In this document: piece after piece, positions 1-64,000 of the stretch | How the letters are laid out: each line of letters starts with the position of its first letter | Numbering within the stretch: position 1 is the stretch's first letter | Source: Candidatus Doudnabacteria bacterium | GTDB taxonomy: Bacteria > Patescibacteriota > Doudnabacteria > UBA920 > O2-02-FULL-48-8 | Length of the DNA stretch: 64,000 bases | Direction of reading: 5' to 3' | Assembly: GCA_016186915.1 (NCBI GenBank) | Contig: JACPKU010000006.1 | Coordinates: forward strand, 249,619-313,618 | Position numbers and translations under genes: made by a program | Notes under the pieces: model-generated | Databases searched by the model: none | Seen by the model: the letters and a program-made list of their open reading frames with translations, nothing else | Told to the model about the DNA's origin: nothing

Positions 1-28
1 CATTCATACACGACTGTATGAATGTATT
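1..28. repeat. 28-bp perfect palindrome, copy 1, abutting the alr stop codon
   Basis: Seen in the sequence. Confidence 0.9.
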
Positions 29-1202
29 ATTTAACTAATACTCTTGGCACGGTGGGATTGATACGCGTGACAATCTCATAATTAATCGTGCCGGCGATTA
101 CGGCTAATTCATCCGCGAAAATTTCTTCACGGCCTTGTTTGCCTAAAAGCACGGCTTCACTCCCCGCTTTGGCATTTTTGACCTTGGTGACATCCGCGCT
201 TAATAAATTCATATAAACGCGCCCTCGCACTTTGCATCGTTTACCGTCGATCAACACTTCTGCCAAATTGGAAAATTTTCTGTCATAGCCCTCATAATAA
301 CCTACAGGCAAGATCGCTAATTTAGTCGGTTTGGGCGCTCTATAATTCCTGCCGTAACCAACTTACGCCCCTTTGGGAATTTCTTTGACTGCTAACACTT
401 TGGCTTTCCATGTCAATGCTGGCTGCAAATTAAATCCGGGATTGGCTTTCTGAATCAAGGAATGAATCGATTTATAAGATTGCAAGCCGTAAAGACCAAT
501 GCCGATTCTTACTAAATCGAAATGACTTTCAGGCACGGACAGCGCAGACGCGGTGCAAGCAATATGCTTAACCGGAATAAAAATCAAATTTTGTTCCAAG
601 GCTTCGATAATGCTTCGGAAATGATTGAGCTGAATGACCGTAAAAGCCGGATCGTCTTCCGAAGAAGCAAAATGACTAAATATACCTTCTATTTCCAGTT
701 GTGAAAATTTGCTGACCTGCTTCACAAATCCCACGGCGTCTTTCGCGTACACGCCCAAACGGGATAATCCCGTGCCGACTTTGATATGCACTTTGGCCTT
801 TTTCTTGAGCTTGCTGGCTGTTTCTGCAATCAACTTGGCCTGTTTGAGATCATAAACCACTAAGGCAATATGGCGCTCAATCAAAGACTTAACTTGATCT
901 GCCCTGTAGTAATTTAAAACCAAGATCGGCTTCTTAATCCCAAATTGTCGCAGCGTCAACGCTTCCGTGCCATTGGCCGTGCCGAACGAATCCACGTAAT
1001 CTTCCAAAGTCGAGCTAACTGCGAACGCGCCGTGGCCATAGGCATTGCTTTTCACCACTGCCATCAAAGAAACCCGCCCACTCTTGGTGGGCGAGGCTCG
1101 TCCCAACTTCGTTGGGGCGGCAATCAACACTTTCCGTAACTGCTTCGCGTTATGAATCAGCGCTGATTTAGAAATTTCAACCCAAGAGAGCGATGCATTC
1201 AT
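27..1202 (-). pseudogene. alr: alanine racemase with one in-frame TAA (363-365); otherwise a full-length homolog
   Basis: The N-terminal ORF 363..1202 carries the PLP motif AVVKSNAYGHG. The C-terminal ORF 27..311 is in the same frame (VGYG...ILPVGYYEGYDRK...GRVYMNLLSADVT...INYEI). The frame is open between 311 and 363 except for the TAA at 363-365. Confidence 0.75.
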
Positions 1203-1263
1203 TTTTTAAAATTCCAGTTACAAGTTCGCAGTCAGCAGGAACCAATTCTTGAATATTTTTATG

Positions 1264-1608
1264 TCAATGATTCGAATGTTCAAAGTGTCGCAAGGCATCT
1301 TGTCTGTTCATCCCGTAAACAATTTTTCTGATTTTCTCCCACATCGCGGCTCCGGTACACATCATACAGGGCTCACAGGTGGAATATAGTATGCAGCCGG
1401 GTAAATGTTTGGTTCCTAAGACTTTACACGCTTCGCTGATCGCTTTAATTTCCGCATGTCTCGTGCCGTCCTGTTCTTCCTCAGTCGTGGAGTAGGCCTT
1501 GGCGACGACCTCACCATCTTTTACCACCACGGCGCCAAACTTTTTCGGTCCCTTACTTTTCTTTGCTTCCTCAATAGCCAGCTTCATGAACTCTTCATCG
1601 CGGGTCAT
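1264..1608 (-). CDS. tadA: cytidine/deoxycytidylate-type deaminase, tRNA adenosine deaminase-like
   Basis: HAE zinc motif and PCxxC motif (HAEIKAI...CEPCMMC); 114 aa. Confidence 0.6.
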   Translation of the reverse strand: MTRDEEFMKLAIEEAKKSKGPKKFGAVVVKDGEVVAKAYSTTEEEQDGTRHAEIKAISEACKVLGTKHLPGCILYSTCEPCMMCTGAAMWEKIRKIVYGMNRQDALRHFEHSNH

Positions 1609-1620
1609 ATCACTTGTCCG

Positions 1621-2928
1621 TTAAGATTTTTTAATCGTGTCAAATCCAATATATTCTTGCAACACTTTTGGCACTTTCACCGAACCGTCTTTTTGCTGGT
1701 TGTTTTCCATAATCGCCACAAGCGTTCTGGGCATTGCAATTGCGGTTGCGTCATTGGTGTGCACATACTCAGTGGTACCATCTTTTTTACGAAAACGAAT
1801 GTTTAGGCTTCGAGCCTGGTAATTCGTAACGTAATCAGCGCTGTGCGTCTCTCGATATCTTCCTTGCGATGGAATCCAGGTTTCCAAATCCATTTGTCTG
1901 GCATCAGGTTTGGCCATATCGCCCGTGCAATTCAAAACCACCTGATAAGCAAGGTCCAGGGACTGCATAATATACTCTTGAGTCGCGACTAAAAATAAAT
2001 GCTCATTCAAACCGTCCTCAGGCTTCGTAAACGACTCCATTTCAATCTTATCAAACTGATGCACCCGAATCATCCCTTTGGTGTCTTTACCGTATGATCC
2101 TGCTTCTCTGCGAAAGGCAGTGCTGATTGCCGCGTAGCGGATAGGCAAACTTTCTTCTTTCAAGGTCTCGTCCATATGCATAGGCACCAGAGTGTGTTCG
2201 GCGCTGCCGATCAAATACTTATCATCTGAATTGATATAAAACTTGTCCTCTTTGTCAGCCTCGGTCAATCGAGTGGTCCTTTTGTATACTTCTGGCTTAA
2301 TCATCACGGGCGGAAAAACAGGGATAAATGGTTTGGGGTTGACCTTCAGTTTGGCAGCACGAGCGATCTTCTCAAGCTCGGAACTGTTGGTCAAAATTTT
2401 AAAAACGTGGTGAGTTAGGGCCAGTTCAATTTGTGCCATGCCACCCTTCCAGTATCCAAACCTGGCTCCTGCTACCTTGCTGGCTCTCTCCATATCCAAA
2501 ACATTTAGGTCAGCGCCCAGCTGCAAGTGATCTTTGATCTCAAAATCAAAATTTTTGGGCTTGCCTACTTTTTTAACAACCTCATTTTCAGTTTCGTCTT
2601 TTCCCACAGGCACATCTGGAAGAGGCACATTCGGAACCTGTCGCATGGTTTCAAGCCATTGATCTTGAATCTCTTTCAATTCCAACTCAAACTTTGCTGA
2701 GCTTTCCTTTAGCTTTTTGCCCTCTTTCACGAGCTTATCGTCCTTGCCTTTTTTCAAGGTTTGGGCAATCTCGTTCCTGCGGGACCGGATAGCTTCTGTT
2801 TCAACAATCAGCTTACGCCGCTGATCGTCTAGACTGATCAGATGATCAAGATTAACATTTAATTGTTTGTCTTGAATGGCTTTTTTTACTACTTCTTGAT
2901 TGTCGCGGATGAATTTGATATCGAGCAT
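1621..2928 (-). CDS. serS: seryl-tRNA synthetase
   Basis: MLDIKFIRDN N-terminal coiled-coil arm followed by a class II aaRS core; 435 aa. Confidence 0.9.
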   Translation of the reverse strand: MLDIKFIRDNQEVVKKAIQDKQLNVNLDHLISLDDQRRKLIVETEAIRSRRNEIAQTLKKGKDDKLVKEGKKLKESSAKFELELKEIQDQWLETMRQVPNVPLPDVPVGKDETENEVVKKVGKPKNFDFEIKDHLQLGADLNVLDMERASKVAGARFGYWKGGMAQIELALTHHVFKILTNSSELEKIARAAKLKVNPKPFIPVFPPVMIKPEVYKRTTRLTEADKEDKFYINSDDKYLIGSAEHTLVPMHMDETLKEESLPIRYAAISTAFRREAGSYGKDTKGMIRVHQFDKIEMESFTKPEDGLNEHLFLVATQEYIMQSLDLAYQVVLNCTGDMAKPDARQMDLETWIPSQGRYRETHSADYVTNYQARSLNIRFRKKDGTTEYVHTNDATAIAMPRTLVAIMENNQQKDGSVKVPKVLQEYIGFDTIKKS

Positions 2929-2931
2929 AAT

Positions 2932-3528
2932 TTATTTTTTTGCTAATTCTCTTAACACGTCATGTAATTTTTCTAAGGCGTGTTTTCTGTGATCCAAAAC
3001 CCTTTCTTCTTCTTCATTAACTTCGCACCAATACTTATTATAATTCGGAAGGTATGTAACAGATCGATAAGGATAATGAGCCACGACTTTTTCGGAAGGT
3101 CTATCGGCGATTATTCCCTCAACCCCGCCTTGTGAAGTAAATATACCCAATGGAGTGGCCAGTGCAATGGTAATTGTAAATTTACAAGCCCGTCTATCAT
3201 CCGGAACGTCTTTCATTCGCTTCATGACCTCGCCAATAATTTCTTCGTCATTCATTTCATGTCCCAGCCACCGATGGCTTTTGATCCCTGGCTCACCGTT
3301 CAATGCTTCAATCTCCATACCACCGTCATCAACCAGGCTTGGGATCCCTGATTGCTTAAAATAATACTTCGCCTTGTTTACCGCTTCTTCTTCAAACGTG
3401 TCGCCTTTTTCTTCCGGTGGCTGAATATTCAGCTCTTTTGCAGAAACAACTTCCAAATCAAAATCTTTTAAAAGTTTTTGGTATGTGTTCACTTTTGCCG
3501 AATTCCCTGTGCCTATGAGAATCTTCAT
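2932..3528 (-). CDS. rdgB: non-canonical purine NTP pyrophosphatase (Ham1/RdgB family)
   Basis: MKILIGTGNSAKVNTY (ATGNxGK-type motif); 198 aa. Confidence 0.75.
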   Translation of the reverse strand: MKILIGTGNSAKVNTYQKLLKDFDLEVVSAKELNIQPPEEKGDTFEEEAVNKAKYYFKQSGIPSLVDDGGMEIEALNGEPGIKSHRWLGHEMNDEEIIGEVMKRMKDVPDDRRACKFTITIALATPLGIFTSQGGVEGIIADRPSEKVVAHYPYRSVTYLPNYNKYWCEVNEEEERVLDHRKHALEKLHDVLRELAKK

Positions 3529-4079
3529 AACCCAATTTCCTCTGCACTTTCTTTCATCGCGCCGAGCGAAATCTCGACGAGTTCAGGCAGTTCTAAATTA
3601 ATATAGTCTTTGCAAAGCAGGATAATCTCTCTTTTTACCCCGGCGGCGAAACTTTTCTGTTTGAATTTTTTGAGCACCGAATCCGCAGTTACTGATGCTA
3701 ATTTCTTATCCGGCTGTACCAGTGCTACTGCTGTGATCAGCCCTGACAACTCCTCCACACAATATAGGGTTTTTTCTAACAGCGTTTCTGGTTTAATTCC
3801 ATGATCCCAGTTGTGGACGTAAATTGCTTTAATTATTTCTGGCTTCAGATCAGTTTTTTCCAAAATCTCTTTGGTAACCTTAGTATGGTTGTTAAAATCA
3901 TCCTTGGTTTTCTCCCAATCCAAATCGTGCAATAGTCCGGCCAGTCCCCAATCATCCTTATTCCCTCCAAATTTGACGGCCAGCGCTTTCATCATGGCTT
4001 CCACCGCGATCCCGTGCCTGACGAGATTTATATTCTTTATATGTTCGTTTAAAAGATGTAAGGCTTCATTTCTGTTCAT
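3525..4079 (-). CDS. HD-domain phosphohydrolase
   Basis: H...HD motif (GLLHDLDW) and HNWDHG; 184 aa. Confidence 0.55.
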   Translation of the reverse strand: MNRNEALHLLNEHIKNINLVRHGIAVEAMMKALAVKFGGNKDDWGLAGLLHDLDWEKTKDDFNNHTKVTKEILEKTDLKPEIIKAIYVHNWDHGIKPETLLEKTLYCVEELSGLITAVALVQPDKKLASVTADSVLKKFKQKSFAAGVKREIILLCKDYINLELPELVEISLGAMKESAEEIGL

Positions 4080-4146
4080 ATACTGTTCCTTTTGCTCCCA
4101 ATGGTCCCGTCTAAAAGCGGGAAATCGACCGAAAAAAGTATCCGAG

Positions 4147-5604
4147 CTACCCCTCTTTCATTGGCGGGAAAATTACAGTCTCGCGCATTGCCTTGTTCAT
4201 GAGCACCGCAAACAGCCGCTCGCTTACCCCGAATCCCACAGCTGGTGGCATGCCATATTCCAACGCCTCGACATAATCCTCATCCATCATTTGCGCTTCC
4301 TTGTCTCCTGCTTCGCGCAGTTTCATCTGCTGCTCAAACCTGGCTTTTTGATCCAGAGGATCGTTCAATTCGGAAAATCCATTGCCCAACTCAGTGCCTG
4401 CTGCCAGAGGTTGAAAACGCAAAACTTTGTTTGAACTCTTAGGGTCGCGTTTAGCCAAAGGCGTGGTTTCAATCGGGTGTCCGACTAAGAAACAAGGCTG
4501 AATCAATTTCGGCCGCACAACTTTTTTATAAATCGCATCAATCAACTTGCCCTTGCCAAGTTTGTCAATACCGCCGATTCCTAACTCTCTTGCCTTTTTA
4601 CGAAGATCACCTTCGTCATTTTTATCTAAATCTAAACCAGTATATTTCTTAAATACTGTAAAGTATTGAAGTTTTTGCCACTTGCCGCCCCAATTAATTT
4701 TCTGCCCTTCGTATTCGGTTTCCATACTACCAATCACAGCCATCACCACTTTTTTAAATAATTTCTCCACCAACTTCATGCCATCCTGATAATCAGCGTA
4801 AGCCCAGTAAAATTCCATGTCATCATATTCTTGCAAGTGTTCGCGATCAATACCTTCGTTGCGAAACAGCCTGCCGACTTCAAAAACTTTTTCGAAACCG
4901 CCAACCAGCAATCTTTTAAGCGGCAATTCCAAAGAAATGCGCAAATAAAAATCGCGATCCAATTTATTGTGATGCGTAACAAACGGCTCCGCGTCCGCGC
5001 CTCCAGGGATGTTTTCCAAAACAGGCGTCCAGACTTCCAAGAAGCCTTGCTTGATCATGAAATTTCGGATGGTTTGCCAAAACACGGCCTTCTTTCGAAA
5101 CAACTCTTTCGTTTCCGGATTAACTAATAAATCTAAATATCGTTTGCGCAGCCTGGTTTCCACATCCTTCAAGCCAAAAAAATCCGAAGGGATGGGACGG
5201 ATAGATTTAGTGAGTAGTTTGTAGTTTGTAGTGAGTAGAGACTTTTCTCCGGAATTGGACAAACCAAGCGTACCAGTTGCCTCCAAAAAATCACCGATAT
5301 CCAACAACGACAAATTTTTATACTGGTCCGCACCCAAACCGTCTTCCTTTAAAATCAACTGGATAGCCCCGCTTTCGTCTTCCAAATTTATGAAAGCCAA
5401 CTTGCCATGTTCGCGCAGCGCCCGAATGCGCCCGACTAATGTCACGTGATCCGTGTTACGTGATCCGTGATCAAAAAGTTCTAAGGCTTGTGCAATGGCG
5501 TGCGTTCGTTCAGTCTTAACCGGATAAGGATCAACCCCTTGTTTTTTTAGTTGTCCTAATTTTTGTATCCGAACTTTCCTAAGTTCTTCTATTTTTTCTG
5601 ACAT
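4147..5604 (-). CDS. lysS: lysyl-tRNA synthetase (class II)
   Basis: N-terminal OB-fold anticodon-binding domain plus class II catalytic core; 485 aa. Confidence 0.9.
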   Translation of the reverse strand: MSEKIEELRKVRIQKLGQLKKQGVDPYPVKTERTHAIAQALELFDHGSRNTDHVTLVGRIRALREHGKLAFINLEDESGAIQLILKEDGLGADQYKNLSLLDIGDFLEATGTLGLSNSGEKSLLTTNYKLLTKSIRPIPSDFFGLKDVETRLRKRYLDLLVNPETKELFRKKAVFWQTIRNFMIKQGFLEVWTPVLENIPGGADAEPFVTHHNKLDRDFYLRISLELPLKRLLVGGFEKVFEVGRLFRNEGIDREHLQEYDDMEFYWAYADYQDGMKLVEKLFKKVVMAVIGSMETEYEGQKINWGGKWQKLQYFTVFKKYTGLDLDKNDEGDLRKKARELGIGGIDKLGKGKLIDAIYKKVVRPKLIQPCFLVGHPIETTPLAKRDPKSSNKVLRFQPLAAGTELGNGFSELNDPLDQKARFEQQMKLREAGDKEAQMMDEDYVEALEYGMPPAVGFGVSERLFAVLMNKAMRETVIFPPMKEG

Positions 5605-5741
5605 AATTCCTGATGCATATTACTTGGCTTTAATTATACCATAAATCTTCAGTATCACCAAAAAAACGAGATAATATTAATATAAAAGATAATAATATGT
5701 GGCGCTATTGATGTTGATGTTAGTTGATGTTATTTTAGAAT

Positions 5742-5768
5742 ACAATTATCCCGATCGGGATTTTTATA
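5742..5768. repeat. 27-bp direct repeat DR-A1 (ACAATTATCCCGATCGGGATTTTTATA) with 14-bp perfect palindrome core ATCCCGATCGGGAT
   Basis: Identical copy at 6357-6383; lies 6 nt downstream of the stop of gene 5775..6353. Confidence 0.9.
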
Positions 5769-5774
5769 ATCGGA

Positions 5775-6353
5775 CTAAACCTTTCTGAGGTTAAATTTTT
5801 CTAATAAATCCTTTTGAATATCAATGTTTTCAGCTATAATCATTCTGACAAATGATCTGACTTCATAAATCTCCTTTAAGAAATCGAGCTCGTCTTCGCA
5901 GGGATAAGGGTACACCCAAACACTCTTTTGAATGGAGGTGAATCCAAGTTCTTTCAGCTTACCTCTAAAAAATTTTCTTGCTGCGCTAAATTTCTCTGGA
6001 ACGTCAAAAATAACCACCCTCCACTTACCATCCCATCGCCTTGGCTTACTTATCACCATTTCATCTAAATTATAACTTAAAAGTCTTTGATGACCATTTT
6101 TTGTTACCTCAACTATTGTTTTTCCCGCATGATTGGACACAGAGATCAGATTCTGCTTTTCAAGATTTCGGAAAGATTGTTCAATTTGCCGGCGATTATA
6201 TTTCTTGAGTCTCTGAAATTCAAATTTACCTAAGCCAAGTTCTTCTGAAAAAATCATTACGCCTAAGGGGCCAGCAACCGGAATAGCTAACATCCCGGCC
6301 GTTGCCACTATTTTTAATATCGTCTTGGCGATTTCTGACCTTTTGGCCTTCAT
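5775..6353 (-). CDS. protein with hydrophobic N-terminus, winged-helix-like middle and Cas2/VapD-like C-terminal domain (paralog A)
   Basis: N-terminal hydrophobic helix ILKIVATAGMLAIPVAGPLGVMIF. C-terminal KWRVVIFDVPEK...GKLKELGFTSIQKSVWVYPY fits the Cas2 beta1-Asp pattern and the R..L...G..vQ.SVF pattern. About 45% identical to ORF 13662..14228. Confidence 0.55.
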   Translation of the reverse strand: MKAKRSEIAKTILKIVATAGMLAIPVAGPLGVMIFSEELGLGKFEFQRLKKYNRRQIEQSFRNLEKQNLISVSNHAGKTIVEVTKNGHQRLLSYNLDEMVISKPRRWDGKWRVVIFDVPEKFSAARKFFRGKLKELGFTSIQKSVWVYPYPCEDELDFLKEIYEVRSFVRMIIAENIDIQKDLLEKFNLRKV

Positions 6354-6356
6354 ATT

Positions 6357-6383
6357 ACAATTATCCCGATCGGGATTTTTATA
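6357..6383. repeat. 27-bp direct repeat DR-A2, identical to DR-A1
   Basis: Lies 3 nt upstream of the ATG of gene 5775..6353. On the minus strand it reads TATAAAAATCCCGATCGGGATAATTGT aat ATG. Confidence 0.9.
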
Positions 6384-6389
6384 TTATAG

Positions 6390-6416
6390 ATCGCTGTACA
6401 AGCGATCTATAAATCT
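6390..6416. terminator. 11-bp-stem hairpin TATAGATCGCT-GTACA-AGCGATCTATA downstream of greA
   Basis: Perfect stem seen in the sequence. It sits between the greA stop and DR-A2, and T/A runs flank it. Confidence 0.4.
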
Positions 6417-6436
6417 ATAATTTTTTTAAATTCTTT

Positions 6437-6898
6437 TCACTCTATCGACACCACTTCATATTCGGTTTCGCCCATGGGGGTTTTCACGCTGACCTTGCTG
6501 CCATTTTTCGCGCCCAACAAAGATTTGCCAACCAGAGATTCGTTGGAGATGCGCCCCGCCGCGGGATTGGCTTCGTTCGATCCAACGATTGTATATTTTA
6601 CTTTTGTACCGTTGGTCTGTAATACCACCGTACAACCGATGGTGACTTCTTCACGGTTCTTATCGTGAGTAATCAGTTCTGCGTTTTTTATCATTTCCTC
6701 CAGCTCCTTGATTCTGCCCTCGATAAATGACTGCTCTTCCTTCGCCTGCGCGTAGTCCGCATTCTCGGATAAATCTCCATGCGAAACAGCTTCCTGAATT
6801 CTCTCAATCACTTCTTTGCGCCGTTCATCTTTAAGGATGCGCAACTCATCCTTTAATTTTTTTAGCCCGTCTTCGGTTAACAATACTTTTTTTTGCAT
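6437..6898 (-). CDS. greA: transcription elongation factor GreA
   Basis: Coiled-coil N-terminus plus FKBP-like C-terminus; 153 aa. Confidence 0.9.
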   Translation of the reverse strand: MQKKVLLTEDGLKKLKDELRILKDERRKEVIERIQEAVSHGDLSENADYAQAKEEQSFIEGRIKELEEMIKNAELITHDKNREEVTIGCTVVLQTNGTKVKYTIVGSNEANPAAGRISNESLVGKSLLGAKNGSKVSVKTPMGETEYEVVSIE

Positions 6899-6954
6899 AA
6901 ATATAAACCTTTTTAAAAACCCCTGATCAACGTGGGATTTTTAATGTGCAGCAA

Positions 6955-6982
6955 TATTATGTTAATTCTACTTTTTTGTCAA
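6955..6982 (-). promoter_or_regulatory. sigma70-like promoter for greA (TTGACA-N16-TAATAT on the minus strand)
   Basis: The -35 is the reverse complement of tgtcaa at 6977-6982 and the -10 is the reverse complement of atatta at 6955-6960, about 55 nt upstream of the greA ATG. Confidence 0.5.
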
Positions 6983-7126
6983 CCAGGTAGTGAAAATTTG
7001 ATTGGGATAGAAAATCTACACTGACAGCTGAATATAAACCTGGCTGATGATAAAGATTTGATTAGTTGCCTTAAGCTTTAAGTTGTCCCCACTTTGCGGG
7101 ACAACTATCAAATTTCTACTACTTGG
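6983..7126. repeat. mini-element bounded by 18-bp inverted repeats (CCAGGTAGTGAAAATTTG ... CAAATTTCTACTACTTGG), copy 1
   Basis: Same arms bound 23084-23187. Shared internal CTGACAGC motif. Internal hairpin TTGTCCC...GGGACAA. Confidence 0.7.
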
Positions 7127-7514
7127 TCAAGCTCTTCTTTTTCTTATTCTGCAAAAAAGCTTTAATTTCAGCTAAATCTTTTTTAATCTCCACGATTTGG
7201 TGTTCTGCTTTCAAGTCTGTTTCATAATCCAGTTCGGCCCGCAATCGGTCTTTCTTCTCCATTCTGTTCTGACTCATTAAAATTATTGGGGCTTGAACGG
7301 CCGCGGCAACGGAAAGAAATAAGTTGAGCAAGATAAAAGGGTAGGGGTCCCACTTTAGCTCGATAGCAGCCACATTTAGAGCTATCCAAATCAGCATAAA
7401 AAAACCTAACAGCAAAATAAAACGCCAGCTCCCCACAAAAACAGAAAGCGCGTCAGCGGATTTTTCTGCCAAGGACATTTTTTCTTTGTGAAGCTGATTT
7501 AAATTTTTAACCAT
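7119..7514 (-). CDS. membrane protein, DUF1003-like
   Basis: Two TM helices flanked by charged helices; 131 aa. Confidence 0.45.
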   Translation of the reverse strand: MVKNLNQLHKEKMSLAEKSADALSVFVGSWRFILLLGFFMLIWIALNVAAIELKWDPYPFILLNLFLSVAAAVQAPIILMSQNRMEKKDRLRAELDYETDLKAEHQIVEIKKDLAEIKAFLQNKKKKSLTK

Positions 7515-7567
7515 ATTTTATGCTATTAGCTTATACTCGAAAAAATATTAAGTCAAACCTTTGCCTG

Positions 7568-9490
7568 TTAACGATTTTCTGCCCACCACTGGTAAACCTC
7601 GCGGGCCACTGGCACGGCCGCTGAACCGCCCTCGCCGCCTGCTTCAACTAAAATAGTGAGCGCAATCTGTGGATTGGAGGCTGGCGCATATGAAGTAAAC
7701 CAGGCGTGAGTAAGATTTGAATTTTGAGAACTAAATTGAGCCGTACCGGTTTTCCCCGCCACCTCGATCGGTAAAGAATTTAGAGATGCCGCACTCCCGG
7801 CTGTCACGGTCTGCCTCATGGCCCTTTGGATTGTCTGGACAATTCCCGAATCCAAAAAATTCTCTTTAATCACCTTCGGTTCAACCTCTGCCAAAACGTT
7901 ACCTGCTGAATCAGTCACGCTGTCTAAAATATACGGCTGCATAATCTTCCCTCCGTTGGCTATGGTTGCAGTAAGATTATTCAGCTGAACCGGAGTAATC
8001 AGCAAGTCTCCTTGTCCGATGGCGAAATGGTAGGTGTTGCCCAAAAACCACCGCTCGCCTCGGGTTTGAAGTTTCCACTTAGGATCCGGAACCAGCCCGA
8101 ATCTTTCGTTGGGCAAATCTATTCCGGTTTTTTCGCCGAAATTGAATTTTCGATACCACTCGGCAAGCTTGTCCGGACCTAAACCTGCTATCTCAGTTTT
8201 GGGATTCCCTCCACCAACGGTATAAAAATAAATATCAGAAGATCTGGCGATCGCAGAATAGATGTCCATCAGACCCAAACCTGACCTGTCATAGCCATAA
8301 TAGTTAAAACTGCCAATTTGGATCACGCCATCATCTAAAATTTTCGTGTTGGGCGTAACCACCCCTTCTGTCAGTGCCGCAATGCCAAGCAAGGGTTTGA
8401 CAGTCGATCCAGGCGGGTAGGCCCCGGCAACCGCGCGATTAAGCAAAGGGATATTAGGATCATTAATCAAGTTAACATATTGGTCTTGCGTCAGGCCTTG
8501 GGCAAAAAGATTGCTGTCGAAGGAAGGCAGAGAGACCAAGGCTAAAATTTCGCCAGTGTTCGGGTCTTGCGCCACGGCCGCGGCCTTCCGCGAGCTGGTT
8601 CTTGCTGTGCCCTTAACCAAACTTTCATACAAAACCCTCTGCAGCTCGCCATCGATATTGAGTTTGAGGTTGTTCCCCGGCTCTGCCTCTATCTGGCCTA
8701 AGCCTCGCTTAAAATTCCCGTTGACGTCTATTTCAAACTGATTTCTGCCGGCTGTTCCTCGCAGATAATTTTCGTATTGAGCTTCAATTCCTGTTTTGCC
8801 AATGTAGTCATTAATCAAATAGTTTTGGTCTCTATACCGCGCCAGCTCTTCTGCCGTGATTTTGCCGGTATATCCGACCAGATGAGCGTACATCTCTGCC
8901 TGTTTATAGTCTCTTACTGGATTGTTTTGGACCTCAAACCCGGCCAGTTCATTTTGCTTGCTGATAAGAATCAAGGCTTTGTCTTTCGACACGCTGCTGT
9001 CGATTACCTGCGGCTGAATGTTCGTTTCGTTAATTGCTTTAAATTTTTCCAGCAGTTCTGCTTCGGTTTTTCCCAAAATTGCCGCGATTGTCCTGATGCT
9101 GGCTTCACGCTCTTCCACGCTCAGAGGCAAGTTCGGAGCCACCACGACCAGTTCAAAGCTTGGAATGTTGTTCGCAATGACATTGTTGGAACGGTCAACA
9201 ATCAGGCCTCTGGGCGCTAATATATATTGAGTTCTAAGTTTGTTGCCCTCGGCGAGATCTCGATATTCTTCCCCCTTGACCCCTTGAAGGAAAAAAATAC
9301 GGACGACGATTATCAATAAACTGAAAACCACAATTGCCGAAATTGCAGAGTAATTAAGTTTTAGGCGTTCATCATCCACAGGTTCAACACTATCTTCCAA
9401 TTGCGTATCCAAATAAGCTTCATCAAAGCTCAAATTCTTCTTTCGACGAAGGCTTTTGTTTTCTATCCCTTTGATTTCAAACGGATCCAT
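7568..9490 (-). CDS. mrdA: penicillin-binding protein 2 (peptidoglycan D,D-transpeptidase)
   Basis: N-terminal TM, STVKP (SxxK) and KTGTAQ motifs; sits in the mre cluster. Confidence 0.85.
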   Translation of the reverse strand: MDPFEIKGIENKSLRRKKNLSFDEAYLDTQLEDSVEPVDDERLKLNYSAISAIVVFSLLIIVVRIFFLQGVKGEEYRDLAEGNKLRTQYILAPRGLIVDRSNNVIANNIPSFELVVVAPNLPLSVEEREASIRTIAAILGKTEAELLEKFKAINETNIQPQVIDSSVSKDKALILISKQNELAGFEVQNNPVRDYKQAEMYAHLVGYTGKITAEELARYRDQNYLINDYIGKTGIEAQYENYLRGTAGRNQFEIDVNGNFKRGLGQIEAEPGNNLKLNIDGELQRVLYESLVKGTARTSSRKAAAVAQDPNTGEILALVSLPSFDSNLFAQGLTQDQYVNLINDPNIPLLNRAVAGAYPPGSTVKPLLGIAALTEGVVTPNTKILDDGVIQIGSFNYYGYDRSGLGLMDIYSAIARSSDIYFYTVGGGNPKTEIAGLGPDKLAEWYRKFNFGEKTGIDLPNERFGLVPDPKWKLQTRGERWFLGNTYHFAIGQGDLLITPVQLNNLTATIANGGKIMQPYILDSVTDSAGNVLAEVEPKVIKENFLDSGIVQTIQRAMRQTVTAGSAASLNSLPIEVAGKTGTAQFSSQNSNLTHAWFTSYAPASNPQIALTILVEAGGEGGSAAVPVAREVYQWWAENR

Positions 9491-9995
9491 GTTTTTCTTT
9501 AATTACCTTTTGTAAAAAGAAATAGTAATACATTATCGGATAGGTAAACAGAAGATTAAGCAGCATATCAGCCCAAACCTTTTTTCCCAACAAAAAACCA
9601 AGCTGGAATTCATAAGCTAGATGAAAAATTTGGAAAATCTGATTCACCAGCCAGGTCAATACAACAAAAACAATAGTGGCCGCTCCCACAGAACCAAGCA
9701 TAATTTTGAAGTCGTTTTCTGTGGAAAAAAACCAAGCAACCGACAAACGGACCATTACTATGCTTAATATTAAACTTATTGCCAACAACCCGTCCGGCAA
9801 CCCAGAGGCAAAATCAAGCATTAAGGCGGAGATTATGAGAGTCACGCCAAGCTCTTTTTCCCCGCCGAATATGGCCGTAAGTGTGGCAAAAATTAATAAT
9901 AGGTTGACCGAGCCGAATGTGACTAGCAAGCTATTGAACGCGGCCTGCAGAATAATTAGTAGAAACAGGGCGAGAAAAATGATTAGCCACCTCAT
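9477..9995 (-). CDS. mreD: rod shape-determining protein MreD
   Basis: Polytopic small membrane protein between mreC and mrdA. Confidence 0.6.
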   Translation of the reverse strand: MRWLIIFLALFLLIILQAAFNSLLVTFGSVNLLLIFATLTAIFGGEKELGVTLIISALMLDFASGLPDGLLAISLILSIVMVRLSVAWFFSTENDFKIMLGSVGAATIVFVVLTWLVNQIFQIFHLAYEFQLGFLLGKKVWADMLLNLLFTYPIMYYYFFLQKVIKEKHGSV

Positions 9996-10792
9996 TGGAT
10001 TACGAAAAGAAATCTTAAATTTCTTAAATCAGCCGCGGGTGAGACAAAGGCTTTTTGAAACAGTTCTGAAGAAGAAGATTGAATCGAGGTAATTTCGCCA
10101 ATCAAAAGACCGCGGGGAAACTCGTTGGCCAACCCCGAAGTAATCACCTGGTCCTGCGGCTTAATCACTTCGTTTTGGGTAATTAAGTCAAACCCCAAAG
10201 ACAAGCCATGCTCGCCCACGACTAAGCCTCGCGCGCCTGAATCCGCCACCTCGGCATTAATCTTTATAATCGGGTCAGTAATCAAAGTCACCTCGGCGTT
10301 CGTTGGATAGACTTTTGTCACTAACCCGACCAACAAACCAGGCGCTGTTATAACAGAGGTTGCCGGTCTAACCCCGGCATTTTCTCCCTTATCTATGATA
10401 ATGGTCTGGGTAAAGCCGGTGGGATCCAAAGTTTCAACTTCTGCCGCCACAAGATTAAATTCTCGCTGTTCTCTTAAAGCCAGCGCTCTTCTTAGACCCA
10501 AATTTTCCTGCTTTGCCGCGCTTAGCCTTGAATTTTCAAACGACAGTTCGTTTATTCTTTGATTGAGCTCCGCATTTTCCTTTACAATGTCCCTGATGGC
10601 AAAAATTACTCCAAAAAAACTCTTTACTGAATCAGTCCCTTTTACCACCGTCTGAACACTTGGGCCGTAAGCGCGCAAAAAAACGTCTTTGGCAAAATCT
10701 GAATAGCCTTTGGCGTCCGCCATGATCAACAAAGCAATCAAAACGAAGACAACGGACAGCCGAGCAAACGTCTTGGTGTAAATAAATCGCAT
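9992..10792 (-). CDS. mreC: rod shape-determining protein MreC
   Basis: N-terminal TM plus coiled coil plus beta domains; downstream of mreB. Confidence 0.8.
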   Translation of the reverse strand: MRFIYTKTFARLSVVFVLIALLIMADAKGYSDFAKDVFLRAYGPSVQTVVKGTDSVKSFFGVIFAIRDIVKENAELNQRINELSFENSRLSAAKQENLGLRRALALREQREFNLVAAEVETLDPTGFTQTIIIDKGENAGVRPATSVITAPGLLVGLVTKVYPTNAEVTLITDPIIKINAEVADSGARGLVVGEHGLSLGFDLITQNEVIKPQDQVITSGLANEFPRGLLIGEITSIQSSSSELFQKAFVSPAADLRNLRFLFVIQ

Positions 10793-10871
10793 AGGTTAGA
10801 ATTTAGAATCTAGAATATAAAATATAGAATATAGCCGGCTCCCAAAAATTCCAAATTCAAAATTCCAAATT

Positions 10872-11930
10872 CTACCTGGGGATTCGCTCAAATTCCGTAG
10901 CTACCAAAACATCTTTCAGCGTTTCCAGGTCTTCCAGCACGATCCCCGCTCCTCTGGCCACAGCGGTTAGTGGATCGTCCGCCACGTATACTGGCATTTG
11001 GGTTTCTTCCGCAACCAGCCGATCCAGTCCTCGAAGCAAGGCGCCGCCACCGGCCAGTGTGATTCCCTGCTCCATGATATCTGCCACGAGCTCTGGCGGG
11101 GTTTCTTCCACAGCCGTTTTGATGCTGTTGACTATCACTCTTACTGATCTCTGGAGCGCCCCTCTGATTTGTTCATCGGTTACAGCCACTTCTTTTGGCA
11201 AGCCAGTAACCAAATCTCTGCCTCGAATTTTGGCCATTAAGGTTTCTTTCATTGGATAAGCCGAGCCGATCTTAATCTTCACATCCTCGGCTGTCCGCTC
11301 ACCCAATAGCAAATTAAACTCGTCTCTGGCAAACTGAATGATGTTTTGATTCATCTCGTCTCCCGCCACGCGGATGCTTCGCGACGTGACAATCCCACCC
11401 AAAGAAATCACTGCAATCTCCGCTGTCCCGCCGCCTATATCTACGATCATTGAACCTGATGCGTCCTGAATCGGCAATCTCGCGCCGATGGCCGCAGCCA
11501 TGGGCTCTTCGATCAAAAAAGCCTGTCTGGCACCCGCGTTGAGAGTAGCGTCCTGAACGGCTCGCCTTTCCACTTCCGTAACCCCCGAGGGAATGCCCAC
11601 CACCACCCGCGGTCTGGATAAAAACCCAAAAGCGGATTGATTAACCTTTTCAATAAAATATCTAAGCATCTGCTCAGTGATTTCAAAATCCGAAATCACG
11701 CCGTCGACAAGCGGCCGGTTTGCCACGATATGGGATGGAGTCCTGCCGACCATCCGCTTGGCTTCTTCGCCGATCGCCAAAATTTGCTTGGTTTTCTGGT
11801 TTACCGCGACAACCGACGGCTCATTAATAACAATGCCCTTGCCGTGAACATAAACAAGGGTGTTGGCTGTTCCCAAATCAATTCCCACATCATTTGAAAA
11901 TTTATCAAAAACGAAATCTAGAAGCGCCAT
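10872..11930 (-). CDS. mreB: actin-like rod shape protein MreB
   Basis: GIDLGTANTLVYV phosphate-1 motif; 352 aa. Confidence 0.9.
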   Translation of the reverse strand: MALLDFVFDKFSNDVGIDLGTANTLVYVHGKGIVINEPSVVAVNQKTKQILAIGEEAKRMVGRTPSHIVANRPLVDGVISDFEITEQMLRYFIEKVNQSAFGFLSRPRVVVGIPSGVTEVERRAVQDATLNAGARQAFLIEEPMAAAIGARLPIQDASGSMIVDIGGGTAEIAVISLGGIVTSRSIRVAGDEMNQNIIQFARDEFNLLLGERTAEDVKIKIGSAYPMKETLMAKIRGRDLVTGLPKEVAVTDEQIRGALQRSVRVIVNSIKTAVEETPPELVADIMEQGITLAGGGALLRGLDRLVAEETQMPVYVADDPLTAVARGAGIVLEDLETLKDVLVATEFERIPR

Positions 11931-11986
11931 CTTATTCTTTCAACTTAATAGAGAATCGGTTTGTTTTAATTTTTACCTCGTTATTT

Positions 11987-13225
11987 TTATAAGCTCTCGG
12001 AAAGATCCTTTATTTTTACTAATTTTGTTTTATCGCTTCCTCGTTGTTTGGTTTCGACCGAGTCAGACTGCAATGTCTTATCAGAAACCAATACGCGGGT
12101 GGGGATCCCGATCAAATCGCTATCTGCAAATTTACTCCCTGCGCTTACTTCTCTCTCATCGTATAGTACCTGAGTGTTCGTCTCAAGTAAAGCTTTGTAT
12201 ATTTTGTCCGCGGGTGTTTGATTTTTCGAGATATTGATAAGATGGATATCGAAAGGAGCAATGGCCTTCGGCCAGATCATCCCTTGCTCATCATGACTGA
12301 CTTCCACCACCGCTCCCATAAGCCTGCCCAGACCAATACCGTAACTGCCCATAATCACCGGCTGTTCCCTGCCTGTCTCGTCTTTTACTGTAAGACCCAA
12401 GGCTTGGGAATACTTAGTTCCCAGTGGAAAAATATTCCCCACTTCAATGGCTTTCTTTTCTTTAAGCTTGGTTTTATCTAAGCCCAGCTTTTTTAAATTT
12501 TCTTCGGTATAGACTTCTTTATTTATGGCCAGCTTCTTTTTTTCATCGACATAAATTACGTCCTCGCCCGAGTCAGTAACAGTCTGAAACTCGTCGGTAA
12601 GCCCGGTAGTAAAAGATCCGCCCGCGGCGGCGGTGCGAAATGTTCTATCCCCCAAACCCACGCGCTCGAAAATTTTAAGATAGGCGCCGGCGCACAATTC
12701 ATAAAATTCCCTAAATTCTTTTTGGGTTTTACTGAAGGAATAAAGATCCTTCATCAAAAACTCTCGGCCTCTTAAAATCCCGCTTTTGGCGCGCAACTCA
12801 TTTCTAAATTTCGTTTGAAATTGGTAAATATAGATCGGTAAATCTTTATAGGAACTTACATAATGGGTAAGCAAAAAAGTAAGCGGCTCTTCATGCGTAT
12901 TGGCAATGCCGACGTCTGAGCCGTTGGCTAACTTGGTCTTAAACCAATTATCCACCAGCTTGTCGTCCCACCGGTTGGTTTTTCCCCAAACCTCCTTATC
13001 CTGCAGCGTGGTCATGAGAACTTCCTGTCCGCCGATCGCATTCATTTCTTCTCGGATGATCTGTTCAATTTTTTTCAACACCATCAAGCCAAGCGGCAAG
13101 TACTCGTACACGCCAGCCATCACTTTATGGATAAAGCCGGCGCGCGTCAAAAGCCGGGCATTGGTGGCCACTTCGTCCTTTGGCGCTTGTTTTAAAACTT
13201 TGGTAAATAATTGCGACTGCTTCAT
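11987..13225 (-). CDS. proS: prolyl-tRNA synthetase
   Basis: Class II core with LLTRAGFIHKVMAGVYEYLPLG; 412 aa. Confidence 0.8.
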   Translation of the reverse strand: MKQSQLFTKVLKQAPKDEVATNARLLTRAGFIHKVMAGVYEYLPLGLMVLKKIEQIIREEMNAIGGQEVLMTTLQDKEVWGKTNRWDDKLVDNWFKTKLANGSDVGIANTHEEPLTFLLTHYVSSYKDLPIYIYQFQTKFRNELRAKSGILRGREFLMKDLYSFSKTQKEFREFYELCAGAYLKIFERVGLGDRTFRTAAAGGSFTTGLTDEFQTVTDSGEDVIYVDEKKKLAINKEVYTEENLKKLGLDKTKLKEKKAIEVGNIFPLGTKYSQALGLTVKDETGREQPVIMGSYGIGLGRLMGAVVEVSHDEQGMIWPKAIAPFDIHLINISKNQTPADKIYKALLETNTQVLYDEREVSAGSKFADSDLIGIPTRVLVSDKTLQSDSVETKQRGSDKTKLVKIKDLSESL

Positions 13226-13277
13226 TTGCTTTATTTCAGAGATGAAATATTAATATCTCAATCTATTATACCTTCTC

Positions 13278-13305
13278 TTGACAAAATGCGCAAAAAAAGT
13301 ATTAT
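13278..13305 (+). promoter_or_regulatory. sigma70-like promoter TTGACA-N16-TATTAT
   Basis: -35 at 13278-13283 and -10 at 13300-13305. Confidence 0.5.
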
Positions 13306-13311
13306 ATTATT

Positions 13312-13556
13312 TTAAAGCTGGCACCGACCACCCTACCAGCGAAGTGGCAGAGTGCTTTGCTTGCGAAGCGCAGCAAGAGCGCGAGGCAGCGGCCAGATTC
13401 ACTGAGGCGGCATTGGATGTAGACCAAGCTGTTCGGCAACGAGCAGGTGAAATGCCCAGCGATGCAATGGAACGGACGCAAGAGCGCGATCCGTAGCTAC
13501 GAAAACCCGGGGAGCGTAAAGATTTTATATCCTTCGCTCCCCACACCCTTTTTTTC
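13312..13556 (+). ncRNA. candidate GC-rich sRNA (about 245 nt) with its own promoter and intrinsic terminator; identity unknown
   Basis: About 58% GC against about 42% background. Terminator GGGGAGCG-loop-CGCTCCCC plus T7 at 13509-13555. Internal repeat GCAAGAGCGCGA occurs twice. The overlapping 72-aa ORF has no RBS and its ATG lies within the -35. Confidence 0.4.
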
Positions 13557-13627
13557 TAAAGGACTTTTTTTATTTTTTTATTTTAAAGCTCCCCTGCAAC
13601 CACGCTCAGCCCTCTTGATCTTTTCAC

Positions 13628-13648
13628 GCGATCGCTGAAAAAGGTCAA
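13628..13648. repeat. direct repeat DR-B1 GCGATCGCTGAAAAAGGTCAA (GCGATCGC palindromic core)
   Basis: 18/21 identity with 14294-14314; lies 13 nt downstream of the stop of gene 13662..14228. Confidence 0.8.
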
Positions 13649-13661
13649 CAGATCCAGTGAC

Positions 13662-14228
13662 TCAAAGCTCAAATAACCTAACTAAGTCCTTTTGAATATC
13701 AATCTTTTGCACTGTCAATATTCTAATATAGGATCTCACTTCATAAAGCTCACCGATAAAATCAACTTCATCTTCACAGGAATAGGGATAAATCCAAACA
13801 CTTTTCTGCAATTTATAAAACCCTAGCTCTTTTAGTTTATTACGCAGACACTCCCTCCCCATCTTATATTTTTCGGGAATATCAAAAATTACCACACGCC
13901 ATTTACGATCCCATTTCCAGGGCTTTTTGATTCGCATGTCTTCAAGTTTGTATTTCAATACTTTATTTTGTCCGTTCTTTGTAAGTCCTACCACGGTTGT
14001 GTCACCATTTTGTGATACGCCAATCAATCTTTGCTTCTCTATTCTCCTTAAAGAATCATAGACCTTCCGTCTGCCCACTCTTGGGAGACCAAGTTCGTCG
14101 GCAATCACCATAAATGTCAATGGCCCTGCAACAGGAATTGCCAACACTCCGGCTGCGGCGAGAGTTAGCAAGACGGTTTTAGTGATCTTTAGTCTTCGTT
14201 TTGTTTTTTCAGTGTTCAATTTCTTCAT
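13662..14228 (-). CDS. protein with hydrophobic N-terminus, winged-helix-like middle and Cas2/VapD-like C-terminal domain (paralog B)
   Basis: Same architecture as 5775..6353. WRVVIFDIPEKY...NKLKELGFYKLQKSVWIYPYSCEDEVDF. Confidence 0.55.
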   Translation of the reverse strand: MKKLNTEKTKRRLKITKTVLLTLAAAGVLAIPVAGPLTFMVIADELGLPRVGRRKVYDSLRRIEKQRLIGVSQNGDTTVVGLTKNGQNKVLKYKLEDMRIKKPWKWDRKWRVVIFDIPEKYKMGRECLRNKLKELGFYKLQKSVWIYPYSCEDEVDFIGELYEVRSYIRILTVQKIDIQKDLVRLFEL

Positions 14229-14293
14229 AGTTCAATTTCTTCATAATCTTCGGGTAACTTTATCTCCGGATTACTTTTATTGATCATTTACTG

Positions 14294-14314
14294 CGATCGC
14301 TTAAAATAGTCAAT
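14294..14314. repeat. direct repeat DR-B2 GCGATCGCTTAAAATAGTCAA
   Basis: Lies about 65 nt upstream of the start of gene 13662..14228. Confidence 0.8.
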
Positions 14315-14355
14315 TAAAGCAATCAAACACATAACAATTTTTAAATAAATAAATT

Positions 14356-15471
14356 TTAAATAAACAAATTCTTCACTCTTTCTATTATATCAAACCGGCC
14401 GAAGTCTTTGACCGTAACCAAAACCATAAGCAATAACAGCAGGACAAAGCCAACCGTATTGGCCACTTGCTCAATCTTGGCTCTCATTTTCTTGCCTCGA
14501 ACCTTTTCGATTATCAAAAATAAAATTCTTCCGCCGTCCAGGGCTGGAAACGGTATAGCATTAATAATTGCCAAATTCACTGAAAGCACGGCCGTAAATT
14601 GGACTAAATAAATAAATCCAAGTTGCGCCACATCGCGAGTCAGCACGGCAATCCCCACCGGTCCGGCCAAATCAGCGCCCACCCCCTGTCCTGCAAACAA
14701 CCTCGATATGATTACGCCAAAAGCGGAAAGAATGCTCAACAGTAGATTAAACGTTGCCACTAGGCCGCGTGGCAGAGTCTCATACCACGGATAAGCCACT
14801 CTGGCCACTGTGGATACAGTGACGCCAATTGGTCCTTCGTCTTCAGGATGGTCTTCTCTTGGAATCAATGTCCGGTCAAATTCTTCGCCGCCTCGCTTTA
14901 TAGTGTAGAGGGTTTCAAGTCCGGCATTATTTTTAGCTAAAATCGCGGTTTCCTCAAGCGTGTCAATCTCCTCGCCGTTAATTGCCAGCACACTGTCCCC
15001 AACTCGCAGTCCCGCCTGATCAGCAGGTGAATCCGAAGCTATCTCCACCACTGAAACATGAACTTCACGAACCTTAGCAGAATCAGAAAGCTCTGCAGGG
15101 TCTCCGATCACGGTGGGCAGCCCCAGTCCCAGCCCTAAAGAAATTAACACCCAAGCCAGAATAAAATTCATTGTCACGCCAGCAACCAAAACCATAAAAC
15201 GCGAGCCGAATCGTTTATTGCCGAAACTTCTCGGATTATCAGAATCCGAACCGTCCTCACCCACGATTTTTACGAATCCCCCAAGCGGTATCCAGTTAAG
15301 CGAATAAACCGTACCTCCTTTTTTAAATCCAAACAGGCGTGGAGGAAAGCCAAACCCAAACTCCTCTACTTCCATCCCGGCCCGCTTGGCCATGACAAAA
15401 TGTCCCAGCTCGTGCACAAACACGAGCAGGCCTAAAATCAGGATAAAAATTATTATTGTGAGAATAATCAT
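14356..15471 (-). CDS. rseP: RIP metalloprotease RseP (site-2 protease)
   Basis: HELGH zinc motif, PDZ domain and LDG motif; 371 aa. Confidence 0.85.
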   Translation of the reverse strand: MIILTIIIFILILGLLVFVHELGHFVMAKRAGMEVEEFGFGFPPRLFGFKKGGTVYSLNWIPLGGFVKIVGEDGSDSDNPRSFGNKRFGSRFMVLVAGVTMNFILAWVLISLGLGLGLPTVIGDPAELSDSAKVREVHVSVVEIASDSPADQAGLRVGDSVLAINGEEIDTLEETAILAKNNAGLETLYTIKRGGEEFDRTLIPREDHPEDEGPIGVTVSTVARVAYPWYETLPRGLVATFNLLLSILSAFGVIISRLFAGQGVGADLAGPVGIAVLTRDVAQLGFIYLVQFTAVLSVNLAIINAIPFPALDGGRILFLIIEKVRGKKMRAKIEQVANTVGFVLLLLLMVLVTVKDFGRFDIIERVKNLFI

Positions 15472-15540
15472 AAAATAGTTCTAAGTTCCAAGTTCTGATC
15501 CAAGTTCTAAGTAGGAACGTAGGATTATATAAACTTTCTA

Positions 15541-16092
15541 CTAGATAACTAAAACCTCTTTCTCTTTTGCCTCTGTGATTTTCTTAATCTCTTCATTGAA
15601 TTCATCCACAATTTTTTGCAATTCTTCTTTGGCACTTTGTCTGTCATCCTCCGAAATCTTGCCGTCCTTTTCCGATTTCTGAATCTCCTTCCAGATATCT
15701 TCGCGGATGTTGCGGATAGCGACCCTCGTCTTTTCGCTCATCTGCGAAACTGTTTTGACCAAGTCTTTTCTGCGTTCTTCATTCATTGGCGGAATCGTAA
15801 GCCTGATCAAACTTCCTTCATTGCCTGGATTGATCCCAAGATTTGAAGTCTGAATTGCTTTTTCGATCGCGCCAAGTGAGCTCTTGTCATAAGGCTGAAT
15901 GGTGATGCTCCGCGGCTCTGGCACGGTAATTTGGGCAATCTGCAGAAGCGGAGTTTTAACGCCGTAATAGTCAACCAAGAGGTTTTCAACCAGAGCAGAC
16001 TGCGCGCGCCCGGTTCGAAGCGTGCTTAGTTCAGAGCGCAGGTGGTCCACTGCTTTCTCAAATTCCGGTTTTTTTTGCTTGATTAAATCCAT
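15541..16092 (-). CDS. frr: ribosome recycling factor
   Basis: 183 aa with a typical RRF sequence. Confidence 0.9.
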   Translation of the reverse strand: MDLIKQKKPEFEKAVDHLRSELSTLRTGRAQSALVENLLVDYYGVKTPLLQIAQITVPEPRSITIQPYDKSSLGAIEKAIQTSNLGINPGNEGSLIRLTIPPMNEERRKDLVKTVSQMSEKTRVAIRNIREDIWKEIQKSEKDGKISEDDRQSAKEELQKIVDEFNEEIKKITEAKEKEVLVI

Positions 16093-16102
16093 ATTTTTAA
16101 AG

Positions 16103-17128
16103 CTAAATTCTGCCTCCCAACCCCAAATATATCACATTTGAAGTCTGCGGGTTAACCCTTATCAGTCGGACGGCTTGTCCAGTATCGAGTCGTTTGGTCT
16201 CCCAAGTCGAGCCATTGTTTACACTTTTGAACAGAGTTGATCCAATATTGGCAAATACATTGGCGGCATTCATCGGGTTGACTTCCACCGCCTGCACCCG
16301 TCGCTCGGCAGTGTTAGCCGGCAGATTGACCAAATCCCAAGTGCTGCCGTCGTCTTGGGTTCTCACCAGCCCCTGCTCCGTGGCCAAATAAATATTTTGC
16401 GTTGAGTTAGCAGGCGTCGCAAAATCGTAAAACAAACTAATGGCAAGAGCGGGATCGCTAATTTTGTCCGCCCAAGTTTTACCTTGATCAGAACTCATGA
16501 ACAACCCTTTTCGCTGAGTGAGGAGAAACGTCTTGTTCCCCGAGACTGATCTTATCTTGACTATTCGATCGTTGAAATCCTCGCCCGCTTCCCAAGTCGC
16601 TCCTTCGTCGCTTGATCTGATGACCTCGCCAGAAGCAAGACCAGCCACCAGCTGGGAGCGGTTAAGCAGACCGACTGATATAGCAGTCACGGCGTTATTT
16701 TTGTTTGGTTCGGAAAAAATATCCAACCAAGACATGCCGCCGTCCAAAGTTTTGATAATTTTGCCGTTGCTCCCCGAAATGCCGGAAGCATACACCACGC
16801 CCGGCTGAAACGGATCGGCTGTGAGGTCGGAAACATTGATGCCGGTTAGGATAAATTGCCAAGCCTTCCCCCCGTCTTCGGATTTATATATTCCGGAAGG
16901 ACTGCCAAGGTAAACCTTGACTGAATCGAAAGGATCAAACAGCAAACTGGTAACAGTCAGGTTGTCTATACTTCCTCGGCCGGAAACAGCGTTGCTTGGG
17001 CTGAAGCTTTGGCCGCCGTCCTGTGAAAGATACACGCCCTTGCTGCCGGTGTTTAAAGGATCGTTCAACAAATTACAACTCGCCGCTGTGAAAGTAAGAC
17101 CTATCAATAATATGGCTATCTTGCGCAT
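16103..17128 (-). CDS. lipoprotein with BNR/Asp-box beta-propeller repeats
   Basis: Lipobox AASC and six or more SxDxGxTW repeats. Confidence 0.6.
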   Translation of the reverse strand: MRKIAILLIGLTFTAASCNLLNDPLNTGSKGVYLSQDGGQSFSPSNAVSGRGSIDNLTVTSLLFDPFDSVKVYLGSPSGIYKSEDGGKAWQFILTGINVSDLTADPFQPGVVYASGISGSNGKIIKTLDGGMSWLDIFSEPNKNNAVTAISVGLLNRSQLVAGLASGEVIRSSDEGATWEAGEDFNDRIVKIRSVSGNKTFLLTQRKGLFMSSDQGKTWADKISDPALAISLFYDFATPANSTQNIYLATEQGLVRTQDDGSTWDLVNLPANTAERRVQAVEVNPMNAANVFANIGSTLFKSVNNGSTWETKRLDTGQAVRLIRVNPQTSNVIYLGLGGRI

Positions 17129-17129
17129 T

Positions 17130-17981
17130 TTAAGTCGCTAATATTAATTCCGACAAAACAAGCTTCGCATTAAGATTCTGTTCAATGAATCTGCGCGCTC
17201 TGCTCACCAGTCTGAGTTTATTGGCCAACTCCGGCTTCCCGGTGAGGTTGAGATCGCGCTCAAGCCGGACCAGCCAAAAATCCAACAACGTTTTGATCTC
17301 GGTCGTTTCCTGTCCCGCAATCTCTTGAGCCAGAAGCAGTCGGTCGATTCTTTCTGCTTGATTAAATGTTTGATAAGACAAGCCCCAGCTTTCAAGTTCT
17401 GTGAAGTTTTCAGGATCCGCCAAAACTTTTTTAACCCAACCAGGACGGCCGGCCGCCACTGACGAAATTAGATCTTTTTGGTCTGCCGAAAGCGTAGCCG
17501 GCACCAAGACCTTGAGCTCATCCTCTCCTACCAGCCCAAAATTAATTTTTTGCGTGCGGCTGATAATTGTTTTAGGCAATCGCTCCACCGAACTAGTAAC
17601 AAGGATGATCACGGTATTGGGTTTTGGCTCTTCCAAAGCTTTGAGCAAAGCATTGCTGGCTTCCAAGGTCATGGTCTCAGCCCGATCTATCAGCGCAACT
17701 TTATATTCAGCCGAATAAGGCTTAAGCGATAATTTGTAAATCAACTCTCGGATCTTTTCTATCTTTATCCCTGCTTCGTCTTCTATCAGTAAAAAGTCTG
17801 GATGAAAATAATTTTCGAATGAAGGAGGATCAATCAGAACTTTCGCCAGCCATATCCCCACCAATTTTTTCCCCACCCCTTCGGGACCTGCAAAAATATA
17901 AGCGTGCGGCACCCTGTCTTTTGCAATAGCACGCGCCAACATATCTATTTGCCTTTTGTGTCCTACAATTCCTTCAAGCAT
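17130..17981 (-). CDS. holB: DNA polymerase III delta-prime subunit
   Basis: AAA+ fold. Likely start is MLEGIVGH; Walker A is GPEGVGKK. Confidence 0.7.
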   Translation of the reverse strand: MLEGIVGHKRQIDMLARAIAKDRVPHAYIFAGPEGVGKKLVGIWLAKVLIDPPSFENYFHPDFLLIEDEAGIKIEKIRELIYKLSLKPYSAEYKVALIDRAETMTLEASNALLKALEEPKPNTVIILVTSSVERLPKTIISRTQKINFGLVGEDELKVLVPATLSADQKDLISSVAAGRPGWVKKVLADPENFTELESWGLSYQTFNQAERIDRLLLAQEIAGQETTEIKTLLDFWLVRLERDLNLTGKPELANKLRLVSRARRFIEQNLNAKLVLSELILAT

Positions 17982-18084
17982 ATCAGTTATTATACCATTT
18001 TTCAAATAGATAACAAAACTTTTTGGCCCCAATCTAAATAGAATGCTATTATAAATCATCTAGGTCTAGCCACAAGGAGGAAAG

Positions 18085-18369
18085 ATGACTATTTGGGACA
18101 ATGCTACACCCGAACAGATTCTCGACCGAGTCAAGGCAATCGTGGCACCACATGGCTTAAACGCCGAATTTCTCGAAGGGATCCTGTCCGTTGGCGTTCA
18201 AGGGGACGATCGTACCTACACTCCCGTCGTGGTCCTGAACGGGCCGCATCCGGGCTGGGAAATCCTGGAGAGGCTTTCATCACAAATCTCCAACGAAACG
18301 CCCGTGAACCGAGTCACGTTCGAGGTTGCCACTCGGCCCACGACGCTCTCAAACCGGCGAGCGCGATAG
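18085..18369 (+). CDS. small GC-rich ORF homologous to the GMP synthase C-terminal dimerisation domain (gene fragment)
   Basis: SVGVQGDDRTYTPVVVL and ISNETPVNRVTFEVATRPTTL match the GuaA C-terminus (SVGVMGDGRxYDxVVxL and [26 protein letters not shown]). RBS AAGGAGG. Terminator at 18399-18430. About 55% GC. Confidence 0.55.
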   Translation: MTIWDNATPEQILDRVKAIVAPHGLNAEFLEGILSVGVQGDDRTYTPVVVLNGPHPGWEILERLSSQISNETPVNRVTFEVATRPTTLSNRRAR

Positions 18370-18398
18370 AGACTGAGTAATTGCGCAGGCAGAACTGC

Positions 18399-18430
18399 CC
18401 CGTCGACACTCGCTATCGACGGGATTTTTT
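18399..18430 (+). terminator. intrinsic terminator CCCGTCGA...TCGACGGG plus T-run
   Basis: Seen in the sequence. Confidence 0.6.
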
Positions 18431-18472
18431 ATATTAACAAATTACTACAATACAAAATAAATTCACGCAAAC

Positions 18473-18549
18473 AAAAAAACCAGCCCTGACCTAACGTCGG
18501 GGCTGATTTTTTACGCGTTACATTTCTTGTACAAGATTTAGGCTTAACC
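18473..18549 (-). ncRNA. candidate small RNA (about 77 nt) with promoter TTGACG-N17-TATGAT (18556-18584) and a bidirectional terminator (18473-18512)
   Basis: Promoter and terminator seen in the sequence. Internal palindromic hairpin UCUUGUACAAGA. Confidence 0.3.
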
Positions 18550-18694
18550 TTAACTATCATAAAATTGCTAAATCTTCACGTCAATAAATTTGTATTTCCT
18601 AAGATTTAGAAGGATTGTGTGCATATTCTCTGGAAAACTGCTGGATAAATTGTACATTACCAAAATTTTAAGATTTGATTTCTAACTTTTGCAT

Positions 18695-18935
18695 TAAAAA
18701 AATCACTAAAAAGTGATTTTTTTATAGACCGGTGTGCTGCTGATTTTGTTCTACCACTCTCTTACGAACCTAGCAGAACCCAGGGACCGGGTCCAAGAGG
18801 TTGCCCTTACTTGTTTTACACCTAAGCCGTTTCTTGCTTAAGCGAACCCTTGATCAAAACCTGCATCTCCTGATCCTCCGAACAGCCTTGCAGCTGCCCG
18901 CTCCGCCTAAGTTGCCTCAAACGGAGACCAATGGT
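18695..18935 (-). ncRNA. candidate sRNA (about 240 nt) between the promoter TTGACA-N17-TAAAAT (18942-18970, minus) and the terminator ATCACT-AAAA-AGTGAT plus U-run (18695-18717)
   Basis: No plausible ORF; the promoter hexamers are consensus. Identity unknown; 6S-like or SRP-like assignment untested. Confidence 0.35.
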
Positions 18936-19059
18936 GAATGTATTTTAGAAATTATTAAAATCAGTGTCAATAAATTTTAAAAACCCAGTTTTTATTAAAC
19001 TTTTGATAAATCCTGTGCATAACCTGTGCTTAACCTTGGGGATTAATTGTGAGTTTCTT

Positions 19060-19500
19060 ACTAAAAAAGAGGCTCGCAAGCAAGGCTTACAAGCCGAAGA
19101 ACGAGGAGGGGAGCAGATCAACCATCCAACCGGTAGCCCTTGTTAAGGCGGCCAGATGGTCAAATCAGTCCCCTCCACCCCGCAGCGCTGACAGCGCTGT
19201 GTTTGCAGCGTGTCTCGTCCGGGCCTTGGGCCTCGGGCAGAGCCAGCCGCTGGGAACTTGTTGTTTCCTCCGAAAAATTGTAGCGGACAGGGAGTTTGGA
19301 TGGTTGAGGCCGGGCCAGCGGAATCAACCAGCCTCCCTCCCCATCCTGTCGGCGCCGAGCGTGTCAACTGGCGCCGAGCTTGTACCGAGGGGATGCGCGC
19401 GCGTAGGGCCAGTAGCAGCCCTTTAGCGTGGCCTTTGTTGCGCACTCACCCCCTCGGACCGCGCTTGTCCAGAAAGGCCCCAGCCCCTCGGACTTGCGCG
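19060..19500 (-). ncRNA. GC-rich (over 60%) structured non-coding segment of about 430 nt; candidate RNase P RNA, strand uncertain
   Basis: No credible ORF; many GC helices. On the minus strand AAG-U-CCGA (near the 5' end) is complementary to UCGGCUU (near the 3' end) with a bulged U, as in the P4 helix of bacterial RNase P RNA. It ends in a U-run. A GGUUGA...UCAACC hairpin is also present. Confidence 0.35.
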
Positions 19501-19583
19501 ATCTTGAGAAACCCAAACCAAAAAAACTTACCTGTCTTTGGTAAGTTATTATATATTTCAAATTACCAAACTGTCAATAGATT

Positions 19584-20600
19584 TTATTTTGTTGCCAAAA
19601 TACTTTTTTTATAGCTGTCCAAATTGTCCAACGCCACCCCTGTGCCGGCAGCCACGCATAAAATAGCGTTTTCAGCCACGTAAGCTGGAACTCCGGTAGT
19701 TTGGCCAATTAACTTGTCGATATTTCGCAAGAGCGCGGTGCCGCCTGTCAAAACCATGCCCTTATCAATTATATCCGCGGCCAGCTCAGGCGGAGTTTCT
19801 TGCAGGACGGTTCGGACTGCCTGGATGATTTCCCGCAGTTCTTCCTGAATCGCTTCCACGATTTCATTGGTGGAAATTTTAATCGTTTTGGGAAGCCCCT
19901 GTATCAAGTCCCTGCCTCGAATTTCAAGCTTGGTCTCTTTCTCCACTGGTATGGCCGAGCCGATCTTAATTTTAATATCTTCCGCAGTCCGGTCTCCCAC
20001 AGCCAAGCCGTGCTTGCGGCGGATATATTCTGCGATGGCCTGATCAATCTTGTTGCCCGCCACCCTCACAGAAGTCTGGGTCACAATCCCGCCAAGTGAA
20101 AGCACTGCCACGTCCGTGGTGCCGCCGCCAATGTCTATGATCATGTTGCCAGAAGGATTCGCGATGTCTATCCCAGCGCCGATAGCGGCGGCCACGGTTT
20201 CTTTGATTATGTAAGCGGCTTTGGCCCCGGCCGCGTGCGCCGCGTCAATCACCGCTCTTCTTTCAGTGGAAGTGATGCCGCCGGGTACGGAGATCATAAC
20301 TTCAGGGCGAAAAAATCGGACATTGCCCGTGGCCTTGTTAATAAAATACCGAAGCATAGCTTCTGTCACCCGGTAATCTGCAATCACCCCGTCCTTCATA
20401 GGTCTGTGCGCCACGATTGTGTCAGGAGTGCGGCCCAACATATCCTTGGCTTCCTGTCCCACGGCCAAAATCTTATTGTCAACTACAGAAATCGCCACCA
20501 CTGTGGGCTCATTAATAATAATGCCCTGCTTGGGCACGAATACTAAGGTGTTGGCAGTTCCTAAATCTATTCCAATTTGCCGTAAAAACAATCGAGCCAT
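19584..20600 (-). CDS. second MreB/Mbl-like actin homolog
   Basis: GIDLGTANTLVFV; 338 aa; a paralog of 10872..11930. Confidence 0.85.
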   Translation of the reverse strand: MARLFLRQIGIDLGTANTLVFVPKQGIIINEPTVVAISVVDNKILAVGQEAKDMLGRTPDTIVAHRPMKDGVIADYRVTEAMLRYFINKATGNVRFFRPEVMISVPGGITSTERRAVIDAAHAAGAKAAYIIKETVAAAIGAGIDIANPSGNMIIDIGGGTTDVAVLSLGGIVTQTSVRVAGNKIDQAIAEYIRRKHGLAVGDRTAEDIKIKIGSAIPVEKETKLEIRGRDLIQGLPKTIKISTNEIVEAIQEELREIIQAVRTVLQETPPELAADIIDKGMVLTGGTALLRNIDKLIGQTTGVPAYVAENAILCVAAGTGVALDNLDSYKKSILATK

Positions 20601-20605
20601 AAATA

Positions 20606-21865
20606 TTAATCAATCCGTTTAATATCCGCGCCAATTTTACTTAACCTCTCCTCAAGATTGGCATAACCGCGGTCAATGTGTTCAATGCCTTCAATTTCCG
20701 ATTGGCCTTTGGCCACCAGTGCCGCAATCACCAAAGTCATGCCCATACGTAGATCATAGCTAGTTATCTTTTTTTGTCCATAAAGAGGGGTTGGACCAAT
20801 AATCCGAACCTGGTGGGAATCCAAAACCTCGGCCTTTGCGCCCATATTCATTAATTCAGCGACGTAGGCGAGACGGTCTTCATACAACCACTCGTAGATT
20901 AAGGTCTCTCCTTTTGCCTGGGTGGCCAGCACAGCCATCGGCGGCACAAAATCAGAGTTTAATTTTGGATACAAGCCGCTCTGCAGCTTTGTGCCGACAT
21001 ATTCTCCGGATGGAGGCAAAACTTGCACAAAGTCCGGACCAACCTTGAAATTGACATTCATCTTTTTCAACCGCAGCAAGTAGTCTTCCAGAAAATCGGG
21101 GTTCAGGTCGGTTATTTTAAGCTTGCCCTTAGCGGCAGCGGCCAAGGTTATCATGCTTGCCGCTTCTTCTGAGTCGGGGATGATATCTATTTTAGCGCCA
21201 TGAAGCTCGTCCACGCCGAACACAGTTAAAGTCGGGCTGCCGATGCCGGAAATTTTTGCCCCCATCTTGTTCAAAAATTCACACAACTGCTGAATGTGGG
21301 GTTCCATGGCAGCTAATTTTATTGTGGTTGTGCCAGCGGCCAACACCGCGGCCAACAAAACATTTTCCGTAGCGGTTACCGAGCTTTCTTCCAAGACAAT
21401 CTTCGAGCCGGTCAGTTTGTCAACAGAAAAACTGATCAGTGAATCTGTTTCGGTTACAGACGCACCCAAAGCTTTAAATGCTTCCACGTGGGCGTCGATC
21501 GAACGCGCCCCTATCTTATCCCCGCCCGGATATGGAATTTTGGCGCTCAAAAGCCTGCCCAGCAAGGCGCCGACCAGCACAATCGATCCCCGAAACTTGG
21601 ACACCAGGTCTGGTTTAGGATCGTCGCGCCGCAGTCCTTGGGCCTGAATTTCTACCCTGCCGCCGCTCGAATTTACATCCACCCCAAGTTCAGAAATAAT
21701 CTCCAGCATAAGCTGGCTGTCTTTAATCTGGGGCACGTTGGTTAAGACGCACTTCTCGTCTGTCAAAAGACAGGCCGCGATTAGCGGAAACGTCGCGTTT
21801 TTTGATCCTGAAATTTTAATATTGCCGGAAAGCGGCTTGCCGCCGTTGATTCTATATTTACTCAT
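20606..21865 (-). CDS. murA: UDP-N-acetylglucosamine 1-carboxyvinyltransferase
   Basis: Likely start is MSKYRINGG; ISGSKNA motif. Confidence 0.9.
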   Translation of the reverse strand: MSKYRINGGKPLSGNIKISGSKNATFPLIAACLLTDEKCVLTNVPQIKDSQLMLEIISELGVDVNSSGGRVEIQAQGLRRDDPKPDLVSKFRGSIVLVGALLGRLLSAKIPYPGGDKIGARSIDAHVEAFKALGASVTETDSLISFSVDKLTGSKIVLEESSVTATENVLLAAVLAAGTTTIKLAAMEPHIQQLCEFLNKMGAKISGIGSPTLTVFGVDELHGAKIDIIPDSEEAASMITLAAAAKGKLKITDLNPDFLEDYLLRLKKMNVNFKVGPDFVQVLPPSGEYVGTKLQSGLYPKLNSDFVPPMAVLATQAKGETLIYEWLYEDRLAYVAELMNMGAKAEVLDSHQVRIIGPTPLYGQKKITSYDLRMGMTLVIAALVAKGQSEIEGIEHIDRGYANLEERLSKIGADIKRID

Positions 21866-22922
21866 AGTTAAGTAGCTTAACTTCTGCTTCCAGCTCCACG
21901 CCAAATTTACTCTTAACCGCCTGCTTTATGTTCCAAGAGAGGGCTAGCATCTCCCTGGCGGTGGCCTCTCCAATATTTATCAAGGCCAGCGGATGCTTAG
22001 GAGAGATGCCCACTCGCCCCTGCTTATACCCTTTTCTAAAACCCGCGCTTGCCAACAAACATGCCGCAGCCAGCTTAATCTTACCATCTTCTACCCCCCA
22101 AAACCACGGGTCTTGGCAATCGGACTCGCCACCATTTTTTTTCACCAAAAATTTTATTTTATCAAATTCTTCTCTGCTGACGATCGGATTTTTAAAAAAA
22201 GACCCGGCGGTTTTAAACTTTTCAAACCCAGGCAAAATCACATTGCCTTTTTTGGCGCGAATCTCAATTACCGCCTTTCTGACGTCGCGCAAGCTATGTT
22301 GGTTTTGATTGGAAAAGTATTTAACCAGATCCTGATAGTTCAAAACTGACCGGCCGTGTGGGACCAGCGACAATCTAAACTTAGTAACGATATATTTTCC
22401 CGGATTTTTTTTAAAGTCACTGTCACGATATTCAAAACCGCATTGTTCGCGGTTAAATTTAACAATATTACCGCTCCCACATTCAACTGCTTCGACTTCC
22501 TCAAGAACATCACTGATTGTCTGGCCGTACGCTCCAATATTCTGCACCACCGCTCCTCCCGCTGATCCCGGAATCCCGGACAAACATTCAATTCCAGCAA
22601 GGTCTTGCTCGACACAACGCTTAACCACCTCATCCCAATCTTCCCCCGCCCCTATTGTCACCAATGCCTCATCGTCTTTAATCTTAAAGCTTAAATCTTG
22701 AATCTGATTATGAATTACCAGCCCCGAAAACCCTTCGTCTGAGATCAAAACATTGCTCCCGCCTCCTAAAATAAAAATTTTGAGACTCTTTTGATGCGCA
22801 AACTCCAAAGCCTCTCTGACTTCTTCGAGAGAGGTGACTTGGGTATAAAAAGCAGCAAGACCTCCTATTTCAAAGGTCGTTAACTGTTTCAACGGGTAGT
22901 TTTCTTGGACTTTTAAGGCCAT
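21858..22922 (-). CDS. murB: UDP-N-acetylenolpyruvoylglucosamine reductase
   Basis: FAD-binding GGGSN motif; 354 aa. Confidence 0.8.
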   Translation of the reverse strand: MALKVQENYPLKQLTTFEIGGLAAFYTQVTSLEEVREALEFAHQKSLKIFILGGGSNVLISDEGFSGLVIHNQIQDLSFKIKDDEALVTIGAGEDWDEVVKRCVEQDLAGIECLSGIPGSAGGAVVQNIGAYGQTISDVLEEVEAVECGSGNIVKFNREQCGFEYRDSDFKKNPGKYIVTKFRLSLVPHGRSVLNYQDLVKYFSNQNQHSLRDVRKAVIEIRAKKGNVILPGFEKFKTAGSFFKNPIVSREEFDKIKFLVKKNGGESDCQDPWFWGVEDGKIKLAAACLLASAGFRKGYKQGRVGISPKHPLALINIGEATAREMLALSWNIKQAVKSKFGVELEAEVKLLNYE

Positions 22923-23083
22923 CGACTGTTATTTTAACAAAAAAAGTAAAGATAGGTAAGGCTTGCCAGGAACTAGAAGTTTTTATCTATCAAGCCAAGG
23001 GCTTGATATATTCAGCGAAGCTGATAAAACTTTCAGTTCCCGGCTTGAAACTCCTCTTGTTTTAGCCTAAAATAAGAGGGAAG

Positions 23084-23187
23084 CCAGGTAGTGAAAATTT
23101 GCTCGATGCTATCTGACAGCGTGCAAGGAATATTTTTGGTCTTTATATTTGTCGAATTAACAAAGATAGCAAATTTCTACTACCTGG
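23084..23187. repeat. mini-element bounded by 18-bp inverted repeats (CCAGGTAGTGAAAATTTG ... CAAATTTCTACTACCTGG), copy 2
   Basis: Arms nearly identical to 6983-7126. The right arm abuts the ATG of ORF 23189. Confidence 0.7.
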
Positions 23188-23188
23188 T

Positions 23189-24433
23189 ATGACCCTCAAA
23201 ACCCGCTTTACATTAATCGGCATTGGCATCGTTATTTTCTTAATAATTGTGCCGCCTTTAGTTTTGTTCGCCAGTGGTTTCCAAATTGACTGGTCAAATT
23301 TCGCAATCGTAAAAACCGGAACTTTGGTGGTAGAAACCGAGCCCGGCAAAGCGTTGGTCTACCTTAGTGACAAGAAACAAAGAGGAGCAACGCCTTCCAC
23401 GATCCGTTTTTTGCTTCCCAAAGATTATCAAGTCAGGATCGAGAAACCAGGTTACCAGACCTGGACCAAACGGCTGTCTGTCAAATCCCAGCTCGTGACT
23501 TGGGCTAACCTCAACCGCAAATTTATCGCCTTATTTTTATCTGAGCCACTGCCTCTGGTGGATTTTAGCTCTGACCAAACTTTTCTCTCTTCCGACCAGA
23601 GAGAGCTTGTCTTTTCGGTAAACGGCGAGTTTTTTTTCCTCTCTGCAGGCTCTGAAAAACCTGTGAGCTTGGGTCCGGCCACTGCTCTGGCTCCTCCGTT
23701 TGAATTTAATGCCGGACTGGTTTGGGATAACGGACAAAAAGTATACGAAGCGCTAAAAAAATTCTCCGAAATAAATTTGTCGATCTATTCCCCAACGCCA
23801 AAAATATCAACCAACGGCACCTTCACAATTCTGGCTTCCGCTGATCAACTTTGGCTTGTGACTTCTTCAGGCACAGAAGTTATAGCCACTGACATCGATG
23901 CTTATCTATTAGAGAATGACATTTTGTGGTTTATCAAAAATTCCTCGCTGCAAAGCCTAAATCTCACAACCAAGGAATTGCGAACCGTAAAGCAGGACTT
24001 GCCACGCTTTAAAAAAGGCCAAATCATTCGATCGAGCAATTATGTTTTTCTACTCCTCGATGGAGACTTATACTTTGCCAACGAAAGTTTAGATAAAATT
24101 GCCCAAGCCGTTGTGTTCAGTTCATGGAATTACGGCGCGGATAAACTGTTAATTGCCACCAACAACGAAATTAGTCTGTTTGATCCGCAAAACCAAAAAG
24201 TCGACCTCATTCACCGCAGTGTAAGTAATATCAGTAACCCTGTATTCAATGCCGAAACCGGATACGTATTCTTCAGCAATGAGGGCAGAATAAAAGCCAT
24301 CGAACTTGATGGCCGGGACCAAAGAAATATTTTTGAATTTGGAGAAGCGGGATTAGGATTTACCTTGTCAAACAACGGAAAACTGCTATACGTTTTCAGC
24401 GATGAAAACATAAGAATATTGGAAATAAGATAG
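23189..24433 (+). CDS. membrane-anchored PEGA-domain plus beta-propeller-like protein
   Basis: N-terminal TM. PEGA-like TGTLVVETEPGKALVYLSDKKQRGATPSTI...KPGYQTW. Repeated beta-strand modules. It is the only large plus-strand gene in the window. Confidence 0.55.
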   Translation: MTLKTRFTLIGIGIVIFLIIVPPLVLFASGFQIDWSNFAIVKTGTLVVETEPGKALVYLSDKKQRGATPSTIRFLLPKDYQVRIEKPGYQTWTKRLSVKSQLVTWANLNRKFIALFLSEPLPLVDFSSDQTFLSSDQRELVFSVNGEFFFLSAGSEKPVSLGPATALAPPFEFNAGLVWDNGQKVYEALKKFSEINLSIYSPTPKISTNGTFTILASADQLWLVTSSGTEVIATDIDAYLLENDILWFIKNSSLQSLNLTTKELRTVKQDLPRFKKGQIIRSSNYVFLLLDGDLYFANESLDKIAQAVVFSSWNYGADKLLIATNNEISLFDPQNQKVDLIHRSVSNISNPVFNAETGYVFFSNEGRIKAIELDGRDQRNIFEFGEAGLGFTLSNNGKLLYVFSDENIRILEIR

Positions 24434-24446
24434 CCCACAAAACTGC

Positions 24447-24476
24447 ACGTAAAATGCGCGGCCGCGCATTTTACGT
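24447..24476. terminator. 30-bp perfect palindrome ACGTAAAATGCGCGGCCGCGCATTTTACGT between convergent genes
   Basis: Seen in the sequence; a likely bidirectional terminator for ORF 23189 (+) and rnhA (-). Confidence 0.55.
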
Positions 24477-24481
24477 TACGA

Positions 24482-24898
24482 TCAAGCAGCCGCTTTGTCC
24501 AACGCTAGGTTGACCAGCTTATCGGCTAGTCTGTTTTCTTCCCTCGAAACATGCCTAAAAACGACTGACTCAAATTTATTGCTTAGTCGCAGCACTTCCT
24601 TGACCCTGCTCTGCAGTCCTTGCTCTTTCACTTTGTATTCGCCTGATAACTGCTTGACCACCAACTCTGAATCCAAAAAACATTTGACTTCCCTCGCTTG
24701 AAGTTCCGCGGCCTTGGCAAGCGCCGTAATCAACGCGGAATATTCCGCTTGGTTATTGGTAGTCTCACCTATATACCGTCCAATTCGATCAATAATTTTT
24801 CCTTTGGCGTCATAAATCACCACCCCGATAGCCGCCGGCCCGGGATTGCCCCTGGCCCCGCCGTCCGTGTAGATTGTTAGTTGCTTATTGTGTGGCAT
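24482..24898 (-). CDS. rnhA: ribonuclease HI
   Basis: YTDGGARGNPGPAA motif; 138 aa. Confidence 0.85.
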   Translation of the reverse strand: MPHNKQLTIYTDGGARGNPGPAAIGVVIYDAKGKIIDRIGRYIGETTNNQAEYSALITALAKAAELQAREVKCFLDSELVVKQLSGEYKVKEQGLQSRVKEVLRLSNKFESVVFRHVSREENRLADKLVNLALDKAAA

Positions 24899-26681
24899 TC
24901 AGATCGATAATTTTTAATTGCAGCTCTTTGTGGCCGTTCCATTCATTACTTTCCAATTCAAACACCGCGTCGAAAGTCTTGTTTGAATTTAGTATATCAG
25001 TTAAAAATCCTTTCCCAAAAGCAATCGCATTAAATTCTTGCCCATCCAGACTGCAGCGCAGTTTCAGATGTTGATTGTCACTGCCGACTTGCCGCGCTTC
25101 AAGCAACTTAAAATTTTTAGCCAAAAACCGAGGCTTGGGATTGCCAACCCCGAACGGCCCGAATTTAGCTAAATATCCATAAATGTCCCAAGTTAAATCC
25201 TGCGCCGCAACTTCACTATCAATATTGATTTCATACGGCTCAGGCGTGTAGCCCGCTACTTCCGCATACTCTAAAAGCTTCTGATAAAACGCCTCAATGT
25301 TTTTACTCTCCAAAGCGAACCCGGCTGCTTGCGCGTGTCCGCCGTATTTTTGCAGCAAATTCTGACAATAATTCAGGGCTTGCACCATATCATAATCATT
25401 TACCGAACGCGCTGATCCGGTCGCCTTCTCTCCGTCTTTTTCTATCACCAGACTCGGCCGATTATACTCCTCTGTAAGTTTGCCCGCCACCAAACCCACC
25501 ACACCTTTCGGCCAATTATCTGAAGCTACCAACAAAATCTTTTTATCAAGCTTGGTTTCTACTTGCGATTTGGCTTCGCTTAAAATCTGTTGTGTGAGGG
25601 TTTGCCGATGTGAATTTAACTCGTCCAATTCTTTCGCTAGCTGTTTGGCTTCGTTATCGTCTTCGGCAACCAACAGTTGAAAAGCAAGGTTGCCATGCTT
25701 GATTCTGCCCGCCGCGTTGATCCTCGGAGCCAATAAAAACCCCAGGGTATAAGTATCAAAGGGTCTTGATTGAGCATCTAATCCAGCAACTTGGATCAAT
25801 GCCTGCAAACCCAGCCAGCGAGTTTTGTTTAAGACCTGCAAACCGAAATGCACCAGCAGGCGATTCTCAGAAGTGAGCGGCTGTAAATCAGCCACCGTGC
25901 CGATAGCCACCAGATCCAATAGCCACTTTTCCCAACCCACGAGAACGCCCTTTGTTAATAACTCCCCCTCTCCCCCTCTTACTCTAAGAGGGGGTTCCTC
26001 TGCAGTTTCGTCCCCCCTTGGAACAAGGGGGGAATGGGGGGGGTTAGATGTCGAAGAGTTTAGATTTCTAAAAAGTGCCTGGACTAACTTATACGCCACC
26101 CCCGCGCCAGTTAAGTACGGAAAGGGATAATTGTCTTGCCTATTTTTAGGGTTTAACAGCGCCAACGCTTCAGGTAATCCGTCCGTAATCTCGTGGTGGT
26201 CGGTAATAATCATATCCACCCCCAACTCTTGAGCCAGCCTGGCTTCTTCCACTGCATTGGTGCCGCAATCAACGGTAATGATTAATTTATTGCCCTCGCT
26301 GGCTAGCTTTTTGATTGCCTCAATGTTCAATCCGTATCCTTCGCTGAATCTGTCAGGAATGTAATAATTCGCCCTCACGCCCAATTTTTTTAAACCCAAA
26401 TAAACCACGGCGCAGGCAGTGATCGCGTCAGCGTCATAATCGGCATAAATGCAGATTGGTTCCTGTTTTTCCACTGCGCCTTGGATCCGGGCCACCGCCT
26501 TTTTCATGTCAGAAAACAAAAAAGGATCCGACAAATTAGCATAATCAGGATTGAAAAAATTCTTAATCTCCCGAGGCTCGGTCATCCCTCGATTGGCCAG
26601 CAGGCGCAAAATCAAAGCCGGATACTCCGGCAATTTTGGGATCAAACTCTCCTCGATTTGTTTCAACTGCCATTTCTTTTG
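24885..26681 (-). CDS. recJ: single-stranded-DNA-specific exonuclease RecJ
   Basis: DHH and DHHA1 domains; likely start is MQKKWQL. It contains an in-frame low-complexity insert encoded by 25925-26040. Confidence 0.85.
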   Translation of the reverse strand, partial: QKKWQLKQIEESLIPKLPEYPALILRLLANRGMTEPREIKNFFNPDYANLSDPFLFSDMKKAVARIQGAVEKQEPICIYADYDADAITACAVVYLGLKKLGVRANYYIPDRFSEGYGLNIEAIKKLASEGNKLIITVDCGTNAVEEARLAQELGVDMIITDHHEITDGLPEALALLNPKNRQDNYPFPYLTGAGVAYKLVQALFRNLNSSTSNPPHSPLVPRGDETAEEPPLRVRGGEGELLTKGVLVGWEKWLLDLVAIGTVADLQPLTSENRLLVHFGLQVLNKTRWLGLQALIQVAGLDAQSRPFDTYTLGFLLAPRINAAGRIKHGNLAFQLLVAEDDNEAKQLAKELDELNSHRQTLTQQILSEAKSQVETKLDKKILLVASDNWPKGVVGLVAGKLTEEYNRPSLVIEKDGEKATGSARSVNDYDMVQALNYCQNLLQKYGGHAQAAGFALESKNIEAFYQKLLEYAEVAGYTPEPYEINIDSEVAAQDLTWDIYGYLAKFGPFGVGNPKPRFLAKNFKLLEARQVGSDNQHLKLRCSLDGQEFNAIAFGKGFLTDILNSNKTFDAVFELESNEWNGHKELQLKIIDLNATQ

Positions 26682-26744
26682 CATACCCGTATTATACCCA
26701 AATACAGCCAAAAACAAAAAAACCTCCTGTTGCTTGCGGAGGTT

Positions 26745-27218
26745 TTAGATATTGGTGTTACCAGGCCTGTCGTCTTCGATCCCGTTCGGCGGAGGTTTAG
26801 GATGAGGAGCATTGTGAGGAACATCGCTCCTGTGAGTTCCTAAAACCGGGTTATCTCCCAACAACTCCTGCACTTGTTTTAAAATCTTCAGAGGATTATC
26901 ATAGCCCTTAATCATAAAATGGGCATTGTACAATTTTTTGGCTTTTTCCCTGTCTTCTTCGCGGCCCAAGTGAGAAAAAATAATTACAGGAATCGCCATC
27001 GTTTCAGTTTTGTCTCGAATCTTTTCGGTTAATTCAAACCCGTCCATCCGGGGCATATCAATGCCGGTAAATACCAAATCAACCGGCTGCTCCTGTAATT
27101 TTTCCCAAGCGTCCTGACCGTCATCAGCAATGATTACCGTAAATCCTGCATCAATAAATACTTGCTGGTAAAGATCACGTTGATAAAAATCATCGTCAAC
27201 TACTAAAATTTTGCTCAT
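26745..27218 (-). CDS. stand-alone response-regulator receiver domain protein
   Basis: LVVDDD...D...KxxxxP pattern; 157 aa. Confidence 0.75.
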   Translation of the reverse strand: MSKILVVDDDFYQRDLYQQVFIDAGFTVIIADDGQDAWEKLQEQPVDLVFTGIDMPRMDGFELTEKIRDKTETMAIPVIIFSHLGREEDREKAKKLYNAHFMIKGYDNPLKILKQVQELLGDNPVLGTHRSDVPHNAPHPKPPPNGIEDDRPGNTNI

Positions 27219-27227
27219 GTTGGTAAC

Positions 27228-28829
27228 TTATTGTTTTAGAAGATGAGGAAGTAAACTAATCCCTGTCATTTCCGTGGGTTTCTCAATACCTAATAATTCT
27301 AGCATAGTCGGGGCGACATCTGAAAGCACGCCAACCGGGATCACGCTTGCCAATGAGGAAATGCCCCCTTCTTTTTGCGACTTTAACTTAAACTGATTAG
27401 CCACTAAAAACACGGGCACGGGATCGGTTGAATGTTCTTTGTTGATGCCGCCGGAGTGAATGTCCAACAGCTCTTCGATATTGCCATGATCAGCCGTAAT
27501 CACAAGGCAAATATCCTGCTCCAGACACGCGGCAACAATTTTTTTTATACACTCATCAATCACTTTCACAGCCTCGATGCAGGCTTGTAAATTCCCGGTA
27601 TGACCGACCATGTCCGCGTTGGCAAAGTTGACCAGAATAAAGCTGTAACCCCCTTTGAGTCTGGTCAGAACCACCTCGGTAACCTTGTGTGCCGACATTT
27701 CAGGTACATCCTGATAGTTTTGATAGTTGGAGCTGGGGGAGGTCACGATCTCCCGTTCTTCCCCGGGATACAGGTTGATCGCGCCGCCATTGAAAAACAC
27801 CGACACGTGCGCGTATTTTTCCGATTCCGCCACATGGAACTGGCGGAGTCCTTTTTTGCTGATTACTTCGGCAAATCCATTAACTATTTCCTGCGGCTTG
27901 AAAGCCACTTGGACATTTAGATCCTTCGCAAACTCAGTGAGGGTCACCATATATAAATTCTTAGGCTGGGAAACACTGCTGCCGAACTTATCGAATCCTT
28001 TGTCAGTCAAGGCTCTCGTGATTTGTAGCGCCCGATCCGGCCGGAAATTAAAATGAATTACAGCGTCATTGTCGGAAATTTTGGCGATCCGCCCGCCTTC
28101 CTGTTCAATCAAGGTCGGCGGAATCATCTCATCAGTAATGTCTTTTTTATAGTTCTCTTCAATCGCGTCTTTGGCGGATTTGGCGTGAGGACCGTCCGCC
28201 AAAACTAACACTTTGTAGGTTTGTTCTGTCAGATTCCAATGTTCGGCCCGATCCATCGCGTAAAATCTGCCAGTCACCGAGGCAATGCTGCCGGTGCCCA
28301 AGCTTGCCATTTTTTTATTTAATCTGTCCAGCGTATCTAAGGCAATCTTCGGCGGCGTATCGCGTCCATCTGTAAAAAAATGGATAAACACGTTTTTTAA
28401 ATTATATTCAGCGCACAAGCCCAGCAAAGCGTAAAGGTGCTCATCGTAGCTGTGCACGCCGCCCGGACTGACCAGACCCATCAAATGCAGGCTGGAATTG
28501 TATTTTTTTGTATGCTCTATCGCCTGCAAAAATTTCTCATTTTTGAAAAAACTTCGGTCCTCAATCGCCAGCGTGATACGAGACAAATCCTGACCCACGA
28601 TCCTGCCCGCCCCCAAATTCAAATGCCCGACCTCGGAGTTGCCCATCTCTCCCCACGGCAGGCCCACTGCCGGCCCAGAAGCCTGCAGGGTGGTGGACGG
28701 ATAATTGGCCACGAGGTGATTCACCGTGGTGGGTTCTGCCAATGTTATGGCGTTCCCTTGAGATGCGGTGGCAATGCCAAACCCGTCCAGCACCACCAGC
28801 ACTATTTTTTTGTAAGGCTCAAAATTCAT
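27228..28829 (-). CDS. gpmI: 2,3-bisphosphoglycerate-independent phosphoglycerate mutase
   Basis: 533 aa with a typical iPGM N-terminus. Confidence 0.9.
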   Translation of the reverse strand: MNFEPYKKIVLVVLDGFGIATASQGNAITLAEPTTVNHLVANYPSTTLQASGPAVGLPWGEMGNSEVGHLNLGAGRIVGQDLSRITLAIEDRSFFKNEKFLQAIEHTKKYNSSLHLMGLVSPGGVHSYDEHLYALLGLCAEYNLKNVFIHFFTDGRDTPPKIALDTLDRLNKKMASLGTGSIASVTGRFYAMDRAEHWNLTEQTYKVLVLADGPHAKSAKDAIEENYKKDITDEMIPPTLIEQEGGRIAKISDNDAVIHFNFRPDRALQITRALTDKGFDKFGSSVSQPKNLYMVTLTEFAKDLNVQVAFKPQEIVNGFAEVISKKGLRQFHVAESEKYAHVSVFFNGGAINLYPGEEREIVTSPSSNYQNYQDVPEMSAHKVTEVVLTRLKGGYSFILVNFANADMVGHTGNLQACIEAVKVIDECIKKIVAACLEQDICLVITADHGNIEELLDIHSGGINKEHSTDPVPVFLVANQFKLKSQKEGGISSLASVIPVGVLSDVAPTMLELLGIEKPTEMTGISLLPHLLKQ

Positions 28830-30082
28830 TTTTGTTTCAATTCTTCTTCGATGGCCAGCAGTCGATTATATTTGGCGATCCGCTCACCGCGGGCAACAGA
28901 GCCGAATTTGACATAATCAGCCCCAACCCCAACCGCAAAATCAGCGATAAAATCATCATTGGTTTCTCCAGACCGATGAGAGGGAATAATTTTGAGATTA
29001 TGGTCTTGCGCCAGTTTAACCGTGGCCAGACTTTCCGTAATTGTCCCCACTTGATTGGGTTTAATAATTATAGCGTTGGCCGCGTTTAATTTGATCCCTT
29101 TTTTCAAGCGCTCCGCCTGCGTGACAAACAAATCATCGCCAACTACCAATAAAGAATCAGAAAGGCGCTTTCGCATTGCACTCCAGCCTTCCCAGTCCTC
29201 TTCATCCAGCGGGTCTTCAATAGCAATGATTGAATATTTATCCGCCCACTCTTTGAGTAATGACACTAACCTTTCGGCGCTTAACGATGTCTGGTCAGCA
29301 GAAAGCACGTATTGCTTATCGCGTTCTTCATATAGATCAGAGGCCGCGACATCAAGCGCCAGATTGTAATCCTTCCCTTTCTCATACCCTTTCAGTCCGG
29401 CGGCGGCTGTAATCAACTCTAAAGCTTGTTGGTTGGATTCTACCTCAGGCGAATAGGCGCCTTCGTTCCCCAAATCTGAATCTAACTTTTTTGCCCGCAA
29501 AACTTTCTTTAAGCTGTTAAAAATCTCTGAAGCCACCCTGACGCTTTCGGCTATCGTGCCAGCGGTTGGTACGACCATGAACTCTTGCACGTTTAGATTG
29601 GTGTCTCCGTGCAGGCCGCCCTCAATGGTCACAAACATCGGTTTAGGCAAGCTGAATTTTTTGTTCTTGTTCAGGCTTCCAATGTATTTATACAAAGGCT
29701 GTTTCTTTACTTTGGCCGCTGCCTTGCAGATTGCGCCAGAAACTCCAAGTATAGCATTTGCTCCCAGCTTAGACTTGTTTTTCGTCCCGTCTAAATCAAT
29801 CATTATTTTATCTAGTTTGTCCTGGGCAAATATATCTTTGCCCTTCAGCTTTTTCGCGATGATCTGATTAACGTTCTCCACCGCCTTGCCGACCCCCAGG
29901 CCAGAATATAAATCGCCGCCATCCCGCAGTTCTAGAGCCTCGTGAGAACCTTTAGACGCCCCGGAAGGCACCCCAAACACGCCCCGGGCACTCCCGGCCT
30001 CAACTGCTACTTCTACGGTCGGATCGCCTCGGGAGTCAAGAATCTGACGGGCTGTTATATTTTTAATTACTGTTTTAGGCAT
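28826..30082 (-). CDS. eno: enolase
   Basis: Likely start is MPKTVIKNITARQILDSRGDPTVEV. Confidence 0.9.
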   Translation of the reverse strand: MPKTVIKNITARQILDSRGDPTVEVAVEAGSARGVFGVPSGASKGSHEALELRDGGDLYSGLGVGKAVENVNQIIAKKLKGKDIFAQDKLDKIMIDLDGTKNKSKLGANAILGVSGAICKAAAKVKKQPLYKYIGSLNKNKKFSLPKPMFVTIEGGLHGDTNLNVQEFMVVPTAGTIAESVRVASEIFNSLKKVLRAKKLDSDLGNEGAYSPEVESNQQALELITAAAGLKGYEKGKDYNLALDVAASDLYEERDKQYVLSADQTSLSAERLVSLLKEWADKYSIIAIEDPLDEEDWEGWSAMRKRLSDSLLVVGDDLFVTQAERLKKGIKLNAANAIIIKPNQVGTITESLATVKLAQDHNLKIIPSHRSGETNDDFIADFAVGVGADYVKFGSVARGERIAKYNRLLAIEEELKQK

Positions 30083-30089
30083 TGAAAAC

Positions 30090-31316
30090 CTATCTTTCCA
30101 GGACCTTAATACCGGGCAAAGTTTTACCTGATAAGAATTCCAGCATGGCGCCGCCGCCCGATGAAATGTGATCAATAAATTCAGAAACCTTGGCCATCCT
30201 GATCATTTCTTCTGTTTCACCGCCACCCACGACGCCAAAAGCGGTCCCTTTTGACCGCGAGGCAAATATTCTGGCTAAACTTAGGGAACCGAAATCAAAT
30301 GGCTTTTTTTCGATCAATCCAAAAGGGCCGCTCCAAACTAAAGTCCTTGCTGGCTTAATATACTCCGCGTACTTTCTAACTGTCTCTGGGCCAATATCCA
30401 TAATCACGTCAGTGGGCTTAACTAGGTCTACTTTGACCGCCCTGATTCTCCCACCCAAAGCCTTGTCTACCACGACGTCAACAGGCAAAACGATTTTTTC
30501 TTTGTGGTTCCGAAGCAAATCTTGAGCCAAATTTACTTCATTCACTTTTGACTTTCCGATCTCGTATCCCTTGGCTTTAAGAAAAGTATTGCCCACGGCG
30601 CCGCCAACTAAAATATAATCAGCTTTTTTGATAAGGTTGTTGATCGTGCCAATCTTATCAACTATTTTCGCTCCACCGATCAAAACAATAAAAGGCGGTT
30701 CGGGATTGTTGATGATTTTATTTAAAGCCTGCATTTCTTTTACCAGCCCTACTCCGGCATATGATGGGAGCCTGGTGGCAACGCCATAGACTGAAGCCTC
30801 TTTGCGGTGATCCACTGAAAACGCATCATTGACAAATATCTCGGCAAATGCAGCAAGCTTTTCGATAAACTCCTCGCTGTTCGCCATTTCTTCTGTATAG
30901 AAACGCAAGTTCTCCAAAAAAAGAATATCTCCTTCTGCAAGCTGCTGGCTCAAATCAGAATAGTCGCGCATGGTAATGTCCGGCTCCAAAAAATTTATGT
31001 GAGGAACAGGATAGCCAGACAGTTTGTCGCGAATCTTAATCACTTTGTAGCCGATTTTTTCACCCAGCTTCAGCGCCACAGGAAAAAGACTTTCGGCTTT
31101 GTCCCAGCCTTCAGGGCGATCCAGGTGAGCGATAATAATCACCTTCGCGCGGTTCTGAATAAGATAATTAAGCGTGGGCATGATATCAGTAATTCTGGAA
31201 TCGTCAGCCACTTCCCATTCCTCGGTGTGAATGTTTTTCTGAAGCGGCACGTCAAACCCCGCGCGCAGTAACACCCTGCGGCCTTTTACATTTACAGATG
31301 TGATTGATTTGATCAT
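30090..31316 (-). CDS. pgk: phosphoglycerate kinase
   Basis: 408 aa. Confidence 0.9.
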   Translation of the reverse strand: MIKSITSVNVKGRRVLLRAGFDVPLQKNIHTEEWEVADDSRITDIMPTLNYLIQNRAKVIIIAHLDRPEGWDKAESLFPVALKLGEKIGYKVIKIRDKLSGYPVPHINFLEPDITMRDYSDLSQQLAEGDILFLENLRFYTEEMANSEEFIEKLAAFAEIFVNDAFSVDHRKEASVYGVATRLPSYAGVGLVKEMQALNKIINNPEPPFIVLIGGAKIVDKIGTINNLIKKADYILVGGAVGNTFLKAKGYEIGKSKVNEVNLAQDLLRNHKEKIVLPVDVVVDKALGGRIRAVKVDLVKPTDVIMDIGPETVRKYAEYIKPARTLVWSGPFGLIEKKPFDFGSLSLARIFASRSKGTAFGVVGGGETEEMIRMAKVSEFIDHISSGGGAMLEFLSGKTLPGIKVLER

Positions 31317-31771
31317 AAATTGGTTTTTACTTGCCTGCCTAATTTTTGCGCCCGCGCCACAATTTCAGCTGCTACATTGTCAATGTCTGATACAAACAAC
31401 ATCGTGTATTTTCCTTGCCCGGTTTTAATAATAATATTCCCACCGTTTCTCATAGTTTGCATTTGCATACCATACACTTCTGAGATTTTCTCAATTTCTA
31501 ATTCATCCAAATTTTTCAAAAGAATAACATTGGACTTGACTAGTAAACGATTAATAACCAGACTGTCGTTGCATAAAATGTAATTGATATGCAACTTTCT
31601 AATAAACCAAAACATCGCTATAAGCCAAAATAATAGTAAAGCTAAAATTTTATAGTCATCACCCTCTTGGTTAGCAAACAAATCATAAAATAATAATCCA
31701 ACGCCCATCAAAGGAAGAATTGCAACAATTAAACTAAGGGGCAGTACTTTCGTTTTTATCTGATAGTTCAT
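31313..31771 (-). CDS. membrane protein with bacterial PH-like domain
   Basis: Two TM helices followed by a bPH-like C-terminus. Confidence 0.45.
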   Translation of the reverse strand: MNYQIKTKVLPLSLIVAILPLMGVGLLFYDLFANQEGDDYKILALLLFWLIAMFWFIRKLHINYILCNDSLVINRLLVKSNVILLKNLDELEIEKISEVYGMQMQTMRNGGNIIIKTGQGKYTMLFVSDIDNVAAEIVARAQKLGRQVKTNL

Positions 31772-31777
31772 TTGCCT

Positions 31778-33193
31778 CTACTCTACATATTCCATTTTAG
31801 ACAACTCAGCTGCTCTAAGATTTTCATAATCTACAATGTCTTCCTCATCTCTTTCATACCCAGGACAAGAACTGTAGTCCGCACTAGCTAATTTTACCAG
31901 TGCATCCTGGGCAAAAGAATAATGGTATAAACTTTTGCCCGAAGTACAAGCATCTCCAGATCCGCCTTCAATCAAAATAACATTACTATTGTAACCTAAA
32001 AGTAAGAACGAATATACGCCTGATTCGGCCAATTGGTAAAAATATTCATACTGCTTTTGATTACTTAGTTTATACAACCTGCAGTCGTCACCGTAAATTC
32101 CACAATCAATCTCGTATAAAGCTTGCGCTCCATTTGGCTCAAAAAATTTAAACGTAGAAAGGATTTGGTCAAAGACAGCAAAATATTTTTCCTTCTGCCC
32201 TTCAGGATACACATATTCTATTTGATAAACAAAACTATCTTTAATCGTCAGCGCGACTGTTTTATAAACCCCCAATTCACCTATCGTGTCTATGCTTACT
32301 GCTTGTCGGCTGTCTATCACAAAAGGGGTCTTATTGGATCGAACTGAATAATCTGACAATAATTGTTCTAAATTATAATTGCTCGTGTTTTGCCATTGAA
32401 ATACGTTTATTTTCGCGCCCGACTCAGGAGGACTGGATTCGCCAAGCAATAAGTCGCTTATCGCGTAATCCGGACTTTTGAAAATAATACTAATGCCCAT
32501 TAGTTGGGTTTCCCAATCATTAGGATACTCCACCTCAAATCCATATTCTTCGTTTCTATAAGTTTGCCAATCGTCGCTATCTTCTATATTTTCCGCCTGC
32601 TTGTTGTTTTGTGGCAGCGCGTTGCTAGAATAATCAGTTTTAGTTTTTTGGTCATACCACCATAGCGCGCTTAACAATGCAACAACAAAAACCAGCAAAA
32701 GCAAATAATTTCTTGTGCTGTGTGTATTCACTGCTTGTGTGGCTTGAACAGCTACTTGCTCTGGCTTTTGCTCTAAGACCGTCTCTGGCTGTTGTGCTGA
32801 AAGCCTTTTAACATTGTGGATTAAATAAAACGGAATGATTATCCAAATCAACAAATAAATAATATTCTGGACACTAACTGTGAAGAATAAAAAGTTATAA
32901 GCAAAACTAATCACTGCTAAAGCCATCATCGCAGTTAGAAACCGGATAATGAAGTTTTGTTTCTCTTGCAAAAACCTATCAAAATTAGAAGCTATATAAA
33001 TAGCAGTGATGGATAGCGCCGCGCCAATGATCGAAAAAATCACGGCGGGAATACTCAAAAGCAGATCAGCGATTTGATCAGATCCTAGTCCAAGATAACT
33101 TGTTAGAATAAAAAGAATGCCTGGAATTTGAATTAATCCAAGAATACCGATAACATACAGATAAATTTTTAGCGACTTGGTTGTTTCTCTCAT
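31778..33193 (-). CDS. polytopic membrane protein with extracytoplasmic WxTYxNEEYGF...ILSTFKF domain (paralog 1 of 3)
   Basis: WQTYRNEEYGFEVEYPNDW ... ILSTFKFF. The domain is shared with 35991..36761 and 44431..44967. Confidence 0.5.
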   Translation of the reverse strand: MRETTKSLKIYLYVIGILGLIQIPGILFILTSYLGLGSDQIADLLLSIPAVIFSIIGAALSITAIYIASNFDRFLQEKQNFIIRFLTAMMALAVISFAYNFLFFTVSVQNIIYLLIWIIIPFYLIHNVKRLSAQQPETVLEQKPEQVAVQATQAVNTHSTRNYLLLLVFVVALLSALWWYDQKTKTDYSSNALPQNNKQAENIEDSDDWQTYRNEEYGFEVEYPNDWETQLMGISIIFKSPDYAISDLLLGESSPPESGAKINVFQWQNTSNYNLEQLLSDYSVRSNKTPFVIDSRQAVSIDTIGELGVYKTVALTIKDSFVYQIEYVYPEGQKEKYFAVFDQILSTFKFFEPNGAQALYEIDCGIYGDDCRLYKLSNQKQYEYFYQLAESGVYSFLLLGYNSNVILIEGGSGDACTSGKSLYHYSFAQDALVKLASADYSSCPGYERDEEDIVDYENLRAAELSKMEYVE

Positions 33194-33200
33194 AATAAAT

Positions 33201-34253
33201 TTATTTCCCCACCAGTACGGCCTGCTCGACTAGCCGGTTTGCGTATCCAAATTCATTGTCATACCAAGCCACGACCTTGACCAAATCGCCATCCACCACT
33301 TGGGTCAAGCTTAAATCAATAATCGAGGAGTGGGGATTGCCGATGATATCCGAAGACACCAAAGGATCCTCGGTCACGCTTAATACGCCTTTCCACAAAG
33401 GTTGTTTGCTGGCATCAATAAATGCTTGATTGACCTGCTCTACTGTGACCTGCTTTTTCAGGAGTGCTGTAAAATCGGACAGTGATCCGACAGGGACCGG
33501 CACTCTAAATGCCATACCGCCAAATATGTCTTTAAGATCCGGTAAAACTTCGGTAGCAGCGATCGTAGCACCTGTGCTGGTGGGGACAATGTTTAACGCA
33601 GCGGCTCGCGCGCGACGCAAATCTTTATGAAGTGGCGGGGGAGGACCGTCCACCAAATTCTGCTCCGCAGTGTAGCCGTGTATCGTGGACATCATCATTT
33701 TTTGAATACCAAACTTGCCCTGCAAAATTGCCACAACTGGCGTAATGCAATTCGTGGTGCAAGAGGCGTTGGAAATGATTTGTTGGTTGCCGTATTTGTC
33801 TGCGTTGACCCCTAAAATAAAAGTTGGAGTAGCTCCTTTGTCTTTGGCCGGCGCAGAGATAATTACTTTTTTTGCTCCAGCTTTCAAATGCGCTCCCGCT
33901 TTCTCAGCTGTTGTAAATCTTCCTGTCGATTCCAGCACCACGTCAATATCCAAATCCTTCCAGGGCAAAGCTGCTGGATCTTTTTCAGCAAAAATAGAAA
34001 ACCTCTTATTATCAACTAATAAGGTTCCCACTGAATACGCCTGGGCATTGGCGCGTTCGTGCTTGGTGTCGAACTTAACCACCTTTGTGTAATTGCCGTA
34101 ATTGGAATCGTATTTCAGAAGATGCGCCAAAACATCCGGCTCGGTAAGGTCATTGATGGCCACCACTTCCAATTCCGGATTGGTCAGAGCAATTTTGAAG
34201 GCTTGGCGCCCTATGCGCCCAAACCCATTTATTGCAATGCGTGTTTTTTCCAT
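33201..34253 (-). CDS. gap: glyceraldehyde-3-phosphate dehydrogenase
   Basis: INGFGRIGR motif; 350 aa. Confidence 0.9.
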   Translation of the reverse strand: MEKTRIAINGFGRIGRQAFKIALTNPELEVVAINDLTEPDVLAHLLKYDSNYGNYTKVVKFDTKHERANAQAYSVGTLLVDNKRFSIFAEKDPAALPWKDLDIDVVLESTGRFTTAEKAGAHLKAGAKKVIISAPAKDKGATPTFILGVNADKYGNQQIISNASCTTNCITPVVAILQGKFGIQKMMMSTIHGYTAEQNLVDGPPPPLHKDLRRARAAALNIVPTSTGATIAATEVLPDLKDIFGGMAFRVPVPVGSLSDFTALLKKQVTVEQVNQAFIDASKQPLWKGVLSVTEDPLVSSDIIGNPHSSIIDLSLTQVVDGDLVKVVAWYDNEFGYANRLVEQAVLVGK

Positions 34254-34282
34254 TAAAATTGCTGCTTAACGCTTAATTAGCT

Positions 34283-34432
34283 TAAGCGAAAACTGAAATA
34301 AATGCCGCGGTAAACAAAGCCCAGACCAGAAACAGCGCAAACTCCCTGTCATCTTTGAACAACAGGTGTTTGTGCAGCCACTTTTCCAGCGGGATTTCTT
34401 TGTGCAGCAAACTTTTCTTTTGTTTTGCCATA
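34283..34432 (-). CDS. possible 49-aa small membrane protein (MAKQKKSLLHKEIPLEKWLHKHLLFKDDREFALFLVWALFTAAFISVFA)
   Basis: Hand-translated minus-strand ORF, below the 60-aa cutoff of the ORF track. Amphipathic N-terminus plus a C-terminal TM; followed by a hairpin. Confidence 0.3.
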
Positions 34433-34544
34433 TTGTTTTTTCTAGAATCAAGCCTAGCTCTTCATGATAGCTCTCTCCCGCAAGCGGGAGGGAGTGTCCC
34501 GCCAAGAGCGGGACGAGAGAGGGCCAAATTCATGTTAATTATTT

Positions 34545-35411
34545 TTATCTAGTTGATTTAAATTTCCGGGCCTGCTTGTTTGCCTTCAAAAGTTTAATCT
34601 TTTTTTCCGCTTCTTTCTGCAAAGCGTCAGTGGCAGGACCAAGAATTTTTCTGGGATCATAAATTTGCGGATGTTTTTTCAGGTTCTGTATGAGCGCTTG
34701 ATTGAATGCGACGCGCAGGTCAGTGTCTATGTTGAAAATCACCACGCCCAACCTGATTGCTTGTCTGATCTGCTTGTCGGAAACTCCCGAGGCGCCGTGC
34801 AGAACCAGCGGGACCTTGACGGCTTTGCGTATCTGCTTCAGCCTGTCCAAATCAATATGCTCTTTGAGAGTCTTTAAAATTTTCTTGACTTTCGGGTTTA
34901 TCGGGATGCCGTGCCACGAGCCTACTGCCACGGCCAGTGTATCAATTCTTGTCTCGCGCACAAACTCTGCCGCTTGGGCAGGATCTGTCATTAGATCCTC
35001 ACCTGACTTCACATCCTGCCAGTCTTCATTGCCCAAAATCCTTCCCAGCTCTGCCTGCACCCACACGCCTCGTTTGTGCGCATAGCTCACTACCTGCTTG
35101 GTCAACTTTATATTTTCTTTGAAAGGCAAGTGCGAAACATCAATCATCACCGAAGAGTATCCCTGGTTAATCAACTTCTTAATCAAACCAAAGTCTTTGC
35201 AATGATCCTGATGCAGGGCGACTGGCACTTTCGCCTTCCTGGCCTCTGTCTTTATTATACCAGCTAATTCTTCAATCCCCGCATACTCCAACGCCCCTAC
35301 CGAGGTTTGCACTATTATTGGAGCTTTCTGCGCCTCTGCCGCCCTGATAATGCCAAGTGTAACTTCTAGGTCCTGCGTGTTGAAAGCCGGCAGAGCATAT
35401 TTGCCCAGCAT
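34545..35411 (-). CDS. fba: class II fructose/tagatose-bisphosphate aldolase
   Basis: Likely start is MLGKYALPAFN; zinc-ligand pattern HQDH. Confidence 0.8.
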   Translation of the reverse strand: MLGKYALPAFNTQDLEVTLGIIRAAEAQKAPIIVQTSVGALEYAGIEELAGIIKTEARKAKVPVALHQDHCKDFGLIKKLINQGYSSVMIDVSHLPFKENIKLTKQVVSYAHKRGVWVQAELGRILGNEDWQDVKSGEDLMTDPAQAAEFVRETRIDTLAVAVGSWHGIPINPKVKKILKTLKEHIDLDRLKQIRKAVKVPLVLHGASGVSDKQIRQAIRLGVVIFNIDTDLRVAFNQALIQNLKKHPQIYDPRKILGPATDALQKEAEKKIKLLKANKQARKFKSTR

Positions 35412-35483
35412 CTTGCGATTGATCAGTTTTCCAATGTGTACGAGCAATTTTTTCCCTGAGCGGAGCGAAACGGAGTCGAAGGG

Positions 35484-35768
35484 TTATTCCCATTTACCCC
35501 ACTCGCCAGTGATTAATTTTTTTTTCTTCTTTCTCGTCCAACCTTTTAATTGTTTTTCACGTAAACTTGCCTCTTCAAAACTTTCATATTCTTCTAAATA
35601 AACTAGTCGCTTTGGTTTGTGCTGTTTTGTATATTCTCCCCCTAAACCAGATATATGCTGGATCCATCTCTGATCAGGCTTCCAAGTTCTGCCAACATAA
35701 TAAGACTTGTCTTCGCATTCTATTATATACACATACCATTTCCACTTCATACGAAATGCCTTCGACAA
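35484..35768 (-). CDS. GIY-YIG nuclease-domain protein (UPF0213-like)
   Basis: YVYIIECEDKSYYVGRT; 94 aa. Confidence 0.7.
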   Translation of the reverse strand: MSKAFRMKWKWYVYIIECEDKSYYVGRTWKPDQRWIQHISGLGGEYTKQHKPKRLVYLEEYESFEEASLREKQLKGWTRKKKKKLITGEWGKWE

Positions 35769-35777
35769 GCTCAGGCA

Positions 35778-35987
35778 TCAAAAGCTAAATCCTGCTCTCA
35801 TCACCTCCCAAAAACTTGGCAAATTAGTGGATTGCCCAGTCTGCTTGCATACTGCGTAAGCAATGTGATAGTTACACTCCAGATTGGTGTTCTCGGTTAT
35901 TGCCTTGATCCCACGCCAATAGAAAAAGATAAAAGCGATCAGCAGAAGCCAAATCAACCTTGTTCGATTTTTTTTACGTAGAAGCAT
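35778..35987 (-). CDS. small hypothetical membrane protein
   Basis: One TM; 69 aa; same strand as its neighbours. Confidence 0.3.
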   Translation of the reverse strand: MLLRKKNRTRLIWLLLIAFIFFYWRGIKAITENTNLECNYHIAYAVCKQTGQSTNLPSFWEVMRAGFSF

Positions 35988-35990
35988 AGG

Positions 35991-36740
35991 TTAATCTATA
36001 AATTTGAAAGTAGAAAGGATTCGGTTAATTACTTTAATATCACTATCGTTAATATCGGCGCTTATAGGGATTTGCAAACCAACTGGCGGGTACTCCTGGA
36101 CATTTTCGGTTCTTGCCTGAGCATAAAGGACACCTGAACTCGTCCATGAAGATGAAACATCATCGAATTTAATTCGATACAAGAATACTTTGCCTTCTCG
36201 GGTGGCAAATTCCTTACCATCAGTGCCAGTTCCTAATACACGAAGTGGCGGAACCTCTGCGCCTTTTGGCAGGACAAATACTTTTCCTTCCTGACCAGAA
36301 AACTCGAACACAGGATCAACCCCGCCTGAAAGTGAAGTTTTAACATTCCATCCGGCCGGATATTTTAACTCAAACCCATATTCTTCATTGCGGTAGGTTT
36401 GCCAGTTGGCAGTCTCGTCAACTTCGTCCGGCTCAATCACTTCCCAACCTTCCGGCACATCGCACGGGGTGGGGAATTCTTTTACTTCGCCAGTTTGAGG
36501 GTTGCGAGCCGGGGTAACCACCTGAATGCAGACCCCTGACATATTATTCTTATTATCCTTATCAGACCTATTATCCCTATCGTTCCTATTTTCAATCCAA
36601 TACACACCAGCCACAACCACGGCAAAGATCAACACTAAAAACACATAACCCCATATTCTATGTCTGCTAAGCCAGCTCGGCTGAGGTTCTGGTTCTTGTT
36701 GGTGATTTGTGGAGTTAAACGAATTTATATTATTTTCCAT
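35991..36740 (-). CDS. secreted/membrane-anchored protein with WxTYxNEEYGF...ILSTFKF domain (paralog 2)
   Basis: N-terminal TM. NWQTYRNEEYGFELKYPAGW ... ILSTFKFID. The start is at 36740, or at 36761 inside the palindrome. Confidence 0.55.
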   Translation of the reverse strand: MENNINSFNSTNHQQEPEPQPSWLSRHRIWGYVFLVLIFAVVVAGVYWIENRNDRDNRSDKDNKNNMSGVCIQVVTPARNPQTGEVKEFPTPCDVPEGWEVIEPDEVDETANWQTYRNEEYGFELKYPAGWNVKTSLSGGVDPVFEFSGQEGKVFVLPKGAEVPPLRVLGTGTDGKEFATREGKVFLYRIKFDDVSSSWTSSGVLYAQARTENVQEYPPVGLQIPISADINDSDIKVINRILSTFKFID

Positions 36741-36754
36741 ATCCCTTTTCTCCA

Positions 36755-36782
36755 CATTCATACACGACTGTATGAATGTATT
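36755..36782. repeat. 28-bp perfect palindrome CATTCATACA-CGAC-TGTATGAATG(TATT), copy 2
   Basis: Identical copies at 1-28, 37283-37310 and 49569-49595. Its last T plus the next A form the stop codon of the YerC-like gene. Confidence 0.9.
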
Positions 36783-37272
36783 AACCTTCTAAGGTTCTTT
36801 TTGCAGAACGTTGTTTCAGTTTCTTTCTGATAAAACGGTTTGCCGCTGGAACTCCTTCGGTGACTAAATTTGCCAAAAATGTTTCGGCCGGAGCTTTTCG
36901 GCGCACCCTTCTTTCTAAAATTGCTTGTCTTTCTTCGCGCTTCCCTTGGTATTTATGTTCCAGATCTTGTAACTTAGAGTGTACCTTTCTCAATCCATCG
37001 CCATGAATCACGAGAATATTACTGACATTATTAATAGTTCTGGAAGTAACCCTCAAAGCATTTATTATTTCTTCATAGGTTTGACCTTGAAGTAGTCGTC
37101 GCGCAATTTCTAATCTTTTAGCGAACATTTTGTATTCCGTATGTGTAAACAAATCTTTAAACAGCAACCTGATATCCTCCTTAGAATCCATCAGAGTAAA
37201 TGCGGCCCATAAATTGTTCACATAGTGACCAAAATGCTCGGGATCTAAATGTAGTCTTGAAAGTTTTGTCAT
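36781..37272 (-). CDS. YerC/YecD (TrpR-like) family HTH protein with basic C-terminal tail
   Basis: LFTHTEYKMFAKRLEIARRLLQGQTYEEIINALRVTSRTINNVSNILVIHGDG matches the YerC pattern. Likely start is MTKLS. Confidence 0.6.
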   Translation of the reverse strand: MTKLSRLHLDPEHFGHYVNNLWAAFTLMDSKEDIRLLFKDLFTHTEYKMFAKRLEIARRLLQGQTYEEIINALRVTSRTINNVSNILVIHGDGLRKVHSKLQDLEHKYQGKREERQAILERRVRRKAPAETFLANLVTEGVPAANRFIRKKLKQRSAKRTLEG

Positions 37273-37282
37273 TTTTTTTTCA

Positions 37283-37310
37283 CATTCATACACGACTGTA
37301 TGAATGTATT
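37283..37310. repeat. 28-bp perfect palindrome, copy 3, about 10 nt upstream of the YerC-like start
   Basis: Seen in the sequence. Confidence 0.9.
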
Positions 37311-37323
37311 GTATCAATAAACT

Positions 37324-38289
37324 TTACGACTTCACAAGGTTTGGCGGGGTTTGGCCTTTCAGCGCAGCGTTAATATTCTCTGCCGCCACGCGGCTCATAT
37401 TATCTCTGGTTTCAATGGTGGCGGAAGCAGTGTGCGGCGTGATGACAATGTTTTCAAGCTCTGCCAGACCCGGAGTGAGTTCTGGCTCGTGCTCCCAAAC
37501 ATCGATGCCAGCGCCGAATATATCCTGCTTCTGCAAGGCTTCCAGCAAGGCTTGTTCATCCACCACTGGACCGCGTGATGTGTTGATTAAAACAGCGGTT
37601 TTTTTCATCAGCTCGAATTGCGGCGTGGAAATCAAATGTTTAGTTTCTGGAGTCAACGGGACGTGAACGGATATAAAATCTGAAGTCTTGAGCAACTCCT
37701 CCATGCTCACGGCCCTCGCCCCTATCTCTTGATCCAAATCTTTATTTACACTGTCACGATCATAATAAACCACCTTCATCCCAAATCCTTTGCTTGCTCG
37801 CCGAGCTAAAGTGGAGCCGATTTTTCCAAGACCAATAATACCCAATGTTTTCTCGCTCACATCCTGACCCAAAAGCAGAAACGGCTGCCAGCCTTGATAC
37901 TTCCCCGCTCTAGAAAATCGGTCTGATTCTACGATCCGCCGCCCCACAGCGAGTATCAGACCAAATGCATGATCAGCCACCGAACCAGTCAGAATGTCCG
38001 GGGTATTGGTCACTAATACATTGCGAACTTGGGCGTCCTTAATATTGATATTATCAAAACCCACAGCATAGTTAGCCACGATCTTAAGCTGTTTGCCGGC
38101 CGCATCCAATATTTCACCATCAATCTGGTCCACCAGCTGCGACAATATGCCGTCTGCGCCAGCGACCGCGTCTTTCAACTCTTCCCGACTTAAGGGTCGA
38201 TCAAGAGGCGAGACTTCCACTTCGTGTCCGGCTTTTTCCAAAACATCAATTCCGATTTGGGGAATTTTACGGGTAACGTATATTTTCAA
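37324..38289 (-). CDS. D-isomer-specific 2-hydroxyacid dehydrogenase (glycerate/hydroxypyruvate reductase-like)
   Basis: GxGxxG NAD-binding motif (GIIGLGKIG); 321 aa. Confidence 0.8.
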   Translation of the reverse strand: MKIYVTRKIPQIGIDVLEKAGHEVEVSPLDRPLSREELKDAVAGADGILSQLVDQIDGEILDAAGKQLKIVANYAVGFDNINIKDAQVRNVLVTNTPDILTGSVADHAFGLILAVGRRIVESDRFSRAGKYQGWQPFLLLGQDVSEKTLGIIGLGKIGSTLARRASKGFGMKVVYYDRDSVNKDLDQEIGARAVSMEELLKTSDFISVHVPLTPETKHLISTPQFELMKKTAVLINTSRGPVVDEQALLEALQKQDIFGAGIDVWEHEPELTPGLAELENIVITPHTASATIETRDNMSRVAAENINAALKGQTPPNLVKS

Positions 38290-38290
38290 A

Positions 38291-39268
38291 TTATATCTCC
38301 TTCGCTCTGAATTTTTTATTTTTTCTCAAGTAGCTTTCGATTTGTTTCTTGGTTTGCAGTCCTTCGTGCGGGCCAATGTGCAAAACCACGTTGCCCCCAT
38401 TGATCGTTCCCCAAGCCATAGCCTCGGGAACTGATTTGCCATAGTAGATAGCAGAAGTAAAAGCCGTGCCGAAACTGTCCCCTGCGCCCGTGGCTTCGAT
38501 CTTGGGGCCTGGGTATTCCATCATATACCACACCTTATTAGCGTCAGAAGCATAAGAACCATCTCTGCCATCTGTGATCACTGCGATCTTGGCTCCCAGC
38601 TTGTGCATCCCCTTAAGTAAAATTTTGACATTTCTGGTTTGCTGTTTCAAAACCAACTGCGCCTCTTCTCGATTGAGCGCCAAGATTTCGGTATGTTTAT
38701 AAATCTCTTTCAGCTTAGTCGTGCCCATCCGCATCTGAAAAGTGCCGGGATTGAAAGAAAGTTTTATTTTGGGATGGCGATTTAAAAACTGAGCAAACTG
38801 TTTATGGAACTTTTCTGTCCCTTGAGCCATGGAAGAAAAATAAATCCATTTGGTGTCCAAACTTTTGGGAAGTTTATAGTCAAGCTTATTGTGCTTGATG
38901 AGGATAGTGCGCTCACCTTTAAAGTTCAGGACGAAATGAAAATTCGTCTGCCTGCCCTTGTTCACTTGGATATAGCGGGTGTCCACTTTTTCTTTTTTTA
39001 GCTTATCTATAATGCTCTGGCCCTGGAGATCATCGCCGATTCCCGTTATAAACGCCGGTTTCATGCCGAGCCGGGAAGAACCCACAGCATTATTAGTGGA
39101 GTTGCCTGCCGGCAAAATAGTCAGTTTCTCGTAAGGAATTTTGTCTGCATAGCTCATGCACAGCTGGCAGTCAGTATGATCCACTTTGCAGTTAACTGAA
39201 GCCTCGTGCAGTTCTATGAAGGCGTCTATAGTTGTATCACCAATTGATACAATGTCATATTTAGGCAT
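38291..39268 (-). CDS. PfkB-family carbohydrate kinase
   Basis: GAGDSFG motif; 325 aa. Confidence 0.75.
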   Translation of the reverse strand: MPKYDIVSIGDTTIDAFIELHEASVNCKVDHTDCQLCMSYADKIPYEKLTILPAGNSTNNAVGSSRLGMKPAFITGIGDDLQGQSIIDKLKKEKVDTRYIQVNKGRQTNFHFVLNFKGERTILIKHNKLDYKLPKSLDTKWIYFSSMAQGTEKFHKQFAQFLNRHPKIKLSFNPGTFQMRMGTTKLKEIYKHTEILALNREEAQLVLKQQTRNVKILLKGMHKLGAKIAVITDGRDGSYASDANKVWYMMEYPGPKIEATGAGDSFGTAFTSAIYYGKSVPEAMAWGTINGGNVVLHIGPHEGLQTKKQIESYLRKNKKFRAKEI

Positions 39269-39386
39269 TTTGTTTCGAAAAGATAATTTTCTTCGTCCTT
39301 ATTATAATGAATTTAAATTGTTTTGTAAACCTATTCTCCCATAAGTAACAACCCAGGTTCGATAAATCCCTAGTTGTTACAAATAA

Positions 39387-40358
39387 CTATTTTCGTTTTA
39401 CTACTGCTTGAACTGCTTTAATAATCGCCTTGCTGTCCATGCCCCATTTAGCAATCAATTCATTGGGTTCGCCTGATTCGCCAAATTGGTCTGGCATGCC
39501 CACAAATTCCTGCGGCACGGGATAATTTTTAGCAAGTGCTTCCGCAACTGCGCTGCCTACGCCGCCTGTTACTTGATGTTCTTCTGCACTAACCACACAC
39601 CCGGTTTTTTTCACAGAAGCAATCAGGGCCTGTTCGTCAAGTGGCTTAACTGAAACCAAATTAATCACTTCGCACTCAATTCCTTCTTTGGAAAGTTCAT
39701 TGGCAGCCTGCAGGCTGTAATAAACTTGCGGCCCAGCGGCGGCAATGGTGCAATGCTTGCCTTCACGATAGATAAAGGCCTTGCCGATCTCAAACGGGGT
39801 ATCTTCTGTCGTGAATTTTGGGGTCTTTTCACGGGCCAATCTAATATACACCGGCCCCTTATGATTTGCAGCCGCAATTGTAACCTTGCGCGCTTCAATA
39901 GCGTCACATGGCACCAACACGGTCATGCGCGGCAACACCCTCGTAATTGCAATGTCCTCCAAGGCCTGATGAGTAGCACCATCCGGACCCACTGAAATAC
40001 CTGCGTGTGAACCGATGATTTTCACATTATTTCCTGAATAGCAAATTGCCACGCGAATCTGATCCCAATTGCGGCCAGGAGAAAATACGGCATAAGAAGT
40101 GACAAAAGGAATTTTTCCTTCGTGAGCCATACCAGCGCCGAGGCCTGCCAAGTTTTGCTCGGCCACACCCACTTCCACGTACCTTTCTGGAAACTGCTTG
40201 GCAAACTCCAAGGTCCTGGTGGACTCCACCAGATCGCAACACAGCGCCACCACATTCGGGTTTTCCTTGCCCAAAATCACCAAGCCTTCCCCATAGCCAT
40301 TCCGGATCGGAGCTTGTTCGATGTCAGGAGAAAATAAATTGTCAGCTAATTTAACCAT
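39387..40358 (-). CDS. transketolase, C-terminal subunit
   Basis: Pyrimidine-binding and C-terminal domains; 323 aa. Confidence 0.85.
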   Translation of the reverse strand: MVKLADNLFSPDIEQAPIRNGYGEGLVILGKENPNVVALCCDLVESTRTLEFAKQFPERYVEVGVAEQNLAGLGAGMAHEGKIPFVTSYAVFSPGRNWDQIRVAICYSGNNVKIIGSHAGISVGPDGATHQALEDIAITRVLPRMTVLVPCDAIEARKVTIAAANHKGPVYIRLAREKTPKFTTEDTPFEIGKAFIYREGKHCTIAAAGPQVYYSLQAANELSKEGIECEVINLVSVKPLDEQALIASVKKTGCVVSAEEHQVTGGVGSAVAEALAKNYPVPQEFVGMPDQFGESGEPNELIAKWGMDSKAIIKAVQAVVKRK

Positions 40359-40367
40359 AAATATAGT

Positions 40368-40643
40368 TCAATTCTCTTTCGGCGTAAGATTTTTCCTATT
40401 CTCGGTATCTGCTATATCTGCCATAATCACATCCAACTCTTCTGGAGAAAGATGGAGTAGGTTTGCGGAGCCAGGTTCAAGCTCCAATATTTGTCTGGCC
40501 AAGGTTAAGGCCTCTCCACCTAATTCCGCCACAGATCCCCAATCGTCCTGTCTTTTAGCTGTCTCCATGGCGGTTCTCACCTCCCGGTATCCCATCATTA
40601 ACTCTTCCAGCGCCACTCTTTTTTCCACTTCTGGATTATTCAT
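40368..40643 (-). CDS. 91-aa helical hypothetical protein inserted between the transketolase subunit genes
   Basis: ORF overlaps the tkt-N stop by 8 nt. Confidence 0.4.
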   Translation of the reverse strand: MNNPEVEKRVALEELMMGYREVRTAMETAKRQDDWGSVAELGGEALTLARQILELEPGSANLLHLSPEELDVIMADIADTENRKNLTPKEN

Positions 40644-41490
40644 GTTCGCTCCTGATCCTCCCTCCCAAAGTCCGTAGTTCTTTCAACGCCTGCCTCGCCT
40701 CCTCCTCTTTCGGCGGTTTGCCGTGCCACTCATAGCGGTATTCCATAAAGTCCACGCCTTTGCCAGGAATTGTGTGGCAAATAATCAAAGTCGGATTTTC
40801 CGCAATCGCTTTGGCCCTGTTGCAAGCATCAATGATTTCTTGAATATTATGTCCGTCTACCTCCACCACGGTCCAGTTCATAGCTTCATATTTGGCACGC
40901 AGTGGCTCAAGCGGCATTACTTCTTCCGTATAGCCGTCAATCTGGATGTTGTTGCGGTCCATCAAAGCCGTGAGGTTTCGTAAATTATATTTGCCGGCAA
41001 ACATCGCGGCTTCCCAGGTTTGGCCTTCTTGCTGTTCGCCATCAGACATTACGCAATAAACCCGCCAAGGTTTTTTGTCCCAATAAAGCCCGCTATAAGC
41101 CATACCCGCGGCCTGGGATAAGCCTTGGCCCAAAGGCCCAGAGGAATTTTCAGCTCCCGGCAGGACTTCGTTGTGCGGGTGCCCGTGCAGACGGGTACCG
41201 AGTTTACGCAATGTAGCCAGCTCTGAGTGCGGAAAAAAACCCGCATGCGCCAAAGTGGCATACCATACAGGACAGATGTGGCCGCATGATAAAACAAACC
41301 GATCCCTTTCAGGCAGTTTGGGATTTTGCGGATCATAATTCATCACGCCAAAATAAAGCGCAGTAAATACATCGGCCATACCCAAAGGGCCGGCGCTATG
41401 TCCAGACCCGGCATGCACCAGCATCTTGATAATATCCTGCCTTATTTCATTGGCTTTGTCTTCAAGTTGTCTAATGTTCGCTCCCATCAA
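40636..41490 (-). CDS. transketolase, N-terminal (TPP-binding) subunit
   Basis: GHSAGPLGMAD motif; 284 aa. Confidence 0.85.
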   Translation of the reverse strand: MMGANIRQLEDKANEIRQDIIKMLVHAGSGHSAGPLGMADVFTALYFGVMNYDPQNPKLPERDRFVLSCGHICPVWYATLAHAGFFPHSELATLRKLGTRLHGHPHNEVLPGAENSSGPLGQGLSQAAGMAYSGLYWDKKPWRVYCVMSDGEQQEGQTWEAAMFAGKYNLRNLTALMDRNNIQIDGYTEEVMPLEPLRAKYEAMNWTVVEVDGHNIQEIIDACNRAKAIAENPTLIICHTIPGKGVDFMEYRYEWHGKPPKEEEARQALKELRTLGGRIRSEHE

Positions 41491-42140
41491 GAAATGTCCT
41501 TGATTAATTCCTCAATTGTTTGTTTCTTATTTGCCGACTTGGCGATTGCTGAGCCGGCCACAATAATGTCTGCGCCGGCTTCCACGCATTTGCGGGCGAT
41601 GCCGACTTTCACGCCGCCGTCCACTGCAATTATCGCATTCTTTTTTAGTTTTTTCAACTCTTTTATCTTTTCGATTGTCTCCTTCTTAAACTCTCGTCCT
41701 TGTGCCCCAGGATGAATCCCCATCAACTGCACCAGATTCACTTTGTCCAAATATTTAGCGGCTTCAAATAGCTTTACTTCCGGATTAATTACCAATCCGA
41801 TATGCAAGTTCAATTTGTGCGCTTCGACAATGCTGGCGTTGACTTCCTCCTCGTTTTCAAAAGCGTCAAACTGCACGAGCACTGTGCCAAAACCCACGCG
41901 CTTGGCCGCGGCAAAGTACTGCTTCGGGTCAAAAGTCATAAAATGGGCGGTCAAGGAAAAAGGGGACTGAAAAAAATCCAAACTTCCGACCTCTAAAGTT
42001 TTATGCGGCAAATATTCGCCGTCGATAAAATCTATGTGAAGTTGTTTGAAGTGATGACTCAATGCAAAAAGTTCCGAATACTGCTTTCGGAAATCGGATA
42101 AATCACCAGTCAAAATTGCGGGTGCTAATTCAGCCATCAA
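41487..42140 (-). CDS. rpe: ribulose-phosphate 3-epimerase
   Basis: TIM-barrel; C-terminus AVDGGVKVGIARKCVEAGADIIVAGSAI. Confidence 0.7.
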   Translation of the reverse strand: MMAELAPAILTGDLSDFRKQYSELFALSHHFKQLHIDFIDGEYLPHKTLEVGSLDFFQSPFSLTAHFMTFDPKQYFAAAKRVGFGTVLVQFDAFENEEEVNASIVEAHKLNLHIGLVINPEVKLFEAAKYLDKVNLVQLMGIHPGAQGREFKKETIEKIKELKKLKKNAIIAVDGGVKVGIARKCVEAGADIIVAGSAIAKSANKKQTIEELIKDIS

Positions 42141-42589
42141 AGATTCTCGTCAATCTTTTTAACTTTGTTAAGCCTGCGGACATAGCGCTCGGTGTTTTTA
42201 TCAAACGGCGTGTTTAAAAAAGTATGCACGATTTTTCTGGCATTTTCCAGAGTTAAATAGTCAGCTGGCAAGCATAAGACATTGGCGTCGTCGTCATTTC
42301 TGACTTTGTAAGCCGACTTTTCCGTCCAAGCCAACCCCGCCCGAACTCCTTTGACCTTATTCGCCACAATGCACTCCCCTTGGCCGCTGCGACAAGCCAA
42401 AATTCCAAGCGAATCAGGATCATTGCCCACTTTTAGTCCCAAGTCCCAAGCATAGTCTGGATAATCATCTTCCGGTACAAAGGTAAAAGCGCCCAAGTCT
42501 TTGTACTCGACATGCCACTCGTCAAGCCACTCCTTGATTTCCTCTTTGAGTTTGAACCCGCCGTGGTCAGCCCCTAGATAAACTTTCAT
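42137..42589 (-). CDS. rpiB: ribose-5-phosphate isomerase B
   Basis: GADHGGFKLKE; 150 aa. Confidence 0.85.
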   Translation of the reverse strand: MKVYLGADHGGFKLKEEIKEWLDEWHVEYKDLGAFTFVPEDDYPDYAWDLGLKVGNDPDSLGILACRSGQGECIVANKVKGVRAGLAWTEKSAYKVRNDDDANVLCLPADYLTLENARKIVHTFLNTPFDKNTERYVRRLNKVKKIDENL

Positions 42590-42660
42590 AGCCTCTCTTC
42601 TCCCGTTCCCGCGAAGGCGGGAATCTAATTACTGGATCCCGGATCGGAGTCCGGGGTGGT

Positions 42661-43437
42661 TCATGAATGAATGCTTTCCCTATAGAATTCATGAACCACC
42701 TCCCAAAAATCTCCCGGGTCGAGACTGGCCGCCCCGACCAAGGCGCCATCAATTTCTGGATACTTGGTGTATTCATGGACATTATTTTTGTTCACTGTCC
42801 CGCCATACAGAATCAACATATTTTTCGCCCTTGCCTCTCCCACTTCGTGCGACAACAACTCTTGAATATGTAAGATTAACTCTCTGGCATGCTCGCCGCT
42901 GGCGTGTTCTGAATTTTTCACAGTGGAAATCGCCCAGGTGGGTTCGTAGGCAAACACTATTTTCTCTATCTGTTTTCTGTCCAGATTCTTAATGGCGGCG
43001 TGGAATTGTCTGGTCACCAGAGGCTTCATTTCGTCTTTTTTGGCTGCTTTGTCTCCTCCTAAACATACCACAGGCACGAGTCTGGTCTTTAACACTTGGA
43101 CTATCTTTTTGCTAATCATTTCTTCTGTCTCACCAAGATAAATCCGTCTTTCAGAATGCCCTAAGATGACATATTTTACTTTCCATTGTTTAAGCTGACT
43201 GCCGGAAACCTCACCAGTCAAAGGGCCGCCATCCAGCCAGCTGACGTTTTGCGCGCCCAACACCACGTTGTGGCTGGTATGATTAAGGGGTGCTAAAAAC
43301 ACTGCCGGCGGACACACACAAACTTCCAGGTTTTCTTGCACCAGATGCATTTTGTGCTCTATGGGCAAAAGAATGCCCCGCGCCTGCTCAATAGTTTCAG
43401 GGTTCATCTTCCAGTTGCCGATAATAAGCTTTGTCAT
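42661..43437 (-). CDS. tpiA: triosephosphate isomerase
   Basis: IGNWKMN. The last 13 codons are encoded by a 46-bp palindrome. Confidence 0.9.
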   Translation of the reverse strand: MTKLIIGNWKMNPETIEQARGILLPIEHKMHLVQENLEVCVCPPAVFLAPLNHTSHNVVLGAQNVSWLDGGPLTGEVSGSQLKQWKVKYVILGHSERRIYLGETEEMISKKIVQVLKTRLVPVVCLGGDKAAKKDEMKPLVTRQFHAAIKNLDRKQIEKIVFAYEPTWAISTVKNSEHASGEHARELILHIQELLSHEVGEARAKNMLILYGGTVNKNNVHEYTKYPEIDGALVGAASLDPGDFWEVVHEFYRESIHS

Positions 43438-43439
43438 AA

Positions 43440-44438
43440 CTAAGGCTGTCTTAACGTGTCCGCGGCTACTTCGGGGGTTATAGTATTCACATACACATCC
43501 GAGCCAAGCTCAAACCCTCCCCAAACTTTTAATCTCGGCAAAACCTCCAAGTGCCAATGATAGCTATCATAGCTATAGCGCGTAAGTAAATTGTGGCTGA
43601 CTGGCATGGTGTGAATGTAATAATTGTAAGCGGGATTGCCCAGTTTGTAATAAAGCTTTTGCAGGACGTATTTCAAAACCAGGGCCAGGGAGTGGCGTTC
43701 TTGGGTGGAAATTTCCATAAAACTTGCGCGGTGGGTTTTGGAAATGATTCGAAGCGCATACGGCACGCGCGAGGCGAAAGGCGCGAACACCAAAAAATCT
43801 TTGTGATCCAGCACAATTCTGTCTTTATGTTCCAATTCTTTGAGTATAGTCTCGCAGTAAACACAAGCGCCATGATCCTGATAAAATAAATAACTGCCTG
43901 TAACTTCTTGATGCAGATGCTCAGGCACAAACGGCGTGGCAAAGATCTGCGAGTGAGGATGGATCAAGGTGGCGCCGGCATCGCGGCCATGATTTTGCAC
44001 CACGTGCACGTACTGGATTTCCGGATGCTGGGAAAGTTCGCGCATCCTTTCTTGATATACCCTCAGGTTCAGATCCATCAAATCATCCGGCAAAAAAGCC
44101 GTCATAATATTGTGCTGGCGCGTGACCAAAACCTCGTGGTCTCCTATTCCTTCGCGGACAACATAAAAATCCGACCGGCTGCGGCCACCTCTGTGTCCCA
44201 AGGCTTCGAATTTGTTGGGAATCACCCTGACCTTCCAATCCTTGCCTTTGGGATACGAGGCAATCTCCTGATTATATCCCTCATTTCCCGGACAAAAAAC
44301 GCAAGTCTTTTCCACGGCGGGCAGGGTTTTGGGATCAGGAGTAGCCGGTGGGGTTTTAAAATCTTCCGGCCGGCCTTCGCGGTTAGGCGCAAACAACACC
44401 CACTGCTTGGAAACTATATCTTGTCGAAATTCACTCAT
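43440..44438 (-). CDS. galT: galactose-1-phosphate uridylyltransferase family (HIT-like)
   Basis: CVFCPGNEG and HPHSQ motifs. Confidence 0.7.
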   Translation of the reverse strand: MSEFRQDIVSKQWVLFAPNREGRPEDFKTPPATPDPKTLPAVEKTCVFCPGNEGYNQEIASYPKGKDWKVRVIPNKFEALGHRGGRSRSDFYVVREGIGDHEVLVTRQHNIMTAFLPDDLMDLNLRVYQERMRELSQHPEIQYVHVVQNHGRDAGATLIHPHSQIFATPFVPEHLHQEVTGSYLFYQDHGACVYCETILKELEHKDRIVLDHKDFLVFAPFASRVPYALRIISKTHRASFMEISTQERHSLALVLKYVLQKLYYKLGNPAYNYYIHTMPVSHNLLTRYSYDSYHWHLEVLPRLKVWGGFELGSDVYVNTITPEVAADTLRQP

Positions 44439-44967
44439 TAATAAATTTTACCGTGCTGATAATGTCGTCGATTATTGAGCTTGTGCCGCGAATCACAAAC
44501 AGCCGGCTATCCGGCCTTACCAGCACAACAATTTCTTCCTGGCCAGTGCTTAGTTGATTGACAATCCTTGGCCCGTCTATGCCGCCAATTGGCACTCGCA
44601 CTTCGCTGACATTATCCAAGGCCGCGCGGATAGCTGTTTCGTCGCTCGCCCGCTGAACAGACACGCTTACCTGCTCATTGGCGATACTGTCTGACTCAAA
44701 CAAGATGATGTTATCAGCTGGAGATTCCAATACCCAGTCATTGGGGTAGCGCAAAGAAAAACCCAAGTTCTTGCTTTGGTATGTGCGCCAGGCATTGACC
44801 TCATTGAGATTACCCACCACTTCGCGATCAAAATTCTCATTAGTAACCACGATATAGCCGACTAATCCGATGGCAATAAACACTGCAATCGACAAGGTCC
44901 AAATCAGCCATCGGTGCGGGCTCAAGCTGTGGGTTTTCTTTTTTCGACTGGTTGTTTGTTTTGGCAT
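44431..44967 (-). CDS. membrane-anchored protein with WxTYxxxxxGF...IISTVKF domain (paralog 3)
   Basis: AWRTYQSKNLGFSLRYPNDW ... IISTVKFINE. Confidence 0.5.
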   Translation of the reverse strand: MPKQTTSRKKKTHSLSPHRWLIWTLSIAVFIAIGLVGYIVVTNENFDREVVGNLNEVNAWRTYQSKNLGFSLRYPNDWVLESPADNIILFESDSIANEQVSVSVQRASDETAIRAALDNVSEVRVPIGGIDGPRIVNQLSTGQEEIVVLVRPDSRLFVIRGTSSIIDDIISTVKFINE

Positions 44968-44995
44968 ATTTTTTTAGTTTTAAATTTGATGTACG

Positions 44996-45403
44996 CTAGC
45001 CTGCTCGATAGTCGAGATACGCCTGCAGGATGATTTGCGCCGCGATGTTGTCTTTAATCTCCTTTTGTTTCTTTTCACTTAAGCCTTGCTGGTCCAATAA
45101 TTTTCCGGCCTCGATGGTAGTAAATCTTTCATCCAAATATTCAAGAGGAATTTTTAATTTTTTTTTCAGCTGTGAAAAAAATTTGTCCACTTTGCTTGCC
45201 GATTCAGCTTCTTCGCCAGCGAGATTCAAGGGCTTACCAATGACTATTTTCTCAATTTTTAATCTGTCAACCAACTTTACGATTTGATCAACCGCCTTTT
45301 TGTTATCCAAAATCTTTTCAAAAGGGAAAGCGATTCTGCCTTCCTCGTCCGAGATCGCGGCTCCTATTCTGACTTCCCCCCAATCCAAAGCCATGATGCG
45401 CAT
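44996..45403 (-). CDS. ruvX: Holliday junction resolvase-like RuvX/YqgF
   Basis: MALDWGEVRIGAA; 135 aa. Confidence 0.85.
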   Translation of the reverse strand: MRIMALDWGEVRIGAAISDEEGRIAFPFEKILDNKKAVDQIVKLVDRLKIEKIVIGKPLNLAGEEAESASKVDKFFSQLKKKLKIPLEYLDERFTTIEAGKLLDQQGLSEKKQKEIKDNIAAQIILQAYLDYRAG

Positions 45404-45409
45404 AAGAAT

Positions 45410-46651
45410 TTATTTCGTTTCGCCCAAAATCACGGTTATTTCTTTTTCTTCTCCTTCGGACAAAACCCTCATCTTGACTGTGTCTCCGGGATCAAAATTT
45501 TTCAAAGCGCCCGCGAGACTGTGATCGCGATCGATCCGCTGAGAACTGACCTGTAAAATTATGTCTCCTTCTTTCAAACCGGCCTTATCCGCCGCCGAAC
45601 CCTCCACCACAGCCGCTGCCCCGGCACCGCCCACAATCAACGCCCCATAATCCACTTTCAAGTCGTTTTCCTTCTGGATCGTTTCATTGACCAAAACATA
45701 TCTCACGCCCAAAAACGGCTTAACAATTCGGCCAAATTTTTCAAAGCTTTCAATGTCCTTCTTTATATCCTCGGAAGGAATCGCAAAGCCGATTAGCTGG
45801 CCTTGAGAATCAATGGCAGTGTTTATGCCAATCACCGAGCCGCCGATGTCTAAAAGCGGTCCGCCGGAATTTCCCGGATTAATGGCGGCGTCGGTCTGCA
45901 CTACTCCTTCTAACTGTTCGGAGCCGCCGTGGCCAGAGGCGGTAATGGTTCGCCCAATCCCCGAAACCACGCCGGTGGTTACGGTATTTCTGTGGCCCAG
46001 GGAATTGCCAATCGCAATTACTTTTTGTCCGATTTCAAGGTCAGTGGAATCGCCCAGTGGAATGGTCGGCAAATCCTTGGCTTCGATTTTTACCAATGCC
46101 AAATCATTAACCGGGTCAATCGATAAGACCTTTGCGTCAAAACTTTTCCCGTCATTAGTCAGCACCGTGTAGCTGGCAGCAGAATCGATGACCACGTGCT
46201 TGTTGGTGACAATCAGACCGTCACTGGTAACAATAAATCCGCTTCCGCCGCCGACCACTTGGACGTTCGGCTCGCTTTGCTCACCGGGATTCCGGAATTG
46301 AAAGAAGGGATCAAAGCTAAACGGGCCGAGATCAAACGGTGAAGAGCTAAATCCCGGTACCTTGTTCAAGTCCTTGGAAATGATGATGGAAACCACTGCC
46401 GGAGCGGCTCTTTTCACCACGTCCACCACTGCTGATTGCTCGTTGACCTGAACAAAATTCACCCCTCCAGAATTGACGTTGTCCAATCCCCGCTTCTGGT
46501 AAAAAGGGACAATGTAAAAGGAAGCGAAAACTGACCCAGCCACGCCGAATAAGAAACTGATCAAAATTACTGCAGGAATTAGCCTGCTTTCAGTTTTTTT
46601 TGGTGTCTTGGAAGGTAAATCCGAGGTTAAACTGGTATTTTTCGACAGCAT
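45410..46651 (-). CDS. htrA: HtrA/DegP-family serine protease with PDZ domain
   Basis: GNSGGPL catalytic-serine motif. Confidence 0.85.
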   Translation of the reverse strand: MLSKNTSLTSDLPSKTPKKTESRLIPAVILISFLFGVAGSVFASFYIVPFYQKRGLDNVNSGGVNFVQVNEQSAVVDVVKRAAPAVVSIIISKDLNKVPGFSSSPFDLGPFSFDPFFQFRNPGEQSEPNVQVVGGGSGFIVTSDGLIVTNKHVVIDSAASYTVLTNDGKSFDAKVLSIDPVNDLALVKIEAKDLPTIPLGDSTDLEIGQKVIAIGNSLGHRNTVTTGVVSGIGRTITASGHGGSEQLEGVVQTDAAINPGNSGGPLLDIGGSVIGINTAIDSQGQLIGFAIPSEDIKKDIESFEKFGRIVKPFLGVRYVLVNETIQKENDLKVDYGALIVGGAGAAAVVEGSAADKAGLKEGDIILQVSSQRIDRDHSLAGALKNFDPGDTVKMRVLSEGEEKEITVILGETK

Positions 46652-46684
46652 ATGGTAATTTATTATAACAAACTTATTAAATAT

Positions 46685-47455
46685 TTACAATTTAGCTTTG
46701 GTGAGGACCTCAAAACCGGTTTTTGTCACCAGTATAGTGTGCTCAAAATGCGCGGCTGGCTGGCCATCATAAGTTGTCACGGTCCAACCGTCTTGGGAAA
46801 ATTTGATCCTGGGATCTTTCATGTTCAGCATGGGCTCAACAGCCAAAACCATGCCCTCTCTAAGCTCCAGGCCTTCGCCTCGTTTGCCGAAACACGGAAC
46901 TTCCGGCTCTTCCCAGACTGATCTGCCCACTCCATGCCCGACTAGCTCTCGAACCACGACAAATCCCGCGTCTATGGCGGTTTTCTCGATAGCATAACCA
47001 ATGTCCCCGATGTGGTTTCCTGATTTTATCTGATTTAAACCATTTGCCAAGCTGTGCTTGGCCGCCGCGATTAAATCCAGCAACTTCGAATTCACTTGTC
47101 CGATGGGCACAGTAATCGCCGCATCAGTAAAAAAGCCTTGATAATTCACTCCTAAATCCAGACCAACTACATCGCCAGCTCTTAAAATTTTGTCTTTGTG
47201 CGGAATACCGTGCACCACCTCTTCGTTGATCGATACGCACAGAGAAGCGGGAAACGGCCTCTCCTGCGGATTCGACTGGTGCCCCTTGAATGCCGGCTTG
47301 CCGCCGCGGGCCAGAATCTCTGACTCCGCTAAACGATCGAGCTCTTCAGCCGAAATCCCAGGGACGGCTTTCTCGGCCACCAACGCCAAAACTTCAGCGA
47401 GCATCTGCCCGCTTCTTCTTAGCTTTTCAATCTCTTTTGGATCGCTGATAACCAT
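46685..47455 (-). CDS. map: methionine aminopeptidase type I
   Basis: 256 aa with a typical MAP sequence. Confidence 0.9.
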   Translation of the reverse strand: MVISDPKEIEKLRRSGQMLAEVLALVAEKAVPGISAEELDRLAESEILARGGKPAFKGHQSNPQERPFPASLCVSINEEVVHGIPHKDKILRAGDVVGLDLGVNYQGFFTDAAITVPIGQVNSKLLDLIAAAKHSLANGLNQIKSGNHIGDIGYAIEKTAIDAGFVVVRELVGHGVGRSVWEEPEVPCFGKRGEGLELREGMVLAVEPMLNMKDPRIKFSQDGWTVTTYDGQPAAHFEHTILVTKTGFEVLTKAKL

Positions 47456-47987
47456 TTATTGCTTTCTGAATATCCAAAGATACCTTCTTAATGCTTTGAT
47501 TGCCGTTAATGAGTCTTAATTTCTTTAAGCCTTGATAGTATTTAACCGTTCTACTAACCTCTTTGTTATAATAAGCAATTCTACTCTTTATCAACCTTAC
47601 ATCAACATCTTCCAATCTCGCGGCACGGAGTTTAGAACGCTTGATGATTTCTCTCTTTGGAATTTTTATATAAATCGCAAAAAAATTCCTATGTCTTTTC
47701 TTAAGTTGCCTTACCAAATATTCTGCTTCGTGCCTGAGCCTAGCGGCCCCGACAAATATGATATTGCCTCGCTTTAAATCCTTCAAATAGTGGTTCAGGA
47801 ACGGGATAATTAAATTAGTCGGGGCTGGAACGCCATGCCGATATTTATAGCCTTTTAAATTTCGAAGATATTCACCGGAGCGGGCAAGTTTAACCTTGTA
47901 TTTCTTTGCCAACAATAAGGCCTGGGTATCTTTTCCAGAGGTAGAGTCTCCTAATAAAATTAAATCAAAACCCAATCTTTTTTTCAT
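47427..47987 (-). CDS. divergent nucleoside-monophosphate kinase (adk-like paralog)
   Basis: Degenerate P-loop LLGDSTSGKDTQA; 186 aa; overlaps the map start. Confidence 0.45.
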   Translation of the reverse strand: MKKRLGFDLILLGDSTSGKDTQALLLAKKYKVKLARSGEYLRNLKGYKYRHGVPAPTNLIIPFLNHYLKDLKRGNIIFVGAARLRHEAEYLVRQLKKRHRNFFAIYIKIPKREIIKRSKLRAARLEDVDVRLIKSRIAYYNKEVSRTVKYYQGLKKLRLINGNQSIKKVSLDIQKAINGYQRSKRD

Positions 47988-48071
47988 AAAGCCTTCGACT
48001 CCGCTTCGCTTCGCTCAGGCAAAAAAATAATCCCTGAGCTTGCCTGCCTCGCCGGCAAGCGGGTCGAAGCG

Positions 48072-48665
48072 TCATTTATTTATTCCTAATTTCTCTAATA
48101 TCTCCTGGTGCACTGCTTCGATCGGCTGATCGCCATTGATGATTATTAGTTTACCGTTTTTTTGATAATAGTCTTTTACAGGAGCGGTTTTTTTCTGATA
48201 CTCATCAAATCGGGTCATTATTATCTTTGGATCGTCGTCTGCTCTTCGTCCATGAGCGCCTTCTCCTTCTATCCGCTTGGACAAACGTTTATGTAATTGA
48301 TCTCGGTCAACATTCAAAAACAAAACCACGATATCCATAACCGTATATTTACTCATCAACTCATTCAGAAGCTCAACTTGATCCAAAGTCCTTGGATATC
48401 CATCCAGAATCAAACCTTCTTCAGAGGTTAAGCTCTCTAACTTTTTGACAAAAATTTGTCGGATTATATCAATGGGTAAAATAACACCTTTATCGACAAT
48501 TACTTTAATCTCTCGACCCAAGCGATTGTCTTGTTTGGCATACTCTCTCGATAATTCTCCTGTGCTAAAATAGCCAAACCCCAAAACTTTGCTCAAAAGT
48601 TTACTCTGAGTACCTTTACCGCTGCCGGGCGCCCCCATTAATAAGATTATCTTTTTTAACTTCAT
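48072..48665 (-). CDS. adk: adenylate kinase
   Basis: GAPGSGKGTQS; likely start is MKLKKIILLMG. Confidence 0.9.
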   Translation of the reverse strand: MKLKKIILLMGAPGSGKGTQSKLLSKVLGFGYFSTGELSREYAKQDNRLGREIKVIVDKGVILPIDIIRQIFVKKLESLTSEEGLILDGYPRTLDQVELLNELMSKYTVMDIVVLFLNVDRDQLHKRLSKRIEGEGAHGRRADDDPKIIMTRFDEYQKKTAPVKDYYQKNGKLIIINGDQPIEAVHQEILEKLGINK

Positions 48666-49042
48666 TTTTTTTCCAACATTAAACATGCAGAATTAATGCA
48701 ATATCGTTTGCCGCCTCGCTCCTGCGGGCCGTCGTCAAACACATGGCCCAAATGCGAGCCACAGTTTTTGCAAACCACTTCAGTGCGACGCACGCCATGA
48801 TCATTATCTTCCCGAAGCTCCACATGCTCCAGGTTGGCCGGTTCAGTAAAAGACGGCCAACCAGTACCGGAATCAAACTTGGCGTCAGAAGAAAACAATT
48901 CCTGTCCGCAAGCAGCGCATTTGTACATCCCCTTATCTTTGGTGTTTACATACTTGCCTGAAAACGGCGCTTCTGTGCCTTTCTTGCGCATTATATGATA
49001 CTGTTCAGGGGTCAATTTTTCCTTCAATTCCTCATCTGTCAT
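48662..49042 (-). CDS. msrB: peptide-methionine (R)-S-oxide reductase
   Basis: Two CxxC pairs plus the catalytic RYCINSA. Confidence 0.9.
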   Translation of the reverse strand: MTDEELKEKLTPEQYHIMRKKGTEAPFSGKYVNTKDKGMYKCAACGQELFSSDAKFDSGTGWPSFTEPANLEHVELREDNDHGVRRTEVVCKNCGSHLGHVFDDGPQERGGKRYCINSACLMLEKK

Positions 49043-49096
49043 ACTCGCATTATATCAAAAAACACCTTTGTTTCCAAAGATGCTCACGTATAAACA

Positions 49097-49125
49097 TTGA
49101 CAATTAAACCGTTTCAACCTATGCT
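49097..49125 (+). promoter_or_regulatory. promoter TTGACA-N17-TATGCT for ORF 49176
   Basis: Seen in the sequence. Confidence 0.5.
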
Positions 49126-49175
49126 GGTGGCGAAGTAATTCCGCTTCTCCAAACAACCCTTAGGAGGATCTGATC

Positions 49176-49397
49176 ATGGGCAAGGGAAGATTTGCGGAAG
49201 AGATCGAGCACAAGCCGTCATCGCCCGGCCAAGAAATGGTGGATCTCGTGCTCACCTGCGGCATCTCGGCCCTCGCCGGATCTCAGGATACGGTCGAATG
49301 CCGCATCACGGACCACGAGCTTGGCAAGACCTACACCGGCACGGGGAGCACGGAGTCCGAGGCCCGCGATGACGCGCTCGGCAAACTGAATCGCTGA
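49176..49397 (+). CDS. GC-rich 73-aa hypothetical protein with RBS AGGAGG and a terminator
   Basis: About 60% GC. The AGGAGGATCTGATCATG translation-initiation region resembles the AGGAGGATCTCATG of ORF 62309. Terminator GAGTGAG...CTCACTC-T8 at 49420-49457. Confidence 0.5.
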   Translation: MGKGRFAEEIEHKPSSPGQEMVDLVLTCGISALAGSQDTVECRITDHELGKTYTGTGSTESEARDDALGKLNR

Positions 49398-49568
49398 CCG
49401 ACGGGTGGTCTTCGGCGGTGAGTGAGGTTCTGACAAAGAATCTCACTCATTTTTTTTAAAATATATCTCCTTACAACCCCCAGCGAGGGTTTTGGTTTAC
49501 CCGCCGGACTTTCGGGTGCCGATCATTCGACCGGACAAGTGTCTCGAAACGAGACTCGGACTTACATA

Positions 49569-49595
49569 CATTCATACACGACTGTATGAATGTAT
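49569..49595. repeat. 28-bp palindrome, copy 4 (27/28), intergenic
   Basis: Seen in the sequence; about 60 bp upstream of the -35 of ORF 49690. Confidence 0.9.
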
Positions 49596-49654
49596 GGCAA
49601 ATCCCAACCCCCATATTTGCAGGCAACACAAGCAACAATACACAATACTTCTTT

Positions 49655-49683
49655 TTGACAAAATTGTCAATGCAAAGTAAAAA
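49655..49683 (+). promoter_or_regulatory. promoter TTGACA-N17-TAAAAA(T) ending about 6 nt before the ATG (leaderless-type)
   Basis: Seen in the sequence. Confidence 0.4.
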
Positions 49684-49689
49684 TTAATC

Positions 49690-49881
49690 ATGCTCAATAA
49701 CGAGGATATCCAAAAATTATCTGCGGTGTTAGCCACAAAGGAAGACTTGAAGGATTTTTATACAAAGTCCGATATGGATGAAAGATTTGGCTCATTGCAG
49801 ACTGCTATTGACGGCTTGGCGAAACTGGTCACAGATTTTCGTAATGAACATGTCATCATTCATAAACGCCTGAAGTTTTAG
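49690..49881 (+). CDS. 63-aa helical hypothetical protein, apparently leaderless
   Basis: Promoter abuts the ATG. A terminator hairpin at 49947-49975 is shared with secY. Confidence 0.4.
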   Translation: MLNNEDIQKLSAVLATKEDLKDFYTKSDMDERFGSLQTAIDGLAKLVTDFRNEHVIIHKRLKF

Positions 49882-49946
49882 AAGATTGGGCAAAACAAGT
49901 ATCAAAAAATTGGGTATCTCTTTGCCGTTTTAATATTTAAATATAA

Positions 49947-49975
49947 AACACCCGGCAGTTCGCTGGGTGTTTTAT
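49947..49975. terminator. bidirectional intrinsic terminator AACACCCGGCAG-TTCG-CTGGGTGTT with flanking A-run and T-run
   Basis: Lies between the convergent ORF 49690 (+) and secY (-). Confidence 0.6.
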
Positions 49976-49998
49976 ATATATCATCCACAAACGATCAG

Positions 49999-51336
49999 CT
50001 AAAAGTCTTCGTAGTCGCGCATCACCATCTGGCTCTGCACCTGCTTCATCACTTCAATCACCACGGCCACAGCTATCAAAATCCCAGTACCGCCCAAGGT
50101 CAAAGCCTGGGTTTGGGTAAATCCTTGGATGATAAACGGCAAAACCGCAATTAGCCCCAAGAATATCGCGCCGGCCAAGGTTATTCGATTTAAAACCTTG
50201 TAAAGAAACTCGGCAGTCTGTCGCCCTGGGCGCAAGCCCGGTATAAACCCGCCCTGCTTTTGGATGTTGTCGGATATTTCATCCGGGTTGAATACAATCG
50301 CTGTGTAAAAATAAGTAAAAGCCACGACCAAGAGAAAATAAATAATCCCATAATAAGTCTGGTTTTGAAAAAAATTATTTACGGCACTGGCAATATTGGC
50401 AACCACTTCGGTTTTGGCACTGGAGAAAAAATTGGCGATCAGGCCCGGAAACAGCAGAATTGAAATAGCGAAAATGATTGGGATCACGCCGGCTTGATTA
50501 ACGCGCAAGGGCAGATGCGTACTCACCCCGCCATAGAGTTTGTTCCCCCTGACTCTTTTGGCGTAAGACACCGGGATGTTTCTCTGCGCTTCAGTGATCA
50601 TCACTATCCCAGCCACCACCAGCAAGGCTACGGCCATAAAAGACGCGGCAGTAACCAGCCCGGAAGTCGAAATCCCACCAGTCGCCGTGGTAATAGTAGA
50701 GAACCCTTGTTGCACAGCCGCGGGCAATTGCGCCACGATTCCCGCAAAAATGATCAAAGAAATTCCGTTGCCAAGCTTATATTCGCTGATCGTCTCTCCA
50801 ATCCACATCAGCAAAGCGGTTCCGGCAGTTACGGAAAGCAGGGCCACGAACCATTGGAAGCCGGTGAATCCGGAAATCACGGTTGCTCCGCTGCTGCGTG
50901 AGAGCAAAACGATTGTCCCGTAAGCCTGCAGAGCGGTCAGCGGCACAGTGAGCAGTCGTGTGTACTGGTTTATTTTCGCGCGTCCCGCATCCCCGCCTTC
51001 CTTAGCCAGCTCTCCCAGACTAGGAATGATGATGGTCAATAACTGCATAATAATCGAAGCGGTAATATACGGGCCGACTCCAAGCATGGCCACAGAAAAA
51101 TTGCTCAAGCCTCCTCCTGAAAATATATTAAATAGGCCAAACAACTGGTTTGAGTTAAAAAGATTTTGGAGGCTTGAAAGATCAACTCCGGGAATCGGGA
51201 CGTGAGCCAAAATCCTGGTCACCACTAAAAGCATGGCCACAATCAAGATGTTATGGCGCAGTTCCTTAACTTTCCAGATTTGAGAAATTCTCGACATAAG
51301 TATGTGATCCGAATCTACGAATATTATGCTAATCAA
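49999..51336 (-). CDS. secY: preprotein translocase SecY
   Basis: 10 TM helices; 445 aa. Confidence 0.9.
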   Translation of the reverse strand: MISIIFVDSDHILMSRISQIWKVKELRHNILIVAMLLVVTRILAHVPIPGVDLSSLQNLFNSNQLFGLFNIFSGGGLSNFSVAMLGVGPYITASIIMQLLTIIIPSLGELAKEGGDAGRAKINQYTRLLTVPLTALQAYGTIVLLSRSSGATVISGFTGFQWFVALLSVTAGTALLMWIGETISEYKLGNGISLIIFAGIVAQLPAAVQQGFSTITTATGGISTSGLVTAASFMAVALLVVAGIVMITEAQRNIPVSYAKRVRGNKLYGGVSTHLPLRVNQAGVIPIIFAISILLFPGLIANFFSSAKTEVVANIASAVNNFFQNQTYYGIIYFLLVVAFTYFYTAIVFNPDEISDNIQKQGGFIPGLRPGRQTAEFLYKVLNRITLAGAIFLGLIAVLPFIIQGFTQTQALTLGGTGILIAVAVVIEVMKQVQSQMVMRDYEDF

Positions 51337-51402
51337 CCAATATGCGAATTAGGGGCTATTAGCATATTCGCTGAATTCGCATAGCAACTCGCATCATTCG
51401 GA

Positions 51403-51846
51403 TCATGTTAATATCTTCCCACCCGCCTTCTCTATTTTAGCACGGACCGGTCCGGACACAAGCACCTTTTCAAAAATCAGCTCTTTTTTGAGGTCCCCGT
51501 CTCCGACAATTTTAATTGGCATAAGCGCGGATTTTACCAAGCCTTTCTGCGCTAAAATCCTGGGATTTACCGTTTCTTTAGCTTCAAATTTATTTACAAT
51601 CTGCCGAAGGCTTACCACACTGACTGGCGGCCGGCGGGAAACAAAGCCGCGCTTTTTGGGAAGCTGGCGGTGTAGCGGCATTCTGCCCCCTTCAAAACCA
51701 GCGGGAATTGATCCGCCAGAGCGGGCTTTTTGTCCTTTGGCCCCGCGTCCGGAAAAAGTACCGTGCCCGGATCCCAAGCCCCGTCCCACTCTTTTGCGGC
51801 GCTGAACAGATTTTCTATATGGTTTTAAGTTATGTAAAGTCAGCAT
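51403..51846 (-). CDS. rplO: 50S ribosomal protein L15
   Basis: Gly-rich KRVGRG N-terminus. Confidence 0.9.
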   Translation of the reverse strand: MLTLHNLKPYRKSVQRRKRVGRGLGSGHGTFSGRGAKGQKARSGGSIPAGFEGGRMPLHRQLPKKRGFVSRRPPVSVVSLRQIVNKFEAKETVNPRILAQKGLVKSALMPIKIVGDGDLKKELIFEKVLVSGPVRAKIEKAGGKILT

Positions 51847-51848
51847 AA

Positions 51849-52373
51849 TTAACTGATTACAGACTCCTGCTTTGGGAGTGGCTGGACTTGCGCCTTGCCG
51901 CCTTTCGGCCTCATGCTGGCCAAGGCCAAATAGGTTGCCGTGACATTGTTAATTTTATTGGCTGAGCCTAACATTTTGGATAAAATATTTTTTACTCCGG
52001 CCATTTCCAACACCGCCCGGATCGCGCCGCCGGCAATCAAGCCGGTTCCTGGCAGCGCTGGTTTGAGAAACACTAACGAAGATTTGTATTTGAACCTGAT
52101 TTCGTGCGGAATCGTATCGTTAACCAGATTTACGGTTGTCATGCCCTTCTTGGCGGCGCTCACTGCTTTGTTCACTGCTTCGCTCACGTCCGCACCTTTT
52201 CTAGCTCCAATGCCAACCCTGCCCTTCATGTCTCCGACCACAACAAGCGCCCGGAAACGCATACGTTTTCCTCCGGCCACAACTCTAGTCACACGCTTAA
52301 CCTCCACCACCTTCTGCTGGAATTCTTTTTTGATCTGATCTCTCTGTCTGGTTGTTCTAGCTTTTTTCATCAT
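51849..52373 (-). CDS. rpsE: 30S ribosomal protein S5
   Basis: Sequence and operon order. Confidence 0.9.
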   Translation of the reverse strand: MMKKARTTRQRDQIKKEFQQKVVEVKRVTRVVAGGKRMRFRALVVVGDMKGRVGIGARKGADVSEAVNKAVSAAKKGMTTVNLVNDTIPHEIRFKYKSSLVFLKPALPGTGLIAGGAIRAVLEMAGVKNILSKMLGSANKINNVTATYLALASMRPKGGKAQVQPLPKQESVIS

Positions 52374-52382
52374 AAATTATCT

Positions 52383-52727
52383 TTAAAACTTAAGTCCCGC
52401 GGTCCGGGCGGCTTCTGCCAAACTTTGGACCCTGCCGTGGTACTTGTAACCCCCGCGGTCAAACACCACTTCTTTAATCCCCGCTGCCAGCGCTTTATTA
52501 GCAACAAGCTTTCCAACTTCAGCGGCAATTTCTTTCTTCTTTAGCTTCCTATCTGTCACTTCTTTGCTGGAGGTAGAAACCAAAGTATTGCCCTTTTGAT
52601 CGTCAATCAACTGAACGTAAATATGATTCAGGGAACGAAAAACACACAACCTGGGCTTGGACTCCGTGCCTTTTACTTTCGCTCTTACTCTCTTGTGCCT
52701 TATTTTTCTAGACTCACGTTTATTCAT
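52383..52727 (-). CDS. rplR: 50S ribosomal protein L18
   Basis: Sequence and operon order. Confidence 0.9.
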
Positions 52728-53296
52728 TATGCTCCTCCTCCGACAGCCTTAACTACCTTGCCGGCTTTTCGCCTAATTACTTCATCGATGTATTTGATGC
52801 CCTTGCCTTTATAAGGTTCTGGCGCGCGCTTTTGTCTGATCACTGCCGCAAATTCGCCGACAGCCTGCTTGTCCGCTCCGGTAACAACAATAATATTCTT
52901 CTCGACTTTAACTTCCAGCCCTGCGGGGACTTCCATTTCGATTGTGTGAGAATAGCCCAAATTCAAAACCAGTTTTTTTCCTGAAACCTGTGCCTTGTAT
53001 CCCACGCCATTAACCTCCAATGATTTACTGAATCCTTCCGTTACGCCCAGAACCATATTATTGACCAAGGAGCGGGACAACCCCCAAAGCGATCTTTCCA
53101 ACTTATTGTTACTGCGCTGAACGTTTAAGACAATTTCGCCTGCTTCCTGATTAAGCTTGACTTTTGGGTGCACATCCAAAGACAGCTCGCCTTTCGGTCC
53201 TTTGATCTTCAACCTATTTCCTTTGAGGTCGACGGTTACGCCATTTGGAATGCTTACCGCCTTTTTTCCTACTCTGCTCATAAAAATTATTACCAA
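52727..53296 (-). CDS. rplF: 50S ribosomal protein L6
   Basis: Sequence and operon order. Confidence 0.9.
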
Positions 53297-53682
53297 ATCT
53301 GACAGATTATCTCGCCGCCAATTTTTTGTTGGCGGGCCAGTTTGTCTGTCATTATACCTTTTGACGTTGACACGATGGTGCTGCCCATCCCCCCCAAAGC
53401 GCGTGGGATATTCATATTCTTAACATAAATGCGCTGTCCGGGCTTGCTAATCCGCTTAATTTCCGAAATGGCCGGCTGTCCGTCCACCTCATACCTTAGC
53501 TCCATAAACAAATTTTTAATTCCGCCGGCCTCTTTCACATCCAAAGACTTGATCCATCCTTCATCCAAAAGCACCTTGCCTAGATTGTGCTTAAATTTAG
53601 AATACGGAACTAAGACATCAGTCTTTTTGGCTGCTGTGGCATTTCTTATTCTAGTTAACATGTCTGAAATTGCGTCCATCAT
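53290..53682 (-). CDS. rpsH: 30S ribosomal protein S8
   Basis: Sequence and operon order. Confidence 0.9.
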   Translation of the reverse strand: MMDAISDMLTRIRNATAAKKTDVLVPYSKFKHNLGKVLLDEGWIKSLDVKEAGGIKNLFMELRYEVDGQPAISEIKRISKPGQRIYVKNMNIPRALGGMGSTIVSTSKGIMTDKLARQQKIGGEIICQIW

Positions 53683-53692
53683 ATATTTTTCA

Positions 53693-53884
53693 CTAAGATG
53701 ATTTTACTATTCCAGGGATTTCACCGTTGGATGCTAATTCTCTAAAACAAATTCGACACAAGTCAAAATCCCGCATGTAGCCGGCATTCCGCCCGCAGCG
53801 CCAGCAGCGCCTCACCACCCGGGTCTTAAACTTGGGCTTAATTCTCGATCTTTCTGATTTGATTATCTGGGCTTTAGTGGCCAT
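53693..53884 (-). CDS. rpsN: 30S ribosomal protein S14, type Z (zinc-binding)
   Basis: CWRCGR...CRIC; 63 aa. Confidence 0.9.
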
Positions 53885-53889
53885 AGTTA

Positions 53890-54441
53890 TTATTTACCTT
53901 CTTCGTTCTGGAAAGGAAATCCAAAAGATTTTAATAAAGCAAAAGCTTTCGCGTCATCACCGGCATTGGTTCGGATATTAACCTCTAAACTAAAGGTCTG
54001 ATCCGCCCCTTCCCGCAAGGCTTCCGGAAAAACTATCTGCTCTCTAATCCCAATATTGTAATTCCCCTTGCCGTCAAAACTTTTTCTGCTCAATCCTTTA
54101 AAGTCCCGAACACGCGGCAGGGCGACATTGACTAACTTTTCCAAAAAATCATACATTCTTTTTCCTCGCAGTGTAACCATTAGCCCAACCACTTGGTTCT
54201 CTCTAATCTTAAATCCGGCTATGGCTTTTTTGGCCAAGGTTTTAACTGGCGCTTGGCCGGTGATTCGGCGCAGATCTTCGATTATTAACTCCAAGAGCTT
54301 CTGATCTTTCAAGGTTCTGCCGACTCCGGCATTAACCACCACCTTCTCAATCTTCGGCACTTCCAAATCAGATTTGAGAACAAATAACTTCTTCAAATCC
54401 GGCAGAACTTTCTCTTTATAAATTAACTTAAAGTTAGACAT
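53890..54441 (-). CDS. rplE: 50S ribosomal protein L5
   Basis: Sequence and operon order. Confidence 0.9.
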
Positions 54442-54448
54442 GGATCAG

Positions 54449-54763
54449 CTAAATCCTCCTACCGCACTTTTTACACTGGCGGTAACTATTATTCTCGGTT
54501 TTTTCATGGCCAATTCTGGTCGTCTTGCCGCAAGCAGGACAAATAAGCATCACTTTAGAAACCCAGATTGGCGCTGAGAGTTCAAGCCGCTGGCCTTTCT
54601 CGCCTTTTCTGCGAGCGCGGGCAAATCGAACATGAATATTCAAGCCCTCAACAATAACCTTGCCGTCTTTCGGCAGAACTTCCAAAACTTTTCCCGATCG
54701 GCCCTTGTCCTTGCCGGAAATAATTTTCACCTGATCATCTTTTTTTATCCTGAGCATCTTCAT
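54449..54763 (-). CDS. rplX: 50S ribosomal protein L24
   Basis: KOW motif. Confidence 0.9.
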   Translation of the reverse strand: MKMLRIKKDDQVKIISGKDKGRSGKVLEVLPKDGKVIVEGLNIHVRFARARRKGEKGQRLELSAPIWVSKVMLICPACGKTTRIGHEKTENNSYRQCKKCGRRI

Positions 54764-54774
54764 AACTTTTTAAC

Positions 54775-55146
54775 TTAAATTACCTCTGGGGCTAACGAAA
54801 TAATTTTGGTAAAACCCAAATCTCTTAATTCCCGGGGGATAGGGCCAAAAATACGAGTTCCTCTAGGTTCTTTGTTGTCCTTGTTTACTATCACCGCGGC
54901 ATTGTCATCAAACCGGATGTAGGAACCGTCGGCTCTTCTGACTTCTTTGCGGGTTCTCACAATTACAGCGTAAACCTTTTCTCCCTTTTTTACCTGGCCT
55001 CTCGGCGCTGCTTCTTTGACGGATGCCGCGATCACATCTCCCAATCTAGCCACCCGTCGCTGGTTTTTTCCGCGCACGCTGAAAGCCGCTATCATCTTAG
55101 CTCCCGTGTTGTCCGCTACTTTTAATCGGCTTCGCAGTTGGATCAT
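54775..55146 (-). CDS. rplN: 50S ribosomal protein L14
   Basis: MIQ start. Confidence 0.9.
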
Positions 55147-55397
55147 AAAATCTTGGTTACTTGCCAGTGCTTGGTTTTACTCATTGGTCTGGTCTCTTCA
55201 ATTTCCACCTTGCTTCCTAGTTTAACATCGTTATTCTCATTATGCGCCGCAAATTTTTTAACCACGTTATAGCGCTTCTTGTATTTCGGATGGACCTTCA
55301 CACTCTTCACTCCCACGACCACAGTGTTTTTCATCTTATCCGATAATACTTGGCCAACTAATTTTCTTCTGATCTTTTCAGTCATATTATTGTTCAT
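55143..55397 (-). CDS. rpsQ: 30S ribosomal protein S17
   Basis: Sequence and operon order. Confidence 0.85.
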
Positions 55398-55578
55398 TTA
55401 AAAATGTTAAGATCCTGGCAATATCCTTCTTTACTGATTTCAGCCTGTGACTATCCTTAATTTCCTTGCTTCTGATTTTGAATCGCAAATCACGCACCTG
55501 CTCACGCAAAGCGGTCAGTGTCTTCTTCCTCTCTTCGGGTTTTAAGCCTCGAACTTCCTGCATTTTCATTAGCTTCAA
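55387..55578 (-). CDS. rpmC: 50S ribosomal protein L29
   Basis: Sequence and operon order. Confidence 0.85.
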
Positions 55579-55997
55579 TCCTTGATAATAAATTTAGTTT
55601 TAATCGGCAACTTGTGGGAAGCAAGACGCATCGCTTCTGCTGCTTGCTCCGCGGTAACCCCGTCCATTTCAAACATTATTCGCCCTTTTTTGACAACCGC
55701 CACAAAATGATCCACCTGCCCCTTCCCGCTGCCCATGGGACTTTCGTTACCATGCGCCGTGATCGGTTTATCAGGAAAAATCCGAATCCAAATCTTACCG
55801 CCTCGGGCCACATACCTCGTCATGGCCCGCCTCGCCGCTTCGATTTGCCGAGAACTCACCCAGCTGTTCTCCACTGCTTTTAAGGCATAATTGCCAAAAG
55901 CAACAGTGTTGCCGGATGTGGCTTTGCCTGTGGATTTCCCTCGATGATGCTTTCTGTGCTTTACTTTCTTTGGTACCAACATATATTTATAATTCAA
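55575..55997 (-). CDS. rplP: 50S ribosomal protein L16
   Basis: Sequence and operon order. Confidence 0.9.
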
Positions 55998-56032
55998 AAG
56001 TCAAAAATCAAAAGTCAAAATATTAGAATTCA

Positions 56033-56698
56033 TTAATTTTGCATTTTAAATTTTGCATTTTGATTTTCCTTGAACACCTCTCCTTTATTGATCCAGACCT
56101 TAACTCCGATTGTGCCATAGGTGGTAAACGCCGTGACTTTCGCAAAATCAATATTGGCCCGCAGGGTATGCAGCGGGAGTTTGCCTTTAAACAATCGCTC
56201 GGTTCTGGCTATGTCCGCCCCGCCCAAACGGCCTGCGACCTCGACTTTTACTCCCAAGGCCCCTGCTTCCATCACTTGATCGATCGCCTGCTTCATAGCC
56301 CGCCGGAACGAAATTCGTTTCTCCACCTGATCAGCAATGTTCTGCGCAATCACCGGAGCCTGCAAATTAATATCTCTCGCCTCTTCAATGTTAATCTTCA
56401 AATCCAGCTTAGTCTTCAGATGTTTGAGAATCTTCTTTTTTAAATCTTCTACGCCACCGCCGCCTTTGCCGATAATCATGCCGGGTTTAGTGGTCTTGAT
56501 GGCGATAGTCATGGTTGGACCAAACCGTTCGATGTCCACCCTGACCAATCCGGCCTTTTTTAAAATTTGGGTCAAAAAAGCCCGCACCTTCGTGTCTTCA
56601 CGCAGGTACTTGGAAAAATTACTTTTCGTCAACCAGCGTGACTTCCAAGTATCAGTGATGTTTAATCTAAAACTTGTGGCGTTGATCTTTTGTCCCAT
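56033..56698 (-). CDS. rpsC: 30S ribosomal protein S3
   Basis: KH domain. Confidence 0.9.
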   Translation of the reverse strand: MGQKINATSFRLNITDTWKSRWLTKSNFSKYLREDTKVRAFLTQILKKAGLVRVDIERFGPTMTIAIKTTKPGMIIGKGGGGVEDLKKKILKHLKTKLDLKINIEEARDINLQAPVIAQNIADQVEKRISFRRAMKQAIDQVMEAGALGVKVEVAGRLGGADIARTERLFKGKLPLHTLRANIDFAKVTAFTTYGTIGVKVWINKGEVFKENQNAKFKMQN

Positions 56699-56699
56699 A

Positions 56700-57281
56700 T
56701 TAAGTGCTGCTCTTTCGATTAAATAATCTTCGCTTCAGGTCCACTAATTGCTTTTTTATCTTTTCGCGAGGTTTGACTTGGAATTTTGGCTTCTGAATCT
56801 CGGCCGCAGATTCTTCCAGCTTGCTGGTCTGTTCTTGAGGCTTTAGCTTGTTCTCGTTCGGCTGTTCAGTCACCAGGGCTTTCGGCTTTTGGAAAATCTT
56901 CCTCTTTGAATGGATTTTACGTTCTCTTTCTTCCAAGGTCACGTTGATGTGACTGGTCCGTCTTCTGATCATAAAAGCCCGGCCCTGGGCTCTGGGAGTA
57001 TATCGTTTAAACATAGGCCCTGAATCTATAGTGATCGACTTGACAAACAAATTTTCCTGCTTGAAATCGTGATTGTGAACCGCGTTAGCCACTGCCGAAT
57101 TAATCGCCTTGGCAATAGGGAGCGCGGCTTTTTTGGAAGAAAATCTTAGCTGTTCCAAAGCCTGGTCCACTGGCGCCTTTTTAATCAAGTTGGAAACCAG
57201 CCGCAGTTTTTGCGGGGAAACATGGATATAACGAGCATGCGCCCTTACTTCTTTAATTGTCGCGATTTTCTCTTTGGCCAT
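56700..57281 (-). CDS. rplV: 50S ribosomal protein L22 with C-terminal extension
   Basis: 193 aa. Confidence 0.85.
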   Translation of the reverse strand: MAKEKIATIKEVRAHARYIHVSPQKLRLVSNLIKKAPVDQALEQLRFSSKKAALPIAKAINSAVANAVHNHDFKQENLFVKSITIDSGPMFKRYTPRAQGRAFMIRRRTSHINVTLEERERKIHSKRKIFQKPKALVTEQPNENKLKPQEQTSKLEESAAEIQKPKFQVKPREKIKKQLVDLKRRLFNRKSST

Positions 57282-57616
57282 TATTTAGCTCCTTCTGCTT
57301 TCGGGCTTACTGCCTGCGGTTTGTCTGACTCCGCGGCGGCGATTGCCTCTTCTTTCGCCATTCTGCCTCCGTGCCTGGTAAACTTTCTGGTTGGCGCAAA
57401 CTCTCCCAGCTTGTGCCCGACCATATTTTCCATTGCCTTCACATCAATAAAATTCTTCCCGTTGTGCACTTGAAAAGTCAGCCCGATCATTTCTGGAAAA
57501 ATCACCGAATCACGAGACCAGGTTTTGATCGGCTGAGTTTTGCCAGCCTTTGCCTGCTCCACTTTCTTCCATAATTTAGGATCCACAAACGGTCCTTTTT
57601 TTAGTGATCTGGACAT
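57281..57616 (-). CDS. rpsS: 30S ribosomal protein S19
   Basis: Likely start is [10 protein letters not shown]. Confidence 0.9.
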
Positions 57617-57617
57617 A

Positions 57618-58448
57618 TTATTTGCGTCGCTGAACAATTAATTTGCTGGAAGCCTTCTTCTTGTTCCTTGTCCTAACTCCTAAAGCATGCTTGCCCCATG
57701 GGGTCTTGGGGTATTTAAGTCCAATCGGGTTCACTCCTTCTCCGCCGCCGTGCGGATGGTCCACAGGATTCATGGCCTTGCCTCTAACTGAAGGCCGAAT
57801 TCCCATGTGTCGTTTCCTGCCGGCCTTGCCAATTCTAACATACATCCAATCCGTATTGGAAACCTGGCCAATAGTGGCAAAGGCATGAGAGGACACCTTC
57901 CGGATCTCACCAGACGGCATCTTCAACAGAATCTGATCACCTTCCACTGCTTGAATCACCGCATAACTGCCAGCTGAACGAGCGATCTGGCCGCCCGAGG
58001 TCCGCTCCAGCTGGACGTTGTGAACATAAGTTCCGACCGGGATATTTTTCAACATCATATGGTTACCGGGCTTCACCTCTGTGCGTTCGCCCGCCAATAA
58101 AGTCTGGCCTATTTTTAATCTGTCTGGGGCCAAGATATATTTTTTCTCGCCGTCTTTATAAGCCAAAAGAGAAATAAACGCGCTTCGTCTGGGATCATAT
58201 TCCAAAGTCTGCACCTTCGCCGGAATGTTCATCTTGTCCCGCTTAAAGTCGATCAGGCGAATCTTATGTTTATGCCCGCCTCCTTTATGCCGCACTGAGA
58301 TGCTGCCGCGGTTATTCCGACCAGCCTGTTTCTTTACGGAGATAATCAAACCCGCCGGTGTTTTTACCTGCTTTTTTAGTACCGAATAATCAGTGACCGA
58401 ATGCAATCTCCTGCCCGGTGAAGTTGGTTTGTACTTTTTCACTGCCAT
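57618..58448 (-). CDS. rplB: 50S ribosomal protein L2
   Basis: Sequence and operon order. Confidence 0.9.
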
Positions 58449-58451
58449 ATC

Positions 58452-58865
58452 TTATACTCCTTCAGCCAGACCGGTGATCTTCTCGCCGGCTTTTAAGGTC
58501 ACGACTGCCTTCTTCCAATCCTGAGTCCGGCCGCTGACTCTTCCGGTTCTTCTTTGTTTTCCAGCGACAACCACCATATTCACGGACACAACATGCACCC
58601 CATAAACCGCTTCCACTGCCTTCCTCACTTCAATCTTGTTCGCGTTGATCGACACTTTAAAGACGTAACGGCCGGAACTGGATAACAAATTGCTCTTCTC
58701 TGATAAATGATAGCTGTCAAGTATCCTGTGGGCGCTCTTCGTGTCTTCCTTCAGCTCAACTGGGACATTGGTAACCGGCTTTGGTTCTTTGACCATACCT
58801 AAAACATCCTCATCTTTGTGAGTCTCTTGCCTTTTCTTGCTTTTGAACTTATCAAAAATTCCCAT
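58452..58865 (-). CDS. rplW: 50S ribosomal protein L23 with N-terminal extension
   Basis: 137 aa. Confidence 0.85.
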   Translation of the reverse strand: MGIFDKFKSKKRQETHKDEDVLGMVKEPKPVTNVPVELKEDTKSAHRILDSYHLSEKSNLLSSSGRYVFKVSINANKIEVRKAVEAVYGVHVVSVNMVVVAGKQRRTGRVSGRTQDWKKAVVTLKAGEKITGLAEGV

Positions 58866-58866
58866 A

Positions 58867-59526
58867 TTATTTCAGGCCTGTCTGCCGACGAGGCAGGTAA
58901 GTTTTCTCGATTACTGGCAATGCTTCTTTCAAAACGATTGGATCGTATTTTAACAAATCAAAAATATTCAAATTATTCGCCACTAAAATTTTTGCAAACG
59001 GTAAATTGCCGGCAGCCCGATCTAATTCTTTGTTGTACTTATCCAGTATTAACATAACTTTCTTTCCCAAACCCGCTTTTTGGGACAACTCTCTTAATTG
59101 CCTGGCCAAGTCTTTGGTCTTGTCTGTGGCCGGGAAACTATCTATAACTATTGCCTTTTTGTCGTTTAATTTATCTGAAAGCACTGTAAACAAAGCCTGG
59201 CGAAAAGCAGAGCGATTCATCTTCTGGGAAAAATTTCTTGCATTGGTTGGGCCAAAGGTAACGCCGCCGCCTTTCCACAATGGAGATCGGATAGAGCCGG
59301 CGCGGGCATTTCCTGTGCCTTTCTGTCGCCACGGCTTTTTGCCGCCTCCAGAGACCTGGCCTCGATTTTTGGTGTGTGCGATGGCTTTGCGGGCGTTGTT
59401 GCGCTGACTTCTAAGCGCCTGATGCACTAGGCCAACATCAATCTTTTCCACGCCGAAAATCCTCGGATTCAAATCCGTCTCCGAAACTTTTTCACCAATT
59501 TGATTGTAGACTGATGTTTTAATCAT
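58867..59526 (-). CDS. rplD: 50S ribosomal protein L4
   Basis: Sequence and operon order. Confidence 0.9.
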   Translation of the reverse strand: MIKTSVYNQIGEKVSETDLNPRIFGVEKIDVGLVHQALRSQRNNARKAIAHTKNRGQVSGGGKKPWRQKGTGNARAGSIRSPLWKGGGVTFGPTNARNFSQKMNRSAFRQALFTVLSDKLNDKKAIVIDSFPATDKTKDLARQLRELSQKAGLGKKVMLILDKYNKELDRAAGNLPFAKILVANNLNIFDLLKYDPIVLKEALPVIEKTYLPRRQTGLK

Positions 59527-59560
59527 AACTTTTAATTAAATCTGGCCGATCACCAGCATA

Positions 59561-60163
59561 CTAAACCGATTCAATCATGACGAAGCCGCCATTGGGACCC
59601 GGCACCGCTCCCTTAACCGCAATCAAATTTCTTTTTAGATCAACGTCCACGACTTCCAAGTTCTTAACCGTTGCGGTCCCGCCCATCCTGCCGGCCATTC
59701 TAGTGCCTTTCAACACGTGCTGCGGGTAAGTACTGCCGATGGATCCCACTGCGCGGGGGTGATCATGGCCGTGGGTTTTGGGAGCGCCCTTAAATCGGTA
59801 TTTCTTTACTGGGCCAGCGAATCCCCGGCCTTTCATTTGGGCCGTTACTTTCACCTTGTCGCCAGCTACAAAAGTATCGAGTTTAATCTCGTCGCCTCTC
59901 TTAAACTTAGCTGAATCTTCAACTCTAAATTCTTTCAAAACTTGAAAATTGCCCAGGTCCTTCAAATGCCCGCCCATGGCTTTGTTGAGCTTTTTTCTCT
60001 TGCCCGCTCCCACTTGAACTGCGCTATACTTATCCTTCTCTGGTCCTTTCACTTGCGTAACTTTAACACCGGGACTTTTAAGAATAGTAACGGGAATAAC
60101 CCTGCCGTCAGCGGCAAAGATCTGGGACATATGAAGTTTTTCAGCAATCAGGAACTTGGACAT
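59561..60163 (-). CDS. rplC: 50S ribosomal protein L3
   Basis: Likely start is MSKFLIAEKLHMSQIF; the ORF-track N-terminus reads through a hairpin. Confidence 0.9.
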   Translation of the reverse strand: MSKFLIAEKLHMSQIFAADGRVIPVTILKSPGVKVTQVKGPEKDKYSAVQVGAGKRKKLNKAMGGHLKDLGNFQVLKEFRVEDSAKFKRGDEIKLDTFVAGDKVKVTAQMKGRGFAGPVKKYRFKGAPKTHGHDHPRAVGSIGSTYPQHVLKGTRMAGRMGGTATVKNLEVVDVDLKRNLIAVKGAVPGPNGGFVMIESV

Positions 60164-60517
60164 ATTTTTGGCTTTAAAAAAACCGGCCAGATCCTTTTCC
60201 GAACACAGTGTATGTGTTCGGAACAAAACCTAAACGGTTTTTCTAACAGGATTCAGTTAATGTTGTGTAAAAATTTTTAACCTCTTTATGAGAACTAATT
60301 TGATCTTTCGCCGATCTCCTTGTGCCAGGATCAGCACGATCGAATTACTTTTAGCTCTTTCTTCTACTCTCCGCTCTATCTAGCGAGGGTTTTGCTGTAA
60401 AAAACAATCTCGCAGGCCGAAGTCGTAATGTCACGACGAGGCCGAGAGCTTAGGTGCGAATTTTACGTCTAGCGAAATTCGACACCGTGTTTTTTTCAGC
60501 GAAACACGAGCGCTCCT

Positions 60518-60847
60518 TCACATCTTTATCTCAATATCCACACCAGCCGGCAGATTAAGATTGGACAAAGCGTCTATTGCTTTCGGAGTGGAGTTGCCGA
60601 TATCAATCAGTCTTTTATGGATGCGCATCTCAAACTGTTCTTTCGCCTTCTTGTGAACAAAGGTGGAACGGTTCACTGTATAGCGGGACTTTTCAGTTGG
60701 CAGGGGGACCGGACCCACCACGGTAGCACCCGATCTTTTCGCGGTCTCCACTATCTGTCTTGCTGATTGATCAATAAGCTTATGATCATAAGCCCTGATC
60801 TTGATCCGAATTCTTCCAACCTCTTCTTTATCTTGTTTGTCCTGCAT
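60518..60847 (-). CDS. rpsJ: 30S ribosomal protein S10
   Basis: [10 protein letters not shown]. Confidence 0.9.
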
Positions 60848-60872
60848 TTACGATCTTATTCTAAATATTTCA

Positions 60873-60906
60873 TCCAAAAGGACTACCCTGGTAAAGGATA
60901 GTCCTT
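60873..60906 (-). terminator. intrinsic terminator downstream of tuf (AAAGGACTA...TAGTCCTTT plus U-run)
   Basis: Seen in the sequence. Confidence 0.55.
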
Positions 60907-60914
60907 TGCATTTT

Positions 60915-62096
60915 TTATTTATTAATCTTCGTAACCACTCCCGCGCCCACAGTGTGTCCGCCTTCTCGAATGGCAAATCTTTGCTTTTCTTCCAAGGCCA
61001 CTGGGTTAATCAATTTAACCTTCAAGGTCACGGTGTCGCCCGGCATAACCATTTCTTGTCCCTCTGGCAGCTCAACCTCGCCGGTAACATCCGTGGTTCG
61101 AATATAGAACTGGGGCTTATAACCTTTGAAGAACGGAGTGTGTCGGCCGCCCTCTTCTTTGGTCAAAATGTAAATCTCTGCGTCAAACTCGGTATGAGGT
61201 GTGACTGATCCTGGTTTGGCCAAAACCTGCCCTCGTTCCACTTCTTCTTTTTTGGTTCCTCGAAGCAAGACGCCTGCGTTGTCTCCGGCTCTTCCGCTAT
61301 CCAGTTGCTTGTTGAACATTTCAATTCCAGTAACCACGGTTTTTTGAGTTGGTTTCAACCCTACAATTTCCACTTCTTCATTTAGCTTTACTTCACCGCG
61401 CTCGATTCTGCCAGTGACCACCGTGCCTCGGCCTTCAATGGTGAAGATGTCTTCGATCGGCATCAGGTAAGGCTTGTCAGTTTCTCTGACTGGTTCCGGA
61501 ATATAGGTGTCGACAGCTTCCAACAGTTTTTCAATTGAAGCAGCCCCTTCCGGGTCATCTTCCAAAGCCTTCAAAGCGGAGCCGCGAATGATTGGCGTAT
61601 CTTTTCCAGGAAACTGATATTTATTCAAAAGTTCTCGCACTTCTTCTTCCACCAAATCCACCAATTCCTTGTCATCCACCATATCCACCTTGTTCAAAAA
61701 CACGACAATGTAAGGAACACCGACTTGTTTAGCCAAGAGAATGTGTTCCCTGGTTTGAGGCATCGGACCATCCGCGGCAGACACCACCAAGATCGCGCCG
61801 TCCATCTGCGCCGCTCCAGTAATCATGTTTTTGATGTAGTCAGCGTGTCCCGGAGCATCGACGTGTGCGTAGTGGCGCTTTTCCGTCTCATACTCCACGT
61901 GCGAGGTGTTGATAGTAATACCTCTTTCTTTCTCTTCTGGAGCATTGTCAATCGAACTAAAATCTCGCTCTTTCGCCAAACCCTTTTTAGCCAAGACGTG
62001 GGTTATAGCAGCAGTCAGAGTGGTTTTGCCGTGGTCAACGTGACCGATTGTTCCAATGTTTACGTGTGGTTTGGAACGATTAAATTGTTCAGCCAT
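60915..62096 (-). CDS. tuf: elongation factor Tu
   Basis: [10 protein letters not shown]; 393 aa. Confidence 0.95.
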
Positions 62097-62257
62097 ATTA
62101 ATTCCTTAATTAATTACTTATTAATGCTTAATAGATTATAAAGGATTTTTGTCTACCTGTAAAGCTTAAGACAAATAAAAAACCTTGATCTTGGATTTTT
62201 CTCGATCTTCCCCACTATACCAGAAACCCCCAGGCTTGTAAAGAAATGGTAGCCAAA

Positions 62258-62286
62258 TTGCAAAAAGATCCAATAAATACTATACT
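62258..62286 (+). promoter_or_regulatory. promoter TTGCAA-N17-TATACT for ORF 62309
   Basis: Seen in the sequence; the ORF-track start at 62246 lies upstream of the -10. Confidence 0.5.
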
Positions 62287-62308
62287 TTTAGGCAACAAGG
62301 AGGATCTC

Positions 62309-62686
62309 ATGGCAATTGCTTTTACTGTCGTTGCGATCGCTGTTCCCCTGATCGCGTTTGTCCTTGGTGTGTACTTCTACCGAACGCGTCCGAACAGAAG
62401 GTCTGGCGGAGATATCGTCTCCTCTAGAGATCACATCACGGAAGAAAAGGTCCACCGTGCGATGCAGGCTCAGTCCGACCCAGTGGAATGGGAGAGACTG
62501 CTCTCTGAGCTCGAACTACACATCCGGGAATGCAGACAGTGCCACAAGCAATTCCTTCCTTCGGTTCGCGCTGTGCGCCTCTTGCCACCAGGCGAGGTGC
62601 TCCTCAATCTCTCGCCCGAAAACGACCGATGGAACAAGATGGCGCTGGGACTCAACGCCTCTGCCGACGATCGAGCGAACGACTAA
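62309..62686 (+). CDS. GC-rich 125-aa single-TM hypothetical protein (MAIAFTVVAIAVPLIAFVLGVYF...CRQCHKQF...)
   Basis: RBS AAGGAGG. T8 run after the stop. GC-rich relative to the flanks. Confidence 0.5.
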   Translation: MAIAFTVVAIAVPLIAFVLGVYFYRTRPNRRSGGDIVSSRDHITEEKVHRAMQAQSDPVEWERLLSELELHIRECRQCHKQFLPSVRAVRLLPPGEVLLNLSPENDRWNKMALGLNASADDRAND

Positions 62687-62815
62687 CCCCGTCCCTCGGC
62701 CGTCTTTTTTTTATCCTTCCGCCCTTCCTTCTTTTCCACTCCGCGGATCAGGAGAAAAGCGAGGCGTGGATTTTCAGCAGCCTTCGGAGGCCAACACCAA
62801 CTATTTCTGTAGCGA

Positions 62816-62930
62816 GGGATTGTTGCAAAATTAACCTTCGGAAGCCGGTTCGTCCGGCTGAGAAAGTAGGCTGCATCCCGCCGAAGTTCCCACGAGGCGG
62901 GATGACAGCCGATATTTTTGCAACAATCCC
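62816..62930. ncRNA. structured element closed by a perfect 15-bp inverted repeat (GGGATTGTTGCAAAA ... TTTTGCAACAATCCC) enclosing nested and pseudoknot-capable hairpins
   Basis: GCCGG-TTCGT-CCGGC hairpin. GGCTGCATCCCGCC...GGCGGGATG-A-CAGCC helix whose loop CCGAAG can pair with the upstream CTTCGG. No ORF. Confidence 0.4.
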
Positions 62931-62970
62931 GAGCGATGACGACCGGTAATTTACAGTCAGCTCGAGCGAT

Positions 62971-64000
62971 TTATTTTCCTGTTTGTCCTACTCTTATCTT
63001 CCCTGATTCGCCCACTATCTTCTCTGCCACGTTTTTCGGCACCTCTTCGTAATGGTCAAATTCCATGCTGTAAGAAGCCTGGCCTTGCGACATTGACCGG
63101 ATCTGAGTGGCGTAGCCAAACATCTCAGCCAGAGGCACCAGCGCGTCGATCACCTTGAGATTTCCGCGGTCTGTCATTTCCAGTATCTTGCCGCGCTTGG
63201 CGTTGAGATCGCCAATCACGTCGCCCATGGCGGTTTCCGGAGTAGTGACCTCGACTTTCATTATCGGCTCAAGCAAAATTGGTTTGGCTTTTTTAAAAGC
63301 ATCCTGAAACGCCAAGGATCCTGCTATTTTAAAAGCGATCTCAGAAGAATCAACTTCATGATAACTGCCGTCAAACAAAGTGACTTTCGTATCAATCACG
63401 GGATAACCGGCAATTACACCCCTGTCCGCGGCTTCCTTGATGCCCTTATCCACTGCCGGGATATATTCACGCGGGATATCTCCGCCCACCACTTCATTGA
63501 TAAACTCATTGCCCTTGCCTGGGTCGTTTGGTTCAATCCTGATCAAAACATGGCCGTACTGCCCGCGCCCACCAGTTTGTCTGATGTATTTGCTTTCTGC
63601 TTCTGCCTTGCCCTTAATCGTTTCTTTGTAGGCCACCTGCGGGCGCCCGACATTGGCTTCCACTTTGAACTCGCGCTTCATTCTGTCCACCAAAATTTCC
63701 AAATGCAGCTCACCCATCCCGCTGATCAAAGTTTGGTTGGTCTCTTCTTCGGCGCGGACTTTGAAAGTCGGATCTTCTTCCGCCAACTTCTGCAAAGCCA
63801 ATCCCATTTTTTCTTGATCGGCCTTGGTCTTCGGCTCAATTGCCACGGAAATCACCGGTTCGGGGAAAGTAATCCTTTCCAGAATCAGCGGGTTGTCCGC
63901 GTCACACAAAGTATCCCCGGTGAAGGTATCTTTCGGGCCGACCAATGCGGCAATCTCACCGGCAAAAACCTCTTTCACTTCTTCTCGGGAATCAGCGTGC
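62971..64000 (-). CDS. fusA: elongation factor G, C-terminal part (gene continues beyond the window end)
   Basis: Domains III-V of EF-G; 335 aa within the window. Confidence 0.9.

Follow-up and report, generated by a model that had tools for sequence, protein, structure and literature searches.

A PaaX_M gene family of CPR bacteria bracketed by paralog-specific palindromes: candidate operator pairs of its own proteins

Two bracketed cassettes in a Doudnabacteria contig

The DNA analysed here, hereafter the window, is a stretch of 64,000 nucleotides from Candidatus Doudnabacteria bacterium, a member of the CPR, and it carries two paralogous genes, referred to as cassettes A and B, each of which lies between two copies of a palindrome of its own (Table 1). 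The genes found near the two cassettes are rseP, proS, greA and lysS, and the cassette B gene is placed between rseP and proS, both of them on the minus strand.

Table 1. Features of the two cassettes in the 64-kb window and the immediate neighbours of cassette B
Feature	Position	Strand	Basis or detail
Downstream site A, identical 28-bp copy	5737..5772		core at 5751-5758
Cassette A gene, paralog, 192 aa, NCBI HYW51_02785	5775..6353	-	
Upstream site A	6352..6387		core CCGATCGG at 6366-6373 inside ATCCCGATCGGGAT
proS, neighbour of cassette B gene	11987-13225	-	
Downstream site B, second copy of B palindrome	13614..13649		core GCGATCGC at 13628-13635
Cassette B gene, mini-PaaX, 188 aa, NCBI HYW51_02825	13662..14228	-	ORF and Pfam PaaX_M match
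Upstream site B, 36-bp near-palindrome	14279..14314		core GCGATCGC at 14293-14300
rseP, neighbour of cassette B gene	14356-15471	-	

Around cassette B, the two repeat copies (13615-13648 and 14280-14313) are identical at 27 of 34 positions, and each is in itself an imperfect palindrome (34-36 bp near-palindromes). Read on the gene strand, the upstream site is TTGACTATTTTAAGCGA/TCGCAGTAAATGATCAA, with TTGACT and GATCAA as its outer boxes; its centre lies 68 bp before the start codon, and that of the downstream site 30 bp past the stop codon. Judging from the sequence alone, TTGACT-18-TAAATG on the gene strand may form a weak promoter-like arrangement, with the core falling within the spacer. 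Both the position of the upstream site and its tripartite layout agree with the family profile given below. A preliminary description of this locus had taken two 21-mers as the repeat unit; these were confirmed at 13628-13648 and 14293-14313 (18/21 identical), and they proved to be the right halves of a longer repeat, so that the unit is corrected to a tripartite palindrome of 36 bp. The same description had put the identity of the two paralogous proteins at about 45%, a value corrected here to 52-55% (51.6% by tblastn and 55% in a MAFFT alignment).

A degenerate 34-bp pattern derived from the two B copies had two matches in the 64 kb, which were the two B sites, where shuffled sequences led us to expect 0. 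The bare octamer GCGATCGC occurred four times in the 64 kb against 0.96 expected, and by itself it is weak evidence. The local up/down match score of cassette B was 13, to be set against a mismatched-locus null with a mean of 9.1, a 95th percentile of 11 and a 99th percentile of 14; taken alone, this match is borderline, and it is made secure by the family context. No Rfam match was obtained for the whole window at gathering thresholds, nor for positions 13230-13660 at E<=1, and therefore the repeats and the neighbouring GC-rich element are not known RNAs; the search for tRNA and tmRNA genes also found none.

Cassette A is flanked by an exact 28-bp repeat centred on ATCCCGATCGGGAT, with CCGATCGG as its central core. 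The upstream copy is centred 16 nt before the ATG, with GATAAT at +5..+10, in a leaderless-like layout, and the downstream copy is centred 20 bp past the stop codon and 150 bp before the lysS start. Within the 64-kb window, neither site type was found to occur again beyond the flanks of its own gene.

Domain architecture and family of the mini-PaaX proteins

The cassette B protein matched the Cas2-like Pfam domain PaaX_M (PF20803) with an E-value of 4.7e-23 over aa 105-179 (81.5 bits vs a cut-off of 24), and the cassette A protein matched the same domain at E 8e-22. In the AF2 model of the cassette B protein, a helix-strand-helix-helix-wing succession extends across residues 4-82, and the sole full-length fold matches returned by Foldseek from the PDB were E. 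coli PaaX (8A39), Rv0674 (3KFW) and the Jannaschia PaaX homolog (3L09), the alignment to 8A39 covering 183 columns. When the halves of the model were searched separately, one retrieved wHTH regulators and the other Cas2. By hhalign, residues 48-150 of the cassette B protein were aligned to residues 49-148 (of 316) of E. coli PaaX. On the strength of this predicted fold, we describe the cassette B protein as a "mini-PaaX", in which a winged helix is joined to a Cas2-like domain without an effector domain; Pfam gave no match to the PaaX_C effector domain, and the protein stops at residue 188, directly past the Cas2-like domain. Pfam PaaX_N did not match the winged helix of B either, for which the single sequence match was a weak one to TrmB (E 0.12), and a profile sequence search of the PDB gave no significant match, PaaX being recovered by fold comparison only.

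The wHTH-Cas2-like architecture proposed in the preliminary description is thus upheld by the PaaX_M match and by the modelled fold, and its transmembrane segment is left in doubt. The hydrophobic segment at the N-terminus is real, since its 19-residue Kyte-Doolittle maximum exceeds 1.6 in 33 of 36 family members, the other three not being hydrophobic there. However, a membrane span is doubtful, because the structure model assigns this segment to the winged helix, as its helix 1, strand 1 and helix 2, and because the topology implied by a basic N-terminus followed by a single span would, by inference, put the DNA-binding domains outside the cell.

PaaX is the phenylacetyl-CoA-responsive repressor of E. 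coli and Pseudomonas and is autoregulated. Mini-PaaX resembles it in the order of its domains, a winged helix followed by the Cas2-like PaaX_M, as seen in 8A39, 3L09 and 3KFW. A further likeness may lie in the wide spacing of inverted half-sites, the operator of E. coli PaaX being TGATTC-N27-GAATCA (PMC9493321), which is comparable to the outer boxes of the family sites, about 28 bp apart, if these are bound as we infer. In contrast, mini-PaaX lacks the C-terminal effector domain that binds phenylacetyl-CoA, no paa genes lie nearby, and its N-terminal helices are very hydrophobic; the family sites stand on both sides of the gene and have a central GC-NNNN-GC core that has not been described for PaaX, and the family is restricted to the CPR, whose small genomes carry several paralogs each. 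The score against TIGR02277, the PaaX equivalog model, was 30.7 bits, far below the cut-off of 264.55; without an effector domain and without paa context, mini-PaaX therefore fails membership of PaaX.

The likeness to Cas2 lies in the ferredoxin-like fold and in the N-terminal signature, with an Asp that closes strand 1 and a Q-S-V motif. Family members retain this signature as FDIPE...LQKSVW, with D116 invariant, and the corresponding residues of E. coli PaaX are SEGLD...LAPSLM. In the Cas1-Cas2 integrase of CRISPR adaptation, the central Cas2 dimer lies along about 23 bp of duplex DNA. The family repeats are, in addition, of CRISPR-repeat size (about 36 bp), palindromic, and present as direct copies flanking an insert. 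Nevertheless, no cas1, CRISPR array or leader is present at the family loci, and the repeats number exactly two, separated by 580-880 bp that include the gene itself. The TIGR01573 (Cas2) score was 23.0 bits, just below the cut-off of 24.5, with model positions 2-44 of 96 covered; given this score and the lack of cas1 or an array, mini-PaaX fails Cas2 membership as well. A link to defence systems was considered and rejected, the sole signal being weak matches to the PADLOC Cas2 models (E about 2e-5).

The family comprises about 1,228 clusters at 50% identity (E<=1e-30), and a single genome often carries several paralogs. The CPR/Patescibacteria are a large bacterial branch with tiny genomes, in which gene regulation is largely unstudied experimentally, and mini-PaaX may be among their main DNA-binding protein families. 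In the literature searched (PaaX, Cas2-like, CPR, Pfam accessions), no description was found of the family or of its self-bracketing layout. Concerning phages, no PHROGs match was obtained, and one weak, N-terminally truncated homolog was located on a viral contig.

Two-site layout, site anatomy and concerted change across relatives

For the comparison with relatives, 80 loci were sampled from species-representative genomes, nearly all of them CPR, and 78 were usable; the 250 bp before each gene were compared with the 250 bp after it, with mismatched loci as the null. The up/down match rose above the 99th percentile of the null in 55 of the 78 loci, many matches being exact over 30-40 bp, and the segment common to both flanks was itself palindromic, many copies being perfect palindromes of 30-48 bp. 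After centring on the dyad, two good palindromic sites were present in 64/78 loci, which extends to related genomes the repeat-gene-repeat unit that the preliminary description had noted in the window. The upstream site is centred at a median distance of 49 bp from the start codon and the downstream site at 39.5 bp from the stop codon, the distance from site to site is 581-880 bp, and the 3 kb on both sides of the gene almost invariably contain exactly two copies. Most pairs with an asymmetric core have their copies in direct orientation, and no helical phasing between the two sites was found (Rayleigh p 0.05-0.5). The GC content of the gene is lower than that of its flanks in 78 of 82 loci.

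This layout is independent of the neighbouring genes. The downstream site is present in 36 of 44 loci with a co-directional next gene (at a median distance of 132 bp, range 41-564 bp) and in 27 of 33 with a convergent one. As a general rule, a role of the downstream copy as the operator of the next gene was rejected, the two-site layout being equally frequent with convergent neighbours; the copy is part of the unit and not of the next gene. No conserved neighbour was found family-wide across the 80 loci, in which 117 of 158 neighbours are singletons and the genes are diverse housekeeping ones. A link to aminoacyl-tRNA synthetases (proS, lysS and glyS lying nearby) also failed to generalise across loci. 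A TrmB-like regulator recurs near family genes, in the Moranbacteria group only.

The profile built over 128 sites revealed a tripartite site, made of 9-bp locus-specific outer boxes, loose 5-bp spacers and a conserved 8-bp GC-NNNN-GC core. In the core, positions 1-4 from the dyad are conserved as G-C-[G/T/A]-A on one side and T-..-G-C on the other, with a symmetry of 0.94-0.98 at positions 1, 3 and 4 and of 0.79 at position 2. Symmetry is 0.58-0.68 at spacer positions 5-9, where the difference between the two copies is also greatest, and 0.77-0.89 over the outer boxes (positions 10-18), whose sequence is specific to each locus; past position 19 the signal is background. Pairing throughout would be required of a hairpin stem; the constrained zones are instead separated by unpaired spacers, as would be expected where a protein contacts duplex DNA.

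Promoter signals were less uniform. Hexamers resembling a -10 element are enriched at +24..+38 from the dyad, solely on the gene side of the upstream site, and in cassette A and loci L019, L013 and L122 the right half-site contains a -10, and 16-19 nt separate the dyad from the ATG, in a leaderless-like arrangement. A recognisable sigma-70-like promoter was detected in about 20% of sites vs 12% of position-shuffled palindromes; the whole site as a sigma-70 promoter was accordingly rejected, being seen at few loci (L019, L013 and L026). The overlap of promoter and site is heterogeneous across loci.

Paralogs within one genome carry different palindromes, as seen for A and B in the window and at L088, where two cassettes 6 kb apart have their outer boxes in common and the cores GCATATGC and CCACGTGG. 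The rseP-proS position of cassette B, with both flanks seen, was found in the window, in L112, in L121 and in L118-L120 (same-species contigs); L001 has rseP upstream and unrelated genes downstream, and in L123 and L124 proS lies downstream, with rseP not identified upstream. The proteins encoded by the orthologs at rseP-proS are down to 55-67% identical, both sites are kept in every such locus where both flanks are present, and in each genome the two copies share the same lineage-specific changes. The B sites of the window read TTGAC...GCGATCGC...GATCAA, and those of L001, L112 and L121 read GTTAACAT-N4-TGCTATCGCCTAAAATGTTAAC. At L122, a close relative of B (63% identical) in a different genomic context, the left halves of the two copies are identical at 17 of 17 positions, yet unlike those of the orthologs. 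Regarding the genomic position, the preliminary description had presented cassette B as interrupting a conserved rseP-proS adjacency; the gene is there, but the interruption is not recent, the cassette being fixed between rseP and proS across Doudnabacteria.

On the protein side, the recognition helix is the most variable structured part, with a mean pairwise identity of 24% vs 58% for the Cas2-like domain. In partial Mantel tests, the divergence of the boxes followed that of the wHTH given the Cas2-like domain (p about 0.01), and the divergence of the core followed that of the Cas2-like domain given the wHTH (partial r 0.33, p about 0.003). These domain-to-site correlations are weak and confounded by shared ancestry, and are merely consistent with a cognate-operator model. 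The central claim made at the outset, a joint divergence of each DNA-binding paralog and the palindrome that flanks it, is supported by the comparative data, namely the two-site family layout, the paralog-specific sites and the concerted change among orthologs; no binding data are available, and binding itself is inferred. The case that had been named as refuting that claim, in which the repeats would be generic terminators or abundant REP sequences, was not borne out in the 64-kb window. The observation is real, and larger than first described.

Each gene adjoins two copies of its presumed site, and the family is therefore a self-labelled catalogue in which natural protein-site pairs number in the hundreds to thousands, provided that the presumed sites are the true ones. 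Such a catalogue could reveal the recognition code of the winged helix through the outer boxes, and possibly that of the Cas2-like dimer through the core, and could also yield orthogonal repressor-operator pairs.

The cognate-operator reading and its rivals

Our preferred interpretation is that the flanking sites are the cognate operator pair of an autoregulated PaaX-type repressor; with binding inferred and no binding data at hand, we hold it as somewhat more likely than not (probability of roughly 0.55). The repressor would retain only the DNA-binding part of PaaX, in which an N-terminal winged helix is followed by a Cas2-like domain for dimerisation, and would lack a ligand-binding domain; the two flanking 36-bp near-palindromes would be its own binding sites. 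In the putative complex, which assigns domains to parts of the site by inference, a dimer would cover the core with its two Cas2-like domains, and its winged helices would each contact one outer box, at a distance of about 28 bp from each other. The upstream copy, which overlaps or abuts the promoter or the 5' end, would allow the protein to shut off its own synthesis. The downstream copy, just past the stop codon, would be a second anchor, which may serve a repression loop of about 650 bp, a roadblock to transcription entering or leaving the unit or, at some loci, a second promoter-operator for the next gene (proS for B, lysS for A). This role of the second site is inferred, and it is the least secure step of the cognate-operator reading.

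Several points weigh against this interpretation. A repressor without an effector domain, and with no sites other than its flanks in the 64-kb window, has no obvious output; a second operator directly after the stop codon is unusual for ordinary regulators; promoter overlap is heterogeneous and the domain-to-site correlations are weak; and the one whole-unit copy described below, together with the AT-rich genes, also fits a selfish element. The loop model in particular is not favoured by the lack of helical phasing, though phasing matters little at 650 bp. Looping repressors (LacI O1-O2, GalR OE-OI, DeoR, ScoC) likewise act through two copies of one operator separated by a few hundred bp, the first located at the promoter and the second further downstream. 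In the mini-PaaX family, in contrast, the second site stands past the stop codon, so that the whole gene is enclosed, and the sites are not helically phased; looping and tetramerisation remain hypothetical here. The layout raises the question of why a regulator encloses its own gene between two operators, and also that of a sequence-specific DNA role of Cas2-like domains outside CRISPR.

Among the alternatives, the one that remains alive is a portable or selfish cassette, which we regard as possible. In this explanation, the palindrome-gene-palindrome unit would be mobile, and the palindromes would be its ends or duplicated target sites. The winged helix would recognise the palindromes and the Cas2-like metal-binding domain would nick or cleave, leading to excision and insertion; alternatively, the unit would home into solo sites via repair from the cassette. 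Autoregulation would then merely follow from the binding of the ends, as it does in many insertion sequences. Support comes from L023 and L033, two contigs of one genome bin with 97% identity over exactly 784 bp and unrelated flanks; the shared stretch begins about 15 bp to the left of the upstream palindrome and ends about 4 bp to the right of the downstream one. The entire unit is thus capable of being copied; in L033 the ORF is truncated. The same explanation is favoured by the constancy of the unit whatever its neighbours, the several paralogs per genome, the AT-richness of the genes relative to their flanks (78/82 loci), the different context of the close B relative L122, the mostly direct orientation of asymmetric-core copies and the retention of the Cas2 signature residues, D116 included. 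Furthermore, a metagenome scan for the Moranbacteria-type site recovered 41 sites, of which 23 flank a family gene, 9 are solo and 9 lie near contig ends (solo copies thus amounting to 9-18 of the 41); the solo sites all fall in unrelated intergenic regions, and for three of them the adjoining genes converge, so that a promoter would not be expected there.

Against the selfish cassette, the paralogs are old (35-55% identical), and only one near-identical pair was found among about 110 loci. Cassette B is stable at one locus across Doudnabacteria with both sites intact, where insertion relics should decay, and strains with identical GreA or RseP all carry the cassettes, with neither presence/absence polymorphism nor an empty site. 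No recombinase, transposase or Cas1 was found in or next to the unit, and strand transfer is not a known activity of the Cas2 nuclease. Two contigs, of 788 and 558 kb, have the exact Moran-type site pattern at the cassette only, and the PHROGs phage families, as reported above, were not matched.

REP/RAYT elements (REPtrons) and IS200/IS605 resemble the present unit, of about 0.7 kb, in that a small gene is flanked by its own subfamily-specific palindromes, and in that extra solo copies occur in intergenic regions, often at gene 3' ends. The family differs from them in the absence of an HUH/Y1 transposase, Pfam and NCBIfam giving PaaX_M and Cas2-like matches only; in its solo copies, which are few or absent where REP elements would have tens to hundreds of dispersed copies per genome, with two copies per site type in the 64 kb and none solo either in the window or on the 558- and 788-kb contigs; and in a symmetry pattern that points to duplex, not hairpin, recognition. 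Integron attC cassettes and Acinetobacter pdif modules are also short units bounded by imperfect two-arm palindromes in varied contexts, but their sites are common to all cassettes and are acted on by a separate recombinase, of the host or of the integron, whereas in the mini-PaaX family the site differs from paralog to paralog and there is no associated recombinase.

A bolder form of the same explanation, which we consider unlikely, takes the unit as an autonomous element of a kind not recognised before, whose single gene would encode a sequence-targeted Cas2-family nuclease acting on its bracketing palindromes of CRISPR-repeat size. It would spread by copying into solo sites through cleavage and repair or, alternatively, with duplication of its 36-bp target on insertion, as Cas1-Cas2 duplicates a repeat. 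If true, CRISPR adaptation would have, for its Cas2 component, a free-living relative in this element.

A further alternative, which we judge very unlikely, holds that the palindromes act not as duplex operators but as RNA or single-stranded DNA hairpins, either as terminators or stabilisers at the 3' ends of the upstream gene and the family gene, or as sites processed by a Cas2/VapD-like RNase domain; RNases are indeed known among Cas2 and VapD proteins (PMC3506569). Its support consists of the many perfect 30-48 bp palindromes, of an A-site hairpin followed by TTTTT that was called terminator-like on the plus strand, of symmetric compensatory differences between the two copies in three loci (L063, L035 and L020), and of a small excess of G.T over A.C among mismatched symmetric positions on the sense strand (118 vs 80). 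However, complementarity is not maintained in the 5-bp spacers (0.58-0.68), conservation of the core extends to its sequence beyond mere pairing, and the compensatory changes would be equally expected from a symmetric dimer bound to duplex DNA. The G.T excess, for its part, could stem from strand-biased deamination. Intrinsic terminators were rejected for both cassettes: the B sites were not called as terminators, no T-run follows them on the gene strand and their hairpins are weak (-6.2 and -12.4 kcal/mol, the latter for downstream site B as RNA, with z of -1.4 and -1.8), and the plus-strand call at A is on the wrong strand for all neighbouring genes, which lie on the minus strand.

Finally, it is very improbable that the palindromes are bound by another host factor, or belong to a generic dispersed repeat (REP-like or HIP1-like), with the gene merely adjoining them: solo copies do exist in some genomes, and the core octamer GCGATCGC equals HIP1 of cyanobacteria, but this octamer occurs just 4 times in the 64 kb, each site type in the 64-kb window stands at its own gene only, a different palindrome accompanies each paralog within the same genome, and almost every gene has exactly two copies within 3 kb on each side.

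Promoters and gene starts

Among the loci of mini-PaaX relatives (winged helix plus Cas2-like domain), several hold the promoter within the palindrome itself, as found in L019 (TTGACA-16-TATAAT, at about 2950-2985), L013, L122 and, in the window, at 6352-6387 (site A, the upstream palindrome of cassette A). In these loci, the dyad lies 16-19 nt from the ATG, a distance that implies leaderless or near-leaderless mRNAs, and the same promoter-like sequence is present in the downstream palindrome copy.

In cassette B, the paralogous unit between rseP and proS, the tandem duplication at the gene start (see table) introduces, at 14244, an upstream ATG that is out of frame, and from it an 11-codon ORF overlaps the real start of gene B. 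Next to site A, the arms of an inverted repeat are similar to the B-site half-core (AGCGATC), and this element could be either a terminator for greA or a further binding site.

The gap between cassette B and proS

A GC-rich stretch lying in this gap runs convergent to cassette B and displays a near-consensus promoter (TTGACA-16-TATTAT, 13278-13305) and a hairpin followed by a T-run (about 13510-13556). The stretch is flanked by 20-bp direct repeats (13300-13319 and 13571-13590). Even with the cutoff relaxed to E<=1, Rfam gave no match for the stretch, whose fold has a z-score of -2.1; it may represent an unknown small RNA or the leftover of an insert. In loci orthologous to cassette B, the gap from the downstream palindrome to proS is filled by unrelated GC-rich inserts, all convergent to the cassette, with ORFs of 68 aa, of 281 aa, and of 68 aa plus 108 aa. 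This pattern resembles an insertion hotspot beside the palindrome.

Coordinates of features in the window and in loci of mini-PaaX relatives
Locus	Feature	Position	Strand	Remark
Window	16-bp tandem duplication, gttcaatttcttcata, two copies	14214-14245		spans gene B start codon
Window	inverted repeat ATAGATCGCT-gtaca-AGCGATCTAT	6385-6410		follows greA, directly upstream of site A
Window	GC-rich stretch, ~230 nt	13278-13590	+	between cassette B and proS
Window	region compared with ortholog inserts	13230-13660
L112	insert region	4600-5200
L121	insert region	2738-3583
L124	insert region	1095-1704
L001	insert region	3600-6300
L023	784-bp unit	2816-3599
L033	784-bp unit	2816-3599
L088	paralogous cassettes	5985-6723; 12699-13500		one contig, 6 kb apart
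L034, L040, L068, L069, L083, L105	TrmB-family gene			upstream of cassette
L023	TrmB-family gene			downstream of cassette
Window	Trp-repressor-like gene	36781-37272	-	Pfam Trp_repressor 1.4e-09
Window	37-bp repeat copies bracketing this gene	36746-36782; 37274-37310		35/37 identical
Window	third copy of 37-bp repeat	49560-49596		msrB-secY intergenic region; 81% identical

Duplicated cassettes, neighbors and specificity

The whole palindrome-gene-palindrome unit (784 bp) was identified on two contigs of one Moraniibacteriota bin, with 97% identity and in unrelated contexts. In the L033 copy the ORF is truncated (117 aa), and the downstream palindrome is a hybrid of the two L023 palindrome variants, one position differing in each half.

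In the Moranbacteria group, a regulator gene of the TrmB family (Pfam TrmB 5.9e-15) is repeatedly found with its 3' end beside a palindrome copy; in L109 such a gene adjoins a solo palindrome, without a mini-PaaX gene. The two L088 cassettes share the outer box TAGTCA and differ in their cores (GCATATGC vs CCACGTGG), which suggests that paralog specificity can be set by the core.

A Trp-repressor-like unit

The window also contains a third "site-gene-site" unit, whose Trp-repressor-like protein is unrelated to mini-PaaX. Its 37-bp repeat includes ACATTCATACAcgacTGTATGAATGT, and its downstream copy reaches into the region where the following gene starts.

Follow-up and report, generated by a model that had tools for sequence, protein, structure and literature searches.

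GMP synthase (GMPS) is a textbook allosteric amidotransferase whose XMP site cannot be built without the dimer interface, or, in the human type, the D1/D2 pseudo-dimer. There are two dimerisation sub-domains in the long-form enzymes, the D1 insertion (residues 450-578 in the human enzyme) and D2, the true C-terminal domain, which together mimic the homodimer interface of the ordinary enzyme (PMC10526850, PMC9312489). The arginine loop by which the XMP site is closed comes from D1, in trans. The D1-bearing type was placed in a eukaryote-only group in a 2022 phylogeny (PMC9312489). In the loop Gly243-Glu250 of the M. jannaschii (Mj) enzyme, Arg249 forms salt bridges with the phosphate of XMP and with the terminal carboxylate of the neighbouring protomer, and its human counterpart is Arg524 of D1. 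Mj Arg294 and Pf Arg539 hold the loop at the neighbour's C terminus (Mj Arg294 by a salt bridge), and mutation at this site abolishes activity (PMC10526850). The archaeal GMP synthase is composed of two subunits, with the GATase and the ATPPase encoded separately (PMC10526850).

When a 64-kb stretch of DNA (64,000 nucleotides, hereafter the window) was analysed, an intact gene for a stand-alone, D1-like GMP_synt_C protein of 94 amino acids was found at positions 18085..18369 of the plus strand, with an ATG start and the stop codon included in these coordinates. A Shine-Dalgarno sequence, AAGGAGG, was read from the sequence at 18074..18080 (+), 4 nt ahead of the ATG. The divergent intergenic region of 103 nt between this mini-gene and holB contains a weak sigma-70-like promoter candidate, TTGGCC-18-TATTAT with a TG, at 18023..18052 (+), which is a consensus match only (9/12 in the consensus scan). 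On the other side, an intrinsic terminator was located at 18399..18430 (+), consisting of an 8-bp G+C-rich stem (CCCGUCGA/UCGACGGG) with a 9-nt loop (stem-loop 18399-18423) followed by A-U6. The 67-nt stretch that holds it (18366-18432) folded with -19.4 kcal/mol (z -2.15), and its absence from the promoter/terminator consensus scan was due solely to the 9-nt loop. Transcription of the mini-gene alone would be predicted, running from the divergent holB intergenic region to this terminator.

The genes flanking the mini-gene (rseP, frr, a BNR-repeat protein gene and holB to one side; mreB, murA and murB to the other) are all on the minus strand, and the nearest other real plus-strand gene lies at 23189. 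The divergent neighbour holB (DNA polymerase III delta'; Pfam DNA_pol3_delta2, E 2e-39) occupies 17130..17981 (-) and is given for context only, its start at 17981 being taken from a 283-aa gene call on identical contigs. The initial annotation had described a stand-alone and apparently expressible mini-gene with its own ribosome-binding site and terminator hairpin, opposite in strand to all of its neighbours and bordered by holB and by a block of RNA-like non-coding sequence, and in all of these respects the description agreed with what was found. An overlapping ORF of 95 amino acids (18093..18380) was rejected as a gene, as conservation tracks frame 1 and this ORF is a by-product of the G+C richness.

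In a search against Pfam, the mini-protein matched PF00958 (GMP_synt_C) with 31.2 bits (E 2.2e-7), a narrow margin over the gathering cut-off of 27 bits, and several relatives scored below that cut-off. The similarity to GMP synthase proposed earlier was thus significant in a profile search. The NCBIfam GuaA models TIGR00884 and PRK00074 gave 23.7 bits (cut-off 338.75) and 22.9 bits (cut-off 400), respectively, and matched only at positions 236-304 of 310 and 438-506 of 512, approximately their last 70. Both the GATase and the PP-loop ATP-pyrophosphatase are absent, since a protein of 94 amino acids has no room for either. The only PDB matches obtained, by sequence and by fold, were GMP synthases. 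The fold is alpha/beta, built of two main helices and an antiparallel sheet of three strands, and can be superposed on GMPS dimerisation domains of solved structure. By sequence, the closest PDB match was to human GMPS at chain index 497-566, within D1 (30.4 bits), nearly ungapped and with the N-terminal helix included. The mini-protein had originally been aligned with the last 90 residues of GuaA. This placement was not upheld, as the best match is to the internal D1 of long-form enzymes and the terminal XMP-binding loop, KPPxTIEWE, is missing.

Long-form D1+D2 GMP synthases were found to be widespread in bacteria and DPANN archaea (loci L011-L085, e.g. L030 6723-8603). The long-form GuaA proteins of approximately 600 amino acids recovered by the genome scan came from Peregrini-, Gracili- and Saccharibacteria, Leptospira, Fibrobacter, Akkermansia and DPANN archaea. 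In these proteins the match to the mini-protein covers residues ~420-500, which correspond to D1, and ~100-125 further residues (D2) follow it. When the family profile was run on long-form GuaA, D1 scored 37-60 bits and D2 no more than 2.5 bits. Short-form C-terminal domains scored 41-46 bits, but from profile position 26 onward only. The D1 profile outscored the short-form C-domain profile in each of the 63 family members (mean 43.6 vs 25.6 bits), and in 93% of neighbour-joining (NJ) bootstraps the mini-proteins and D1 were separated from the short-form domains. These findings indicate that the mini-family resembles D1 more than D2 or the lone C-terminal domain of the short-form enzymes.

Comparison with the D1 of human-type GMPS (residues 450-578, PDB 2VXO) revealed the same alpha-beta-beta-alpha-beta fold, the same VGVQGDxR(S/T)Y loop, including the arginine that contacts XMP, a similarly short connection after strand 2, and likewise no ..TIEWE terminal loop. 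In contrast, the D1 of long-form enzymes (~600-700 amino acids) is internal to the catalytic chain, lying between the ATPPase core and D2, and pairs with the D2 of the same chain, whereas the mini-protein is a free protein of 94 amino acids with its own promoter region, ribosome-binding site and terminator. Its orthologs likewise stand alone, and the mini-family forms its own clade in the NJ tree, apart from the D1 of full-length enzymes. The C-terminal domain of ordinary GMPS (E. coli GuaA, 1GPM; the archaeal ATPPase subunit GuaAB, 2DPL and 6JP9) differs from the mini-protein in that it is fused to a PP-loop ATPPase core, contains an insertion of approximately 12 residues after strand 2 (..RAVxSxDxMTAdw..) and ends in the XMP-binding loop KPPxTIEWE, all of which the mini-protein lacks.

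The residues G37 V38 Q39 G40 D41 D42 R43 of the mini-protein fit the G-V-x-G-D-x-R loop (Mj 243-250), and the beta-hairpin loop VGVQGDDRTY (codons V36-Y45, 18190..18219, +) aligned with human GMPS chain index 521-530 (VGVQGDCRSY) and with P. horikoshii 240-249. With numbering derived from these alignments, the R43 loop would correspond to the Mj Arg249/human Arg524 site. Similarly, R76 of the NRV on strand beta-3 (codons N75-R76-V77, 18307..18315, +), which aligned with the NRV of GMPS, would be the equivalent of Mj Arg294 and Pf Arg539, counting back from the C terminus. Column counts over 63 members showed that all have G40 and D41, 55 have R43 and 51 have R76 (a further 6 have K there), and V36, G37, V38, L51, G53, L61 and I68 are each at least 90% conserved. 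At the C-terminal end, ..FEVATRPTTLSNRRAR, a vestigial R-P is the sole trace of the K-P-P-x-T-I-E-W-E loop, and TIEWE was found in none of the mini-family members. These findings indicate that the mini-protein keeps the trans-acting half of the interface and has lost the cis XMP-binding half, exactly like D1. Lacking the ATP-pyrophosphatase core, the glutaminase domain and the C-terminal XMP loop, the mini-protein cannot make GMP on its own.

An exhaustive HMMER search of 1.84 billion representatives returned 310 matches, 62 of which were at E 1e-10 or better. The top ~60 clusters (50% identity) were short proteins of 79-240 amino acids scoring 60-125 bits. Fragments of long-form GuaA first appeared at ~54 bits, and full-length GuaA of ~600 amino acids at 51 bits or less. 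The D1-like domain runs to the C terminus in nearly all of the ~60 clusters. The first word-indexed protein search had recovered four clusters only (78-94 amino acids), and when the family profile was used as the query in a second indexed search, 30-odd further members were obtained (75-153 amino acids), each of them rare (1-6 contigs). None of these further members carried a name in its source database, except for two called 'GMP synthase PP-ATPase subunit' by JGI. Scans of genome and metagenome contigs with the pattern VGVxGDxR yielded one further stand-alone member (L009) and many long-form GuaA; full-length GuaA dominated these scans because the sole usable pattern is common to both. In the NJ tree the 63 mini-proteins formed one clade, which was complete in 51% of bootstraps and held at least 58 of the 63 in 70%. 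No description of a stand-alone D1-type family was found in the searchable literature.

Among the four closest members, synonymous differences were saturated (pS 0.73-0.93), pN was 0.26-0.32, and the two computable pairs gave dN/dS values of 0.09 and 0.15. The reading frames of family members are intact. An ortholog in a related genome (P0002 on contig L006) is 65% identical to the mini-protein and occupies the same position, divergent from holB, and identities of 62-78% were obtained for the proteins that flank the two genes. As the ortholog is as diverged as its neighbours, the mini-gene was already at the holB locus in the common ancestor. The ortholog has AGGAGG in the same place as the ribosome-binding site in the window and, by eye, a TTGACA-type site at the equivalent promoter place. 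Its terminator is a different hairpin with a U-run in the same place (64-nt stretch, -22.6 kcal/mol, z -3.5). These findings indicate that the mini-gene is a genuine, selectively maintained small-protein gene belonging to a conserved, unannotated family, and not the decaying leftover of a GMP synthase. The initial annotation had called it a horizontally acquired remnant and a fragment of GMP synthase, comprising its C-terminal dimerisation domain. Of this, the homology stands, and 'fragment' and 'remnant' had to be given up in view of a family of ~60 clusters that forms one clade under purifying selection (saturated pS with pN of about 0.3) and of a syntenic ortholog that diverged in step with its neighbours. 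What is new here is the conserved stand-alone D1-type family; the domain itself was already known.

The mini-gene has a GC content of 56.8% and a GC3 of 63%, compared to averages of 45.3 +/- 4.3% and 48.7%, respectively, for the 57 long ORFs of the window. Its GC content (z = 2.7), equalled by just 0.9% of the 285-nt windows taken within genes, is the highest of any gene in the 64-kb window and is raised at all three codon positions. The odd composition reported earlier (about 55% GC in a genome of about 42%) was confirmed for the gene, and the figure for its surroundings was corrected to 45.4%, the actual value for the window. The GC contents of close homologs and of their own contigs were 55.8 vs 41.1%, 52.8 vs 45.3% and 53.6 vs 49.5%, respectively, and a more distant member from Paceibacterota had no excess (37 vs 38.7%). 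Because three other hosts, of 41-50% GC, show the excess too, it looks like a property of the gene and not the mark of a recent transfer. A GC3 of 0.54-0.57 is reached in the window by genes that are highly expressed (fusA, two mreB, map and ribosomal protein genes). In view of these values, and because diverged orthologs share the excess, it was rejected as a sign of recent horizontal transfer. Horizontal acquisition as originally put forward is also at odds with the 65% identical ortholog at the same locus, whose neighbours are 62-78% identical. An older transfer of the mini-gene may have taken place, since the loci that carry the family differ and one of them is in a phage. When the surroundings of the holB-mreB insert were searched for att-like repeats, only the promoter motif common to the three RNA units described below was detected.

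When 25 GuaA sequences were used in tblastn searches for a full guaA in the 64-kb window, only the mini-gene matched. Weak matches at about 43.6 kb and 30.4 kb were rejected as guaA and represent a galT-like gene and pgk, respectively. The window holds neither guaA nor any other PP-loop ATPPase with a GMPS-type C-terminal domain, and no guaA or GMPS-type partner gene was found next to any family member examined. Reduced-genome (CPR-type) bacteria, which the hosts appear to be, often lack de novo purine synthesis, and a GuaA partner may not exist.

Pfam searches identified fusions of PurS to D1 in two clusters and of MOSC to D1 in one. In one further member (P0040) the N terminus resembled a PRTase by eye, and Pfam found no such domain there. 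Other members carry N-terminal domains without assignment or a transmembrane segment. Approximately 10 genomic contexts were read, all on small, housekeeping-dense contigs. Apart from the divergent holB<->mini arrangement of the window and L006, these included secY-[PurS-D1]-adk-adk-map (L089), secY-[TM peptide]-mini-adk-map (L187), trmD-mini (L091), uvrB<->mini-ruvA with a shared stop/start base (L092), and uvrA, uvrB<->lexA-mini with a PurL-like gene 7 kb off (L093, L094). A Ham1-like gene was found 4 kb off in another (L186). The last (L188) has a looser version of the rseP-frr-holB-mreB cluster of the window; there holB directly adjoins mreB, so that the 1.6 kb between these genes in the window, which holds the mini-gene and the RNA block, is an insert relative to L188. 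The PurS-D1 fusion (162 amino acids, L089 1550-2038) and the stand-alone member of L187 (2759-3061) both lie between secY and adk. A 57-aa ORF ahead of the latter was rejected as PurS and is a transmembrane peptide. The window has the same secY...adk-adk-map-htrA order, but with msrB and a G+C-rich stretch in the gap between secY and adk.

A phage contig of 62% G+C (IMGVR_UViG_3300007351_000067, IMG/VR) carries a family member of 80 amino acids (L097 6001-6243; also L098), which was obtained in a viral search with a 25-sequence family alignment. This gene lies 4 nt upstream of the gene for the terminase large subunit (phrog_2) and ahead of the portal gene, and the slot just before the large subunit is usually taken by the small terminase subunit. 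No match to the mini-family was obtained among GenBank phages by tblastn, and nothing below E 0.04 among the BFVD viral structures. PHROGs gave only a weak match to a GuaA-like phrog, and PADLOC gave no match.

Sequence, fold and family data slightly favour the reading that the mini-gene encodes a genuine small protein consisting of a single GMPS dimerisation module of the D1 kind, which would likely act as a docking 'half-dimer'. The three-stranded sheet of such a protein would serve for pairing, with a second copy or with a partner carrying a GMPS-type C-terminal domain, and the arginine loop would be offered to a phosphate or carboxylate of the ligand or the partner. It may serve as an accessory or regulatory subunit in purine-nucleotide metabolism, a role that appears most plausible because of the PurS fusions and the adjacency to adk. 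The hints of a purine-nucleotide link comprise the PurS and MOSC fusions, the N terminus of P0040 that resembles a PRTase by eye, the secY-adk position in two lineages, and the Ham1- and PurL-like genes 4-7 kb off in two contigs. Against such a role, DNA replication and repair neighbours (holB, uvrB twice, ruvA, lexA and the phage terminase) are as frequent as nucleotide genes. The two-subunit archaeal GMP synthase offers a precedent for separately encoded GMPS parts that assemble, although its split lies between the GATase and the ATPPase, and we know of no described system in which the dimerisation module alone is split off. PurS (the FGAM synthase subunit, PF02700) is also comparable: it too is small and stands alone, as an accessory protein of an amidotransferase complex in purine biosynthesis, and it is the fusion partner of D1 in two clusters. 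Its sequence, however, shows no similarity to that of the mini-protein, and the protein of the window has no PurS part.

One sub-case of the docking half-dimer, which we regard as rather improbable, is that the mini-protein is the detached D1 of a split long-form GMPS whose GATase, ATPPase and D2 are encoded elsewhere. The D1-like character of the family, with exactly the residues that D1 contributes in trans, would fit this, as would the two-subunit archaeal enzymes (PMC10526850) and the finding of D1-bearing long-form GuaA in DPANN archaea as well as in related candidate phyla (Peregrini-, Gracili- and Saccharibacteria). However, neither the window nor any of the contigs with a family member yielded a guaA lacking D1, each long-form GuaA recovered has a D1 of its own, and the PurS and MOSC fusions and the phage copy beside the terminase are ill-suited to a dedicated GuaA subunit. 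Somewhat less improbable, though still unlikely, is a generic module for homodimerisation or small-ligand binding outside GMP synthesis, for example in DNA repair, replication control or phage DNA packaging, with the arginines serving a new ligand. DNA-transaction genes do recur as neighbours, namely holB in the window and L006, uvrB and ruvA in L092, uvrA, uvrB and lexA in L093 and L094, and the terminase in L097. Where unrelated N-terminal domains are present, the D1-like domain always follows them at the C-terminal end, an arrangement often seen in oligomerisation modules. Yet small genomes are housekeeping-dense, so that these neighbours may be due to chance, and the ~10 contexts are too few for statistics. 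Moreover, neither fold nor sequence gives any hint of DNA binding, PADLOC gave no match and PHROGs none beyond the GuaA-like phrog, and the invariant GD and the two arginines are those that make the XMP and C-terminal-loop contacts in GMPS.

The reading of the initial annotation, a horizontally acquired and decaying guaA remnant without a function of its own, has become very improbable. In its favour are the highest GC content of any gene in the window, the opposite strand, the location within a 1.6-kb holB-mreB stretch that is absent from the more distant relative L188, and the presence of a C-terminal-type domain only. Against this stand strong purifying selection with saturated synonymous sites, the same compact architecture in ~60 clusters of a single clade, the ortholog in synteny that is as diverged as its neighbours and has kept a ribosome-binding site and terminator, and a GC excess that persists across hosts, unlike what recent transfer and amelioration would leave. 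A family made up of GuaA fragments called as genes at contig ends is likewise not what was found at the loci read, which lie inside contigs and have their own starts and stops. Hardly credible at all is the notion that the G+C-rich stretch is not protein-coding and forms part of the structured-RNA block, the ORF being accidental. The adjoining 1.2 kb does hold three strongly structured promoter-to-terminator units, and a second ORF of 95 amino acids overlaps in another frame, but conservation at the protein level lies in frame 1, the matches to Pfam and by fold are significant, folding of the start region is unremarkable (z -0.06), and there was no Rfam match.

If the docking half-dimer does pair with an enzyme, it would represent a new kind of detachable subunit or regulator and would provide a handle on the origin of the D1 insertion. 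A broader proposal, which we advance tentatively and consider unlikely, is that free D1 modules constitute an unrecognised class of trans-acting proteins that dock at the surface used for dimerisation by a PP-loop enzyme, GMPS-type or other, and complete or gate its nucleotide site through the GVxGDxR and NRV arginines. Were this so, the mini-protein would be a detachable regulatory or activating subunit, the phage copy might be a tool to manipulate the guanine-nucleotide supply of the host, and the free modules could be either the source of the D1 insertion that turned dimeric into monomeric long-form GMPS or an escaped copy of it. For annotation, such genes should not be named 'GMP synthase' or 'PP-ATPase subunit', nor counted as evidence of guanine nucleotide synthesis in reduced genomes; the JGI name of the two members mentioned above is wrong, as they have no PP-loop domain.

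The RNA-like block that adjoins the mini-gene contains three units on the minus strand. The longest, at 19062-19577 (-), has a sigma-70-like promoter, TTGACA-18-TATAAT (12/12), at 19577..19548 and a terminator at 19095..19071, and its ~470 nt of ~60% G+C folded with -237 kcal/mol (z -6.6 vs shuffles). It is likely an undescribed structured RNA, with no match in Rfam. The second, at 18695-18970 (-), has the promoter TTGACA-17-TAAAAT (11/12) at 18970..18942, an RNA of ~235 nt with a minimum free energy of -90 kcal/mol (z -5.6), and a perfect 13-bp bidirectional terminator at 18695-18724; it likewise had no Rfam match. The third, at 18478-18593 (-), is a ~70-nt unit with the promoter TTGACG-17-TATGAT and a bidirectional terminator at 18481-18505. 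The three promoters share an extended motif, TAAAATTTATTGACA, which forms a direct-repeat family. Rfam models detected nothing in the whole 64-kb window at gathering thresholds and nothing relevant in 17900-19800 at E up to 5, and ARAGORN found no tRNA or tmRNA gene in the whole window. Two other regions of the window were also conspicuous. The G+C-rich patch at 49176-49446, between secY and msrB/adk, has overlapping small ORFs on both strands, including a plus-strand ORF of 73 amino acids, and forms another compositional island in an otherwise minus-strand operon. Approximately 870 nt separate tuf from fusA (62097-62970), an unusual spacing for a str operon, and this gap holds a G+C-rich (55%) ORF of 158 amino acids at 62358..62834 (+) with no Pfam match.

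What the first reader, a model, noticed from the sequence alone, without database searches (positions are those of the whole stretch)
36755..37310. YerC/TrpR-like HTH gene bracketed by a perfect 28-bp palindrome that is also dispersed as solo copies
CATTCATACA-CGAC-TGTATGAATG(TATT) is present four times (1-28, 36755-36782, 37283-37310, 49569-49595) with identity over 27 bp. Two copies flank a YerC/YecD-family HTH gene: one about 10 nt before its start and one overlapping its stop, which also overlaps the start of the next gene (a secreted-domain paralog). A third copy abuts the stop of alr. A 10-bp inverted half-site with a 4-bp spacer is what a dimeric HTH repressor binds. The arrangement suggests an autoregulated regulator with a small regulon, or a palindrome-flanked miniature insertion module that has left solo copies. 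Copies 1 and 2 each end ...GTATT followed by A, supplying the TAA stop of the upstream gene in the same way.
Basis: partly seen in the sequence, partly recalled or inferred. Interest (0 to 1): 0.7.

Follow-up and report, generated by a model that had tools for sequence, protein, structure and literature searches.

The report
TrpR-like repressor bracketed by its operators
A small DNA-binding regulator gene in an uncultured ultra-small bacterium (Candidatus Doudnabacteria) lies between two copies of a perfect 28-bp palindrome that is very probably its own binding site; in relatives the protein's DNA-reading residues and the palindrome change together, which gives a first readable regulator-to-site code for this group.

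Summary
A perfect palindrome (core CATTCATACA-CGAC-TGTATGAATG, best read as 11-6-11, YACATTCATAC-ACGACT-GTATGAATGTR) occurs four times in the window, with none expected by chance. Genes here are on the minus strand. One copy abuts a sigma-70-like promoter 10 nt upstream of a 163-aa TrpR/YerC(HisR)-family gene. One abuts that gene's stop codon, 14 nt before the next gene. One follows alr at the contig end. One lies in a leader region between secY and msrB.

All 14 related cassettes examined, from different Doudnabacteria lineages, carry the same bracket. The arm sequence comes in six types. These covary one-to-one with two residues at the start of the recognition helix (S77/R78 here, equivalent to TrpR I79/A80), and a blind prediction for one protein was correct.

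Solo copies lie next to housekeeping and lipoprotein genes. One is conserved in frame inside prmC.

Best explanation: a cognate operator for an autoregulated repressor with a small regulon. The operator-gene-operator cassette also relocates between genomic slots. An unrelated PaaX-like regulator in the same window has the same bracket.

Novelty: a new variant of a known kind.

The parts
37281..37308 (.). Upstream operator copy (28 bp, CACATTCATAC-ACGACT-GTATGAATGTA on the + strand). It ends 10 nt before the ATG of the regulator gene and overlaps the last base of the predicted -10.
37308..37337 (-). Predicted sigma-70-type promoter of the regulator gene: TTGTGA, 18 nt, TACAAT, with TG one base before the -10 (TGATACAAT).
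   Evidence: The same layout (TTGnnn, 17 nt, TATAAT, A, palindrome) is seen in L002 and L003.
36781..37272 (-). TrpR/YerC(HisR)-family regulator gene, 163 aa. Residues ~18-97 form the TrpR-like domain, with recognition-helix start S77-R78-T79-I80. Residues 95-163 form two long helices found only in this family.
36753..36780 (.). Downstream operator copy. It abuts the regulator's TAA stop (36781-36783) and lies 14 nt before the probable start (36740) of the next gene.
35991..36740 (-). PsbP_2-like membrane-anchored or secreted protein, candidate regulon member. Paralogues of this family carry solo copies of the palindrome in another genome (L010).
1..26 (.). Solo copy immediately after the alr stop codon (TAA|TACATTCATAC in the gene's sense). 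It is truncated by 2 nt at the contig start, so the gene beyond it is unknown.
49567..49594 (.). Solo copy with the longest symmetry (14-bp arms). It lies about 40 nt downstream of the predicted start of a minus-strand transcript heading towards msrB-adk. It sits inside a ~1.3-kb segment that is absent between secY and adk in the syntenic locus L040.
49642..49670 (-). Predicted promoter (TTGACA, 17 nt, TATTGT) that would transcribe through copy 4. Its -35 is half of a palindromic double -35 shared with a divergent plus-strand promoter.

Best explanation
The palindrome is the cognate DNA operator of the TrpR/YerC(HisR)-family protein encoded between two of its copies.

Inferred mechanism: the protein binds the two-fold symmetric 28-bp site YAC-N5-TAC / N6 / GTA-N5-GTR, presumably as a dimer, possibly joined into a higher oligomer by its family-specific C-terminal helices. 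The first two residues of the recognition helix (S77/R78 here) read the variable 5-bp block in each arm.

The upstream copy starts at the last base of the gene's -10 element and covers roughly +1 to +25, so a bound protein would shut off its own promoter (negative autoregulation). The downstream copy, which touches the stop codon, and the solo copies would place neighbouring genes under the same control, either by promoter occlusion or as a roadblock. This gives a regulon of a few sites per genome.

Because the identical 26-34-bp sites are dispersed, the operator-gene-operator unit can also be excised and re-inserted by recombination at these sites. That would explain why it sits in different slots in different genomes.

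Shown: the repeats, the universal bracket, the covariation, the fold and the promoter-like context. Inferred: binding itself, repression, oligomeric state, ligand and relocation mechanism.
For: 1. Four perfect copies, none expected by chance.
2. The protein passes the Pfam Trp_repressor cut-off. Its model superposes on YerC/HisR-type structures 3FRW, 3KOR and 3G1C (TM 0.78-0.88, rmsd 1.2-2.1 A) and on E. coli TrpR. The B. subtilis yerC product is HisR, a histidine-dependent repressor with palindromic operators that is often autoregulated (PMC9413887).
3. The 24-bp core, including its centre, is identical in species whose proteins are only 55-78% identical.
4. All 14 family members examined are bracketed by two near-identical 11-6-11 palindromes 511-574 bp apart. 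The downstream copy lies 0-4 nt, in one case 9 nt (L002), after the stop codon.
5. Arm type covaries with the residues aligned to DNA-contacting TrpR I79/A80: [A/S]R = ATTCA (5 lineages), [A/S]N = YATCA (3), EH = TGCAA (2), [D/E][R/K]P = TTGCT (2), ER = TTGCA (1), AT = L040 type (1). P0100 (N; TATCA) is closer overall to P0020 (R; ATTCA) than P0020 is to the window protein, so the pattern is not just phylogeny. The prediction that the S-N protein P0092 would carry a YATCA site was made before look-up and held.
6. Two paralogues in one MAG carry different types, each flanked by its own.
7. A promoter was predicted by the scan tool directly against the upstream copy. A -10-like nnnAAT sits 1 nt before the core on the gene-proximal side in 12 of 22 sites, against 2 of 22 on the mirror side.
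8. Solo sites are kept at orthologous places in different species: upstream of rplA (L008/L023), and in the prmC loop in three orthologues 42-46% identical with third codon positions preserved.
9. Copy number is low: 3 exact sites on a 949-kb contig, 3 on 634 kb.
Against: - No binding or expression data exist.
- The asymmetric centre (AGTCGT) is as conserved as the arms, which a symmetric dimer does not obviously require.
- Three solo copies lie in frame inside coding regions (prmC, a GT-C glycosyltransferase, a TagA-like gene), where a classical operator is unexpected.
- Several copies lie after 3' ends with no nearby downstream start (L038, L049 downstream copy).
- The genes next to solo sites share no obvious pathway: purN/purH, rplA, pgk, fba, PsbP_2-like lipoproteins, msrB.
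- Why the downstream copy is universal is not explained by autoregulation alone.
- The 949-kb contig CAVYGQ01 has three exact solo sites but no exact site next to a family gene in the DNA I could fetch, so co-occurrence is unproven there.
- Promoter-like elements I saw by eye in L046 and L050 were not reported by the scan tool.
Confidence: 0.6

Rival explanations
1. Mobile palindrome system. The palindromes are ends, recombination sites or footprints of a small mobile cassette, comparable to REP sequences around a RAYT gene or to Xer-dependent dif modules with an 11-6-11 core. The HTH protein would serve the element (site recognition or control) rather than host gene regulation. Solo copies would be landing pads or excision scars.
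For: - The palindrome-gene-palindrome unit sits in different slots of one syntenic block, and the empty slots have abutting genes.
- The same slot (Bac_transf / GT4-MurG cluster) holds cassettes of different types in different genomes.
- In-frame intragenic copies exist.
- Flanks beyond the arms are palindromic more often than chance, with varying sequence (L038 +7, L039 +5, L005 +5, L027 +4).
- The centre is flipped at orthologous sites (L005 vs L015; L008 vs L023).
- The 11-6-11 layout with an asymmetric, copy-identical centre is what tyrosine-recombinase core sites look like (my own knowledge).
- Two independent assemblies break at a copy.
Against: - The protein has only a Trp_repressor domain and no HUH, tyrosine-recombinase, serine-recombinase or DDE domain. 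The C-terminal module matches nothing outside the family.
- There are only a few copies per genome.
- Solo sites are conserved at orthologous positions over deep divergence, so they behave as selected sites, not decaying scars.
- Several types coexist in one genome, each matching its own paralogue's recognition helix. That would require as many recombinase specificities.
- An unrelated PaaX-like regulator shows the same bracket, which points to a regulatory layout.
Confidence: 0.15
2. RNA-level element. The palindrome acts as a transcribed hairpin (about -12 to -14 kcal/mol) that stabilises, processes or terminates mRNAs, flanking the regulator's mRNA on both sides, independently of the protein.
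For: - Stable hairpin: z about -5 against shuffles.
- Perfect arm complementarity is kept by compensatory changes between types and even between the two copies in L045.
- Variable flanks are often complementary.
- Some imperfect copies have G-T rather than other mismatches (L011, L042, L049).
Against: - The loop orientation relative to the transcribed strand is mixed (about 21 GTCG: 11 CGAC by my count) and is flipped at orthologous sites.
- No U-tract follows, and the scan found no terminator-like site there.
- The predicted transcription start of the regulator gene falls inside the left arm, so that mRNA would not contain the whole hairpin.
- There is no Rfam match.
- An RNA role does not explain covariation with HTH contact residues.
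Confidence: 0.08
3. Chromosome-organising sites. A few highly conserved palindromes, some inside genes and some next to the binding protein's own gene, are bridged by a protein with a C-terminal coiled-coil-like module, in the manner of ParB/parS or MatP/matS, rather than acting as transcription operators.
For: - Low copy number, extreme conservation, and tolerance of intragenic positions.
- Two long C-terminal helices could mediate bridging.
- There are four copies within 64 kb in this window.
Against: - The family is TrpR/HisR-like, whose characterised members are ligand-dependent repressors.
- Promoter abutment and a preferred position 10-17 nt before start codons.
- Several specificity types per genome, each flanking its own gene, is not how known centromere-like systems look (my own knowledge).
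Confidence: 0.07

Closest known systems
HisR (B. subtilis YerC and orthologues), TrpR-family histidine repressor (PMC9413887)
   Same: Closest sequence and structure relatives: 3FRW, 3G1C, 3KOR. Palindromic operator, frequent site upstream of its own gene, and the same conserved Tyr, Thr and Ile positions in the HTH.
   Different: - 163 aa against about 100 aa, with a family-specific two-helix C-terminal module.
- Below the NCBIfam YerC/YecD cut-off.
- Operator is 28 bp (11-6-11, YACnnnnnTAC), not the 20-bp cacTTTAnnnnnnTAAAgtg.
- No his genes are nearby.
- The recognition-helix positions that are T-A in HisR are hypervariable here.
- A second site always follows the stop codon.
E. coli TrpR and its trp/aroH/trpR operators
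   Same: Same fold (TM about 0.65 normalised to TrpR). Autoregulated. Symmetric operator read by residues at the start of helix E (I79, A80, T81, T83, R84 according to PMC9413887).
   Different: No sequence-level match (TIGR01321 20 bits against a cut-off of 67). Different operator sequence and length. Ligand unknown.
CIRCE / HrcA
   Same: A perfect inverted repeat that stays invariant across distant species, present in very few copies per genome, between promoter and start codon (my own knowledge).
   Different: CIRCE is 9-N9-9 with a non-conserved spacer. It is bound by HrcA, an unrelated protein, and has a single specificity throughout bacteria. Here the specificity has diversified into at least six types.
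Lambdoid phage immunity regions (OL - repressor gene - OR)
   Same: A repressor gene lying between two sets of its own operators. Repressor and operators covary as an exchangeable module that occupies the same slot in different genomes (my own knowledge).
   Different: There is no phage context here. Single sites rather than triple operators. Different protein family. The flanking genes are housekeeping genes.
REP sequences and RAYT genes
   Same: A single-copy gene flanked on both sides by its cognate short palindromes, further copies dispersed in the genome, and the palindrome sequence covarying with the gene's lineage (my own knowledge).
   Different: RAYTs are HUH-Y1 transposase homologues, and REPs number tens to hundreds per genome and are mostly extragenic. 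Here the protein is an HTH repressor homologue with no catalytic domain, and there are only a few copies.

Membership tests
TrpR superfamily (Pfam PF01371 Trp_repressor) | Score at or above the Pfam gathering threshold | tested here: met
   38.3 bits against a cut-off of 27, residues 21-97. All 120 listed homologues carry PF01371.
TrpR superfamily | TrpR-like all-helical fold with the helix-turn-helix | tested here: met
   AlphaFold2 model pLDDT 82.8. Foldseek to 3FRW, 3KOR and 3G1C gave TM (target) 0.78-0.88 and rmsd 1.2-2.1 A; TrpR entries gave 0.62-0.69.
YerC/YecD family (NCBIfam TIGR02531) | Score at or above the curated cut-off | tested here: not met
   37.6 bits against a cut-off of 42.2: a divergent relative, not an equivalog.
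HisR (histidine repressor) | 20-bp operator consensus cacTTTAnnnnnnTAAAgtg (Firmicutes) or TGTAnTArnnnnyTnTTACA (Proteobacteria) | tested here: not met
   The site here is YACATTCATAC-AGTCGT-GTATGAATGTR, 28 bp. Consensus taken from PMC9413887.
HisR (histidine repressor) | Sites upstream of his biosynthesis or histidine transport genes | tested here: not met
   Neighbours are the gene itself, PsbP_2-like genes, purN, purH, rplA, pgk, fba, msrB and others. No his gene lies next to any of about 31 sites.
HisR (histidine repressor) | Histidine-dependent DNA binding | not testable with these tools
   Needs purified protein.
HisR / TrpR type regulators | Candidate site at its own promoter (autoregulation) | tested here: met
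   Promoter TTGTGA-18-TACAAT abuts the upstream copy. All 14 family genes have an upstream copy.
TrpR (trp operon repressor, TIGR01321) | Score at or above the curated cut-off | tested here: not met
   20.1 bits against a cut-off of 67.25.
REP / RAYT system | The flanked gene encodes an HUH-Y1 transposase homologue | tested here: not met
   Only Trp_repressor was found in Pfam and NCBIfam. The fold search gave only TrpR-like hits.
REP / RAYT system | The gene is flanked by its cognate palindromes, which covary with the gene's lineage | tested here: met
   14 of 14 cassettes, six types.
REP / RAYT system | Tens to hundreds of dispersed copies per genome | tested here: not met
   1-6 exact copies per MAG; 3 on a 949-kb contig. 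Near-exact copies could not be counted genome-wide.
Xer/dif-type recombination site or dif module | 11-bp arms around a 6-bp asymmetric centre | tested here: met
   The layout fits. This is resemblance only.
Xer/dif-type recombination site or dif module | Recombination by a tyrosine recombinase at the site | not tested
   No recombinase gene was looked for genome-wide, and no population data were available.
Intrinsic transcription terminator | G+C-rich hairpin followed by a U-tract | tested here: not met
   No terminator-like site in 36600-37450. The stem is A+T-rich and no T-run follows in the sense direction.
Any described RNA family (Rfam 15) | Match at gathering score | tested here: not met
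   No match in the whole window. Only chance-level hits near copy 4.

The most novel reading that the evidence does not exclude
In these streamlined bacteria, regulators travel as self-contained operator-gene-operator cassettes. The cassette is excised and re-inserted by recombination at its own binding sites, so it moves between solo sites, and solo sites can even persist in frame inside genes. Meanwhile two recognition-helix residues and the operator arms diversify together into mutually insulated specificities. The same layout in an unrelated PaaX-like regulator would make this a general way in which Patescibacteria acquire, move and rewire transcriptional control.
Probability: 0.25. Interest if true: 0.8.

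Novelty: new variant of a known kind. Interest (0 to 1): 0.6.

Why it matters
- Almost nothing is known about transcriptional regulation in Patescibacteria (the candidate phyla radiation). A full-text search found no paper linking TrpR-family proteins to this group.
- This gives a concrete, testable regulator-operator pair with an explicit specificity table: two residues against a 5-bp block, at least six types.
- It also gives a candidate small regulon touching purine synthesis, glycolysis, a ribosomal protein gene (rplA, with another copy just after rplT) and surface lipoproteins.
- It shows an unusual, fully conserved layout in which the regulator gene is enclosed by its own sites and moves as a unit.
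- The specificity table could be used directly to predict regulons in hundreds of uncultured genomes, and to design orthogonal repressor-operator pairs.

Tried and rejected
- Rfam at gathering score on the whole window, and at E <= 1 around copy 4: nothing credible. tRNA/tmRNA scan: none.
- Recovering the DNA left of window position 1 through serS-carrying contigs: all are short, and one ends at the same base as the window.
- A conserved RNA downstream of solo copies that are followed by G+C-rich stretches (window copy 4, L006, L009, L012, L020, L033): no shared sequence by BLAST.
- The C-terminal 69 residues searched against 1.84 billion representatives: only this family, 5 clusters. The fold search gave nothing for that part.
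- Promoters embedded in the operators of L046 and L050, seen by eye (TTGCAG or TTGCAT, 17 nt, TATAAT), were not reported by the scan tool because the -35 has only 3 of 6 matches. I do not rely on them.
- 'Saccharibacteria' and 'Actinomycetota' hits. The former have Doudnabacteria-like genes (GAPDH 64-66%, FAD oxidase 64-83% identical), so the element is not shown outside that lineage. The Actinomycetota hit and three metagenome hits have other centres and unrelated flanks, and the number of such hits fits chance.
- A terminator role was rejected.
- A catalytic (transposase or recombinase) role for the protein was rejected on domain and fold grounds.

Full report
**The observation**

The 24-bp core CATTCATACA-CGAC-TGTATGAATG occurs exactly four times in the window (1, 36755, 37283, 49569). 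No further copy appears at up to three mismatches, and none appeared in 100 shuffles. Identity extends by one base on the left and three on the right.

All genes involved are on the minus strand:
- The copy at 37283 is upstream of a 163-aa gene (36781-37272) that passes the Pfam Trp_repressor threshold. It ends 10 nt before the ATG.
- The copy at 36755 abuts that gene's TAA. It lies 14 nt before the probable start of the next gene, a PsbP_2-like membrane-anchored protein. That start is set at 36740 by comparison with the L002 orthologue.
- The copy at position 1 follows the alr stop.
- The copy at 49569 lies between secY and msrB.

The window comes from a Candidatus Doudnabacteria MAG (HYW51_02935, 420-kb contig). 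Position 1 is a contig end: an independent assembly stops at the same base. Assemblers break at this repeat, and the left neighbour of copy 1 cannot be recovered.

**The element elsewhere**

Exact-arm scans of 185,579 species genomes and of JGI metagenomes returned 15 and 21 stretches. One genome hit and three metagenome hits have different centres and unrelated flanks, a number compatible with chance. All other hits carry the same centre, CGAC or its complement. Hits labelled Saccharibacteria have Doudnabacteria-like genes.

Copy number is low: three exact sites on a 949-kb contig, three on 634 kb of another MAG. Pairs about 530-550 bp apart enclose an orthologue of the regulator gene in every case where the gene is present (L002, L003, L005, L011). 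Those proteins are only 55-78% identical to each other, yet the palindrome is unchanged.

**The bracket is universal and the site covaries with the protein**

The family has 264 detectable members, nearly all 163-165 aa. I fetched nine further members on their contigs. All 14 cassettes in hand have two near-identical repeats 511-574 bp apart. The downstream copy lies 0-4 nt, in one case 9 nt (L002), after the stop codon.

Every repeat fits one architecture: 11-bp arms, a 6-bp asymmetric centre, YAC at arm positions 1-3, TAC at positions 9-11, and a variable 5-bp block between them. There are six block types.

Profile alignment to the HisR structures, together with the contact list in PMC9413887, places the family's two hypervariable residues at the positions of TrpR I79/A80, at the start of the recognition helix. 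In the window protein these are S77 and R78. They track the block type without exception:

| Residues | Arm block | Lineages |
|---|---|---|
| [A/S]R | ATTCA | 5 |
| [A/S]N | YATCA | 3 |
| EH | TGCAA | 2 |
| [D/E][R/K]P | TTGCT | 2 |
| ER | TTGCA | 1 |
| AT | divergent L040 site | 1 |

The pattern is not simply phylogeny. P0100 (N; TATCA) is 65% identical to P0020 (R; ATTCA), while P0020 is 63% identical to the window protein and P0081 only 55-57% identical to the other ATTCA-type proteins.

After listing the residue pairs across the family, I predicted that the S-N protein P0092 would carry a YATCA site. It does. Two paralogues in one MAG (HYV13, HY336) carry different types, each flanked by its own. 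I take this as strong computational evidence that the protein reads the palindrome.

**The protein**

The AlphaFold2 model (pLDDT 82.8) has a TrpR-like N-terminal domain. It superposes on the YerC/HisR-type structures 3FRW, 3KOR and 3G1C (TM 0.78-0.88 normalised to the target), and less well on E. coli TrpR.

Two long helices follow (92-119 and 128-158). These have no structural match and occur only in this family: 5 representative clusters among 1.84 billion. The protein falls below the NCBIfam YerC/YecD cut-off. It is therefore a divergent, lineage-restricted branch of the TrpR/HisR family. The characterised members of that family are ligand-dependent repressors with palindromic operators and are often autoregulated.

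**Position relative to expression signals**

The scan tool predicts TTGTGA-18-TACAAT, preceded by TG, on the minus strand, ending at 37308. The -10 overlaps the first base of the upstream copy. L002 and L003 have TTGnnn-17-TATAAT in the same register.

Over 22 sites with an assignable downstream gene, the hexamer one base before the core ends in AAT in 12 cases on the gene-proximal side and in 2 on the mirror side. The core then ends 9-26 nt before the start codon for the regulator gene, PsbP_2-like genes (window, L002, three in L010), purN, purH, pgk and others. Copy 4 lies about 40 nt downstream of the predicted start of a TTGACA-17-TATTGT promoter pointing towards msrB-adk. No terminator-like feature is present.

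This fits a repressor site covering the transcription start, or acting as a roadblock.

**Features that a plain operator model does not predict**

1. The cassette moves. The window and L040 are syntenic over about 20 kb (ribosomal proteins, secY, adk, map, htrA, ruvX, galT, tpiA, rpiB, rpe, tkt, pfkB, 2-hydroxyacid dehydrogenase, PsbP_2). The cassette sits between rpiB and rpe in L040, and between the dehydrogenase and PsbP_2 in the window. The empty slots have abutting or overlapping genes. Elsewhere the cassette lies between purF and purN, after ligA, in a glycolysis cluster, or in a cell-wall glycosyltransferase cluster. That last slot holds different types in different genomes.
2. Three solo copies are in frame inside genes. 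The prmC case is informative. Three orthologues only 42-46% identical carry the copy in the same loop and orientation: perfect in L032, one mismatch in L047, three in L048. Third codon positions are preserved. Closer orthologues lack it. So the DNA sequence, not the peptide, is under selection there.
3. The asymmetric centre is invariant within the ATTCA type. Its orientation relative to the neighbouring gene is mixed (about 21:11) and is flipped at orthologous sites.
4. Flanks beyond the arms are complementary more often than chance, with differing sequences.

Points 1, 3 and 4 suggest recombination or gene conversion among copies. A 26-34-bp identity is near the minimum for homologous recombination (my own knowledge). 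Excision between the two direct copies followed by re-insertion at a solo copy would automatically regenerate the bracket.

**A second family with the same layout**

A PaaX_M-domain regulator gene in the window (5775-6353, minus strand) is flanked by TATAAAAATCCCGATCGGGATAATTGTA on both sides. The upstream copy sits between a TATAAT and the ATG. Its relatives in L040 and L043 are flanked by different palindromes (ATGCCATGGCAT, GACGATCGTC). The operator-gene-operator arrangement is thus a general habit of these genomes. That favours a regulatory or insulating explanation over a specialised transposition role for the TrpR-like protein.

**Verdict**

The palindrome is best explained as the cognate operator of an autoregulated TrpR/HisR-family repressor with a small regulon. 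My estimate for binding is about 0.85, and for the regulatory model as a whole about 0.6.

Rivals kept:
- a mobile cassette in the manner of REP/RAYT or dif modules (0.15);
- an RNA hairpin (0.08);
- chromosome-organising sites (0.07).

One caveat remains open. I could not check whether CAVYGQ01, which has three solo sites, encodes a matching family member.

It is a new variant of a known kind. The family and the principle (palindromic operator, autoregulation) are known. The 28-bp 11-6-11 site, the C-terminal module, the obligatory bracket, the specificity diversification and the intragenic copies are not described in the literature I could search.

Noticed in passing
window 5741-5768 and 6356-6383, flanking the gene at 5775-6353 (-); also L040 14285-14836 and L043 3120-3641: An unrelated PaaX_M-domain regulator gene is bracketed in the same way by TATAAAAATCCCGATCGGGATAATTGTA, with the upstream copy between a TATAAT and the ATG. 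Relatives carry other palindromes (ATGCCATGGCAT, GACGATCGTC). The second window paralogue (13665-14204) has AGCGATCGC on both sides.
   Followed up: partly
window 27-1202 (-), alr: alr is interrupted by an in-frame stop (..IPKGA*VGYGRN..). A near-identical Logan contig (L018) reads Tyr there and encodes an intact 391-aa alanine racemase. This is either a pseudogene in this population or a consensus error in the MAG.
   Followed up: partly
window 1 (contig start) and L018 end: Two independent assemblies end at exactly the last base of the palindrome, so the repeat breaks assemblies and other copies may sit at contig ends unseen.
   Followed up: yes
window 49042-50000: Relative to the syntenic L040, about 1.3 kb is inserted between secY and adk. 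It holds msrB, a G+C-rich plus-strand 73-aa ORF (49176-49397) with an AGGAGG ribosome-binding site and a strong terminator (49417-49451), a G+C-rich hairpin-rich stretch (49460-49566), palindrome copy 4, and a 63-aa plus-strand ORF (49690-49881).
   Followed up: partly
window 49655-49670: TTGACAAAATTGTCAA is a palindromic pair of -35 hexamers serving two predicted divergent promoters: plus strand towards the 63-aa ORF, minus strand towards copy 4 and msrB.
   Followed up: partly
L032 383-1351 (-), prmC; also L047 and L048: Besides the in-frame palindrome (IHTRLYEC), this prmC carries a second, G+C-rich in-frame insert (..HHKPPHPGPLPQGEREGKAVDD..) that orthologues lack. In-frame palindromic inserts may be common in these genomes.
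   Followed up: no
L010 6524-6551 and L041 4893-4920: Solo palindromes of other types lie upstream of secreted-protein genes: CACTATAATAC-AATCTT-GTATGATAGTG before a fourth PsbP_2-like gene, and CACTATGATAC-TATGGA-GTATCATAGTG before a Peptidase_M73-like gene. Regulons of different paralogues therefore seem to share the same kinds of target.
   Followed up: no
L044 1658-2802: Three copies in a row enclose first a SET-domain gene and then the regulator gene (palindrome - SET - palindrome - regulator - palindrome).
   Followed up: no
L038 6419-6458: Here the palindrome is nested in a longer perfect palindrome (AAACCGCA...TGCGGTTT) just after rplT, followed by a T-rich stretch, as if inserted into the loop of a terminator hairpin.
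   Followed up: no
window 24447-24476: A 30-bp perfect palindrome, ACGTAAAATGCGCGG|CCGCGCATTTTACGT, of unknown meaning.
   Followed up: no
window 35484-35768 (-) and L040, L043, L045: Small stand-alone GIY-YIG domain genes recur at varying positions in these syntenic regions.
   Followed up: no
family-wide (P0001-P0120): The two recognition-helix positions show at least 24 different residue pairs among 120 family members (SR, AR, PN, AN, SN, EH, ER, SG, QG, EK, SH, DR ...). Many more operator types than the six seen here are therefore likely.
   Followed up: partly

Follow-up and report, generated by a model that had tools for sequence, protein, structure and literature searches.

The window analysed here, a stretch of 64,000 nt, is part of a MAG of Candidatus Doudnabacteria, an uncultured groundwater CPR bacterium. 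Its GC content is 45.4%, host GC3 is 0.49, and nearly all of its genes, including the S10-spc ribosomal protein cluster, are carried on the minus strand. A preliminary description of this DNA had pointed to three GC-rich ORFs on the plus strand. These ORFs exist (73, 125 and 94 aa; termed orf73, orf125 and orf94), and a comparison of their composition with that of host windows agrees with the description. Specifically, none of 1310 length-matched windows of host coding sequence reaches the GC or GC3 value of orf73 (z 3.1 and 3.5, respectively), and orf125 and orf94 rank within the top 0.4-2% of host windows. Each unit diverges from the leading gene of a minus-strand operon (msrB-adk, tuf-S10 and holB, respectively), downstream of the end of the previous operon (Table 1). 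The periodicity of GC over codon positions fits the named frames of orf73, orf125 and orf94 (chi-square p = 0.0017, 0.0003 and 0.02, respectively). The unit proteins are either unannotated or annotated as hypothetical, the product of orf73 being identical to an NCBI protein with the locus tag HYW51_03020, encoded on a 420-kb contig of a Doudnabacteria MAG.

Table 1. Coordinates of the three units and of neighbouring features in the window.
Feature	Position	Strand	Remarks
orf94 promoter-like TTGGCC-18-TATTAT	18023-18052	+	TG before -10 box; divergent from holB
orf94 Shine-Dalgarno, AGGAGG	18075-18080	+	4 nt before ATG
orf94, 94 aa	18085-18369	+	GC 0.57, GC3 0.63
orf94 intrinsic terminator	18399-18430	+	8-bp GC-rich stem, then T-run; z -2.2, good
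msrB	48662-49042	-	before adk
msrB promoter, TG-extended	49077-49049	-	back to back with orf73 promoter
orf73 promoter TTGACA-N17-TATGCT	49097-49125	+	sigma-70-type, 10/12 match
orf73 Shine-Dalgarno, AGGAGG	49162-49167	+	8 nt before ATG; within 10-mer AGGAGGATCT
orf73, 73 aa	49176-49397	+	GC 0.62, GC3 0.77
orf73 intrinsic terminator	49417-49459	+	15-bp stem, 5-nt loop (49417-49451), then T8
GC-rich structured segment	49455-49640	-	downstream of conserved minus-strand promoter; z -4.4
28-nt palindrome	49568-49595		inside structured segment 49455-49640
Promoter palindrome TTGACAAAATTGTCAA	49642-49684	both	palindrome itself 49655-49670
orf63, 63 aa	49690-49881	+	GC 0.39, host-like; start ~5 nt past -10 box
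secY operon terminator	49938-49980	-	GC-rich stem, then TTTTATATTT; z -4.4
secY	49999-51336	-	
tuf	60915-62096	-	
tuf promoters	62242-62214 and 62163-62135	-	divergent from orf125 promoter
orf125 promoter-like TTGCAA-N17-TATACT	62258-62286	+	9/12 match
orf125 Shine-Dalgarno, AGGAGG	62298-62303	+	5 nt before ATG
orf125, 125 aa	62309-62686	+	GC 0.56, GC3 0.63
Phage-like patch in orf125	62591-62653	+	in frame, 64 nt, 85.9% DNA identity, 72.5 bits
orf125 terminator-like element	62666-62712	+	imperfect stem (62666-62704), then T8; weak
fusA, 3' part	62971-63978	-	

The two promoters that had been proposed for orf73 and orf125 were both found, as was the reported near identity of the two start regions. 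The 10-mer AGGAGGATCT is exact in the ribosome-binding sites of both genes, and these are its only two copies in the window. Shine-Dalgarno sequences were surveyed in the 30 nt upstream of 60 window genes (57 host genes and the three units). The hexamer AGGAGG precedes all three units versus two of the 57 host genes (Fisher p = 3e-4), and both host copies are located where the coding sequence of the upstream gene ends. The sites of the units are perfect and lie 4-8 nt from the ATG. Sites of the AGGAGGAT type also precede unrelated ORFs elsewhere, for example in L007 and L113. In one Parcubacteria subgroup, an anti-SD motif often goes undetected (PMC9297842), and in the literature searched we found no paper on Shine-Dalgarno usage in Doudnabacteria.

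Intrinsic terminators had been ascribed to both orf73 and orf125. That of orf73 is strong (z -4.6; 0 of 200 shuffled sequences fold equally well), but the terminator-like stem of orf125 is no better than shuffled (z -0.5) and was not detected by a terminator scan. The predicted mRNA leader is ~45 nt long for orf73 and ~15 nt long for orf125. The predicted orf73 transcript is mildly structured (z -2.2), largely due to its terminator, and the region has seven promoter-like sites versus 1.7 expected.

The first of the three units had been placed in a secY-adk junction. It does follow secY, but it lies between secY and msrB, with msrB preceding adk. The order from secY is terminator, orf63, TTGACAAAATTGTCAA, the structured GC-rich stretch with its palindrome, orf73 and msrB. 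Since the secY operon ends in a terminator, the gene cluster is broken after secY. Promoters of their own precede msrB, tuf and holB. The palindrome TTGACAAAATTGTCAA reads as a promoter on each strand: TTGACA-17-TATTGT on the minus strand (49670-49642) and TTGACA-18-AAAAAT on the plus strand (49655-49684), the latter pointing at orf63. The minus-strand promoter is conserved in the relative L014, where it faces a GC-rich cargo ORF. A comparison of orf63 with its positional counterpart in L014 was negative; the two proteins have no similarity, and the promoter alone is common to both loci.

RNA from the minus strand of the 49455-49640 segment would run antisense through orf73, and a candidate TrpR-family operator palindrome, CATTCATACAcgacTGTATGAATG, follows the conserved minus-strand promoter that faces this gene. 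A TrpR-like protein is encoded in the window at 36781-37272. Strongly structured GC-rich segments without coding signal were observed at 19070-19550 (z -7.6), 62690-62970 (z -5.3) and 49455-49640 (z -4.4). Searches of the whole window with Rfam returned zero RNA families, both at gathering thresholds and at E <= 1, and ARAGORN found no tRNA or tmRNA in the 64 kb. An 11-nt inverted repeat, CATTGACAATT, encloses 578 bp of this spacer (49095-49672), which we considered as a possible MITE- or IS-like element. The two arms coincide with promoter -35 boxes, no target-site duplication flanks the interval and no second copy occurs in the window, and the candidate was rejected. By our own rough estimate, ~0.2 inverted-repeat pairs of this kind are expected by chance.

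Related loci were collected by a SecY-based scan, which returned 18 loci with SecY identities of 74-81%, mostly labelled Doudnabacteria; 16 of these reach adk. The junctions that harbour orf73 and orf125 had been called normally tight, a view that these data contradict. The secY-adk gap of the 16 Doudnabacteria spans 60-2060 bp, measuring 60-88 bp in seven of them and 191-2060 bp in the other nine. Gaps between fusA and tuf were measured in metagenome contigs gathered by an EF-Tu scan, a phylogenetically mixed set that does not represent Doudnabacteria, and are about 30-2760 bp long (130-2760 bp in the low-GC, CPR-like contigs); some hold small opposite-strand ORFs led by a Shine-Dalgarno sequence. 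Nor does the picture of insertion into conserved operon junctions hold, as the sites are operon boundaries, equipped with terminators and promoters and variable across the clade.

No homolog of msrB, orf73 or orf63 is present in the secY-adk gap of any of the 16 Doudnabacteria. Seven of the nine longer gaps hold accessory ORFs (100, 114, 180, 196, 211, 263 and 482 aa) that are mutually dissimilar, except for the 100-aa and 114-aa ORFs, which are 27% identical. Just one of the seven belongs to a Pfam family, with a sigma-54-interaction AAA+ domain. A Shine-Dalgarno sequence (AAGGAGG, GGAGGA or AAGGAG) precedes every one of them, and most are GC-richer than their locus, the extreme being the 196-aa ORF of L014 (GC3 0.81 in a locus of 46% GC). 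Because the gaps vary across Doudnabacteria and hold different Shine-Dalgarno-led ORFs, the region that follows secY is a clade-wide hot spot of gene turnover with Shine-Dalgarno-marked cargo. Other ORFs led by a perfect AGGAGG across the loci of the relatives are only rplR and two internal false starts. The hexamer before rplR was rejected as a functional host Shine-Dalgarno sequence; it falls within the part of the upstream L6 gene that encodes the C-terminus, and about half of the relatives lack it. Look-ups by exact protein sequence (tuf, msrB and S10) recovered the same population only, with no strain lacking the units among the matches.

In homology searches the 73-aa and 125-aa products proved to be orphans, save for two weak relatives of the former and one patch that the latter has in common with a phage. 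In a word-indexed search of 5.8 billion proteins orf73 is an orphan, with no homolog in Doudnabacteria. HMMER searches over 1.84 billion representatives yielded the two weak relatives, P0007 (E 2.8e-4) and P0008 (E 4.8e-4), which are significant database-wide and both fall outside Doudnabacteria. The three sequences have 16 invariant positions across ~50 aligned residues, and an N-terminus of the MG(K/R)xR(F/Y) type is present in two of them and inferred for P0007 if its start is shifted upstream. The P0008 gene resides on a contig of 66% GC, where its composition is native (GC3 0.85). The P0007 gene resides on a contig of 44% GC and has a GC content above that of its surroundings (0.54, GC3 0.64). 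The orf73 family is tiny, uncharacterised and without a Pfam model.

No phage, plasmid, PHROGs or PADLOC link was found for orf73, and IMG/VR scans revealed no member of the orf73 or orf94 families. Searches by tblastn against GenBank phages and PLSDB plasmids gave nothing real; the single match in Shinella (E 0.4) falls within a gene of 796 aa read from the opposite strand and was discarded as chance. For the units overall, PADLOC gave 0 matches and PHROGs gave marginal ones (E 0.024 and 0.39).

The orf73 protein is acidic (net charge -5) and is predicted to consist of ~20 disordered N-terminal residues followed by a ~50-aa beta-beta-beta-alpha domain. The AlphaFold2 model, which was built on three sequences, has a pLDDT of 77-84 in the core and a mean of 64. 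The predicted core of this moderate-confidence model is like that of double-stranded RNA-binding domains (dsRBDs), whose fold is alpha-beta-beta-beta-alpha, but the model has no confident first helix. No Pfam family matches orf73 at E <= 1, dsrm (PF00035) included, and a profile search of the PDB yielded nothing beyond a marginal match (E 0.31) with a chain called 'RNA-binding protein'. Canonical dsRBDs contact dsRNA through a basic motif of the KKxAK type, located where helix 2 begins. The start of helix 2 in orf73 instead reads STESEARDDA and is acidic. Because of the missing dsrm match, the acidic helix start and the net charge, we regard orf73 as dsRBD-like in predicted fold only. Staufen dsRBD5, Loquacious dsRBD3 and TRBP dsRBD3 are dsRBDs of the protein-binding type, and orf73 differs from such named examples of the fold in its lack of a dsrm match and of a confident first helix. 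The orf73 protein is predicted to act by binding a protein partner, with RNA being a less likely target.

The orf125 protein has an N-terminal transmembrane helix (residues 2-25) and a soluble part of ~100 aa; a single-sequence AlphaFold2 model was informative for the helix only. The protein search recovered no relative, and Pfam, PHROGs and PADLOC returned nothing significant. A type I toxin was considered and rejected, as such hydrophobic toxins, which are paired with an overlapping antisense RNA, usually have fewer than 60 aa, versus the 125 aa, single helix and ~100-aa soluble part seen here.

An IMG/VR scan matched the phage-like patch of orf125 to a 333-aa orphan ORF on the 75.7-kb viral contig IMGVR_UViG_3300045996_003052. 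By our own estimate, this match is significant even against about 10^11 bases. It spans just 21-36 orf125 residues, with 24 of 36 residues identical, and the common peptide is GEVLLxLSPENDRWNKMALG, i.e. GEVLL(N/H)LSPENDRWNKMALG(L/I). The mismatches are mostly synonymous, and therefore the peptide is under purifying selection in the orf125 frame. This supports the view that orf125 is coding and that it is connected with the phage gene pool. GC content in the viral region is ~55%, near that of orf125. The region also contains a DksA/TraR zinc-finger ORF, a GIY-YIG endonuclease and orphan ORFs. A degenerate search with the patch motif revealed no further viral contig.

The product of orf94 can be assigned to a known family. 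It matches GMP_synt_C (PF00958; 31.2 bits versus a cut-off of 27, E 2.2e-7) and GuaA structures in the PDB (E 4e-4 and 7e-4), aligns with residues 494-566 of human GMPS and with Pyrococcus GuaA subunit B, and has a GuaA-like match in PHROGs. The GVQGDDRTY motif is present. Unlike GuaA, in which this is the C-terminal domain, orf94 stands alone, without the ATP-pyrophosphatase and glutamine amidotransferase domains, and its ORF is delimited by a start site and a terminator of its own. As a lone dimerisation domain of 94 aa, it therefore cannot be a GMP synthase.

Three homologs of orf94 (78-93 aa) share 65-68% identity with it. In L007 an ortholog occupies the same junction, with the M50-RRF-BNR-holB neighbours shared, and has its own TTGACA promoter, TTAGGAGGATTCCATG start site and terminator; an equivalent Shine-Dalgarno sequence precedes the homologs in both L007 and L008. 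Amino acid identity with the L007 ortholog over the codon-aligned stretch is 65%, the same value as for holB. Third positions at conserved codons are saturated (identity of 0.47 for orf94 versus 0.43-0.50 for its neighbours), yet GC3 at these codons is 0.73 in orf94 and 0.67 in the ortholog, versus 0.32-0.51 in the neighbouring genes. By these sequence comparisons orf94 is an old gene of vertical descent whose high GC content has been maintained. In this genome, therefore, GC-richness does not cleanly mark recent transfer, and given the long-kept GC3 of orf94 the composition of orf73 and orf125 argues for transfer less strongly than it seems to.

We consider it probable, with moderate confidence, that each of the three units is an independent accessory mini-gene, monocistronic and protein-coding, and that they occupy operon-boundary spacers in a 'moron-like' manner. 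Each would be expressed from its own sigma-70-type promoter and strong Shine-Dalgarno site, two of the three with a clear intrinsic terminator, and the operon-boundary spacers would tolerate new DNA. Within this scheme orf73 would be lineage-specific cargo of the secY hot spot, most likely acquired laterally. The single-pass membrane orphan orf125 would connect to the mobile gene pool through the peptide module that it has in common with a phage ORF, and orf94 is a gene of like architecture that is older and has descended vertically. Judged from sequence, orf73 is most likely, and orf125 probably, an import from a mobile or higher-GC gene pool. The anatomy and composition of the units, the lack of orf73 in relatives, the phage patch of orf125 and the descent of orf94 are shown directly, whereas expression, lateral origin, donors and protein functions are inferred. 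The foreign origin claimed in the preliminary description is supported in part. Comparison of synteny revealed a homolog of orf73 in none of the 16 relatives, and orf125 carries the phage patch, but recent acquisition does not apply to orf94, whose L007 ortholog at the same junction is still GC-rich.

Among the other explanations, a native origin of the units fares best, although we regard it as unlikely. It holds that the units belong to a class of small, divergent, Shine-Dalgarno-dependent genes whose GC content is kept by selection (e.g. for mRNA stability or structure, or a separate initiation mode), and that orf73 and orf125 are fast-evolving native members of this class and not imports. 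The history of orf94 is consistent with this idea, as the gene and its ortholog have diverged to the same extent as holB and have nonetheless kept a high GC3, and as the Shine-Dalgarno sequence before orf94 and its homologs occurs in three lineages, whereas core genes lack one. Against it stand the absence of orf73 from the junction in 16 relatives and of any Doudnabacteria homolog among the 5.8 billion proteins, the mutual dissimilarity of the hot-spot cargo ORFs outside the one 27%-identical pair, and the DNA patch that orf125 has in common with a phage.

A bolder scheme would reach further than accessory mini-genes, and it seems improbable to us. It proposes two initiation regimes, in which core genes are started without a Shine-Dalgarno sequence and small divergent mini-genes, with GC content actively kept as in orf94, depend on a perfect AGGAGG. 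In the secY spacer the latter regime could be coupled to antisense transcription: the orf73 mRNA and a fully complementary RNA from the conserved minus-strand promoter would constitute self-contained sense/antisense regulation, with a product that is itself predicted to be dsRBD-like.

It is quite improbable that the ORFs are untranslated, their frames being open merely from the scarcity of stop codons in GC-rich DNA, and that the segments act as structured non-coding RNAs or as the antisense side of long minus-strand leaders. Several overlapping ORFs in other frames of each GC-rich segment, the strongly structured GC-rich RNAs without coding signal nearby and the conserved minus-strand promoter facing orf73 are what such an explanation would predict. 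However, AGGAGG is almost never used in this genome, yet each unit has a perfect copy close to its ATG, and GC periodicity follows the named frames. Furthermore, orf73 and orf94 have homologs at the protein level, the phage patch of orf125 differs mainly at synonymous sites, and the orf73 transcript is only mildly structured.

The preliminary description had also suggested a common source, such that all three units would come from a single higher-GC donor as related expression cassettes. The identical AGGAGGATCT at two start sites and its absence elsewhere in the window, together with the high GC content and plus-strand orientation of all three units, are in keeping with this proposal. We nevertheless judge it very improbable. 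The units have no DNA similarity beyond the Shine-Dalgarno site plus 4 nt, so that only a generic strong Shine-Dalgarno sequence is shared, and AGGAGGAT-type sites stand before unrelated ORFs as well (L007, L113). In addition, the products are unrelated, the leaders of orf73 and orf125 differ in length, and GC3 is 0.77 for orf73 versus 0.63 for each of the others. The age and vertical descent of orf94 defeat the idea of three units from one donor. Finally, a false joining of GC-rich pieces from another organism into the MAG contig can be given almost no weight: independent contigs do end near both units, at 49422, 49594 and 62914, but two breaks coincide with the repeated palindrome (49594) and another with a hairpin (49422), and msrB and orf73 are contiguous in three independently assembled sequencing runs and orf125 is joined to tuf in one, which indicates that the units are not assembly chimeras.

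Accessory mini-genes of this architecture have precedents. The 'morons' that Juhala and colleagues and Hendrix and colleagues reportedly described in 2000 in the lambdoid phages HK97 and HK022 have the same anatomy as the units, namely a promoter, one ORF and a factor-independent terminator. They likewise lie between contiguous gene blocks, deviate in composition and vary in presence among relatives. The units differ from them in that they reside at operon boundaries of a CPR chromosome with no prophage context seen, and in that orf94 is an old gene of vertical descent. Genomic islets and ORFan hot spots resemble the locus in their conserved flanks (here secY and adk), varying orphan cargo and atypical composition. 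The composition of all three units is atypical for the host, though in orf94 this is a maintained trait; orf73 is absent from the same site in the relatives, and orf94 is present at its site in L007. The units are nevertheless very small (0.3-0.5 kb) for islets, and no integrase, transposase, tRNA, target-site duplication, flanking direct repeat or dispersed copy was found at them within the 64-kb window. Their cargo, moreover, is marked by Shine-Dalgarno sites in a genome whose core genes lack them. The kind of finding is thus familiar and fairly ordinary: gene turnover with small ORFan cargo in a hot spot.

CPR genomes are tiny and streamlined, and the locus provides a concrete example of gene gain in such a genome, at a hot spot directly after secY. 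The orf73 family and the peptide common to orf125 and a phage are new, minor additions to the uncharacterised small proteins. The GC content that orf94 has maintained over long vertical descent is a caution against equating GC deviation with recent transfer. Cargo with a canonical Shine-Dalgarno sequence contrasts with a core that lacks it; if this pattern were genome-wide, it could flag accessory or imported genes.

A Shine-Dalgarno site is almost never found on the core genes of the Doudnabacteria clade, as judged from the whole window and from loci L009-L025 and L057 of other genomes. In contrast, all three mini-genes of the window carry one (orf73 beside secY, orf125 between fusA and tuf, and the stand-alone GMP_synt_C-domain gene orf94), as do seven of seven accessory ORFs in secY spacers. 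A published survey reports that the anti-SD motif often goes undetected in one Parcubacteria subgroup (PMC9297842).

In this genome secY is followed by two divergent adenylate-kinase-like genes in tandem, a pair that most of the examined Doudnabacteria loci share. Among these loci, msrB occurs in this genome only, where it and the first adk have a 25-nt overlap. Three relatives (L019, L010 and L020) hold pieces resembling a sigma-54 enhancer-binding protein in the secY-adk spacer. Pfam identifies the L019 piece (E 4e-57) as an AAA+ sigma-54-interaction domain. The ORFs of about 100 aa in L010 and L020, which share 27% identity, lack a Pfam match and look like the C-terminal Fis-type helix-turn-helix region. 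Such pieces may be what is left of an older cargo gene, or they may have been acquired repeatedly.

The weak orf73 homolog P0007 (GCA_010672895.1, contig JAAHFR010001477.1) joins the orf73-homologous part to a C-terminal extension of about 100 aa, and the true start probably lies upstream of the annotated one. As with orf73, its GC content (0.54) is above that of its surroundings, here a contig with 44% GC.

A TTGACA-N17-TATTGT promoter on the minus strand faces orf73 and is kept in the relative L014, with TATAAT in place of TATTGT. In the window a structured segment (z -4.4) lies downstream of it. Because no minus-strand terminator is present between this promoter and the hairpin at 49085-49060, the predicted transcript would be antisense to the entire orf73.

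The sequence (A)CATTCATACAcgacTGTATGAATGTAT, a perfect palindrome of 27-30 nt, occurs four times in the window in a single orientation, against a chance expectation of 0. One of the four is found some 120 nt beyond the orf73 terminator. Another adjoins the -10 box (TACAAT) of the promoter before a gene that matches Pfam Trp_repressor (E 1.4e-9), and this placement suggests that the palindrome may be the operator through which a TrpR/YerC-type repressor controls its own gene and a small regulon.

Other repeats were also observed. An ORF has a copy of the 28-nt direct repeat TACAATTATCCCGATCGGGATTTTTATA on either side, with a short palindrome inside the repeat unit. The perfect 30-nt palindrome ACGTAAAATGCGCGGCCGCGCATTTTACGT, between convergent genes, is probably a bidirectional terminator. 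Two regions of more than 1 kb each (21905-23188 and 30176-31312) hold no convincing long ORF, while the rest of the genome is tightly packed.

Features of the window and of related loci
Feature	Position	Strand
Adenylate-kinase-like pair	47427-47987; 48072-48686	
msrB	48662-49042	
AAA+ domain piece, L019	5671-6462	
ORFs of ~100 aa, L010; L020	5397-5699; 5424-5768	
P0007, locus L090	1004-1477	
Promoter facing orf73	within 49455-49670	-
Same promoter, L014	about 5540-5600	
Palindrome (A)CATTCATACAcgacTGTATGAATGTAT	1-27; 36754-36781; 37282-37309; 49568-49595	
Trp_repressor match	36781-37272	-
Repeat TACAATTATCCCGATCGGGATTTTTATA	5741-5768; 6356-6383	
ORF between TACAATTATCCCGATCGGGATTTTTATA copies	5775-6353	
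Palindrome ACGTAAAATGCGCGGCCGCGCATTTTACGT	24447-24476	
Convergent genes	23189-24433; 24482-24898	+; -
GC-rich segment with its flanking signals	19070-19577	-
Its promoter, perfect TTGACA-18-TATAAT	19577-19548	-
Its terminator	19095-19071	-
fusA-orf125 spacer	62690-62970	-
orf94; ortholog in L007	18085-18369; 5001-5267	+;

Two segments stand out by predicted folding. The first, about 450 nt of GC-rich sequence (GC up to 0.68) bounded by a promoter and a terminator, has an extremely stable predicted fold (-239.9 kcal/mol, z -7.6). No protein-like ORF is present, a comparison with Rfam up to E <= 1 gave nothing, and tmRNA is excluded; the segment may be a large structured RNA of a kind not yet described. 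The second is the 280-nt spacer from the fusA stop codon to orf125, with a well-defined predicted fold (z -5.3) of two hairpins inside a 15-bp long-range helix (GGGAUUGUUGCAAAA / UUUUGCAACAAUCCC) and neither an ORF nor an Rfam match. Inside this spacer, at 62914, one independent Logan contig breaks off.

Synonymous-site GC is about 0.7 in both orf94 and its syntenic ortholog in L007, as compared with 0.32-0.51 in the neighbouring genes of both lineages. Third positions are saturated between the two genes, yet this value persists. Judging from the sequences, the high GC of this gene is kept up by something.
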